This document shows, piece by piece, positions 1 to 58,384 of a stretch of 58,384 bases of DNA. A program made the translations under genes and the position numbers. The notes beneath the pieces are model-generated. The model did not search any database. It was not told the DNA's origin and worked only from the letters and a program-made list of their open reading frames with translations. Source of the stretch: Klebsormidium nitens. Lineage: Eukaryota > Plantae > Klebsormidiophyceae. Numbering within the stretch: position 1 is the first letter of the stretch; each line of letters begins with the position of its first letter. The DNA is taken from NCBI GenBank assembly GCA_000708835.1, contig DF237512.1:1-58384 (forward strand). Reading direction: 5' to 3'.

Positions 1-174
1 GCGATGGTGGTTCGAGAGGGAGATCGATATCAAGTTCAAAGGTTCGTTGGCATACCGTCGCGGTGTAGAGTAGCACGAAGAACCTCAATCGGAAGTACTA
101 GGCCTTGCGCGAGGCGTTCGTTTGGCGCGAGTTTTTTGATCTTCCCTAAGTAAGACACTGAGACCTTCAACACC

Positions 175-648
175 ATGCAGAGCATGATTGACTCTCAAGC
201 CAAGAGGTACAGTCAAATTGAGGAGTTTTACAATGAATGCCTCAAAAAAGCTGTAGGCCGCATTAAACGCACATATACTGAGGAACGATGCACAAGCATG
301 GTTCTTAAGGTGGGTGAAATTGCTGGATTGAAAGGATTTCTCCCCCCTTATTGCATGCTCGACCTTGTCAAGGTAATACGCTTCGGGCTTGAAAAAGCCG
401 GAGTGAAAGTACGTAGATGCCACGACCCCCATCATCTCTCTGTCGAGTGGAGAGGCGTTTTGAAGAAACCCACCGTGACCCAACCGTCCGGTGCCAGCAC
501 ACAGAAGCATGCGGCGGCGGATGGTGGGCCACGCTTTATCTTCGACGGAGAGCGCGGTGCAGTTCCGATGCTCGAAGTACTGATGAATCCCGCAAAATGC
601 AAACCGGACTATATCTCTAAGAATGGAGCGATTGATGTTACGGGTTAG
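175..648 (+). CDS. Giant-virus-type hypothetical protein, DUF5759-like
   Basis: 157-aa intronless ORF. The segment FYNECLKKAVGRIKR...VGEIAGLKGFLPPYCMLDLVKVIRFGLEKAGVKV...PHHLSVEW follows the pattern I recall for the NCLDV DUF5759 family (Y..il.r...kI...vPe...G.P.yd...i...L...Gf.v...pn.l.isW). Recognised by eye only. Confidence 0.5.
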   Translation: MQSMIDSQAKRYSQIEEFYNECLKKAVGRIKRTYTEERCTSMVLKVGEIAGLKGFLPPYCMLDLVKVIRFGLEKAGVKVRRCHDPHHLSVEWRGVLKKPTVTQPSGASTQKHAAADGGPRFIFDGERGAVPMLEVLMNPAKCKPDYISKNGAIDVTG

Positions 649-698
649 CACCCATGCCCCGTCCCTCGTTCGTAACTCCGAACCATTTCAACCATCTC

Positions 699-1229
699 TC
701 AGTAGCCCGACGACGACGAATCATGATCGTCTGTGATGGGGGCCGCTTGGCGTTGTCGCCCGGAGCCCCTTTTTGACGGCTTGTAAAGCGCTTTAGGAGT
801 CGTCGTCGCTTTCGGTTTTCTTCGGTTTGCTTGTGGAGTCAAAGCCTCGAAGGCTTCGATCGAGAGCTTCGTAGCGCTCGTCCTATAGGACCCCTCAAAG
901 CGCATATCATGAGGTCTTTGGTTCTCTGGCAACGCATGTAGAGATACCTGGTATGCGTATTCTTTGTGTTTGCTGCCTCTCGTCGTTTCTGCAAGCAATA
1001 CATACGCCTTGAATGGGAGGGTTGCTGACTTGGGGGCAGATGCCTTGAGCTGCCGATACAAAGCGCTTCCTGCTCGACAACCAGCCTGTACGACCCGCCC
1101 TCTCTCCGCATCGATCTCGAGCCGTGAGTCATCCAGCTTGCTGGACTGGTCCAAGCACTTTTTATCAAGAGCCTTTACGACCTTGAATGATCGTCGATTT
1201 CGCTTGTTTCTTGGCGGCAGATCCTCCAT
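699..1229 (-). CDS. MC1-like (non-histone chromosomal protein) DNA-binding protein of NCLDV type
   Basis: Likely ATG at 1229 (MEDLPPRNKRNRRSFKVV). Contains RSFKVV and YVLLAETTRGSKHKEYAY, matching the 'RsFkv...L.EtTRGSkkK.y.Y' signature of viral MC1-like proteins. Basic Lys/Arg-rich tail. Confidence 0.6.
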   Translation of the reverse strand: MEDLPPRNKRNRRSFKVVKALDKKCLDQSSKLDDSRLEIDAERGRVVQAGCRAGSALYRQLKASAPKSATLPFKAYVLLAETTRGSKHKEYAYQVSLHALPENQRPHDMRFEGSYRTSATKLSIEAFEALTPQANRRKPKATTTPKALYKPSKRGSGRQRQAAPITDDHDSSSSGY

Positions 1230-1606
1230 ATTCAATGGTATGATAATAAATGCACCAGGGGTCGGCAACATAGCGGCTCCCCCTGATGCGTTTTCGGAGT
1301 CCGTCTGTGGAAGGCTAAAAGCATGTCCCGTCTCACGTCGACTTGTCAAGCAGAATGCACTATTAAATGCGAACGGCCTCCCTTGGCTTTTAGAATACTC
1401 CAATGTTTATTTACTGTAAATAGAATTACTGATATTTTGAACCCAAAGCGCTTTGATAATTTCATTGATTTATAAGTGTCCGAGGGCCTCCAAAAAGATG
1501 CCCAGAACCCCTTGGGAAAGAGACCCACGGAATCGTGCTCCCCCCCCCCAGGGCACTTGCTTCGGTTTATTCTGAGAATACTTTCTTACGAGAGAGTATC
1601 ATCTCC

Positions 1607-2659
1607 ATGGCATCTGAACAGTCAGCCCCAGCAACCGATGATGACGTGAAGAGAGTCGTATGCGGAGAGACTTTCTGTCATAACCTGCTTAATGACGGCA
1701 TCGCAAGGGCATCGACGACATGCATTCAATACATGGCAAGCCTAACTTATATTTATAAGCTGCTGAACAGGGGAACGGTTATGCCGCCCAACGTCGAGTG
1801 GATTCGCAACGACATCGACCGCCTCATCCCCTTGCTGGAGAAAAAGTATCCAAACAAGGGCACACTATGCAATAAATACACCCCGTTGATGACCGTGTCC
1901 AAACAACAGGGGTGGATGGAGTCATACAACCGATACTATCATAGCTTCTTGATCGCAAAAACAGCGCAAATCTCTCAAGCAGGATCGCAAAAAGCCACCC
2001 AAAAGGAAGAAACGAATTGGATCGACATGGGCGAGATCAAACTGAAGATGGAAGAGCTAGGAAGGCGCATAAGACGCCAAATCCTCCCCGAGTTCCGCGC
2101 GAGCCGGAGACCGCTCGGTCAAGACGAGGTGAAGTGTGTTTTTCAACACCTCGTGCTGGCAGCAAACGTCCTCGAGCCCCCCAAACGACGTGATTGGGGT
2201 AACCTTCCAATTCGGAAGCTGGACGGCACCTTCTACAATGAAGCAGCGAAGGCCCTATATGAAGAGTTTGGCAACGAACTGGTCGAGAAAGCCACCGATA
2301 CATATGTCATGGTCCTGAAGACGTTCAAAACTGCCAAAAAGTTCGGTTTGCAGGAGTTCGAGTTGCCAAAAAGGCTCTCACACTACATCCAGCGCTCGAT
2401 TGAGCTAGTTCCCAGGGCCTATTTTGTGACTTTGCTGAGCGACCTCGGCCAGCCCATGGGGGATAATTATTGGACGCAGTTCATTCGAGAGATTCCATTT
2501 TCCAAGGGCCGCCACCTCACGACGAACCATCTGCGGCACGTTTTCGTGACCGATAGATACAACAAAGACGCCTCACTCTCCGATCGACAGTCCGTTGCTG
2601 GTCGAATGCTTCATAGCGTCTCGACACAGATGCGAAGCTACGAGAGGAAACGCAGCTAA
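1607..2659 (+). CDS. Tyrosine recombinase / integrase (viral / Polinton-like-virus type)
   Basis: Open 350-aa frame from the ATG at 1607. Catalytic residues appear in order: R (PPKRRDW), K (TFKTAKKFG), (N)HLRH, H (RMLHS) and the C-terminal Y (TQMRSY). Confidence 0.85.
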   Translation: MASEQSAPATDDDVKRVVCGETFCHNLLNDGIARASTTCIQYMASLTYIYKLLNRGTVMPPNVEWIRNDIDRLIPLLEKKYPNKGTLCNKYTPLMTVSKQQGWMESYNRYYHSFLIAKTAQISQAGSQKATQKEETNWIDMGEIKLKMEELGRRIRRQILPEFRASRRPLGQDEVKCVFQHLVLAANVLEPPKRRDWGNLPIRKLDGTFYNEAAKALYEEFGNELVEKATDTYVMVLKTFKTAKKFGLQEFELPKRLSHYIQRSIELVPRAYFVTLLSDLGQPMGDNYWTQFIREIPFSKGRHLTTNHLRHVFVTDRYNKDASLSDRQSVAGRMLHSVSTQMRSYERKRS

Positions 2660-2994
2660 GTGGCCTCGATCGACATGTCAGTTACAAATCTCATCATGTT
2701 GTCTTCTTCCTCAGGATTTTCGAAGGTTTGAGGCGTTGTAACTGGGAAGCCAGCCTCCAGCAACCTTTCGAGCGTTCTTTTCTGCGTCTTGCCTCCGGTC
2801 TGATACCTCTGATATGCTTGAGTCAGGACCATCGAATCCCTTTTTCGTGCATAATATTGTCTAACGGACCGCTTGTGTGCTCCCGGATCCTTGAAATAGG
2901 TCTTTCTAGCCGACAAGCAATGCCTGCACTCGCAAGTGAAAATTTCGTTATCATACGTATCCTTTAGAGGCTGGTCTGTGGTTGCAGTAGCCAT
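2656..2994 (-). CDS. Small basic hypothetical protein, virus-like
   Basis: About 112-aa intronless ORF convergent with the recombinase and overlapping its stop. Has a CxCxxC motif and a 'RQYYARKRDSMVLTQAYQRYQTG..TLERL' helix resembling small NCLDV proteins. Confidence 0.4.
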   Translation of the reverse strand: MATATTDQPLKDTYDNEIFTCECRHCLSARKTYFKDPGAHKRSVRQYYARKRDSMVLTQAYQRYQTGGKTQKRTLERLLEAGFPVTTPQTFENPEEEDNMMRFVTDMSIEAT

Positions 2995-3083
2995 CACTAG
3001 CTTGAAGCTAGAAAATATTATTCAGACTCGCCCGCACCGCGTTCCCTCCTCGTAAAAATTTTCCCCATCAACCCTAAGGAGAG

Positions 3084-5914
3084 ATGATGCAAACGACCAA
3101 CGCCACTTGCTCTCTCAAGCCTACCATCGACGCGCCTGCACTCGAGACCCCTGAGGCGGAACCCTCCGCGGAGGAGGCAGCGACCCACGGCGCCCATGAT
3201 ATCCGGCTGGTGTCCACTCCCCCATTGGACATCAAGCAAGAGATTCTGCGCCTTGCTGACCATGGTTTGTACGGAATCCCGGTGCACATCACAATCGACT
3301 CACGAGGCAAGAAGCGGAGCCGGTTCCCTTCCACTTACAAACACATTGTCACCGTGGGCGATTGGCAGGAACACATCGGCGCAGTGCTCGATGCATTTGA
3401 AAACCCCAATGGAGTGGCCATACTGATCGGCACATTTGTCATCGATATCGACGTGGGAGAGAGCAGTGATAAGAAGTCGGGGATGGACTATTGGCACGGG
3501 CAAGTGATGGAGCATGGGGAGCCTGAGACACTCTCTGTTCGCACAGGCTCCGGAGGCCTCCACTACTACTTTCGGCTCGATGAAACGACCGGCTTGCATG
3601 AAACTACCAACTTTGCTGGACTCACGCTCGATGTGCAAAAGTTCGGCGTCGACGGACGCGGCATGGGAGGGGTAATCTTTGCACCGCCAAGCACGTATGG
3701 AGATGGAACGGATCGCGAGTACACGTGGGTGACCGAAGACAATGGTAAGATCAACGGTATGCCCCCGTGGCTTGTGAGCTTGATCAACCGAGGGCGCGCC
3801 TCGGAAGGGGTCTTGAGGCATGCAAAGGGCCGAGTGTCTCATGACAAGGAAGTCGATCTCGAGGAGATCGAGCCAGAGGCCGTCGACGACGCAGAGGCTG
3901 GCGGGCCTGCAACCAAGGCGGCTCCGGGCTCGGCACACGAGGAAGTGAAGCAATTGGTGAGGGAGAGAGGCAAGGATCGCCATTCTTTCTACACCGGCTC
4001 GACCGTCCTACCGGACGGCAACAGATCCTTTCAGTTCAGGGTCAAGGGGTCGCGCCAATGCTACCTGGGAAAATTGCACAGAGGGTCCAACAACTTTACG
4101 GTGATTCAAGGGTGCACCGGTGATTTCCAGGAGTTGTATTACAATTGCTTCGGGTCCGGTTGCTATGGGAGCAAGCCGAAGCTGCTGGGACGTCTCACGA
4201 TAGCGGGTGCTCTTGAGCAAGCTGGGGGTGGTGCTTTTGGACCCAAGGACCATCAGCCGTCGAGCCTCACTAAGCTGGCCGCTAGGTTCTCCGACCCGTT
4301 CATGCTGTCAAACGTGAGTAGTAAGAGCGATTTTGGTAGTGCTTTGATATTCAGCAAACTTTTCGAGCATGACAGGCGGGTGGTGTACGACTCGGGGAGA
4401 TTCTGGACGTGGGATGCGACGAGTTGGGTGCCGTCCGATACGGAAGCAGCTCTGCTGAAGACCTCGTTTATGTACCACATGGGACGAGTCAAATCGTTTT
4501 GGTGCGATCGGCTGGAACGCGCTGTTGCCGAAAAGGTTCAGCCGTTGACGACTCGCAGAGACAATGCTCTGAACGAACTGCAGTCCCGGGCCTCGGAGAG
4601 TGCGGACGAAGAGCGAGAAGGGCGTCTTGAAGGGCATTCAAAAGGCGGAGAAGGCTATCATGGCAGACTTCGACATGGAGATGAAGAAGATACCCGAACC
4701 GGTGTGGCGTGGGGCAGCGGTCGAGTCTGTTCCCATCGCTCAAAGGTGTCTCATTCCTTTGAAAGTGAATCTACGAGTGCGGGATTTTGCAAGCTCGCTG
4801 AATGCTAATCCGCGACTATCTGAACACCACATGCGGCTCGATCGACCTCCGAACGGGGGAGCTGTATGCTCACCATCCGAGCAACATGCTCTCGAAGGAG
4901 ATTTGTACCCTTTATGAGGGTGCAAGTTATCCATCACCGCTCATCGACCAATTCATGGCTGAGGTGCTGTCCGAGGACATAGTCCCCGTTATGCAAATGA
5001 CGCTTGGGTATGGCATCACAGGCCACAGCAAGGAAAAGCAATTCATCGTCATGCATGGCCCAACGAACAGCGCAAAGACAAAACTCGTCACCATGGTCCG
5101 AGAGTGTACCGGACCGTACTGCGTTTCGATGGCCCGCGACTGCGTCATTGGCGCAGGTCAGCACTCAGAAGGGGCCGCCACGCCGCACCTTCTTATGCTC
5201 GATGGAGCGCATATTGCAGTCCTCGAAGAGACTGAGGACTCGGATATTTACAATGGAGCATCGGTGAAGGCGATCGCGTCCGGCGATGGGAGCATGACGG
5301 TAAGGGGGTTGCACAAGGACCCCGTCGAGGTCACCATGAGGTGTTTGCCGATCATATGCACCAACTCATTGGCAAAGTTCAACGCAGGAGATACGGGCAC
5401 CCTCAATAAGCTGAGGATTTTTCCGTTTGAGCACGAATTCGTTGAGAATCCGAGGCCTGGAACCAACCAGAGATTACGAGACACCGATCTCATGGATAAG
5501 ATCAAGAGCCCCGAATGGAGGAAGCAGATGCTGGCTTGGTTGGTGCGTGGCAGCATGATGTGGTACGAGCGGGGCACTCTACCGACGGTCGAAGAGTTGC
5601 CTGCGGCCATGGGCAAGGCGCTCGAGAGCTACTCAAATGACAACGACCACTTTGGGAACTTCATCATGGACAGATGCATCATACAGCCGAGCGAGAGGTG
5701 CCACGTGAGGCCACTAAAGGAGGCGTACGAGATGTACATGGGCAGGCTCCAACGGCCCATGATCGAGAATGACTTCAAGACATTGATGCGGACACTCATT
5801 CCGAATGGGGTCGTGTACTCGCTCGGAGTAAAAATCAAACGAATCAACAGCACTGGATACAAAGGTATAGGTCTGCTCGAGCCGACCGAAGAAGAGTCGG
5901 AAGAGGAACAATAG
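3084..5914 (+). pseudogene. Bifunctional Prim-Pol + Zn finger + D5-type SF3 primase-helicase, split by two +1 frameshifts
   Basis: Prim-Pol motifs: VIDID, TGSGGLHYYF, GVDGRG.GG.IFAPPS. Cys/His cluster: RQC...H.GSNN...YNCFGSGC. D5_N region: SDFGSA..F...YDSGRFWTWD. SF3 motifs: Walker A HGPTNSAKT, Walker B AVLEE, motif C IICTN. Frames shift at ~4575-4620 and ~4810; removing one C restores LNANRDYLNTTCGSIDLRTG. Confidence 0.88.
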
Positions 5915-5944
5915 ACAGCGGCGAGAGACGAGCAAGTCGCGAGA

Positions 5945-6234
5945 GGTAGGTAAGGTAGGCGGGGGTAGGTCCGAAGGTAGGTGTCAAAAAAGTTCCGTTT
6001 TCCGATTGATTTGCGTACTGTTTTGTAACTAGGTAGTTAAAGTAGTTATAAATTTCGTTTTTTATATATAGAAGAGAAGAGAAGCTTTTTCTCACACCAC
6101 ATCAATTGCTCATCTGCTGTATATACAAAGAAAGCTGGGAGACAACTACCTCCCTACCTCAACTTCCTTCAAAATCATCGACTGATCATAGGACTGCAAC
6201 CGTGTAGGACTGCCACTACCTGAACTACCTCCCT
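5945..6234. repeat. Inverted iteron-like GGTAG(G)/CTACC array flanking an AT-rich core; candidate replication origin
   Basis: GGTAGG at 5945, 5954, 5964 and 5976; GGTAG at 6032; AT-rich core ~6040-6075; CTACC at 6146, 6154, 6216 and 6225; aactacctccct repeated at 6144 and 6223. Confidence 0.6.
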
Positions 6235-9200
6235 AAGAGCACTGCCCTAAAGGCCTCACTCCACAGCCTTGCCGGCACAGCTATGGACAGCTTTGCGTCG
6301 TCTACCCTGCTCAGGTCGACGTTGAAGCCGCTCAACAGGATTGGGAGGAAGACCATTAGACTCTGGAGTCCGGAGTACCAGCCGAGGATCCGGAACTTCT
6401 TCAGAAAGCTGTTCACGGACTCCACAGCCGAGGTGTTGACCCATCGAAGAGCGTCGTAGTACTCCGTCGCGTTGCTGGGACCACATTTGTGCACCTCTGC
6501 CCCGGCTTTCGCATAATGGAACCTGCATGGAAGCGAACGCTGCATGAACAACCGCACAATCGCAACGCTCCCGCCCTTTGCCGGAATTACTCAGCCGCAC
6601 ATGAATCGACCTGCAGAAGCCGAAGCTTTTGATTGAGCAGACGCTTACCTGTCAACGACGAAGGTGACGGCGGAGAAGAACGCCGGCTCCCTTCGCATGC
6701 AATAATTCCTCAGCTGGCATGCATTGTCATAAACAACGAATTTGGGGAGATCCTCCCGGTCCTTGCGCGTGTACAAAACCGCGAACGCATCGCGGGGGCT
6801 CTCCCCTCGGAGGAAGAAGTGGAAGCCCGAGATGACCCGGTGCGGACAGCAAAAGACGAAGGCGCCCCGGCTGCGGTGGGGGCGCTTGCCCTTCTTCGTC
6901 GACTTGCTCCCCCCCTTGACCAGCCCCGGGACGTTCGCGGCGTCCCAGTCGCCCACCGTCTGCCCGGTAGCGCACTTGAACTCCTCTGACGTCCTGCTGC
7001 GTCCGTCCTCATGCTCGAAGGATGCGTATCGCGGCAAGCCCCGTCGCTGTTCCCACCCCGGCAGCGCGTAGTGCCCCAACACATCCTGCTCGGCTCTGAG
7101 GGTGTGCCCAGGAGGGAGCGGATGCATCCGGTCGCCCTCCTCGTCCCGCCCCAGCCGGCCGCGCAGCACCCCCCTCTCTAGCTCGCCCATGGCCTCCCAC
7201 TGCAGTACGTTAGGCTGCGAGCCCTCCACGCCCCGGAGCAGGTCTCGCGCGCTCGTCCGAGCCTCTGCCAGCGACGCGGCCTCCGCCTCCGTGAGCGGGC
7301 CCCGCTCCCGACTGAGGTGCTGCAGCTCGACCGCGCGCCCCAGCGGCCGCAGAGCGGCGACGACCCAGCTCTCTAGCAGTCCATCGCCGTAACCGGTGTT
7401 GCCGCGTGCCAGCAACGTGAGCTCGTAGAGGTGGTGCAGGGCGGGCAAAAGGAAGACGGGAAAGCGGTGCCCGCCCTGGGCGTCCAACACGCGGCGCAAG
7501 ATGGGAGAGTGCTCTCCGAGTTGGCGGCGGTCCTCGACGCTCGCGTCCCTCCCCAAGAGCAGCTCCCGAACCACAGCCAGCCCGTCGGAGTGGCCAATGA
7601 TGCCGTCATCCGAATCGTGCGCCCCAAGGTCATATAGCAATTCACCCCACTCACACGGCCAGTGCTCCCATAGACGCGGGCTCCCACCTCTTGCCGCTTG
7701 CTCGAGCTCGATTCCCTCCAACAGTCGCAGCATCGTCCGGTTCTTGTCCCGGACCATCTGGCGCTGCTCGACCAACAGCCGACGCCGAGTGTCCGCGGGC
7801 ACTGGACCCTCTCCATCCCCCGGAACGAACTTTGTCACGAGCAGCACATTTTCCCTGCCGAGGGCCCCCTTCAGACCCATGTACTCGGCCTCGCTCAGTG
7901 GCTGGCCGAGCTTCTCGCTCTCGGATCGATGCCTGGAGACGCGCGCAATCAACTCCCGCAGCTCCGGTTGCAATACCAAGCGCCGTTTCATGCCTCCACC
8001 CTCTAGCCCTGCTGCGCAATAGTCGCGCCCCGCAACCGATTGCTTCTCGAGCGCGGCACCGTCCACGGACCGCCCCGGATGCGTGAACGGCCTGCGGAAG
8101 TCGTGCGAGGTCGATCCCAGCCCTCCAGGGCGCTTTCCTCCGTCGGAGTTGGAAATTCCCACGATCCCATCGCTAAGTTCTTCTAAGGACCTGTGGGAGC
8201 CAGTGAGCCGGTTCATCAAATGATCCGTCACCCGGTAGAAGCAACATGTGCAAGGACTTGCGGGTTCCATCGAAAGCATGCCTTGAGTTGAGCAGGGAGG
8301 CCTGAGCCCTTTCCTGCTTTCAAAAGCATCTCAACTGCTATGCCCTTCCAAGCGGCCTTAACTTAAGCTCTTCTTCAATCAAGATGCTCACCTCCGGGTG
8401 CGGACCGCATATGCTGCAGCACTCCAGGATCTGCCGCCCCACCAGCCGGAAGAAATCAAGGCTGGCCTTCCGCCACGTCTCCTCGGATAGCACGGCGGAC
8501 TCTGGAGCCCTCCGGAAGGCCTCCTGCTGTCCCTCCAGCAGTGCCCCGAATCCCGACTGCCCCCGCTGCATCTGCTTCAGCAACAGTTGTAGGCTCTCCT
8601 GTACAACAATCGTCTGGCGGCTCCAAACGTACAGCCCCAAGTGCTCTCCGTCGAAGTGGATGGTGTGCTTCCTTGGGCACTTGCAAGAGTAGATTCTGGT
8701 GCGCACGGCCTGACTCCAAGTCGAGGCATGCACTACCGCGTCCTGCCAGAGTTCCACCCACTTCCCACCGCACGGAGGCGGTTCGAGAGGGCACGGCGCG
8801 CTCAGCATCCCGAGCTCGCCCAGCTCTTGGAAGTCCCTCCCCACCAGCTTGCTCACTCGAATCGGTCCGCATCTGAGCCGCATCACCCAAGGGTCGTGGA
8901 AGTCAGGCGCGTCGCTCAGCTGGCTCAACTTCGGCTTGGTCACTTGGACGGCCTGTGTCTCCTGAACCATGACGGGAGCCCTTCCTACCCCCCCGTGCTG
9001 GCACCCCCGCTGGGCACCCTCCAACGTGCAGCTGCCGCAGGAAGAAACCCAGCATCGGATTGCTTCCTTGCCCAGCGCCTCTGCGGGCGGCTCCCGCACA
9101 CTTTGGGGTGCCACAGTCAAAGGACCCCCGCCCGCATGACTCCTATACCACTGCTTGCTCCTGCGCACCCCCCGCCATGGCTCGCTCACGCCCAGCCCGT

Positions 9201-11380
9201 GGGGTGCTGACGTGGACGGCTCAGTTGCTGGTGCTCTTGGCAGAAGCAGTCCGCACCAACGCATTCGGCCGGCTCATGCCGCTGCCCGGAGACGAGGCCC
9301 ATCAGATGCACCTCCTCCTCGCCGGCCCCTTCGGAACTCACGCTCAGCTCGCTCCCTCCCTCACCCCCGCCCAGCAACGGCAGCGCTCCGTCCCACCGCT
9401 CCAACCACTGTCTCGCTCTACTTAGGGCATCCTGCCCAAGAAGTAGCCCCTGTGCAAAATGGACCTGCCCCGCTCGGACGGCCAAGTTCGCAGCGAGAAT
9501 GTGGCTACAGTCGTGCTGCGACGGACAGCCGTCCCTCTTCCCCTGGCAATACCAGGCGCCCTCAACGTTCCGGTGCAGCATCTTGTGCGCTGGACTGACC
9601 CCCCTGGGGCTGCTCCTTGCTGCAAAGAAGCGCCCCGTGGAGTCCGCCCCCACCTGCTCGACCAGCCCCGCTCCCCGTCCCAACTCTCTGGCCGTGGGGA
9701 GGCCCCTCTGCTCCGACCCCGGAGCGCCGAGGGCCGCGAGCACCAACTTATGGACGCAAGGAGCGTCCCTGGCCAGCCGGCCACGATCGCACGAGCAGTT
9801 CGAGTATCCCTGGCTATCCCACCAGCACTCCTCCAGCAGCGCCTTCTCCTCAGTTGCTGGGCTTGCCGAGAGCTTTCGGCCTCGCTCGGTTGTGATCCCA
9901 ATGCGTCATGTAGAGCCGTGGAGGGCCGTGCGCGCAAACGTCTACTCCAGCAGGAACAACTAGGCGGCACGTGCCCTCCAGGACGCCGCTCAGGAAGAGG
10001 CCAGCTTGGGCCGCGATGCCGAGGTGGGCCTCAGGCTGCAGGTGCCAACAAGATCTTTCAGGCACACTTCCTGACCGCTCTCGGAAAACAACCTCACGCC
10101 TTGCTCACAGTCGGAGCTGAACGAGCACCTCAAGATCGCAGCTGGGATCTTACGCATTATCCCGCCTTTCAAGTGGCGGGCCATGAGAAATTCATGAACA
10201 GCATGTAGTCGGTCCTTGTGCTCCCCCTTTTGGCATGGGCGCAGGCCAGGCAATGAGTCCATTGGAATCTGACGGGGCGGGCACAATCGGTGGCAGACGC
10301 TTGCTGCATTGCAAATCATCATAGGTTCTATCAAGAAATTATCTGCACTCACCAGTATCTCGCGCGCGCGGCTGCCGGCTTGCATGCCCCTGTTCAATGC
10401 GCTCTCAGCTGCCGCCTTTTTCGGCTTCTTCCTGCTCACGGTGCTCTCGTTTGAGATCACAACAGCCTCAAGCAGCTCGTCCGTCAGCTCCAGCGTTTGC
10501 TTCCAGCTCCCTGAGGCCTGGCGCTCGAACAGCAGCGCATCTTGCTCGCACAGGCTCACGCTCTCTGCATCGGCGCTGACCTTCAAATCCCCCAANNNNN
10601 NNNNNNNNNNNNNNNNNNNNNNNNNNNNNNNNNNNNNNNNNNNNNNNNNNNNNNNNNNNNNNNNNNNNNNNNNNNNNNNNNNNNNNNNNNNNNNNNNNNN
10701 NNNNNNNNNNNNNNNNNNNNNNNNNNNNNNNNNNNNNNNNNNNNNNNNNNNNNNNNNNNNNNNNNNNNNNNNNNNNNNNNNNNNNNNNNNNNNNNNNNNN
10801 NNNNNNNNNNNNNNNNNNNNNNNNNNNNNNNNNNNNNNNNNNNNNNNNNNNNNNNNNNNNNNNNNNNNNNNNNNNNNNNNNNNNNNNNNNNNNNNNNNNN
10901 NNNNNNNNNNNNNNNNNNNNNNNNNNNNNNNNNNNNNNNNNNNNNNNNNNNNNNNNNNNNNNNNNNNNNNNNNNNNNNNNNNNNNNNNNNNNNNNNNNNN
11001 NNNNNNNNNNNNNNNNNNNNNNNNNNNNNNNNNNNNNNNNNNNNNNNNNNNNNNNNNNNNNNNNNNNNNNNNNNNNNNNNNNNNNNNNNNNNNNNNNNNN
11101 NNNNNNNNNNNNNNNNNNNNNNNNNNNNNNNNNNNNNNNNNNNNNNNNNNNNNNNNNNNNNNNNNNNNNNNNNNNNNNNNNNNNNNNNNNNNNNNNNNGG
11201 CCTCAAGCCTCTCCCATCCGTACCGCCTGTGCCCTTCCAAACCTGCTGCCTGCAAGTGATGCACCTGCCAGAAATCTGCCCTGTCTCCGCCGGTCGGACG
11301 CTCTCCTCGCCTATGTAGTAAAGGCCGCGTCCGATCTGAGCTAAATCCGAAGCCAAGTAGTGCTCAGTGGGGGCTGCCAT
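6225..11380 (-). mobile_element. CxC/KDZ (Kyakuja-Dileera-Zisupton) transposase-like gene with SWIM-like finger, multi-exon
   Basis: C-terminal KDZ motifs FVFCCPH, GESPRD, VVYDNACQL, VVDR|FHY...HKC and VNTSAVESVNS. A GT-AG intron at 6648-6523 joins VVDR to FHY. CxC-like block C.C..HTIHFDGEHLGL...CCSICGPHP at 8390-8850; SWIM-like WYCQGKRDGCPSQHDCSH at ~9500-9560. The 5' end (ATG 11380) is tentative because of the gap, and frame continuity near 8200-8390 is unresolved. Confidence 0.8.
10596..11198. other. Assembly gap (603 N)
   Basis: Run of N bases. Confidence 1.
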
Positions 11381-12082
11381 GGTCGAAAACCCCCAGCATG
11401 CACCAACATGCACGAAGGCTGCCCCTTGTGAACCAACTGGGAGCTCGACTGACACTGCCTCTCCTTCCGGCCTCTCTCTCATCCTAAGTATGTCTTGCCT
11501 CTAGACTGGACTGCTGCCCGGGACGGCGGCCCGCCGGAAGGCTCGAAATTCGATGATAACCGCTTCGAAGAGCTCCAGCGGGCCGCCGAGTTCGCTGCAG
11601 GGGGGCTGCTGGCAAATTCCTCTTCGGTACCGTTATCAGTCAGGTGACGCTAAGCCAAAACTCGAGTTTTCAGGACCGTCCGATCGATCGCGAGAACTTA
11701 GGGATTGGTAGGACGCATTCCGGCCGTCCGATAAGGCCGACCTTCATTTGGTTGCCCCAGCCTGCATTGCAATCTGCAGACAAAATGGCCGGTGCAAAGT
11801 CGATGGTCAGCAGATCACCGACTCCGACCAACAAGCTGTGAATTAAGGCTGTGCGGGTTTGGATTGGGAGCTTTCGCATTCCAAAAAGATCTTTGCAGCA
11901 TTTCGTGGTGCTGGTATAACTTGTGAAATGCTGAAGTGTGGTGGAGAAAGAAGCTTGACTTGCGCAACTGACACGCCCACCGACGCGCCACCGCATCGTT
12001 GAGCTTCTGGACACACACCGGACTAGGCTGAAAGGAATCGCATTGCTTTCGAGTCACAGAAGGGGCAACTGAAGTTGGCGGG

Positions 12083-15000
12083 ATGGCTAATGCCAATGGC
12101 GATGCATTCTACCTGAGAGAATCCATTCCCCCCACAAGCACTGGTGAACTGGATAGCCTAACGTTTGCTGTCAAGGATTGGTAAGGTTGCAATGGGACAC
12201 TTGAAAAACGTCTGTTGACAATCCCTTCAGTGAACAAGTCCCCTCCTCTAAGAACATACATTCTCTGCCAAGGTCATTAGAGGCTGCATTTATCTGTTGC
12301 GAAACCAAAATGAAGCCCCTGCAACTCTGCTGCATCTTCTCCGTCTAGCAAGCTTCTGGCACCACTTGGCTGTAGACTGACCCGTGTAATACAGCGTTCT
12401 TTTGATTGCCAGTCTTTTGTCACCCTCAAATGTCAACATATGCCCTTACGACCTTGACTCAGCCTCACTTTCGTAGAAGGTGAGGGCCTGGTCACTTACT
12501 TTCGCAAGCCTGACTGCAGTTCAACCTTTGGATTAACCAGTCAGCACTGAAAAACAGCGCTCGTTTTCCATTTTGCCAGTCTCCTGTCGAAGTCCCTTTC
12601 TGAAACATGCCCTTACAATCTTCACAGCATTGATGTGAAGGGCATGATCACCTACTTCGGCAACCCTGACTGGGGCCGGACTCATGCTGTTCCTCAAGAG
12701 TCCTCCCCAGTGGTCGAAGCACTGCTCGCAGCTGGCGCCAAGTGTGTGGGCAAGACCATCATGTGTGAAATGGCCTCCAGGTGAGGAACTATGCCAAAGC
12801 TAGCAGCTTAAGCTGGTGGTGCCGTGAAAGGTCAACGAGTTCTGTGCGCACTCTGCCTTTGTCCTGCGTAGAGCATGGTCGGGGACAGGTTTCCAATCTC
12901 TAGTATGGATTCGTTGGAGACTCTGTCCAACAGTGTGAAACAGTCGAAAATCTAGTTTCTGAGATGATATGGTAGATGTAGGACCCTGTATCTAACATGA
13001 AAGACTGGCTGCAGGCAGGGACTCTTACTTGAGACTGTGCTTGAAAAACATAGGAAAGCATGTCTGCAAAAGCTGAACTTCAGAAAGCGTCTGCATAAAG
13101 CTTGATTATCAAACTGGGCATTCGGCAGCCACAAGAAGAGTAAGATCGGCCCAGTTGGCGATATTCAATGAGAAATAGTAGAGACTGAATTTTACTTCTC
13201 TCTGCAGCATTCGTGGCGAAAATGAGCACTTTGGCACCCCCACAAACCCCGCAGCGCCTGGGAGGGAACCCGGAGGGTCGTCCAGCGGTTCAGCGGTAGC
13301 TGTGGCGTCAGGAGAAGTGGACTTCGCACTTGGTGAGGCCTCCTCTCTACTCCTTCTTTGACCATTTGCCAGACACTCGTATCATTATTGTGATTCGCCT
13401 GGTTGAGGTCGTGGTTGCAGTATGTTTTCAATCTGGTCATAACGGAAAGGGGTCCTTCTGCAGGGTTTAGAAGCGATCTGGCAGTGAGGTACGGCAGGGA
13501 CCTAATCCTTCTGGTAGCACCTTTTTTGGGGACCATCCGAGGCCGACCTCGAAAGTCATACATATCTTGTTGTGCCATTACCGGATGCTCAACCGTCACT
13601 GCCAACCGTTTGCTGTGCGTCACCCTGTTGTCAGCTTAGTTTCTTCTGAAACTTTGGGCTGTCATAACGCCGTCAGATTGGTCAGATCGTGAAGTTAAGC
13701 CTCTGTACTTTGCACGTTTCAAGATCGTGCAGCCTTTCTTTCTTCTCCACAAAGGAAACGCTCACGCTCAGAATTGGGCCTCGTCCCAGGCACTGACACA
13801 AGCGGAAGCAGCCGCATCCCCCCTGCCTACTGCGGCGTTCTCGGCATTCGGCCAACGCATGGGGCCCTGTCTACTGAACACGTGGCACCGCTGAGCCCTA
13901 GCCTGGACACCGTAGGTGGGCCTGCTTATGATCGCCCGACCTTCTCGTTCTTCCCTGATAAACCTCATTGCTCAGCTTTCAACATGTTGACGGTATACAA
14001 GCCTACGTTTTACTGCAGGTTCTTTCAAACATGGCTGCCTGACCCGAGTTGCAAAAATCGATCCCAAGAATTTGCCCAATGCGCAGAACCTGGGCTCTTC
14101 GGTGACAAAGAGGCTATCCACCGAACGGCCCAGGTTCTGCGCATCAGGCAAAGTTCTTCGATCAGTTCGGATCGGACTCGGGTCAGGCGGCCATGTTTCA
14201 CCGAACCTGCATTCTAAATACGATTACGGATGGCAAATCATCACGCATGCAGCCGCGAGCACAAGGCCTCTTTCACTGAAGCAATCCTGAGCCGCGAGAG
14301 GAAAGTCTTGTTGGTGATATGGCTGCTGTGGGTCCCACGACCGATTGTCGAAAGTACTGAATCAGGGCGAGCAGTCCTTTTGGTCCATGTCCACCCGAAC
14401 GTTTCCTACCTCTCCTCTGAGGTTTGCAGTTATCCGTAATCCTGGTCCAGTGACAGAAGCCGCTCTTTTCGTTGCCCGCCTCAACAAGCACTTCGTATGT
14501 CAATTCCGAAGAATCTGAATCTTCAAGGATTCGAGCGTAGACCTGAGGGCTGGTAAAGTATGCGGAACCAGCAAACCCGTTTACTCTAGGACCGGGCTCA
14601 CCTTCCCCTGCCAACTTTTCTAATCAGACCCCTCTCGCTCCGTCCCGTCAGGCTGGTTTGCGAGGGATCCCCTCGTTTTCGAAAAGGTCGGGCGCGTCCT
14701 CCTTCCGCCGCCCCGGTCCCCGCCCCGCCCCCCCAAGCAGCTGCTCATTCCTAGCGAGGTGTGGGAGCTGTCAGAGGGCGTGCCGAACGCGCGCATCATC
14801 TCGCAGGTCAAGGGCGCGCTGCGGGACACCATCCGAGGTGGGTCTTTGAACGGGTATTTCCTTTGAGGCTCTGCGCTCTGCAAAGTTCTGGGGTTGCGGA
14901 AACTGCTGGGTTACATAAACTGCTGGATTGCGGAGAGTATCTGCCAAACGGGCGGATCAAGGCGCGCTGCAAGACACCATCCGAGGTCCGTCCCCGACCG

Positions 15001-17295
15001 GCCCTTTTTCCGCCTTAAGCTTTGCGATATGTAGACATTCCCGTATACGGAAACTGCTGGGTAGATGGAAGAGAGTCTACTTTCTTTCGTCCAAACAGTC
15101 GGGCCTTTGTCATCAGCACAGAACCTATGCTCGGGAACCTGCTGATCGTCCACTTCACGAAACATCTGATGTACATTATAGCGTGTTCGCTCCAGAAGAA
15201 AAGCCGCCGAACAAATGTCTCACAGTTGTTTCACTTATCTCTTAGCGAACAGGATTGGGCACATCAAGCTAATCGTCCTTCTCACTCTGCTTTTCTTTGC
15301 CGGTCAGCGGAGAAGGTTCGGCAATTCAAGCCCAAGGTCCGTTTTACAGTGTTTTTTGGTTCTCTTGGTGAAAAGGATCCGGCACATCGAGGTGAAACCC
15401 CTTCGTCCTTTTGACCCTGCTTTCTCTTCATTCACTAGCGGACGGAATCCGGTAATAAAACTCATTCACGTCTGCCAAATGTCCGTTTTACAGTGGTTTC
15501 ATTTCCTTCCTAGCGGACAGAATCCGGCACATCAAGCTCCTGCCGGACGTCCGTCTCACATGCTTTTCTCGTTTCCCTAGCGGACAGAATCCGGCACATC
15601 AAGCTGAGCCCCCAGCTCCAGGCGGGCATCCCCTCTTTGGCCTACTTTACCGCACGCCCCTTCTTCCAGGCGTCCACCCCCTTACTCGCGCTCACTGCGG
15701 CCGCTGACACCATCATGTGGTGAGAGCGCAAAGAAAGGCTCTGGAAAAACCGACTATGTCAGGATGATCTTTCTCGTCGCCTTTGTCATGGAGTGGTTAC
15801 TTGATGATGCTTGCCATTTCCCGCGAAGCGAGGATCTGAACATGTTGCGCTCTGCCAGACAATCTGATGCGTGACCTTGGGAGTCTCGCAAGGAGTTCTG
15901 TTTGCGACGAACCCCGGCGACTTCTTTCATCGTCTTTATGCGTCATAAGTCCTGCTGACGATCATACGAGCAATTGCAGGGCCAAGCCAATACATTCGCG
16001 CTCAAGCTCACCGCCGCTCTCGGTTGTGCTGAAGTCTAGACCCGAAGTTTTCCATCCTAACTCTGGCGTCCGCCCCTGATCGCAACCTCTTCCGCAATCT
16101 TTGATCCTGCTGGGTAGATATTTGCTCAGCATAAGAAGTGGATCCAATTATTTCCGCCAACTTATCTGCGGCCTGGAGTTATTAAATAGATATGGGAAGT
16201 GGACTGAAGTGCTTCCCGCTGAGTCTTCTGCGGATTGTGCAGGCTAGAGTTTCTAGATATACACGGGAAGTGGATCGAAGAAACGAAGCCGAAGCTGGGG
16301 AAGGAGCTGACCGGCATTCTTGCCCGAGCTCGGGAGTGGCCGCAGGACGCCCTGCCTCACGCGCGGCAGGCGCAAAAAGAGGCCCAAGCGTTCTTCGACG
16401 AGCTTCTAGAGGTATCGCTCCCAGATTCCAGACCCTAAAATCCCGAGAAGCTGCTGATGTTCAATCCTTGGTCGCTTCAGGCATTGCTCAAAATTTGCGA
16501 GTCCTAAAACTATTACGCCCGTCACCCCAATCCTTACTCGCCAGAAGGGTTCTGTATAGGCAGCCGTCTCCCGAATGCGGAAAAATAAACAACGCACAGC
16601 TTGAACGTCAAATCTAGGATAGATTATCGTTTCCGCAAACATATGATGAAGAGACGTGTTGACTTGCACTAGCATCAAGCGCGTCAGGTACAATGCTGTG
16701 ACGTACTGCACACATCCTCTCCGCGATGACGTCAGCCTCCCGTCACACAGGACGACGCGCTGCTGTGCGTGCCGACCACCGCCGGCCTGCCGCCTGCGGT
16801 GGGCTCCCCGCCGGACGTGCTGGCGCCGTTTGAGGCGCGCGCCGAACCGCTCGTGTCGTTGAGCGCGCTTGCGGGCTTTCCACAGGTGTGAAGACGCGCC
16901 GCTCTTACCTCGCTTACGGCTCTTATCGAATCTCTGAAGTTTGTCTGTGCATTGTTTGGATTAAAAGCAAGGAAAAGGAAGAAACGGTTGGTAAGCGGCA
17001 GGCAATAAATGTTGCTGCGAATTCGACAGAGGGTGCTGCGAAACAACCTGAGGGTTAGTAATCAAGACGGTTCTGCTTTGCAACTACTCCCGCATTCTGA
17101 ATTGCAAGATGGCCGCTGTGCTTAACTGCCCAGCCTCGTGTTGACACTGCATCGTCATGTCGTTAGGTGACACTACCGGCCGGGAAGTCGGACGAAGGCT
17201 GGCCTCTTGCGGTGGGGCTTGCAGCACAGCGGGGTTCGGACTTGTTTCTGTTGGAGGCGGTCACCCTTCTGGCGCAGCGATTAACAGTTTCATGA
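12083..17295 (+). CDS. AMI1: Amidase-signature family protein, AMI1-like (9 exons)
   Basis: Exons 12083-12180, 12628-12780, 13208-13332, 13790-13915, 14652-14837, 15581-15719, 16243-16411, 16751-16885 and 17167-17295 splice in frame. They give LTFAVKD-C-IDVKG..FGNPDW.RTH, GENEHFGTPTNP..PGGSSSGSAVAVA, GTDTSGSSRIPPAYCG and GWFARDP. The Lys/cisSer/Ser triad is present; no TPR or TM region as in TOC64. AMI1 is a best-fit label, orthology untested. Confidence 0.85.
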
Positions 17296-18612
17296 GAGAC
17301 CTTTTTGGAATCCCGGTTGCTATCGGCGGGCCGTTAGCTGAGCGTGGATGCATCAACTCCGATGCGTATTCTGACATTGTGCGTCAACGACCCAGTCCGG
17401 CTCTGACATTATCTGCTCCGGTCACTGACTCAAGGTGACCTTATTTGGCTGCCATCTAGCTCGTGCCGCCAGACCTTATCCGCAAGTGTGTCGGACTGAG
17501 ACCTTCTGACATTGAACTGTCTTGCTATGTGGACAAGCGGTGTCCGTCCTTGACAGGCGCTGAATGCATCTCATATAAGTGGCAACAGGCGCGTTACCTA
17601 TCGTCATGACCTGAATGCATCACACGTAATACTAGAGTACCACATCAGGCCAACAAAGAGCACTTCTTCATTTTGTCGACGTCCAAATTTACGAACGGGG
17701 AGTGCCTAAGTTGGTGCTTGAAATATTTTAATCTAAGAATGCCCCTTCCAAGAGGATATCAAGGCTGCAATTATGTCGACCTTTCATTACGCTTATAGAA
17801 AGGCGGCCGTCCCTGGGCGTCCGGTAATTCAAGCTTAAGTGGAGGAGCTGTTCATTTCAAGTGCTTTCTGTGATCCTTTTTTACACCCTGAAGTAGTTAT
17901 AATTAGTTATAATTGGAAGGAACATCAACGTCAGGTGAAGCTCGCACGGCGTACTGAGCCCGGCTGCGACTTACCACTCGCACGAGACTCTTAAAGCACG
18001 CATCTGCACGTTGCTCGTAGGAAATTGAGCTCGAAGAGTCTTTGTACTGCCGGTATCAAAGTTAAAACGTCCTACTAGGTACATGTTAGGCATGCTAGCT
18101 TGCGTTGACCACTGCTGCAGGGCAACTTGTACGGAAGCTCAATCCTGATGGCGTACTAATAAAAAGTTCGTTTATTTTATCGACGACCGCAAACGTTGCA
18201 GCTAGCTGATGAGACACATCCGACGGGTAAAGACGAAGGAAGATAATGTCGTCATGCACGTGGCACACTGTGCTAATGATTGGTCCTAGCCCCGGATGAT
18301 CCCCCCGGCCGTACACGCGCGAGCTTGCCACCCCCGACCTGAACTAGCTAGATGAACTCAATTTGGCAGTTGGAGTTGCACGAAGGGAGAACCCCGTGAG
18401 CCAGAGGGACGGGGGATACCTGGACAGAGGCGTCAGCACAGTTGCCAGAATGCATCTGAGTACACCTGAGCAAGACCAGCTGTCAGTGTAGGAGCACTCA
18501 TGGGGAGTGTTACTAGAACGTAGAAGCAGCAAAGGAGAGGAAAAAGACTCAAACAAGACGAACCTTGGTTGAAGGGGATGAAGGAAGAGGAGGAGGAATG
18601 TTGCGCCTGGAC

Positions 18613-18617
18613 TATAA
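18613..18617 (+). promoter_or_regulatory. Candidate TATA box of the SMP-30-like gene
   Basis: TATAA about 100 bp upstream of the ATG at 18715. Confidence 0.35.
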
Positions 18618-18714
18618 GAGCTGTTATATTCTCATAGACTGGTAGCTAGGTGAAGGGAATTGCAGCTCACACGCCTACTTGTCTTCCCCGACAGTTTCAT
18701 AGCCAGTTCAAGTC

Positions 18715-21700
18715 ATGGCGGTTCCCAAACGGTGTGCACTATGGCTCTTTTGCTTGCTTTTAGCAGGCAGCCGTCTTGCTGCTGCAAAGAAGGCCCAGGC
18801 AGCATTTGGAGACCGAGAGGTGCTTTCTACATTCCCCTCCAACCCAGGATTTCCGGAAGGCGTTGCTGTCTTCAAGGACAAGGTACGTGAGCTGCTTTAC
18901 AACTCCTTTCCTTCAGACGACTAGCAGAGCCTCACATTCATATCCCTACCTCTATTGTCTATTTACACATCGTTTTATCCCGCACGCTCATCCTGACAAC
19001 TCACTTTCTTGCGAAAGAGGGCAGTCAACTACTCCCGTCCTCAGTCCAATTTGAACAATCTCTCAGCATCTCCACTTGCTCCGACTCTGAAGCTTTGTTG
19101 AAGGTTCTCTTGTTCCTGCATTTTCATCATATGAGCTCAACAGGATTGCTTGTAAACTCCAACATTTGCCAATCCTTTGCCCCTACTTGGAATCGCCTTC
19201 AATGGGTTCATTGTCTGCTTCCAATTCAACAGGGTATTAGTAACAGCAAGGTTGTCAACTGCTTTTGGCAGTCAATGTGCCATGATATTTCAACCCTCCG
19301 TTCTCCTGCAAGCCTGTAGCTTCCTCATGTTTCCTTGCTAGACGGGGAGCAACATGGGTTGAGGATTCACAAGCATTCAAACCCTCATGTTCGAGCATGC
19401 TTGCCAGTCAGAACAGAGACTAATGCAGCGCTTGGGTGAGTTCTTTTGCAGGCATATGTCTGTGGAGCAGCCACATCTCAGGGCACCGCAAACAGAAACC
19501 CTTCCACTATCACAATCACTGACCTGAAGACTGGGGCAGTAAATACAGTCTTCGTTTCAGGAGAGGTAGGTCTGCGTCACTCAGTGCCATTGCTGCAAGT
19601 GCTTGAGATAGGCTGATGCAGATTTTTGGTTTTTCGAACAAAGCTACAAAGGATGTTTCTGTGGTTGTTGAAGCTTGTGCTTTAAAAACCGACAATCTGC
19701 GTTGTGTCCAGAAGCCACGGGCGGTCTCTTTTCAGGAGTTGCCACACTTTCACATGGTCAATAGGATGACATCAGGGTACAGTGTAGCAGATTTTGTCTC
19801 TACCACGTCTTTGGATTTAAGAATCTGTGGCATCTGCTGGCCATCGCAAAGTTGACGACTTCTGGCTTTCATGAACGGCCTGCATTGAAAGTCTGGCACA
19901 CACCTTCTGTCCAAACACGAGATCAATTATCAGCTGCAAATTTCCAAGGGCGCTTGGTCTGCCTTTCAGCTAGCAGTATCCCGGTAATGATAATTCGTGG
20001 AGCAGACTGTACCTGAAAATCTGGCCGACTTATCAGAACTGTAGACAAAAGTACGCACCGCAATGTTGCTGTCTCAAAATTTTGCGCGCTCAACACGTTG
20101 TGATGATCTTTCCTTCTGCAGGCAACATCATGTGTTACAAGCCTTGCATTGCTATCCAACAGAACACCTGCAAGGAATCTCATTCCTGTAATGCTAGTGT
20201 GCACATTCATCTTGGCTTGCTCAGAGCGCCCTGACAAAGTCTCAAAATGAAAGCTTCTGATATCTGCTCCACACCAGTTCCACCTGCCAAATGTCTCAAC
20301 TCGCGTATTTGTTTCTAACAGGACACAACCAAAGAGCACCAGCTCTCTTGCTGCATCGTCGCGCCAACTGAGATCAACGGGAACGGCAAGAAGAACAGCG
20401 AGGAGCACCACTCCTTGTATGTAATGAGCCCCCAGCTCGGGATCCTGCGGTTCGACCTGAAATACCTGCAGCAGAGCCTGTATGCCCCGCCCCCTGCTGG
20501 TGGATGGATCGTGGGGAATGACCTTATCTTCGATCGGCAGGTGAGTTCAATCTGACAATCTTCTTAACTTTCTATAGGATCCATCTCTTCTGTCGCTTGT
20601 GGTAGTGCCTGTGCCGAGTGGACAAGTGACCAAAAACGGTTAGCAGCTATAATCGGAATGCCAAATCGGAATGCCGAAGCGACAACCTTTTACGGCTTAG
20701 AGGCAGGTTGATCTGCGGGGCGAGTGACAAGTTTCAGCCCCGGAACCTGCAAGTCAGGATCTGTTTGATCGAGGTCAATTGCAAAGACGTGATTCTCTGT
20801 GATCGGAGTGACTAGGACTGACGTAGATGCTCAGCGCGCTTAAAAAGCGGTATGGATGACTTGTAACCTGAAGCAGCTTTCTCATTTATCAGCAGTGTAA
20901 TGCTTCTTCTTCGTGCCTCTTTGTGTCGGGGACTCGAAAAGCACCTGACAGGACAAGGAACAGCATTTGACCTCTCTCTCAGAAAGGTTGCCGTCGAAAA
21001 AGCCACTGTAATATCCATCTCCAAATCCAAGGCCATGGCTTCGATGCGCACCCGTCCTGGCACCACTCCCTCTCAGGGTCGCCTTTTCGTCCCTTGATAA
21101 AACGCAATGCCTCTCCCAGATTAGATTGACAGGAAGTCAAGAACCCAAGCATGAGCTAACCCGTTTCGAAATAACTCCCTCGCTCTTTCATACTTGATGC
21201 GCACGCAGTGCCCCTCTCAGTTCTAGTTGAGAGTAATTCCACACAGAATCCACCCCTCATACCGTGCTAACCCCTTCCAAGAGCATTTCCTCGCAGCGTC
21301 GCCTTTTCGTGACCGAGTCCAACCCGACCCCGATCCGCGGCGGGGGGAAGCTCTGGATGATCCCCCCAGGCGGTGGCCCCCCGACCGTGTGGCTGGAGGG
21401 GGATCCCCTGGCGACCGGGTTTCCCAACGGTCTGGACCTGAGCCCCGACGGCCAGAAGCTCTATTTGACGGTTTCGACGACAATCTCCCCGGAACTCGGG
21501 AACGGCATCGTCTACTCGCTGCCGATCACCGCCCAGCCGCCGGCCACTTCTGCGCTCCAGGTAGGCTGACGTCAGCGAATCATCTGGTGACGTACACTGA
21601 ATTGGCTAAACCTCTGATGTTTGGTGGTTTTGACTATGGGTGCCAAAGGCCGCGATTTTGTTTGGTGAGGTAGCGGAGCTACATATGTAAGCACGAACGA

Positions 21701-22366
21701 GTCTCTTCAAGCGTGCTGCTCAATCGAAGAAGAAGATTTGAACTGGAAACTTGTCTCCGGGTCCAATGCATCGAGCGAAGAACCTTAACGCACATAGGAA
21801 GAGTTGTTGTCTTGATACAGGCAGGAAAGGAAGCTTGCTCAAAAACCCTCTTTCGCCCTTCTGCTCTTCCGCTTTAGTTCTGCTGCAATGATCAGCATCT
21901 GATCGGCAGTACATGCCAGTACATCTCTACGTTCCTACTTTTCTGAGAACGCCTGGCAACAAGTAGCTTTGTGAGGATGGACCGTTCTTAACGGGGACGG
22001 GCAACTACTCTGCAGGTGGTTCACGCTTATACCAACGGCGAAATCCCAGACGGCATACGCTTTGGCGCGTCTGGCAACTTATACGTCGCCCTCGCTCTGA
22101 CTCCCTCAGCGGCTCCCTCCGACGTCCTCGGCGGCATCGATGTTCTGTCGCCTGATGGTTTCCCTCTAACCCGGCTCTTAACCAGCAACGGACAGGGGCC
22201 GAACTATTTAAACCCGGCCAATATTGCCTTCGACGACAAACGGAAGTCAGTGCTGGTTACGAATCACTATCTCGCTTGCAATGCGAGCAGCCCCGCTCAA
22301 ATCGACAGCTGCAACTTCAACGTGATCAGGGTTTACGTCGGGGACAAGGGTGTCGATCAGAATTAG
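18715..22366 (+). CDS. Secreted SMP-30/gluconolactonase/LRE-like beta-propeller protein (5 exons)
   Basis: Signal peptide MAVPKRCALWLFCLLLAGSRLAAA. Exons at approximately 18715-18882, 19452-19566, 20322-20539, 21297-21560 and 22016-22366. Propeller motifs GFPEGVAV, GNDLIFD, FPNGLDLSPDG, PDGIRFGASGNLYV and NPANIAFD. Confidence 0.8.
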
Positions 22367-23614
22367 GCGCCGCGAAGATGACTAGGGCCAACAGGTCATC
22401 ACTTGATTTTGAATGACTCCAGTCTCTTGAGGTTTCTAAGGATAAAAAGACGTCCCGGCTCGGAAGAAGGTAGGAACTTGGTTTCAACAAGCGTGGAGTC
22501 TTCAAACCGGTCCGTTTGTACGTCTAAAAGGTTTCAGCTGGTGGCGTTGTGTTGGTATGGCTAGCGTGTGCTGATGGCTAGGCTAGCGTGTGCTTTCGAC
22601 TCTACATGACCGTACAGCTGTAGCTTTCATAAGGAACATCTAGTTTTACACTGGCACGTACGTAGGGCAGCGCGTGCATGGCTGGCCTCGCCTTTTGCGG
22701 AGTGTTGACTTTGTAGGTCTTTCGAGAGTTTGGATAAAAGGTACACCTATCTACAGACTTTGCTAGTATTGAAATAAGTGGAGGTGAGCGGGCGAGCTAC
22801 AAGCTGTCGTTTAGCATGCAGTAGCTGAATGAGGAAATGTAGTGTACTATAATGCCCGGTGTTCACTAAGTGTTGCTGTTTTTGGTAGATGATGTAGTAT
22901 AGCACCAGTCAACTTAGGAACTTTGCTAGCTCGGAATCGATTCAAAGTTCCTCGAAGTTCGAATTGTAATCACATGCCACCGACGCCATGCATGCGCGCT
23001 TGCAGTGCTGCGGCTGATCCATCCTCTCAGTTCGGCGTGCGTGTTCAGGTTCGCTGGATATTGATATTCCCAGTGTAGACCGCGTGCATGATTTACTTCC
23101 TAGCCGGCCCGTACAAGCGAACACTTCGCATGCAGTCAATGCAGCTATCATGGGCATCATTGCGAGCCATGACCGCGTCGCCCCGGGTGCAATTGCTCGT
23201 ACAGTGCATAAAAGAGATAGGTAGGTTACAGCGATCCATGCTGACAGCTTTCAGAATGCAACTCGGGCCTTGCGCGGGTCCAGCAACGATCGACTTGCTG
23301 GCCAATGACAAATTGCATGCATGCGCCGTGCGCCGATCGAGTATGAATAATTGAGTTTAGGCCTGTATCAAGTTGTCCATCATGTATACATCCGATAAAA
23401 GTTTACAGCTTCTTTGATTGGTGGCCGCGCAACTGAGTACGACGACCGACATGTAAATTTGAACAGACGATTCGCAATCAACACACGAGTGCAGCGCAAC
23501 AAATTGCCGCTCCGATGTACGCTCAGAAACTGCAGTTCACAAACAGGATTCGTGGTTGACACTTGTCCCAAGAGACCTTCGCTAAGGTCCCCGAAACCCT
23601 GCTCGCAGCCGGGT

Positions 23615-26600
23615 TCACACCTTCCCCCGCTTCCTCATCGACCTCCGCGCAACGATCATGGGCGTGTCAGGCGCCCCAACACCGTTCCGGTCCGTTACCA
23701 ACGTTTCCGTTTCTTCCACCGTAAGCACCTCGCTAACGGCTTCACTCAGCCCCGCTTCTGAAACCGTCTCAACCTCCACCGCAACCCGTTTTCTCGTCGT
23801 GGTCTTTTTCGGAGCCCTCTTCTTGGGCACCTTTTTTGTCTTTCCGTCGTCCTTGTTGGACATATTCCGTCCAGTGATGTTCGCGTAATCGTCCGGCGAC
23901 ATTCGGCTCAGCGGTCCGAACAGCGCCTCGTACTCTTGCCAAATCTCGAACCTGCACCATGCAAATCAATGTGCCGCAAAAGTCAGTGTTTGAAAGGGAT
24001 GGCCTTCGCCTCGCTTCTATATCAAAAACGAAAAACCATTGAAGGTACTTGACAGTAAGCGGGAATATGGGGCCCTCGCACGAGATCTGCCCAATGTCGA
24101 CTCTAGCATTGCTGCTTATTTGGAGGCACGGAGAACAAGGCGGCTTTGGCAAGCTCGACTTTAATACTGATAATATCCTGAAGTTTTGCGATTTGTGCAA
24201 ACGCCTGAAAGCTACGGGGCTGGTTGTGAAAAGCCTTGAAAATAAAAACAAGCTGAAGCTTCTGTAGCCCTCTTTCGTTGATGTTTGTGGGAGGCACTTC
24301 CAAGTGGTTACGGAGAAAACCCCGGCATTCGTGTCTCGGTAGTCACGCAAACGTTCGCATTGACGAGCTCGAGGTCTAATGCTTGGCAGCCTTTCTTCTG
24401 GTCACTTACCAGTACGCCAGAAACTGGTAGGGAGCGTAAGGAAGGTAAACTTTGGCGACGATCTCCTCAAGGTTGCTTGCGTCACAGTCGTCCTTTCGGT
24501 GGACCTGTATACGCGGAAACACGGCAAGTGCGTGAGACGGAGTGGTGGAAGTCTCCGTTAAAGGCGCACCTAAGCCGTTAATCAAGGTTTCAACTATAGA
24601 AACGACCGCGACCCCATTGCTACAAAGATGAACACGACGGCAGCTTAATTAGTGAGACGCACTAGATCCAAACCGAGACGTGACAAGGTGTCTTTTTTCC
24701 TACAGATATATGCAGAGGCGTCCAAATGGAGACAACAGCAGATTGCACAGCAAAGATATCGCTTTACAGACTCGAAGTCGAACCCAACCTTTACTCTGCC
24801 CTGATGTTGTGCCTGCAATGCTTGTAAACGACGAGTCATAAGATTCACAGCGGTGCGAGCAGCTGGATCGAAATGGAATTTCTGAAATGAGCCTACCTCC
24901 CGCAGATGCCGCGCCGTCTCCGAGTCCGCCGCCACTTTCTCAAACTCCCCCAAGCACTGCATCACGTTCGCCGCCGAGAAGGGCCCCAACCCGGGCATCT
25001 TTCGAACGGCCGCCAGCCGCTCGGCCGCCGATCCGAAACGCCCGGGGCCTTCCAACCGACCCAGGTCGTAGACCCCGGTTGCCACCCCCTTGGCGAAGCT
25101 AACCAGGCGGGTTGCGCGGTAACCTAACCCGCACTTCTTGGAGAGGGCCTTGGGGTCAAAGTCTTGGAGCTCGGCGGCGGTGGGGAAGTTGCCGAGGTGG
25201 GAGAGTTCAGGGGGGCAGCCGAGGGGGGGGCCGTTCTTTTCTGCCTGTTGCAGGGAGAGGATAGGGCATAAAGGTAAGCCCGATTGCATTCTCGAACCAG
25301 TGCTGAAATATTCTAGCTAATCAACTTTGGATACACAAGATGGGAATCAGAGTGAGGTTCCGGGAACGTTTTCGAGAACGAATCAGGCACAAAGATTGGG
25401 TGGAAGGATGTCATCCCAGAAGAGGGTCGTCGAATTTTGATACCTGTGGAGGCTTGCCCAACGCTCTTTAACAGAAAGAAGATGAATCCAAGTCAGGGAA
25501 TGGTTAGATAGCTACTAGTACGGAAGAGGGTCGCAGATAGATCCTTCTTTTTTCTACTTTTAGCCACCTCGCTCACTAAAAACAGTGCGTAGAGAAGTTG
25601 CATAGGAAGTGAAGAATGAACGGAAGGCGTCGGTAACCGAACTTCGGACTAAAATCTGGCGAGCGGCTGATGACGAGGTAAAGGTGCCCCTTCCACTGAA
25701 CAGTGACCTTTACGCCCGCCTTGAACCAATTTCTGAGATGGTCCGACAGGAGTGGCGGCGCCAAAAGGCGTCGAAAGCGAGATTGCTACCAAACTGCAAA
25801 GAAGCGGGTTGGAAGCTGGTTACAATATGGGTTAGGAAATGGTTAGGAGCTGGAGCTTGCCTGCAGCTGGCACAGTGCCCGGTTCATGCTGAGCGTGCGG
25901 CCCCAGCCGCAGTTGCACAACAGCTGCGTTTTGACCATGTCCTGCAATGGAAGAACCACGGGTCAAGGGCTCAATAAAGCGCGGCTCCCGACCCACACAA
26001 ACCTCAAAAGTGTTGAGTATCCACCAGATTTGAAGACTGTTTAATCGAAGGCAACTCAACCGATTCCTGTGGCAGACAGGCCACACTCCAGAATTGAGAG
26101 ACTGTGATCGCCCTTCTGACGTGTTTCGGATGAGTGAATCAACGAAGAGGGATGTCGTATCCGCAAGCCCTTCACACGGATTGGTATGCCAAAAACAAGC
26201 CTGCTAAGGACTCCAGCATCAAGGACACCCTTTTCAAGCTGTATTACTCTACTCTTAGGGCCGTTTCATTAAAGTGCGGTCAGCGAAGCGGCTTCACAAA
26301 GAAGCCAGATGTTTTAAAGGCGAGATACCTTGAGTTCTCCACAATAAAATCTCCACGCACACTTCTTGTTGTGTTGAAGCAACATGAAGACTATCATACC
26401 TCCCACAAAGTCGGCGACCGAAACAGCCTTCCAAAGCCCGCTGCTTTGGCACCCGGATGCATGTTCTGAAAGGCTGCCACTGCGGCGGAGTCCTCAGGTA
26501 GCAGCCGCAGCATGCGCCGCACTTGGGCCTGATGCACAGCACAAGATCTTCAAGAACCATACCAAAGTCTGGTCGGAGTATGAGGTTCAAATTATGAACT

Positions 26601-27846
26601 TCTTGTGAGTAAAGAAGAAGGGTTTGGAGAACGGTGCATCGGGGCGTTGTAAGGTGTGCGGTCGCCTGCACAGCCTGAATGTCTGCATGAAGGGGTCAAG
26701 GATCATGACTAAAAGACCACTGCAACAGTATGTCCAAGTGATTTGATGAGAGGTAGGCTTTTAGAACCATCGGACCCATAACATCAACCCAAGGATCCTT
26801 TTACTGTCATCTTGAGTTTGGTTGCAAAGATCCGGATTAGACTTGCTGAGTTTTTTCCTTACTATCCATATCAAAGAGATCGTTTTAATCACAGTCAAAG
26901 AAGGCTACAGCACCAGAAGAATATAGAAGTGACATCAAGACAACCATCGAAACCCTCATCACAGCAGGAACCCGGACTCATGCCATTCCTAAGATTGTCG
27001 ACTGTGCCACTCATTGTAGAACAATCTCCTCGCTTTCATAGGACAACCCAGACAAGTAAGCGCAAGGATGTTTCCTACCTGAATCACGTCTTTGTCCCCT
27101 TTCCCCATATCCCCCACTCCCACTTCTACTGACAGTACTCCAGGCTCATTGACTTTCATTGGGCCTATTCGCACCCACACGGCCCGCCCGTCCGCCAGCC
27201 TCAGCGGCCTCTCCAGACAGCCGCTCTCCTGCCCTGGTGGGAATAGCCACCTGTTCGGAGCAGCCATGAAGAAGCCATAGCTGACCACTGCCTTCTCTAG
27301 GTCAAAGTCTAGGGGCACAGACAATGTCAAGAGTGTATATATTTGTTCTCTTTCAGCTATAGGAGCTGATTCTTCTTGAGAGTTTGGAGTAACTGGAGGT
27401 TCAGCCAGGTTTGACGCCGGCCGAGTTGGTTGTGGGCTACTTAGTATTGGAGTGGTGTTTAGGTCAGATTGGGGAGTGATTCCCAAATTGGAGGGTTCCA
27501 TTTCAGCCCCAATCAAGATTGCTGCTGTCTTTGAAGTATCTATGGCACTACAAACTTTCCGGTGCTGACTCAGGACCTTGCCCCCAATTCTGGGAAAAGG
27601 GAGTTGGCTTTGATTGATGTGAAAATGAATAACTTTTGAATGGACAATGTTTAAGCCCGGAAGCTGTCTAAGCAAAGTACCACCGGTCCTCAGGTGGCGC
27701 ACCGCTTTCCGCTCATGGCATGTGAATCTTTCGCAGCGCCGGCTATCCACAGAGAAGACCGCGCCTCCCCTGAAAGAGGGAGCAAGGCATGAAGCAAAGG
27801 AGCAGCAAAAGGAGCGCCTGGCAACTTGCACAGCCTTGTGCATCAT
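23615..27846 (-). CDS. Plant HhH-GPD DNA glycosylase-superfamily protein (multi-exon)
   Basis: Exons read FDLEKAVVSYGFFMAAPNRW; AQVRRMLRL...FGRLFRSPTLWE; DMVKTQLLCNCGWGRTLSMNRALCQLQ; GNFPTAAEL...CGLGYRA...KMPGLGPFSAANVMQCLG; YAPYQFLAYW-FEIWQEYE. The N-terminus resembles a transit peptide. Confidence 0.85.
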
Positions 27847-27925
27847 CCAACATTTACCTAACAGCCTCCTGCTTGCTCCCGCCCTAGCTCAGGCGTCATA
27901 GGTTTGCATGCGCCGTGCAATCAAA

Positions 27926-27934
27926 TTAGGGTTT
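27926..27934. promoter_or_regulatory. Telo-box (TTAGGGTTT) in the ~385-bp divergent intergenic region
   Basis: Exact reverse-complement AAACCCTAA motif between two head-to-head start codons. Confidence 0.4.
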
Positions 27935-28229
27935 TGAAAAGCTGCTCAAGGACCTCGAACGTTATGTAACGCTCCATGTGAGTGCCAATGCGTGCTGCTG
28001 TCTTTATCTGCGTGAGGTTGACACAGCCAATCGTTGCTACACACAGATGCTAAACTCATGCGTGGGGTGTCCCCTAGCTTGGCCCACGGCTCCTTCATCT
28101 GAGACTGAGGCTTCAAGTTTAGAAATTGCTTGAAGTTGAAGCCAGAACTTGGCATCTGTTCGATCAATATCTTGACAGGAAGTAAGTGCAACACTGCAAG
28201 TTCAACTCGAAGGCGGACCTGAAGGCGTC

Positions 28230-30876
28230 ATGGGGAACGAGCAGCTTCCATCTGAGGCACCAATTTCCATGGAGGAGGAGATTGCTGTTGGTGGCGAGCC
28301 GAAGCAGGGTCCTCAGACTAACGCCGTCGCGAAGCTGCTTTGTGAGGTGATGGCGGTTCAGGCGGAGCGTGTGAAGACATACGGCGAGTTTGAGCAGTGA
28401 GGACATGACGATGCTCAACCAACACTTCGAGCAAATAGCGAGCGTCTTGAAGACTTTCTGAATCCAGCTATTAGGCTGTCTGAGCTGCAGCGGTCAAACT
28501 CTTTCTGGCTCTGATGTATCGTTGATTGCTTTCAGAAATAACAGACCTCTTCATTGTTTTTGATTTATAGATATAACAAGGAAAAAGCACTTGTTTACTT
28601 TGTTTTTTTTGTTTGAGATTTTTTAACAAAACGATGGATGATCTCTAATAAAAACAAAATTTAATGAGACTTTTTTGAATTAGATGCTAGCTGCGATCTG
28701 AAGAAGCAATCGAAATGCTGCTGCCTCAAGAGCCTTCGCTGCACTGAAGGGACTATGAACTTGTGAACCTCCTTCTGAAAAGCACGCTTCGCTGGCCCAG
28801 ATTGAATGCCACCATCAGGATCAGCAGTTCTAAAAAGATTCTGAAATTCAGGTGTCCTGTCGTCTCATTCTTGCAGGGGCTTTGCCACCTATCGCACGTC
28901 TGACGATGAGCAATCTTACGTCGCACTGTGTCAGCATGTGACCCAGAAATTCAAAGACTGCTCACAGCAGGTAATGCCGGCATCACCACGAACCTCTCAA
29001 TTTTACAACTTTGTTGTCTACATCACCCATAAGCATCAGCAAGGTCTCCCAAGATGATTTCAAAACAAATCCTTGAGCAGCACCTGGTTTGTCAGGCATC
29101 GCGGTGCAATCTCTGTTGCGTATCGTCTGGAGACTGTTTGAAGCCAATACCTCAATCAATCCTGGTGGTTGCGCATATTTGTTGCAGAGGGTAAACATGA
29201 ATCTGTTGAGAGCCAGATACTCACTTTACCTGAAAGGATCAATGTATTTGGTGGCTCGAGTTTCTGGCAATAAGGGTTTTTTTCCAACTGGGGCCTGACA
29301 ACCAATCAGCACGGTGCTCAGGCCTTGCGATAGGGTGGTTTTGGCATACTTGGCAACAGATCTCTTGGCTTACTCTGCTGATGTATGGTCTGGACCTTAA
29401 GCGTCCTCCTGTTGCCTCTCCAGATCATCCAGATTGAGGCCGCACTGAAAGAAGCAGACGTGAACAGGGCGGACCTTGCTGAAACCCTCCGTGCACTCCA
29501 GTCTCAAGAGAAGAAGAAGCTGCACATGGTAGGAAATTCCCTCCAGTCTATTCGCCTGTTTCTTCTACTTTGCCCTATGTGTTTGACCATCTCCTAGTGT
29601 ACCAGATAGTTGGTTCTTTCCTGTTTGCCTCATTTTATGGTGGCTTCTCATGGCTGCCAGGGCTTGATCTGGGGGCTGATAAAACGCCAGGGATTTTCGA
29701 GGCATGCTGCATGCTGTACCCGTCGGTTGAACAGTATCGTCTTCCAACTTTAGGGCACCTTGTAATGCAGTTTGAGGTGCAATATTATATCGGAAGTGTG
29801 CCCAGGTGGCCCTGTAGGATGAAATTCTGAGTTTCTGGATTTCTGGAAAACAGATCTTTATTCGTTGAGACAGCCATTTTGAAGACTTTTTCATGTCCAA
29901 TTCGCAGACTCTTTCAGGTCCGATGTTCAGACCTGGCTCTCTATCAATCTCAAAGGGAAAATCCAAGAACATTTCTTCTGCGTCGCTTGAAAGCGTAGCT
30001 ATCCGAAGTGACACCTCAAGTGGCGTTTACTCATTATTCGTCACATCCGTATGGCAAGGCTGTAAAACTGGGTTGGCGATTGGACATTGAGCTGACCCGT
30101 TGAATGTTCGTTCGCATGCTGCGCGTTTCTTGCTTTGCAGAATCTGTATGTATAGGCCGGTCGGCAAGTTTTTTTCTTTTGCATGTAAAGCAGCTGGATC
30201 TGGAGCAGGTCTGACTGATTGTGTATGTCTACAGAGAATAAACGATTCTCGTGTGCCATTTGCGGTTCGTTTGCACACCTCTGATAGCCAGCTCATAACC
30301 ACCTTTTCGATCAGTACCTCGTGCTCAAATAGAGGACGTTTCTTTTTGTCCTCTTTCAAAACACACACCACGCTTGCACTAGGAAGCATACTCCCACCTA
30401 ATCCATTTCCGTCACTTGCAGAGGACTTAGGAGAACAGTCCAAGTCCCTCAACGTCAGTCGAACATTCCATCCGCTTCTTCTCCTCCTTTCTCCACAGAC
30501 CGCCGTTTTGCAAGTCCTGAAGAAGGCCGGGCGCCCCTCAGAGCGGTCGAGCGAGCTCCGGGAGCAGTTGCGGCGGCAGCAAGGCCACCAGTGCCTTTCA
30601 GAAGCCGCGCTCAATGGGGCAGCTGCGCAGTCAGGCGGCCTGACGGAATCTCAAGAAGAAGCGGAGTACGAAGCCGCCGTGGGGGAGGCGACGCAGGGGG
30701 TGCAGGATGCGGTGACGGAAATAAACGAGAAGCTGGAGGAAATCAGGTATGAGCTTGCGGATTTAGAAGAGCCTGCGGAAGCGGATGGTTTAGAAAAGCC
30801 TGCAGAAAGGGGGGCGGTTGCGGGGGACGGCTTGCAGGCGGAAGGAGAGGGCTTGCAACCGAGCATAGGTCAATGA
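28230..30876 (+). CDS. REX1-B (required for excision 1-B) domain protein (4 exons)
   Basis: Exons read KLLCEVMAVQAERVKTYGEFE | GFATY...YVALCQHVTQKFKDCSQQ | IIQIEAAL...RADLAETLRALQSQEKKKLHM | TAVLQVLKKAGRPSER...EATQGVQDAVTEINEKLEEIRYELADLE, matching plant REX1-B/C19orf60-like proteins. Confidence 0.85.
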
Positions 30877-31804
30877 CAGGAGGTGGACAAAGTATTCTCG
30901 TGCGCTCTTGCACATGTAAGTCGGTCGAGACCAACAAATGTACGAGCAGCCTCGCACAGGACCGGCAGAGAAGAGTCGTATTGAAGATGCAAGCCAGAAC
31001 AAAAGTGCATGTTAGAATCGACATCGCCTAGGAAGACTGCAGTGACTAGTCTCGACAATGCTCTATCAAGTGTCTGTGACTTCTGGAATGACCATGGCAT
31101 ATACTTGTGTCATAGTGACGGCATAAACTGGCATGTCCGACTATATTCGTTTAATGCAGATTGCAAACAACCTGCCCGTGAGCTGGCCGGATTCGATGTA
31201 GCCCAACATGCATCTATGCCGCGCCATGGTGCCGACAGAAATTGCATCCATATGGCCTGCAGTACAGCCATATATATGCAGACCTCGCTTGACCATGGAG
31301 TATGCGCTCCATCAAACTTTCACGCGTAAAGCCCGCGGTCGCCCAGCGAATTGTCCCTAATGATCTGTGGCAGCATACCTACTAATTCTGAATCAAACGC
31401 ACGTGAATGCCTGTGCACATCACAATCACAAGTGTGCACTTACCCAGCCTACCGGGTCTTAACGAAACTCTCATCGCGGTAGTATACAGCGCTCTTAGCT
31501 AGCGTGTTGACTATGCACATGTGCTCCCACTCTTCATTCGGCTGGCTAGTGCCCCAGCTAGCTTGCCAACTTTTCTCGAGTTTCAATCAATTTTCAGTAA
31601 GCATATTGCATGATCCAAAAGATCGAGTTTGATTCCAGACAAGCAGTTGCTCGATATCCCGCATGCAAGAAGGATTCGGCTACTTATGGTGGTCAGCATA
31701 AAAGCGACAAACCGTCTATATTCTGTTTACATCAGATTTCATCCTCCTTTTCCATACTTCCATTCGTCTTCTCTGGTGAGGATTCTGTCAGGCCTGGCAT
31801 ACCT

Positions 31805-32797
31805 TCAGCTACCAAGCTTGATGTGTTGCATCAAAGCTAACGTGTTATCCAAGGCCTCTCTGAAGCACATCTCTAGTTCGCAAGGGATGTCTTTCTCGAA
31901 CCCCAGACGTTCTCGCTTGTTCTTCCCAGAGCTGCCCTTGGTTCCATCTGGCACTCCCTGCTCCTCGGGAATGGTCAAAGCAAACTTTGCACTTGTCTGT
32001 GGCACGTGTGTGAAAAAGATCCAGGGCTCCTGGAAGGTGTTGATGAGCGGTGCGCTGAAGATCAACTCCTCCATTCCTGCAGCCTTGGGAGAAGCATATG
32101 CACGATGGAAAACCCCCCGCCAGAACGCGGCTCCTGCTCGCGACAGACGAGCATTTTCCTTGACCCTGCGGCTTGTCAGATTTGCATGCACTTCAAGAGA
32201 TAGTAGGCCACCAGCCTGGCTGCGTTGTTCAGAACACCAGATGCTTCGGATGGCGTGATTGATCCTGTCTACTGAATACAGTGGGTGCAAAATGGAGGTC
32301 TCAGCCAAGGGCCGCCAACCGACTGCGTTGCCCAGATAAGAGCCTCCCACAGGTGCTTCATATCCCCACGCGAGAAGGCTCCCGCGCAGTCTGATCGCAA
32401 ACAGAAAGCTGGCAGTATCAGTTTCGCTGCTGAGCTGACGAAGCGTGTCTTGCAGCATAAAATCCATTGCGCTTGGTCGACTGTTTTGCTTCACCCATCG
32501 AGCTTCCACAAGCTCTTTGAACCCAGCCGCCGGCTGCAGAACATTAAGGATATCCATCGCTCCAAGGCGTGCTTCCAGCTCAGCGCTCTGTTGTTCGAAG
32601 AGCAATCTCTCATCAGACGTCATCGTGTCTTCCCAAAGGTCTGGGCCATAGAAAGCCTTCTTCCAGATGTTGGGGTTCGCTTTGGCCAAGCCGTAGAGGG
32701 GCTTGACGGCGCAAATGACTCTCAGCAGGGAAGGGGGGTCCTGGACCGCGAGTTTGTTCAGAACCAGTAGAAGCGCGTCGTTTGGAAGGCCCTCCAT
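31805..32797 (-). CDS. F-box-like domain protein (intronless), copy 1
   Basis: N-terminal MEGLPNDALLLVLNKLAVQDPPSLLRVICAVKPLYGLAKANPNIWKKAF is an F-box-like helix bundle. 330-aa open frame. Confidence 0.65.
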   Translation of the reverse strand: MEGLPNDALLLVLNKLAVQDPPSLLRVICAVKPLYGLAKANPNIWKKAFYGPDLWEDTMTSDERLLFEQQSAELEARLGAMDILNVLQPAAGFKELVEARWVKQNSRPSAMDFMLQDTLRQLSSETDTASFLFAIRLRGSLLAWGYEAPVGGSYLGNAVGWRPLAETSILHPLYSVDRINHAIRSIWCSEQRSQAGGLLSLEVHANLTSRRVKENARLSRAGAAFWRGVFHRAYASPKAAGMEELIFSAPLINTFQEPWIFFTHVPQTSAKFALTIPEEQGVPDGTKGSSGKNKRERLGFEKDIPCELEMCFREALDNTLALMQHIKLGS

Positions 32798-34256
32798 GGT
32801 GATCTGCTGCTTGGAGAACTTGAGAGTACGTCTCAAAAGGACTTCTTGGGGAACTACGCGGACGGCCAGTGTGATATCGCGGCAGAAGGAGATCCGTTTC
32901 ACAATTCAAGTTGAATTGTCTTTTGTTTGATCAACAGAATCATTCTTCTTCGAAGCGGCCCCTTTCGGTGAGGCGCCCGGCCGCGACCCCTACCCGCCCG
33001 GCCGCCACGTCAGCTGTCGGCCGTCCAACATGCACGTACGCTGCTAGCGGCGAGTGATCAGATGGAGCTTGCTTCATTTTCCACTCCCCGACTTCCGGAC
33101 CGCTTCCACAAGACCAAGACTTTAAAGAGTTCGGACCTCTTCAAGGCCCACTATATTATTCTTATAGTGTCACAGATTTGAGGCCTACGAGCTGACTTTC
33201 AAGTTGATATCATGCAGATTAGATTCCATAAGGAGTTGAGAACTCTTACGGCCATGTCCGTTGAACGGGTCGCCTCGGTTTTGATAATGGTCACGGCGGG
33301 GTTTAGAGCGGAACGCCTTATTGTCGTAAACCCAATTTGCTTTAAGCCTTTGCACCGGGTGTGAGCTTCTCAATGATCCTTCCGCTTCTACTTGAGCATG
33401 AGGTCGTGAAGGAGAAGACGTACTGAGCTTTGGAGAAAGGCTTTTATTGGAGGGAACCAGCTTATATATGGGTGCAACGGAGGTCATCGGAGTAACTGAT
33501 CACAGCCGTGGTCACGATGTAAGCCCTTAGGAACGTAGTCCGGGAATGTGCCCATGTAGATAATAGCCGCATTCATATGATTTTGGCAATGGTTCATTTC
33601 TCTCCAATCTCATCCCGGGGGTCGTAGTTGCCTGATACAAACATAAATGGAGACATACGCATCCTACTGAGTTCAGCCGATGCTCGATCAACACACTGCT
33701 TCGAGGCTTCATTCATCTCTAGCAAACTTTCTTCGGAAGAAGACCATTAAAATGGACAATAGACTTCGTAGACCAACTTCGATCAATTTTTCGTCATGTG
33801 TTGCACAACGAAAAAGCGTCACGGTGTTTCCTTAAGAAAAATAAAGAACCAGGATCAAGAATCTGCTTTGGAATCTCGTAACAAAGAGATCGGGCAGGCA
33901 GATGCCCCAACAACCGAATCTGAACTTTTTAGATTGAGTAAGCAATCACTTTGTAGCAATCGAAGGCCGGATGTTTTAGAACTCATATATAGGCCTTACA
34001 GATTCTCTTGACCATAGCTACGCGTAATAATACTTTGTTTTTACCCTCTACGCAGCAAAAGTGATCCGTTGATGTCATGTTGTTGAAATCTGCTTGATCC
34101 GATACACCTAATCAGGCCTGCACACCCTAGGCTAGCTCTCACTCGATGTCCTTCTCTATAAGCAATCCAGAGACCCGTCTCCGTCACCCGAAAAGCCCGC
34201 GAGAGCTCGTGCGACCGTCCGGCAAGGGCACAAAGTTTTCGACCAGGCTACCAGAC

Positions 34257-35217
34257 TCACAGAACCAATTGGGACACAACTCGTGGCCAAAGTCTTAGCA
34301 CGCTCACAGCACTCTGTCCGCCAAAGGGCAGGCCGTCTTTCTTCTTCGTTTGTGTGCTGCTTTCCTCTTGAGTTGCCGTACCGGGCTGCCCTTTTGCCTC
34401 AGTCAGAAGCAGACGCGCACAGACTCCTTCGTCAGCGAAAATTGGACGTGGCTGACCATAGCTAGTCGTGGAGATCCGAGCAGGGAAGCAAACTCGCTCA
34501 ACGACGCCGGGTTGAGGCCTTGCATCTGCAGTCCGCTGAAAAGCTCCCTGCCAAAACCCCATGGCTTCTGTCGGCGGATCAGCGTATCCAAAGGCATCTA
34601 ATTGACTGAGTGCGTGGATATCAAGACAAAGATCACCATATTCGGCCGTAGAAGTCGACCCTCCTCCCTGCCCAACGTTCAGTAATGCATCCTTTACTTT
34701 GTTTGCAACATATACGAAATGCGTCTGGATACTCCCCGACAAAGGCATCCCGGTTTTAAGGGACATTTCTTCCCGCAGCGCAAAACGTGACACTAGCCCG
34801 TAAGTACCCCACAGGAGCAGAGCGTCCTGTTTCCTGACCACAAAGAGAAACCACATTAAGTCATCACTTATATGAAGCCACCGGGGTACATTATGCTCAG
34901 ACAGAGCTGGACGTTGCCACCGAGCTGCTACAAGCTCCTTGTAGCCAGCCGCCGGACGCTGCCGGTCTAGAAAAGGCCGGAAAAGGAGGTCAGCTTCCAG
35001 TTTTTTCCATCTGCTGTTCGTAGAACAAGCGCTCATCTCCGACACTGTCAGGGAAAAGCTCAGGCCCAAGAAAGGCCGTCTTCCAGAGGTTTGTATTATG
35101 CGCGAGTTTGCTGTACAGAATAATAGAGACGCAGCTGACGCGCAGCAGAGATAGAGGGTCCTGGACGGCGAGCTTGTTCAAAACCAGCGAAAGCACGTCT
35201 TCTGGAAGCTCCTGCAT
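34257..35217 (-). pseudogene. F-box-like domain protein, copy 2, with a +1 frameshift in an A6 run
   Basis: MQELPEDVLSLVLNKLAVQDPLSLLRV... is clearly paralogous to copy 1 (shared DERLxxEQQ, PAAGxKELVxARW, FWxGxFxR). The frame switches at the homopolymer at ~35003-35008; this could be a sequencing error. Confidence 0.6.
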
Positions 35218-36338
35218 GATGGCCGCTGGATTAAAACGGCAGCTTGTTCAAGCAGGCCGCTCACAGGTCAAAAAGACATCAATATCTGCAGTACAGAGTG
35301 AGAAGAAACTTGATCGCTCATGCAGCCGTCTGGGGGTTGTGCGCGGGTCCGACCGGCCCGCGGCCGGCTTTGACAAACCCGCCAGGGTTTGAGAGGGTTT
35401 CCGATACTCGGTCGCACGCAGCTAGCCCGCCGCCAGCACGGCCGGCTGCATTGCAGCCGCGCGGCCGCGGGGCCACGCTCGGCGTAGCGCAACTACGGGT
35501 GCTACGCGCATCGATCCATCTCGTCAAAAGTATGCTGGCAAGCATTTTGCTGAACACTGGCTAATGCATGTCCGGATAGTACGTTACGAGTGACTAATAT
35601 TGTAATATCATCGAACGTTGCAATGATGCGGGCAGCTCTAGTGTGTGCACGTCTACGGCGCTCATGACCTCGTGACTGCAACAATCGATGTAGCTTGGAC
35701 CGAGCGTTCTCACGTGTGAATTCATGCATGTGAATCGTACTACAGTCACCGCCCGCATATGCTCAGGTCACGCGATCACCTGATGATTGTCGAGAAGAGC
35801 TGCATGCCCCTTCTTCTCACAGTGGATGCATTTGTCATCAGATGTCTTACGGTTATGGTTATGGTCACATTTCTCATGGTCCTGTCTCGATATCTGTACT
35901 ACAACAGTGTCGATCTCTGGATGTGAGGCATAAGCATCAGACTTGCGTAACGGGTCATGCATGGCGGTTAGCTCTAAGAAACCGAGACGGTCCAAAGATC
36001 CCACATGCAAGATCGAGACCATAGAAGTTACGCAGAGTCGACCATTGCGATACAGTACACATGGCCGTTGCTGAAAGCTTGCTCTGATTCTTAACGCGTC
36101 TTGTCCGGATGCATGCACCAGAACCGTGGGAGAACCCCGAGAATCTTGTTAGAGCGGGACTCTTCTTTTCCAAGAGTGCAAAACTGTCATCTTCGACGCC
36201 CAACGTGTGGTGTCTTGATTTGCAGCCTTCCCGGCCTTTCGACAATAAGTTCTCGCTAAGAGACGGCTGGAACAACGTAAGGACAAGGTTATGAAACGTT
36301 CAACGGGTTCACGGTTCTCCTGCGACCCGTAAAACGTA

Positions 36339-39300
36339 TCAAAGCTTGCTCCGCGTCCCTAGGGAAGTCGACTGCGCCCCACCGTCCCTTTGTATGCGTT
36401 GTTGGAGCAGAAGTCGGACGACGTTCTTCTGCACCTTCCCTGTGGAGGTCACAGGCAGCGGACCGGTCTGTGCGGCAAACACTTTTGGGACCTTGTACCT
36501 GCAGCGCAAGAGACAAGAGTAACTTGAATTGCAGGAAACAGGGCAGCTTTAGGAGCTGGCAGGACTTGTCAGCATATTGCGCTCAGATCGAAGAACAGGA
36601 CATGTGCTGCAAGAGCTCCACGTGCGCTTTCCGGTCAGTATCCTGGAATGATTTGGCGTCATAAGATCTCCCAAGCAACTTTGAAGTAAGGGCCAATGAC
36701 TTTTTTTAGAAGGCGCTACTTTCCGCCCCCATGCAGCCAGCTCGGTACGGAAACAAAATGGTCTCTCTTCGGGACTGCCTTCAGCTAACCAGAAAGATCG
36801 TAAGAACTTACGCGCGGACATGAATCGGCCGCTTCGTATTCAGCGGTTCCGACACCTCAGAGGCGGAGCGAAACTCGTCACACGAATTGAGTGGTGAAGA
36901 AAGAGACGACAGCCGCGAAACAAACGACACCAAGTGGGCTCTCCGACAATCCCTTGCGCCACACAACGAATCGAGCAGATCCTGTATTCGCCATACATTA
37001 CGTTTGCCGCTTTTCCAGGCACTTCCTGTTTCCACTGATTTCTCCCTCACCGTGTGAGGCCCCGTTGGTGGCAGTGCCGCCGCATCTTCGCTGCATCCAA
37101 ATGGTGAACCTGGCCGTCAACAGGGCCTCCCCAAGTCCAGCCGTCCATGAGAACTAGGAGCGCGGCCACTTGCTCGCCCAAGCGCGCGTCGGGTAAGCCC
37201 GCAACGGCGGCCGCGGCAACTCCGGGGTGCTGGATAAGAATCGTCTCCACCTATATACGTAACGACACATGAAAGGATAGCTGCATTTTTGCGTTGGTGT
37301 CCCGTTAACGTCTGGCTCTCTTCTGTCTTGAGGAGATAGTTATGCGAGTCAGACGGAGAATACCGATAAGCCTAATTCTTTTGTGTTCGATTATCAGGTA
37401 AGCAAAGCAGACAAGAGCAGCCGGGCTGGGTAAGGTTTCGCTGAACTAAAGTCCTGGGCTGGCAATCACGAAGCACGGACTATGATATTGAAAAGAAACA
37501 ACCCTGGCAGCAATAATCAAGTCAGGAGACCGTGCCGTCCGATGACCAGAAGCTTGAAAGAGTCGAAAAACGAAAAGGAAACAAAGGTTGAAAAGCGGCG
37601 CCGAAAATGAAGGAGCAGACAGAGAAGAAAGCGGAAAAAGATAAAGAGCGAGAGAAGAGGAGGTGAAAGAAAAGCAACCGGTGGTACCTCGGCTGCGTGC
37701 ACGTTTTCCCCGCCCGTCTTGACCATGTCCTTTTCCCTGCCGCACAGCCATAACCGGCCCCGGTTATCGATATAACCCACGTCCCCCGTGCTAAACCAGC
37801 CGTCTTTACTGAGCACGTTTGCGGTCTCCTCAGGCTGGTTCCAGTAACCCGAAAAGACGTTCGGCCCCCGGACCTGGATCACCCCTTCTCGAAAGGGGGG
37901 GTCGAAATGCGCCCCTTCTAAGCCCCCCATTCTGGAACCGAACTCCGTTGCTTGCAAAGGTGACTTCGGCTCCCGCTGGGGCAAAATCCCAGCGGTTGCG
38001 GTTGTCCGTTTCGTTGCTGCTCCGGAGAAATCGCTATCAGTGTTTCCTAATCCCGACTGCGAGCAACTCGGCGCTTCTTTCCTGATCTCGTTGGAATCGG
38101 CACCGTTTTCTAGCGGTTTCACCAACCCATTACCGGCGGTGATTACTCTGATTTCGAGGTGAGGGGCGGGCCTCCCGACACAGACAGCCCAACTTCCGCT
38201 GAACGTTGACGCTGCGTCATTAGGTCGGTCCGGCTCAACGGTAATCCATCGAGGGAGGGCGGGCTCTTGACGCTGGGGCTCACGAACAATATCGAACGTG
38301 ATGGAGGAACATGCTTCTGTCATGCCTGCAGAGAACGAGATAACTTCCTGAGAAGCTGGCGTAAGGAAGAAAGCTCTCGCTGCGCTCTGTTCTCGAAGTG
38401 ACGCGGACTCCGTACGGCATCGGCGATCAAAGGCGAATATTGTCGGACGAAAACGGCTTTGGTTCGAGAAGTCTTATTCCGTGCCTACATCCCAAAGTCC
38501 GAGGCCCTAGCAAGCATTCTGCACGAGACGTAGACAGAATGACGAAACAGAACCCTTTCCTCTAGCGACCTTTGAGGATCACCGTCACAGGTTCAAGACA
38601 AGCCTAGCATCAAGGTAAGCACTCAATGAGATTCAGACCTGAAGAAGGAACGCAACAGCACATAGTTGTGCCAACAGTGTAAGGCACGTGCTCTCACCAT
38701 ACGCAGTTGCAATGACCGCATTCGGGAAGAGGCGCGCCACGTCTGGCGCCATGCGCCCCAGTCCCCCTCCCCCCACAAGAAGCGTCCGAATACCCCAAAA
38801 CGGCGTCCGGATCCCTTCCCAATTCTCGCTGACGTCACCGACCGCCTGGATGATGTCAGCGAGCATGGCGGGGACGGCGATGAAGGTGGTCACGTGGTGC
38901 GCCTGGACGGCTGCGATCGCTTCGTCGACACGCCAGCGCGGCAGGAACACGTGGGTCGCCCCGGCCATGAGCATGCCGAGCGCGGAGCTGAGGCCGCCGA
39001 TGTGACACAAAGGGGCCGCGTGGAGGTACACCTGCGGTGAAGGACGGCTTGGTGTCAAGAACGATCGCGAAGTGTCAAAGCGCAGTCGCTATGGGTCTTC
39101 GCCAGATCAAGAAGCGGGCGGCAGGTGTAACGGAGTCGTTGGTTGGCGATGCGAGTTCAATCTCAATCTTACAGCAAGATGAGTTCCTTGAACGTACGAG
39201 TTACGATCCCAGGCCGTCCGCCCGAACCGGAAGCGAGACTGCAGTAGGAGCCGAACTCCGGCACTTGCGAGACCTCGACTTCCTTTCTGCGCACACGTCT

Positions 39301-41207
39301 TCTCTGTGAAATAAACCAAGTACATCCCGAGGCCTCCGATCCAACGAAACAGAGTGTCCTTGACCCTGGAACATCTTGGTTCAATGTTAACGGCGTCTTT
39401 GACCGTTTTATCTAGCTAGGGGATTAATTTGAGAAAGTAGAGAAGGCTTCTCAAGAAAAGGGAGACGGGTGCTTACATCCCGGTCGGAGTACCCGACTCC
39501 AGCAATCTTGGCCAGGGACTGCGTTACCAGGGCCGTGTGGCTCAGCACCGCTGCCTTGGGAGCGCCGGTGGTCCCTGCCAATCACGAAGCAGAATGATAT
39601 CGGCGAAAGAGAGTTTTTATATTGTTTGTTCGACACGGATTTTGAGAAGACACAACGCCCCACGTTTCAGTAACGCGGAGGTTGAAGGGTCCTACGGTTG
39701 AATGCCTCGAAGCAGGTCTGGCCCCCAAACTTGACTGTGGTAATCTCCGAGTCAAGAAACTTCCTCTATAGGAATGATTCAAACCAACGGGGCAAATTCC
39801 GGACAGAACTCAAAGGGCAAGGCCGGATGTTGCAAGTTCGACGTGGTCTGCTGGGAAGCTGCGCTGTCAAGATTGTTTAAGGAAAGCCACCGAAAGCAAC
39901 CGGAGGAAAACGGCTCCTCCAATAATTTGTGCCAGAGACGTCTTCGTTCCAAATGCATATGGCTGCGGATCTGCCAAAGAATGGCCTGAAAGTGAACGAA
40001 GCTAGTGCAGACCGGTTCGAAGCACTGCAATAATATCAGAGCAAGATCACGTTCACTTTGCTTACACAGATCACGCAAATGGGCGGAAGAAACAACGACA
40101 AGAAGGGCAACGACGCACCAGAAGTGAAGCAGATGAGAGCGACTTCTCCTGGCGCCGTCACCAAGTTTAACTCCGGGACGTTGAACCCCATGCGTTCACG
40201 ATCCACGGAACTGTCCCTTGCACTTTGCCTCTCCTGGCTGAGATGTGACTCGAGCACCGTATCCCGTGAAATGTTCGGCGGAGAAAGCGTTTGGACTCCT
40301 CGGCAATCCATTGCAACAACTTCACAATCCTTTCGAACACTTTCAAATTCGATCCGTGCACTTCTAAGCTCCGTGCTGAATGTTTCCCGTTCCAATCGGA
40401 CAGCCTTCCCCTCCGTTCGGACACCCCTGTAATCCGTCCGGACACCTTCGGGATTCGTTCGGACGCCTTGGGAGTCCGGTTGAAAGTCCTGGAAACCCGT
40501 TCGGAAGCTGGGAGTCTCCATTCGAACAGCGGCTCTCACGGACGGGCACCGTTCCCTCAGGTGCTCCCACCAGCCCCAACAGAATTCGTCGAGCACAAGC
40601 AGGCTGGCCTCAATCCTGTTGATGGCTTCGGCGGCCTCGCTTATGCTCTGCCAGGAGAAGAGATTTGCTGTCAGCGCGAAAAGCGTAATCACTCTTTCGT
40701 CTGATAGACCTCAGATTTGCTTTCCTAGGAGTACGACAATGTATTTTCTGGCCACTGGTGGCGGGCAAAATCTGGCACTTCACATACGAACGTTACATAC
40801 TAACACCAACGAAGAGCGGATATGGCAACAATGAACCACGTTTCTCAAGAAGAGATTGGACTTAGTAGAATTACTATGAAGCACAGAGGGTCTTTGATTG
40901 GAATCCTCACCCATCTGTGGTTCAGTGGTGCAACAATTGCCCCTGCGCACGGGACTGCCAGCAGCCACTCCAGGTAATAGTCACTGTTCAACCCCGCCAG
41001 AGCCACTCTGTCGCCAGCAGCCACCCCGGAGCTGCTGAGGTCAGCGCTGAGCTCAGCAATCCTGCCGAACAACTGGCGCCCGGTGCGCTTTCTGTCGCCA
41101 TGGATCGTGACCACAGACGTCCCCCGCCTCTGCGAAAGGGCACCCAGGCAGTGGCCGATGTGCGCGCCTCCCATCGCTGGTGGGAACAGGAGCGATGACC
41201 TCAGCAT
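36339..41207 (-). CDS. AAE14: o-succinylbenzoate-CoA ligase (MenE / acyl-activating enzyme 14), 7 exons, C-terminal PTS1 -SKL
   Basis: Exons read HIGHCLGAL...NSDYYLEWLLAV..GAIVAPLNHRW; ALICFTSG|TTGAPK; YLHAAPLCHIGG; AYG|MTEACSS; GWFSTGDVG...GREKDMVKTGGENV; YKVPK...STGKVQK...SKL*. Start is 41207 or 41174. Confidence 0.9.
40290..40510 (-). repeat. In-frame degenerate 21-bp (heptapeptide) repeat inside AAE14 exon 2
   Basis: Translates GVRTNPE GVRTDYR GVRTEGK AVRLERE TFSTELR SARIEFE SVRKDCE VVAMDCR GVQT. Confidence 0.7.
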
Positions 41208-41620
41208 GGGTCGTCCGCAAGGAATGATAACATCATCATGGGGAGTTTTAGATGCCTACTGTATAGCGCTGAAGCGGGTACAGAGGTCTGAGCATCGGAC
41301 GGAGGAAAACTGCAAATCGGGTGCAGATGTGCGTTGATCAGGCTCGGACAACGTCTGTTGAGTAAGACATCAGAAAGGAATCTCCGAATGACAGAAGGTT
41401 TGAGATTGAGGGTAGTGATCCGTCTATCACATCTGCAGTGCTAGATGAGGGAAGAATGGTAGTATCTAGAGCTTGACAAAATGAAGTGGTGTAGTGCCAC
41501 CATCAGTATGACTCATAAGAAGTGGCACGCCGCCGGAATAACAACCTTTTACTGGGGTCGACGTGAGAATCTGTCTCACCTGGACCCTGTTGTTCGAAGC
41601 ACGCATTTGTTGAGTAGAAA

Positions 41621-41977
41621 TCACTCTTTCCTGGACTTCCGCTTCCAGTAATACGGCGTCATTTCCTGCCTTTCCTCAATGCTGCCACTTGCAATTGAAT
41701 CTTCTACTGGGTCCCACTTCCTCCATGTTGCATCCTTCTTGTCCTGAGAACAAGGCTTTCTCACAGACGACAAATTTGAAGGACAGCATGCCCCTATCCT
41801 TTCGAAGTTGCGCTGCGCCTCCTGCAATGAGACCGTGTTTGCCCCGACGCGATCAGTGGCATTTGTCAGCTGGTACAAGTCGTCCTCCCAGAAGCAAATG
41901 GGACAGATTTCAAAGGTGCCACCTGCACCAGAGAAGACCTCGTATCCGCAGCAAGGGCAGGGATGCAGCCGCTGCAT
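41621..41977 (-). CDS. Cysteine-rich CPCC domain protein (bacterial-type), coding region intronless
   Basis: CPCCGY...FEICPICFWEDD...GANTVSLQEAQRNFERIGAC matches the Cys_rich_CPCC family pattern. Confidence 0.85.
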   Translation of the reverse strand: MQRLHPCPCCGYEVFSGAGGTFEICPICFWEDDLYQLTNATDRVGANTVSLQEAQRNFERIGACCPSNLSSVRKPCSQDKKDATWRKWDPVEDSIASGSIEERQEMTPYYWKRKSRKE

Positions 41978-42547
41978 TTCTGAAATTTAATGAACTTTAA
42001 GATTACCTAGGTAGCGAAGCCAACCACAGCTAGCTGGACCTTCGCGCGCAAAACCATCACAGCATCTTTCACTGACGTCACAAGATCAGACAAGCACCCG
42101 GGTGACAGGTGGGGTTAGCTGGGGGGTTTGAATGGACCAAGGCGCGCGGGCAGAGCGCTTCGTGTTTTCGGTTGGAGTTTTTAGTATACTTAGGTACCCG
42201 GGGCTCTTAGTCCTGCCATGTCTAGGCCGTCGGATCACCGGTATCTACTTTATCATTCTTATTGGCCGTTGAATGTTAAAATCTACGAAAAGTGCTTGAT
42301 GTGAGCCGTCCGATGTAGAGCTGGCCTGAGCCCGCAGCGAGTCTCCACAGTGCTGATCCGGTTTGCAGTGTGCAGACTTCAGGACTCGGGAGCAGTGTGC
42401 AGTGTGCAGCGTGCGCACAGTCACTTGCAGTGATCGAGCTTTGGGCCAACTTCAAGTTCGAGTTCATTCCAAGTTGCAGAAAGATCAAGAAATTGCCACT
42501 GCCGCAGCCCCTCTTTGTTATTGGCTGCGCTGAGGAAGCTATTTGCA

Positions 42548-45500
42548 ATGGCGAAAAAGGCGAAGGCAGCTCCGGTAGGTCAACGGTTCCTCCCTTCTTT
42601 GTGGTGCTGCTTGGTTGTTTCATCTTTTTTTAAAGATTCGCCACTGCTTAGTTTGTGGGGCTGTGTAAGCCCTTTTTTAAAATTAAAGGACACAACGCTG
42701 TGCAAGAGTGAGTTGCAATTGTTGGGATTAGTCTTCATCTTTTTCTTTTGGTGTAGAATCTTTGTGAAAAGAAGTGGTAATGGCGGCGCTTCTTCTATTT
42801 GTGGCCAACTTTTGCACCACCCATCCATCGGCTTCTTAAAGAAGATTTCAATGTATCGAGGCAATGCACATTCCCATGTCGCCCTGATCTTTCTTTGTCG
42901 GTTCAGATTTACACCGCAAGTGACAAGCTGTAAATAATCCACATTAATGATTGTGATGGTGGTGCAGTATGTACTCACACTAATGCATGGTAATTCTTCA
43001 TATTTGTTGTGCTTCTCAGTTGACTGCTTCTCAGAAATCCGGTAATGGTGGTTGCCCCGCCAGCATTGGTCCCTTGCTGCAGGATGGTTCAAGTGGTTTT
43101 GCTGAGGGCTTCAATGTGATTGCCTGCTTGTTGACGATATTATTGAAGCATGCAAGCACCCCCCAGCTGGAACATATATGTCACATCAATTCCAACGGCT
43201 CATTATGTGTCTTGCAGGCTGCGGTTGCGGTGGCTGCGCCTCCCAAGAAGGGCAACAAGCGGCCGGCAGAGGAAGCCAGTAACGGCAAGGCGGCCAAGAA
43301 GAAGAAAGCCGAGAAGGCGCCCCCGGTGCCCCCTCCTTCATCAGAGGAAGAAGACTCCGATGAAGAGGTGCGCTGCATTACCAGCATATTCCTGAGGAAC
43401 TGCCGCAACAAATTCTGATCGGTTTCCCTCACATGACGAGCTTTGTGTCGTAGTCAAAGTGATCCATTCTGTCGCCTGTGCATTACCTGTTGAGATGCAT
43501 AGGTAATAATGTACGGTGTTTTGTCTCCTCTTCCTCCTGTGTCTGGCTTTGTAGGTGCAGATGCTACTCATTGTTGGTAGATTGCATTTCGTGGCTGTTG
43601 GCCTTTTTTGAGGCCAATGATTGTGGATGACCACTTCGGCCTTTTCCATCAGGAGCCTATTTTGCGGGCTGGGACTAGTACTGCGCTCTTGGAACATTGT
43701 CTCTGGTAATGGTTCAGCCGTTAGGGTTCTCTTGGTAATGCTTTCATCCTGTCTCGCTCCCCAAGTCCCACTTCCGTCACACCAAGCTTTTCATAGGGCA
43801 AGAGAAGGGGCGGTTTAGGGTTTTGATGGTAATGGTTGTAAACTAGGGTTCTGTATCAAAGTCAGGGGCAATGCTGATTTCCGATCCTCTCGTTGTCAGG
43901 AGGAGGTTGTGCCTGTGAAGAAGGCTCCCGCGGCCAAGGCCAAGGCTCCTGCCAAGAAGGAAGAGAGCAGTGACGAGGACGATGAGTCTGAAGAGGAGGA
44001 GCCAAAGAAGGTATCTTACCAAACCTTTAGAAAGGTTATGAAACACATTTGCATGCACCTCCCTCTGATTTCGTGCACCCTTTGTGCATCGCAGTGTGCT
44101 ATTTGTCACGAGCGCAAAAGTTTCGTTACTGATTCTAGTGGTGTACCACTCTGTTAATGTACAACCATTGAAAATAGGGCAGTTGCAAGGGCCTAGGAAA
44201 GGTGGTCAAGTTGTTGAAACTTCTAGGGGTCCCATGGAATTGGTGGTTGACATTATTTGCTTTCAATAGTTCCTTCCATATGAAGTTCTCTTGAGCAGAC
44301 TTTGAAAGAATTCTTACAAATTCTTTTTGCAAAGCTCCGAAGCGTTTGTATTGCTCTGGACAAGGTCTTTTCTTGAGAAATTTAAAAGAATACACTGCAC
44401 CACTTAATACAATAATCCACTTGTCTGATGCATTCCACCATCGAAGTCAAAACATGCAATTCAAAACGTGCAGTAGAAGGCAAAGAGGATTTTAGAATCT
44501 TTTGATTGCGTGCTTCTGACCGCTCCTTCCAACTCATCGCCTTTCTGTTTCTTCCAGCCTGCCGCTAAGGCTGCTGCCAAGCCTGCCGCCAAGCCGGCTG
44601 CTAAGGCTACCCCCATGGAAGTTGATGAGGACTCCGACGAAGACAGCGATGAAGACGAGGAAGAAGCTCCCAAGCCGGCCGCGAAGAAGCCGGTAGCAAA
44701 GAAGGTTGAAGAAGAGAGCGACGATGAGGACGATAGCGACGATGAAGAGGAGGAGGAGAAACCGGCGAAGGGAGCCCCTGCGAAAGCGGCGATTGCGAGG
44801 GCCGCTGCGAAGAAGGTAGAGGAGGACGAGGATGAGAGCGACGAGGAGAGTGACGAGAAGCCGAAGGCAGCGGCGGCGGCCGCGAAGAAGCCGGCGGCGA
44901 AGAAGGACGAGGAGAGCGATGAGGACGATGATGAGGACAGCGACGAGGAGGAGGAGGTGAGGTATCCTTGTGCGCGCTGGTGTAAATGTTCGCTTTCAAT
45001 TGATCTGCATTTTATTAGCTGGAATAGGTGGGGGCGAAGCGATGAAAGGTGCCAGTAGAGAACTGAGATTCTTCTTTTCTCTGAACGGTGTTACTTTTTT
45101 GTAGTGATAAGATGGTGGTATAGCTCGGGTTTTTCTCTAGTTTCCTGCTGCTCGACAGTTCGGGAATGCTTTGCGATAGAAACAAGAAGTGCTCCTTCTT
45201 TCCAGTATCACGTTTGCTTATCACTGATTGAGGTGGTCAGGCCTGCAATTTCGTCTCTACTTCAGATCTAAGGGGCTGCAATGATGACACACTATCCGCG
45301 CTTCCGAGGCTCACGCCCCTGAAGATAAGGATTATTGGTTGAATTTCTTCGTCTGAGCAACGCCCCTTCGTTTGTGAAGAAGAGCAGTTTTTTATGGTAT
45401 CCTTTTGACACACAGCTAACAAGGCTAGGCCCAAATGACTTTTGCAGCATTCTGTGGTCAGACATCTGCAGAGCTGCTCTGAAGGTGTTGAGATGGAGTT

Positions 45501-48500
45501 CTGATCAATCTTGTGGTTCATGCCCCAGTAATATCAGAAACGCGTCCCTATCAAATACGACGATAGTGCCGCTGCGAATGATTCTCATTCTCCTACTCAA
45601 TTTGAAGTTCTCTTTGTCGCCAGGCACCCAAGAAGCCCGCCGCCAAGCCCGCAGCGAAAAAGGCTGCTGACAGTGATGATGACGAGGACGATGATGAGGA
45701 TGATGATGACGAAGAGGAGGAGGAGAAGCCGAAGGCCAAAGCAACGCCGGCAAAGAAGGCTGACGAGGACGAGGAAGACGACGACGAGGACGATGAGGAT
45801 GAGGACGAGGATGACGAGGATGAGGTGAGGGGCGGTCATATGGGAAGGTCCTCAGAGTCGTTAGTCAGATGGTGGAGAGATCGGTGCAGCACCCGCAAGA
45901 TTGATTCTTGTTGACGATGCCCGGTGATTCTTTCTTTCCGTAAGGGGAGCTGTTCGACATTCGCAGTGAGTTAAGTGACCAGTGGGTTACTGGCTGTGCG
46001 AGGGCTAACTCAGTTGATAGCCTTTAAAAGCAGATTAAATAATTTACTGCTTTTAGGTGATGACGTGTCGCTTTTGACACCTTTTGGGCCACGGCCAGTC
46101 ATGTCCCGAAGAGGCCATTGGAGAGGTCTTGAAAACCTGTTAGTGGCTGGAGGTAGATGAGTTGTCAGTTGGAGTTGGTTGGAGACAGACAAAATAGTGG
46201 GAGTCGAAGTGCTGAGATGCGCGCAGCTCCTCTTTCTGTGAGTGTTGTGACCACCATTAGACCTACATTACACTTAACCGTGGGCAAACTTCGTTGGATC
46301 ACTGTGATCAGCACAGAAAGAGCATCTTTCACACGTATCTCTCAACCAGCCTACTCCAATCTGGACCAGAACCCTATCCTTCTTCCCAACAGGCGCCCAA
46401 GAAGAAGAGCTCCAATGGCAAAACTCCCGCTACGCCCAAGACCCCCGCCGCTGAGGAGGAGGAGGGCGGCAGCAGCACCATCTTTGTGAAGAACTTGGCA
46501 TGGAAAGCGGACCAGGACGCGCTGTTCGAGTTCTTCGGGGACTGCGGCGAGGTGACGGACGTCCGGATCGCGCAGGGCGACGATGGCAGGTCCCGCGGGT
46601 TCGGGCACATCGAGTTCGGCTCGCCGGCGGCGGCTAAGAAGGTGCGTGAGCGTTGTGAAGAGATTGTGGTTTGCAGTAACCTGGAAAGTAGACGCTGGTC
46701 GTGCTTCTATGGCTTCTTTTTCTGAGGCAGGGGTTTCGTGTGTTTGGCAAGGGCTTGTCGGACAGGCGCCGTTCTTGCGGTCAAGAGGTGTGTCACATAC
46801 TGGAGGGGTTCGGGATGGTTGCCGGCCTTCCTGGGCCGTCTCTGTGAGACAGGGAGTGGTTGCTTTGCCAGGATTCCGTATGGGAGGTCGCTTTCAACTT
46901 GAGCTGGAGCTTTGATGACACCAACGTTGGCATTCCTTGGGAAGGTTGTGCTGGTCGTGCAATGATGGCAGCCTGTGGCTGTCTGTGGCTGTCTACCAGG
47001 TTGTTCTTCTTTGTTGTGAGTGGCGGTCGGCGCGCAAGTAACACAAGCTGCGCTGCTCCTTGGAGGAGTTTTCAGCAGACCCCTGTTCCCTTCTGATTTC
47101 TGAGAAGAAGCTGACAGACCAACGTCCTGCTTACATCCCCTGTAAGCTTCTGCAAACGGACACATTTTTGGTTCGCTCCTAGAAGGCTCATAGGTTGTGG
47201 TGTTACTGCAGGCGCTGAAGAAGAGCGGGGAGGACCTGCTGGGGCGCGAGATCTTCGTTGACCTGGCGCAGGAGCGGGGGAACAAGACCTTCACGCCCAG
47301 AAGCGACAGGGGCAACTTCAGGTGAGCGCACGTACAGAAAGTTTCATCCCACACTCTTTGGGTAGTCGTGGAGGGGCGCACATATGGGCGCCCATAATGC
47401 GAGAAGGAAAGCACTCGATGAACGTATGAGCCACGCTAGAGCTAACAGCGAGCAGTAACCTCGTTAAAGAGATAACCAGTTTTTGTGCCAGCGTGCTTAG
47501 CCCCTTTCGGAAGTGTCGAACAAAATCTCGGAAGTGTCGAACAAAATCTAAACTCTGGATATTTTCTCTATCGTGTAGCGGCGGTAATGATGGCGGCGCT
47601 CGGACTCCTCGGGAGGGTCAGGACCGGACGGCCTTCGTCAAGAACTTCAACAAGTTTCAGGACGAGGACACGGTGAGTTGAAGAAATTGCGGCCTCAAGA
47701 GGAGTTGTGAAGCCGGGGGATGATTCAAAGGCCTGCCGCTCAGCAGATTGTTCAGTCTTCCGGCTCAGGTCTTGTTTGGAGGATTCCGTACTGGGCTCCC
47801 TGGTTTGTTCCTGTCTCCTTTTATTAACTTTACGGGCTTTAACGGCGGAGCCTGCAACTTCCGAGGCCTTTGTCCATATGCCAAACTTGTATGAAGACAC
47901 GAAGCTCGGTTTGGAGCTAAAGGCCAAAGCGAAGATTTCGAAACAGCATTCCGATTTCAGTCCAGATTTTAGTCTGAACGAAAGCCGATTTCCGCCAGCA
48001 ATTCCGACCATTATAGAGCGCTCCCAAATCTTCCCGTTTACCTGGCGGAGACCTGTCCGGACGATGTGCCTAGGTAGTTTTGGTACAACTTGAGTTCCGG
48101 CCAATAATTGGATCCGATTTGTCCCTCGCAGATCCGGAACCAGCTGACAGAGGCGTTTGGCGAGTGCGGTGAGGTCGTGAACGTGAGGATACCTACGGAC
48201 AGGGAGACCGGCCAGATCAAGGGGTGAGCTTCAGAACAGGGTCTTAGGTCAAGGCGTTTGTGTAGTCTCGATAATCACATCTTGCTGCTTTCATATCGCA
48301 GTCGGCAGAGAAACCGCTGCGTTTCGAGCCTTCTCCTCGTGAAGCGTGGAAGATTGCCGTTGCGAGTCAGGCTGCTGCCTGAAAATAGAAAATTCTTAGT
48401 TTAGTTCTTACAACGTCTTCAAGCTTTGAAGACATCGGGGTCTGGAATGTTATGGTTTGTTTACGGCCTCAAGGCTCGTGCCATTACTTGACAGTTGGTT

Positions 48501-49088
48501 GTTGCTGTATTTGCTGGGAGTTAGAAGCTATCATCATGCCGCAAAAACGGGGCTGAATTACCAAAAAACCGTGTGCTTCTTGAGGACAACATCCCGACTT
48601 GCTGCTGACCTGTAAAAAAGGAACCGCTGACTGGTCTTCGTCGAACTGTTCATCCTTGTTCAAACCCTTCTGACCACCCCCTGATCACATATCTCTAGTT
48701 GCTCAGCTCGTTACTCAATTTTTTCTCCGTGTCCATTTCCAGTTTCGCCTTCGTCGAGTTCAGCAGCACCGACGCCCTCGCCAAGGCTGCCGACGTGAAC
48801 GGCGCTGACGTCGGCGGGCGCAGCATCGTCGTTGACACCAACCCCAGTGGGGGCGGTGGCGGCGGCGGCGGTAGCGGTGGGTTCAGGGGGGGACGTGGTG
48901 GTGACAGAGGGGGTCGCGGTGGTTTCCGGGGGGGACGCGGAGACAGAGGCGGAAGGGGCGGCCGTGGGGGGGACAGGGGTCGCGGCAGGGGGGGAGGTCG
49001 CGGGGGCGGCAGGGGGTTCACCCCTAACAAGCCCAGAATCAACGTAGACGGCGGGGGCAGCGGTAAGAAGATTGCGTTTGACGATTAG
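42548..49088 (+). CDS. NUC1: Nucleolin (acidic/basic N-terminal repeats, two RRMs, GAR domain), about 10 exons
   Basis: MAKKAKAAP | ...KKGNKRPAEE...; D/E-rich blocks alternating with KKPAAK; RRM1 TIFVKNLAW...RGFGHIEF; RRM2 TAFVKNF...KG|FAFVEF; RGG repeats; terminal GKKIAFDD*. Confidence 0.95.
45275..45362 (+). ncRNA. Intronic box C/D snoRNA, U36/snR47-like
   Basis: Box C ATGATGA at 45281, D' CTGA at 45319, box D CTGA at 45353, short terminal stem. The 16-nt guide TTGGTTGAATTTCTTC (45335-45350) is complementary to the conserved LSU rRNA sequence GAAGAAAUUCAACCAA. Confidence 0.85.
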
Positions 49089-49333
49089 GTTTGGTGAAGC
49101 GACGGAGAGGGGGTTTTGGGGCGGGGGGGTGCGGAAGATTTGTTGCGTGTTCTGATTTGAGCTTTCATTTTATAGTTCGCTTGTAGGGTCGTTCAAGTCA
49201 TTTATAGTTCAGTCACCGCCCGGCTGGCGGGCGTCCATAATTAGAGCAGTGCCTGAGGCATGGTGCGTTATCCAGTTCAAGCGGTGGTCGGCGCTTGAAG
49301 AGAAAAATGGGTACGTATGGGGACGGGGTTCCC

Positions 49334-49611
49334 GTGAGCGGGGCGAAGGACCACTCCGGCAGCACTTTCGATATCTGAGCTTTCATCGTGAACAATGCCG
49401 GGCGAAAGTCCCCGGGCGACAAGGTCGAGAGGACCAGCCTTAGCAGGCAGACCTCCATACGACCCCTCGCGGGGGCCCCCGGGCCCCCGGGCTGAGATGC
49501 GCAAGCGGAGCCTCGTCGAGGGGTCATGGAGCAGCTCGCCATAGCACAGTAATGTGGGTCAGTGGGGACGCAACCCACCAACACAATGGGGCTTACTCTT
49601 GCCATGCTCAC
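49334..49611 (+). ncRNA. RNase MRP RNA
   Basis: P4 5' strand GAAAGTCCCC (49404) and 3' strand ACACAATGGGGCTTAC (49581). GARAR pentaloop hairpin GGTC-GAGAG-GACC (49423-49435). P1 GTGAGC.../...GCTCAC, P3 CCGGCA...TGCCGG, P19 GTGGG...CCCAC, and a long P10/12-like stem CTCCAT..GACCCCTCG/CGAGGGGTC.ATGGAG. Confidence 0.9.
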
Positions 49612-50090
49612 AAACCCTTCCCTTAATACAATCTCTTCATAAATCTGCTTCCCAGCTGTCATCTCATATCTTGGTCAGATTTGTCCGCACCACGGTGCTC
49701 GCTGATGATCATGGCCCTTGATAAGTAATCTGGTGCTACTTGTTCCAGTGTGTCATGTGCAAATAGGGGCGCAAAAAGGCTGTTGAGTCTCGAAAGCAAA
49801 ACTGGTGGTTGATGAAAACATGCAGATCCACGGCAGTCGATTGTCATTGACTTGGGAAAGCTTGTGAACCGGGCACATGGCTGGGCAATGGATCTCCAAT
49901 GAGCACCGTTAGAACTCGGCTTATGAGTGGATTGGCCGATCGTGATCCTAGCCTTGGCTGAATCGGATCGATCTTAAACCTCATCTTGCAAGACGGTATA
50001 AGTAATAACCAATATTAGATCGATGCTACCGTCCATATGATATGTGGCATGCATGCGAGCTCCATGATTGTATCCTTTTGTGCAGTAGAG

Positions 50091-50444
50091 TATGTGATTT
50101 CACTAGTTTCAACTGCAACGTAGGCGTGACATCACCGGTACCTACGGTGAACAGTGCGGCGGTACGCTACCGTGTCGAATATGGTCGGTACCGTGCAGTG
50201 TTCAACCGGGCACTCGATTGCAGGGAGACGGAGTGCTCGGGGTATGTTAGGGTTACTAGAGGGCAACCGACTGATCTTGGTCGGGTTAGTTGGGGGGTTA
50301 GGGTGGGTACGGGCGGGCTGTGGCGGAACGCCTTAGGGTATCTTCAAAACCCGGTTACTGAGCTCTCAGTTTGACCTTAGGGTTTTAAGTTTGGCAGGTC
50401 CTTAACTATGATGACGTCGCAGTTGAAACTAGTGAAGTTACATA
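50091..50444. mobile_element. MITE-like element with ~31-bp terminal inverted repeats
   Basis: TATGTGATTTCACTAGTTTCAACTGCAACGT (50091-50121) versus the reverse complement of 50414-50444, TATGTAACTTCACTAGTTTCAACTGCGACGT (3 mismatches). Non-coding interior; no clear TSD. Confidence 0.7.
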
Positions 50445-51176
50445 CCTACGTCCTTTTGTGATACACCCCGGCTCGCATGCAAATACATGGCGTGTCACAG
50501 ATGATATGCCGCTGTTCCAGCGAGCCTAGCTCTCTGCCAGATGCGCATCATGGTCATTCGCCTTATCAGAAATGCATGCTCGCACGTCCTTTGAAGGTCA
50601 CGTGCATGTTGTAGCACACAACCGTCCCTTCACATGTAATTTCGATCCCCTCAAGTTCGACATCAATCCGATATATACAGTGACCGAGATCGGACGGTCG
50701 AGCTGCCAGCATGTGCAACTTGTGCACCGTATCAAGCATTCGCTCAGCATGCAGCTAATGAACCCGGCGAGATTGTTAGTTCCAGCGGCCTCTAATGCTC
50801 CCAAAGTCGATAAAGATTGACCCGGCTGAGCAACGTGGCCAACATTTACTTGGCATTCCGTACATGCTAAAAACGTTACAGACGAGTTCGTCTTCGTGGT
50901 CTCATGGCTATCTAACCTCCACAAGACTTCTCTTGCTTTCAAGCTTATCTGGCGACTTTTGCGGCCCGTCACCAATAAAAAAAGGTTCATGGTACTACAA
51001 ACCAGACAGATGTCTAGCCAAAGAATGTATTCAAGATTGTCTTGGTCAAAATCAGCAACACAATTACACTTGCTCAGTGGCTATTTTCCAACCATCTTAT
51101 CATAATCAAGCGAAACAGAGAGCTGTTGTATCCTACCTATATTTTAGCGTACAGCGCCTTTATTGATTCCGTCTCT

Positions 51177-54100
51177 TCAGTCAGAGTCTGACCAGAAATC
51201 CGATTTCCGAACGTCGCCGTCTAGCATACAGGAGCAGGCTGCCACAATGGTGTCATCCTCGTCACACGCAAACAGGTCGACCTGCAATGGCACAACGAGT
51301 TCTTGTGAGCTAGCAGCACCTTTGGTATAGATGGCATAGGCACGCACTAGGCTGTCGTCGAAAGCCGACGAGACTCTGCCAACTTCCCTTCGAGGCAATT
51401 AGGGGAATGCCTAGATCAGTCCCGGCCAAGAGTTGAAAGCACCATAAAGGAGATAACCTGAGTCGCCTCGCGGAATCCTCTCTCAGCGAAGCCTACAATC
51501 ACTAACCAATAACCTTTGTGCGTTTGGTCGAAGGCCGGAAATGATGACGAGGGGAAGCTACGAAGAAGCAAAATCACGTATCTCCGCAGGACGGTTGGCC
51601 TTGCTTACCATTGAAGGGTCTTCCAGTAGCTTCCGCGCAACAAGGAACCCTGCAATCGTCCACGTCTGGAACTTGCGGGCCTGCTTCCCGACGTAGCTGC
51701 AATCAATAAAAGACGCTTCAGGGTTCGGAAAGAATTTCACGTGGAGTTTCTTTTGGCAGCCCAGCAACGGCAAAGAGCAGCCACCGCAGTGCGTTGGTCC
51801 AGTCGCTTGTCTCTGTTTAAAGGAACTGAGTCTGGATGAAATTCAATGAAAACCAGTGGGGCCTGTGCAATGTTCGTAGTGGATGTTCCGCCCTGCTGTA
51901 GTGCACCAGTATTGAGGAGCGTCGCTCCTTGTTCTATGATGATTGCAAGCGGGAAAACCCATCTCGCTTCAGACCCCGCTTTCCTCCTTCAAATGCACCT
52001 TCCTGGGCAGCGCACAGATGACATCACCCCTTCGTAAAAGAGAGAACGAACAGTCCATGCTGAAACGCCACTCACTTCCCCTTGACGCCGTCAAAGTACT
52101 CGGGCCAGCCCAACTGCGCCAGCTTCTTTTCCGCTTGGTCCAGCGCACGCTGCGCCAGCTCGGGCCGCCCCCCCTTGATGCACGCGGCCGTGAAGTGCCA
52201 CAGGAGCGTCGGCCAGGAGCCGCCGTTGTGGTACGACCACGCAGTGTTCTGGGGGGGGTGAACAATTTGAAGTTTTGAGGGGGGTGGGGGGGGAGACAAA
52301 GTTCCCGAATACTTCGTGCCTCCAGTGGACGAAACCTTCGATCTATGAACTGTGACTTTCAATCAGCTTCGGATGCAGCCGGCTTTAAGATGCCGTTCAA
52401 ACTTCGCTTGACGGAAGACGTTCACCGATCGACCCTAAGGGACTGTGGGAGGCGGTGACTCGAATCGGGCGTGCTGATACGATCCTGCGTACGTACGTCC
52501 TGTCAACATCGACCAGCGTGGAGCCGGCGGTTCGGGCTAGGATGAAAGCAATAACGGTGTGGGAGTCCACTGGGTACGTGACCAGAAGCTACTTTACTGC
52601 TTCCTGGTGAAGCATGTTGCGATAAAGAAGGATAAGATGATGAAACCTGCCTCTTTCATGACTCCCCTGGCTTGCCTAGACGAAAGACAAGGATCGAAAA
52701 GAGAATGTAGAAGTATACAAGGGCCAACACAAGAAGAGGGTTTCCGTGGATGCGACTTCCTCCGTTCAAAGATTCACGTCCAGTATTCTCGACCAACCAA
52801 CCTTCCTATTAAAGGCACTCCACTCTCTGGGCAGTCAGGTAACAAACCAGATCACAGACCAATAGCGTACATATCGCGTACATATCGCGTCATCTTTTTG
52901 ACACGATAAACCGATGGCAGCGCTGAATCTGCAGGAGATTCTCTCACCTTGGGATCGCACCCAGTGACGATGCGCCACTCCTCCCCAACCATTGCTGGGT
53001 AGCAGATCTTGAGCGGCATGTCGGCGATCAGGTCCACCCACTTCTGTTCGTACAAGTCCAGAATGGCGCCCGTCTGCTCGCGGGTCGCCAGTGACGACAG
53101 GATCGCCCAGCAGTTGCCCAATGTGAATACCCGGAAGTCGAGCTGCGCGGGAGCGACGCCGCCAATGAAGTAGCCTGGACAGGAAATGAATGCGGGTTGA
53201 AGGAATCTAGGACTACTTGAAACATAGAGCGGCGGGTTTTCGCTGTGGATGCTGGACAAGGAATGTCCACTCAGGATTATCAGCGAGCTAAGAGAAAAGG
53301 TGACTTCGACACAAATTGGCAGCTGTGGATTGGGCAATCTGCGCACAAAGCTTTGGGGGAAATGCGTATCCCCAGAATCTATGAGGCATTTTCTCAGAGC
53401 GAACACGAGAATATTCTTACGCACCCTATGCTCTCGACCCTCCGTAATGCACGGCAGCAGTACTCTGCTCACCGGATCTGACGCCCAGACAAAACGCCCA
53501 AACCATCGTCTTCAGATATCTTCATTTCCTGAACACAACATCTGGAACGAAGCGGGAAAACGAAGCGGAAAAAGCGGGTAAGCATCACTCACCTCCCTTC
53601 TCCGGCATCCAGTCCATGAGCCACGTGGGAAGACTGTCCGGGTACACATTGAACTTGTTTGCGGCGTCCTCGCTGTACTCTTCCGTCTGGTACCGATAAA
53701 TCTCGTTCAGCCGCTCGAAGTCGAGCCAGTAGTACTGCCGCAGGTGGAACGACAGCGCGCTTAACCGGGCGGTAATCGCGTTCAGTAACCCCTGGTTATC
53801 CTCCGGGGTTAGCATCTCTCGGGCACACCGAAGGGCTGCGTAGTACAGCGACTGGATTTCAAGGGGATGCCCGTCAACGCCCATGCGGCGGTCAATCATG
53901 CAGGAGCCGTCAGGAACCTAGATGGGAAGCAGGTACTGGGTTAAGCATGTTCGTTGAGGACGAGTATGCTGGTTCGTAAGTGGATTGCGGTGGTCGTTTT
54001 ACGCCCGGCCGTCGATCATGCACGAGCCGTTGGGGACCGGGCAAAGAAGAAGTGCACTCAGATTGAAAACTGGTTTCGTCAGGTTGGCGATCGGGTCAGA

Positions 54101-57100
54101 CTCAGGAGCTCACGAACCTACCAATCGTCTTGGCTCGCAGGCCGCAAAAGTGCTTGGTTGGGAGGTTGATCGAAAGACGTGCCAACTCCGAACAGCGGCT
54201 AAACAATTCCAAACGGCAAATAAAAGGTGGTTCTCGCTGCCCTGACCAAGTGTGCGATGCGCTATGAAAACGACGACTTCCGTCTTTAAAGTCCCTATTG
54301 GCCAGGCTTTTATCTAACACACACTCTGTCGAGAATGACCAGTGTTTGGCAGGTTATGCACCCGGATGCAAGGAATCAGATTGATCTACCTCAGTTGAAA
54401 AGACTACAGAGCACGTCAGACAAAGCTCCACGTCAGCTTGCTGACCTCTTTGATTCGTCTTCTCATGCAGAATGAGGGGAGCCCGATTTGAGAGGGCGCA
54501 CACTTCGCAGGAATTTCCCAGGCAGAAGATGTGTCCAAGATCAACCAACCAGCAAACTACCTACAAGGAGGCGGAATAACTTCATGCTGCCCCACTCACC
54601 AGGATTGTCGGGAACATGTCGAAGCCGTCTCGGAGCATGAGCTTGAGGATGAGGCGGATGCCCTTCTGCACGGCGGGGCTGGTCTGGACGGCCGTGTCCT
54701 TGGTCACGCGCAGGTAGGCGCGCAGCAAGATGATCCACCACAACCCGGAATCTACCTGCGAAACGCATTCAAAGAACGTTCAGTCGTAAAGGACCAAGCG
54801 TAGCGCCGGTACCCCGCTGCTTGCAGGGGTCATTAAAGATTGAGAAGTCTGGGTCGGTTTGCAATAAAGCACAGGTGCTCTGAATCATTCGCGGGAGCTG
54901 TGTTAATTTTAAGACCGATGATCCAAACAGGGGGTGGCAGGACTGCGGCGCATGCTTTCTGATGCGATCGGCGGACGTCACAAGACCAGTCTTTCTTTGC
55001 CAGCTTCCTCCACCCTTGCTCTGCACTCTTCTACCCTCATCGTATGAGCAAGAGGAGGTTCTACGGGGGCTAGAAGCACTATGCGTCCAACCGCAAACAC
55101 AGAAAACGCTACATGAGGAAATAGTGGAGAGACCGGAGAACTACTCACTGGCGCAACTCGTCCGATGGCCGACTCTCCAAAGTCGGCGTCCAGCCGCTCG
55201 TGCTCCTTGCCGTCCGAGCACATGCGCACCTGCACCTTGAAGCTGGCGGGCATCAGGCCCTCCCCAGGGCTGCATAACCAGGAGCGAAACAGTGAGTTAG
55301 AGAAGGAAAGGTTTGATAAAACCAGGAACTTGGTGACAAGCAGGAACGTAATGGCAGGTTTGGGCTGCCTGACGAAGGAGGGGGGTAAACGAAACCAGGA
55401 AGTAAGTGACAAGCGGGAATGTAACCGCAGGTTAGAGCCGGCTGACGAAGGAGGGGGTTAGATGACACCCAAAAAAACAAAAAGCACCAGGAGAAAGGAG
55501 AAGAACATGCCGGGGGGCGACTGAGGCAGAAAGGAGACGGATTGCTTGGGGCGAATTTCTGAGGTCGTTCAGCTAAACAGCCGCGACAACTTCCAAACCT
55601 CGACCAGCATCGATTGCTCTCTCACGAAGCAGCTTTTCATTGGAACGCTGGCAATCTGTGTCTTGATTCGTCTGATGGTTCTCCAACGCTCAATACAGGC
55701 TGGCCACGTGGCAGGACGTGAAAGGCTCGCCTGAAGCAGTCCATGGTCTTGTCCCAACTCTGGAGCTGCAGCGTTTGCAGCAGAAAGTTCTTAACGACCT
55801 CCGGCTCGTTCTCCATCATGAAGGCCAGCGCGCTTGGCACAAAGTCGCGGATAAACACCTGAAGACGCAAGTCAATATTGCCGAGCTCAGTGGTCGTCAG
55901 AAGTCAGAAGTCTCCAACAGACGGGGAGGGAAGAAGAGCATAATGAAAAGTGACAAGAGTTCTCCCCAGACGGATACACACGGTGATTAACAGCTCTTTC
56001 TGCGAGTGTAATACGGAATCCTATGCCTATGCTGCTGCCAGCTGCTCCTCTGGAGTCTTGATTATGTTTCATCAAGTTTCCAAGCTCTTGCAACCGTTTG
56101 ACTGAACTACTCACCTACAAGACCTTCCGAATATTAGCCACTGTATATGAAACACGGGTACTAAAATCCGAAGACAACGGTACAAGACCAGAAAGAGACG
56201 ATCTTGTGACCCGTATGTCATCAATATCCTCGGCTCTGCTTCGCAGATAAAGGGGAAGATTCGAGTGTTTGACCTGGTCATAGTTTACGGCTTCCACCGA
56301 CGGATCTGCAGCGGCCACCGTCCCCACTGGCTCCCCCTGATACTTGACAACGGAGCCTCTGAGCAACCTCCAAGCCTCCTCAATCATCAGCTGCTTCCTG
56401 GCACTGGAGCGCGTTGCCGCCTTGTCAGTCCAATCTGTCGTCACCAGCTTGGCAGCATTGTGGTGACCTGCAAATTGTGAAACGGTCAGAGGCTATCCAG
56501 CTCTCACCTTTTTGTAAGCAATATATGCAGAGGACTCAGGAGCACGATCTTTTCGATTTTCTGAATGACTTTCGTGTTCGGAAGACAATCTCTTGCATGA
56601 TACGTGATTCTTTTGATGACGCTTGGTTTCCACAACTCTCAATTGCATGAGGGTCAAGCTGGCATCCCAAGTTTGCGTGCTGGTTGCCGCACCGAAAAGA
56701 GACCCAAGTTGTCAGCTTTCATTCCATCACTGTAACCTGTTCGTTGTAGCATGCTTGCTTCTGCAGCGTCAACCAAATTAGCACGTCGACATTAAGGGCC
56801 TGAAAGTCCTTGGTTGTCAAGATGTTGCAATCATTCTGCACCGCTTGCAACTCTTTCTTGAGTCTTCTATGGAAAGGACTGACTCACCATGACTGCTTGC
56901 GCTGCGCTCGACCAGCTTCTTGAGCCCCTTCTTGATTCCCTTCTTCGTCTTGCCAGTCAAGCGAGCAATCTCCTCAGCCTTGAGCACAATCTCCGGCTCA
57001 GACATGATCTTTGCCCCATCGGGAACGCTGACTTCTTCTTCAATCGTCTCCTGAAGCCGTAAAGCGCTCCTGGCAACATACCCAACTCTGCAAGGAGGGA

Positions 57101-57989
57101 TAAACAACATCAAGCGCTTGAAGTTTTTCTAGGATGAGCATACGTAAGCACAGGTCTTTAGCGAAAACCAGCATGGGTTCCGAGTGATTGTGTTCACAGC
57201 TGCTTGTAGATTCAGGGCGAAATGCTATTCGCACTTGACATCAGCGTATATGCAAGGTTCGCAATTGCAGGAATTGTAGAACGTTCAACCACAGAAGAGA
57301 AATTATTGGCTCCGTGGTTCGAGGAACCAGAAGGATAAGCTATTCATCAATTGCAGTCAGTGCGCAGGATGTGCATTCCTGCCGACAGCAAGAAGGGTCA
57401 ACAAAAAAACACACAATCAATTAAGTATGGCTTGATTGTAAGTAGAAACTCACCGTCCATTGATATTCGCTGCCGCCGCCACCCGTTTCAGTTGGTTTTC
57501 AAACTTCTCGTTTCCGTTAGCCCCTCGACTATTGCTTCTAGTCAGGGAAGGAGTCACACCATTTCCTTCGATCTTCTTTTCTGGAGGGATCACACTGCCA
57601 TTCTCTTGAGACTCTGATCCAACTTCAGTGCTGCTTTCTGTGCTTTCTGTGCTCGTGGCTGTAGTGACTGAGCCTTCAAAGAAACTCTCCTTGCTTGCAT
57701 TCACCGTGCAACTTCTCCGCCATATGCTCTTTCCTGTGTTTGTCAATGAACCTCTCAGATCAACACGAAGAACGTCAGAGCTCCGCCCTAGACTCGAAAG
57801 ACCTCCCCTTCTTGCCGTGCCCAAGCAAGAATGCCGAGTACCTCTATCAATAACTATTGGAAGTACAAGTCCCCTACAAGTTGAGCTGAGATCCCGTGTC
57901 GAGTGCGAATCCTCAATTGATGCTTGAGAGCGCTGCAGGGGAGGCGCCCCACACGAATGCAGCCCCCTTGCAGCCTGGATCGCCAACAT
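51177..57989 (-). CDS. Alkaline/neutral invertase (GH100), organellar alpha-clade-like, multi-exon
   Basis: Exons read [27 protein letters not shown]...NYDQ|[11 protein letters not shown]; [12 protein letters not shown]; [12 protein letters not shown]|[14 protein letters not shown]; [20 protein letters not shown]; [12 protein letters not shown]; [10 protein letters not shown]; [14 protein letters not shown]; WPEYFDG; [11 protein letters not shown]. Long S/T/R-rich N-terminal transit-like extension. Confidence 0.95.
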
Positions 57990-58384
57990 GAGTTCTGGCT
58001 GTCCGCAATCTATGCTAGCGTCAGTGCCCAACTGCAAATCAGCAACTCAATCTCTAAAGAGAACTGCTTGCCCTCGAAGACGCCACCTGTAAATCTGAAG
58101 AAGGAAAGCACAAGTTTAGCGCCTCCTCAGCGCACAACCAGCTGGTCAACGCCTCGTCAAATTTCAACTTTCAAGCTGACAACAACTCAAGCAGAAGTGC
58201 AATATAAACTCGGGGCCTACCAAATGAAGTTCGGACTAAAATGAAGGGCCAGGATCGCCCTTGACCGATCGGACGGTGCACGCGCGGTAATGAATCTGCC
58301 GGATTTGGCCGGTGACGCGTTGCATGTACCGGAGAGGACGCCACGTCAGCACCCCCCGCGGCGGTGTTCGAGTGTGTTCGATCA

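Follow-up and report, generated by a model that had tools for sequence, protein, structure and literature searches.

In the 58,384-nucleotide stretch of Klebsormidium nitens DNA analysed here (the window), a real and conserved RNase MRP RNA follows a nucleolin stop codon on the same strand, and assembled RNA runs from the nucleolin coding sequence into it without splicing. On balance we think it probable, if by a modest measure, that this MRP RNA gene is housed inside the unspliced nucleolin 3' UTR, 5' of the sole recognisable poly(A) signal, and that the RNA is cut from an RNA polymerase II (Pol II) transcript. MRP RNA is usually made from a stand-alone RNA polymerase III (Pol III) gene. A full-text literature search turned up no account of a protein-coding gene that hosts an MRP RNA, and its placement within an mRNA 3' UTR is, in the literature searched, a layout not described for this RNA.

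The initial annotation had placed a complete MRP RNA 3' of the nucleolin stop and had named an Infernal search with the RNase_MRP model as the way to check it. This part held: the Rfam scan of the window gave a match to RF00030 (RNase_MRP) at 49336-49608 (+) that covers the entire model (1-266 of 266) and scores 94.2 bits, where the gathering score is 50 (E 5e-25), on the same strand as nucleolin and separated from its stop codon by 245-247 nt. MRP RNA is distinguished from RNase P RNA by mCR-I and mCR-V, the strands of the P4 pseudoknot, together with a GARAR loop, L8 (PMC4287351), and all three are present in the window RNA: mCR-I reads GAAAGTCCCCGG (49404-49415), mCR-V reads AATGGGGCTTA (49585-49595), and the L8 loop GAGAG (49427-49431) sits atop a GGTC/GACC stem. 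Since conservation against a related species begins at exactly GTGAGCG (49334) and includes GCTCAC (49606-49611), P1 is two pairs longer than the Rfam match, the extra pairs being formed by GU (49334-35) with AC (49610-11), which are conserved in the relative. The features of the locus are collected in Table 1.

Table 1. Features of the nucleolin-MRP locus in the window, with identity to the related species where aligned
Feature	Position	Strand	Basis or remark	Identity to relative
U36a-type box C/D snoRNA, in nucleolin intron	45276-45360	+	RF01302, 56 bits	
Nucleolin exons	47210-47319, 47577-47671, 48131-48222	+	GT..AG joints in RNA contigs	
Last nucleolin coding exon (RRM2 end and glycine/arginine-rich tail)	48742-49088	+	ORF translation, joint 48222^48742	
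Nucleolin coding end and stop codon				83%
3' UTR spacer, stop codon to MRP RNA	49089-49333	+	RNA contigs gapless: X14 49032-49655, X9 49010-49589	
Spacer segment	49089-49150			61%
G-quadruplex-capable G-run GGGGGTTTTGGGGCGGGGGGG	49109-49129	+	Regular-expression match, window and relative (L021 reverse complement 50-75)	
Spacer segment	49151-49223			43%
Conserved island in UTR	49224-49270	+	64-110 nt upstream of MRP RNA; flanking sequence 43% and 30%	70%
Spacer segment	49271-49333			30%, random level
Proposed intron donor GTACGT	49311-49316	+	No joint; aligned sequence in relative differs	
RNase MRP RNA	49334-49611	+	Rfam match 49336-49608 plus two conserved extra P1 pairs	93%
Conserved trailer AAACCCTTCCCTTAATACAA with AATACA (49625-49630)	49612-49631	+	18/19 positions identical to relative	95%
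Sequence beyond trailer	Beyond 49631			47-50%
Second poly(A)-signal-like hexamer CATAAA	49638-49643	+	Window only	
Furthest RNA-contig ends and proposed acceptor TTCCCAG (49649-49655)	49649-49663	+	Contig ends	
Convergent alkaline/neutral invertase mRNA, 3' end	50806-51696	-	Contig ends 50806-50891, intron 51279^51607	

The comparison was made with a single relative, whose sequence comes from assemblies of two sister metagenome samples. The exon encoding RRM1, used as a phmmer query, led to an ORF (P0009, 89% identical) on a 36-kb JGI metagenome contig (L019). On this contig lies the nucleolin orthologue, whose exons are 77-89% identical to those of the window and which has a U36a snoRNA in the same intron (8640-8725, 61.5 bits); the contig breaks within the glycine/arginine-rich repeat. 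A search with a chance ORF antisense to the MRP RNA led to P0270, encoded on a contig of 188 kb that was assembled from the sister sample (locus L021), and the reverse complement of this locus opens with AAGAAGATCTCCTTTGATGATTAG, which encodes KKISFDD and the stop codon. In the window the nucleolin frame closes with KKIAFDD followed by TAG (49086-49088), and the C-terminus KKI(A/S)FDD is therefore kept in the relative. From there the order in L021 is nucleolin stop, about 256 nt, MRP RNA on the same strand and then a convergent invertase, as in the window; a search for relatives with the invertase ORF found only one 1.2-kb contig of a relative. The synteny that the initial annotation had suggested examining is thus preserved in the related species. 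It was not seen in three more distant ones, where no MRP RNA was found within 5-6 kb of nucleolin (Sphagnum troendelagicum, Coccomyxa sp. Obi and Micractinium tetrahymenae; L020, L022 and L023, respectively), from which we conclude that the nucleolin-MRP linkage is lineage-restricted and arose within the lineage of the window organism. An 11-mer, TGAGCTTTCAT, repeated in the window at 49158 and 49376, is absent from the relative and was treated as chance.

To examine transcription, we placed Logan contigs from four RNA runs belonging to four studies (X1, X4, X9 and X14) on positions 46900-51900; such contigs are assembled RNA rather than reads, and carry no local depth profile, strand or single-molecule linkage. 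Joints of the GT..AG type were found in nucleolin at a depth of about 87-1160: each run has 47319^47577 and 47671^48131, and all but one also have 48222^48742. Since the introns of nucleolin and of the opposite-strand invertase are spliced in the contigs, the runs represent spliced RNA. In each run a contig spans MRP sequence unspliced: X14 at 49032-49655 (depth 61, exon contig 87), X9 at 49010-49589 (185, exon contig 423), X1 at 49238-49663 (471, exon contig 849) and X4 at 49151-49591 (873, exon contig 1161), so that, across the four studies, contigs bearing the MRP RNA reach 0.44-0.75 of the exon-contig depth. Retained-intron contigs in the same runs reach a depth of only 5-14, and the far higher depths across the MRP RNA are for this reason not pre-mRNA or DNA background. 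Between the stop codon and about position 49660, sequence is thus present in RNA at mRNA-like depth. The X14 and X9 contigs begin within the nucleolin coding sequence and reach into the MRP RNA or beyond it, which places it in the 3' UTR on the same strand and is consistent with a precursor that holds both the ORF and the MRP RNA, the contigs being assemblies and not single molecules. More widely, all 16 of the 31-mers sampled from 49150-49345 occur in every one of the 20 RNA runs listed that hold this stretch (eight studies).

The placement of poly(A) signals fits an mRNA that extends through the MRP RNA. From the nucleolin stop to the start of the MRP RNA, neither species has a hexamer that matches AATAAA with at most one mismatch; the earliest such hexamer downstream of the stop is AATACA in both, 14 nt past P1 and within the conserved trailer. 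The 3' ends of the contigs range over 49589-49663, the furthest (49655 in X14 and 49663 in X1) falling 12-38 nt after the AATACA and CATAAA hexamers, and no contig extends past 49663. The nucleolin-MRP contigs carry no poly(A) tails; neither do the contigs of the invertase mRNA, whose ends are scattered in like manner.

Two further features of the contig ends are recorded here. The X4 and X9 contigs stop at 49589-49591, inside mCR-V of the MRP RNA, and X1 and X4 contigs begin at 49151-49156, one of them directly after Illumina adapter sequence; these stops (49589/49591) and starts (49151/49156) could each be due to base modification, to processing at that point or to faulty assembly. A processing helix between the 5' and 3' flanks was also considered and dropped: the minimum free energy fold does extend P1 into the flanks, but the duplex scores -24.6 against a shuffle mean of -20.7, with 15% of shuffles equally good, and the trailer does not have the same best partner in the window and in the relative.

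Canonical plant and animal MRP RNA genes have a type-3 promoter, comprising a USE or PSE and a TATA box, and a T-run terminator. The window RNA is like them in being the same RNA with every conserved structural element, and unlike them in that it has no TATA box, recognisable USE or T-run and is not free-standing, lying instead 245 nt past a stop codon on the same strand. Upstream of the MRP RNA the window shows neither a TATA box nor a published USE core (CCCAYA-type), a comparison with published cores from which the host's own USE may differ, and no run of at least four Ts occurs from the 3' end of the RNA until 50076, 465 nt downstream. Neither of the canonical type-3 marks, a TATA box about 30 nt upstream and a 3' T-run, is therefore present, and the 63 nt directly upstream (-1 to -63) are 30% identical to the relative. 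As controls we used 18 metagenome MRP loci fetched with an mCR-I plus mCR-V pattern, a scan that did not pick up the related species: 15 of these have a run of T4-T10, at 2-7 nt from the 3' end in 12 and at 24-25 nt in three, many also have a TATA box near -30, and none has nucleolin upstream of the MRP RNA (tblastn). The motif search and the control loci together bear out the initial annotation, which had reported neither a recognisable plant USE or TATA box nor an oligo-T terminator. A tRNA-like or A/B-box leader promoter was tried and rejected, as ARAGORN found no tRNA in the window and a permissive Rfam scan of 48900-50300 returned only the MRP RNA.

The sole conserved element upstream of the MRP RNA is the island at 49224-49270, and it is the candidate promoter element in the most serious alternative, which we regard as possible but clearly the less likely account: that the gene for the MRP RNA is independent and driven from within the nucleolin 3' UTR by a lineage-specific promoter of its own, be it a Pol II promoter of the TATA-less snRNA type or an unusual one for Pol III, with the island as upstream element and the read-through from nucleolin as a passenger. 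The island is 70% identical where its surroundings are 30-43% identical, and the starts of X1 and X4 contigs at 49151-49156 and 49238 could mark a separate 5' end. Green-algal type-3 promoters are reported to differ from those of land plants, TATA-less ones being read as Pol II targets (PMC8287931). MRP RNA also comes from an independent Pol III gene in every animal surveyed (PMC4287351) and at most of our control loci. Against a promoter element, however, the distance from island to RNA shifts by about 7 nt between the species, the 63 nt between them are unconserved, and the island matches no known USE consensus. Nor is there a T-run terminator in the window; the relative has a T5, 62 nt past P1, which aligns to nothing there. 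The depth of the MRP contigs also follows that of the nucleolin exons in four studies, and the tight same-strand placement after the stop codon has been kept despite a spacer that has diverged to random level, both of which argue against this alternative.

We think it improbable that the UTR copy is non-functional or redundant, for example a retro-inserted pseudogene, with a working MRP gene elsewhere in the genome. Small structured RNAs do spawn dispersed copies, and the MRP search covered 58 kb of this genome; the match is nevertheless full-length, and the copy in the relative scores 99.4 bits (RF00030) at the orthologous position. The two RNAs are 93% identical between flanks that have diverged to random level, and the 19 differences break none of the 83 predicted pairs in the two species. 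They include two compensatory changes (P8 U-A to C-G at 49425/49433, the other in P12) and one G-C to G-U. From the identity, the unbroken pairs and the two compensatory changes, we conclude that the MRP RNA is under selection in both species and that its position is orthologous; because of this pattern of conservation, a pseudogene appears unlikely.

The initial annotation had placed the MRP RNA within a 3'-UTR intron (49311-49655), from which it would be released by splicing and through which nucleolin mRNA would be exposed to NMD. Its motifs are all where it put them, with GG|GTACGT (the G of GT at 49311), a branch-like CTTAAT at 49622-49627 and a TTCCCAG ending at 49655, and insect intronic RNase P RNA provides a precedent (PMC4287351). 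As the brackets of an intron, however, they find no support. The joint 49310^49656, which the initial annotation had proposed to look for in RNA-seq, was not found in the contigs of the four RNA runs, which do show the other nucleolin introns; contigs cross the donor unspliced at high depth and stop at the supposed acceptor. Depth is zero over 49739-50072 in all four runs, which leaves no downstream exon for an intron ending at 49655. The donor hexamer is absent from the aligned position in the relative, the acceptor CAG is CTG there, and a GT...AG pair at 345 nt spacing is a chance expectation. A dominant spliced nucleolin mRNA with 49310^49656 is excluded, while rare forms can escape contigs; release of the MRP RNA by splicing is contradicted, as is the exposure to NMD that would have come with the intron, and we give this account very little chance of being right.

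What stands of the one-transcript unit envisaged in the initial annotation is the grouping of the MRP RNA with nucleolin and a U36-type snoRNA, without Pol III signals; what falls is splicing as the means of release. Contigs that join the coding end to the MRP RNA, a spacer present in 20 runs and a linkage conserved in the relative all point to a single unit. In the reading that we prefer, in which the MRP RNA is cut from the nucleolin transcript, Pol II would transcribe nucleolin, spacer and MRP RNA as one unit, with cleavage of the transcript about 45-50 nt past the MRP RNA (49655-49663), as the assembled RNA indicates. Part of the transcripts would then stay whole and serve as nucleolin mRNA bearing MRP sequence, while others may be cut within the spacer of 245 nt. 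The mature RNA would then arise by trimming from both sides, in the 5'-to-3' direction as far as P1 and in the 3'-to-5' direction from the site of poly(A) cleavage to P1, with bound RNase MRP proteins presumably defining the ends. By analogy with the intronic RNase P RNA of Drosophila, which is trimmed by Rat1/Xrn2 and the exosome (PMC6797745), and with the cutting and trimming route proposed for the Ustilago telomerase RNA in the Emi1 3' UTR (PMC9564094), the working MRP RNA would in this way be excised from the nucleolin Pol II transcript. A transcript from which the MRP RNA is excised loses its poly(A) tail, and a given primary transcript would therefore yield either nucleolin mRNA or MRP RNA. 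The outputs of two pre-rRNA processing factors, and of the intronic U36 snoRNA, would thereby be tied together. That the nucleolin pre-mRNA is the only source of MRP RNA in this lineage, each transcript becoming either nucleolin mRNA or excised MRP RNA, is a larger claim that we hold tentatively, at slightly below an even chance.

Several known systems resemble this arrangement in part. In insects and crustaceans RNase P RNA is intronic, whereas the MRP RNA of every animal examined has retained its Pol III signals (Manivannan et al. 2015, PMC4287351). These intronic RNAs (PMC4287351; Palsule et al. 2019, PMC6797745) share with the window RNA a P/MRP-family membership, the loss of Pol III signals, a sense orientation within a Pol II protein-coding gene and the requirement for trimming from a host transcript; they differ in that they lie in spliced introns of animals, whereas here it is MRP RNA that lies in the unspliced 3' UTR of a green alga. 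The telomerase RNA of Ustilago maydis (UmTER), in the 3' UTR of Emi1 mRNA (Logeswaran et al. 2022, PMC9564094), is likewise an essential RNP RNA located past a stop codon, and likewise its production is expected to cost the mRNA its tail, although it belongs to another RNA family and another kingdom. The case for UmTER was made by experiment, with a capped and polyadenylated precursor, a 5' monophosphate and the processing of recombinant precursor (PMC9564094), where ours is built on assembled contigs and conservation. The window RNA is also like the snoRNAs housed in introns of ribosome-biogenesis genes, of which the U36a of this very gene is one, in that a nucleolar RNA and a nucleolar protein share one Pol II unit; those snoRNAs are freed from spliced introns by exonucleolytic trimming, while the MRP RNA is part of an exonic UTR.

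If the nucleolin pre-mRNA is indeed the sole source, the locus would hold the first MRP RNA known from an mRNA, with a switch from Pol III to Pol II independent of that of insect RNase P RNA, and one promoter would set the ratio of a pre-rRNA chaperone, the RNA of a pre-rRNA endonuclease and the U36 methylation guide. An MRP RNA within an mRNA 3' UTR would be the second independent transfer of a P/MRP-family ribozyme to Pol II. It would also join the Ustilago telomerase RNA as the second essential RNP RNA to be excised from a coding mRNA. Because the host, nucleolin, is itself a pre-rRNA processing factor that also hosts an rRNA-methylation guide, the locus offers a test of co-transcriptional balancing of ribosome-biogenesis components. 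For annotation, there is a simpler warning, which is that matches to P or MRP RNA should not be thrown out when they come without Pol III signals.

U36/SNORD36-family C/D snoRNAs lie in a nucleolin intron in the window, in the relative (L019, 8640-8725) and in the chlorophyte Micractinium tetrahymenae (L023, 9631-9711). Because the Micractinium nucleolin gene also hosts one, this suggests that the hosting of U36/SNORD36 by nucleolin is an old host-guest relation in green algae, older than the MRP linkage.

Nucleolin binds G-quadruplexes. The G-run GGGGGTTTTGGGGCGGGGGGG lies about 20 nt 3' of the nucleolin stop, in a region across which X1 and X4 RNA contigs are absent, and because of this binding it may be an autoregulatory element of nucleolin. 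On the far side of the locus, homologues of the convergent invertase carry Pfam Glyco_hydro_100. Between the two genes, at 50080-50266, RNA contigs of three runs are about 95% identical to the window (9 differences) and then continue into unrelated sequence, which implies an expressed paralogue or repeat copy elsewhere in the genome.

Among the metagenome loci, one GC-rich MRP RNA of 348 nt (L017, 782-1129 on the minus strand) is likewise without TATA box and T-run; its flanks, agtcgtgt and acacgact, add eight perfect pairs to P1, and a divergent ORF begins about 240 nt upstream. Five others (L001, L002, L007, L008 and L014) have Pol III-type small RNA genes beside the MRP RNA, in or near ribosomal DNA. 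After the end of the LSU rRNA, L001 has RNase P RNA, MRP RNA and 5S rRNA in that order, while L008 reads LSU rRNA, RNase P RNA, MRP RNA; L002 reads RNase P RNA, MRP RNA, 5S rRNA; L007 has MRP RNA and 5S rRNA followed by the start of the SSU rRNA; and L014 has MRP RNA and 5S rRNA only. Taken together, the five contigs suggest that the rDNA spacer is where these small RNA genes are located.
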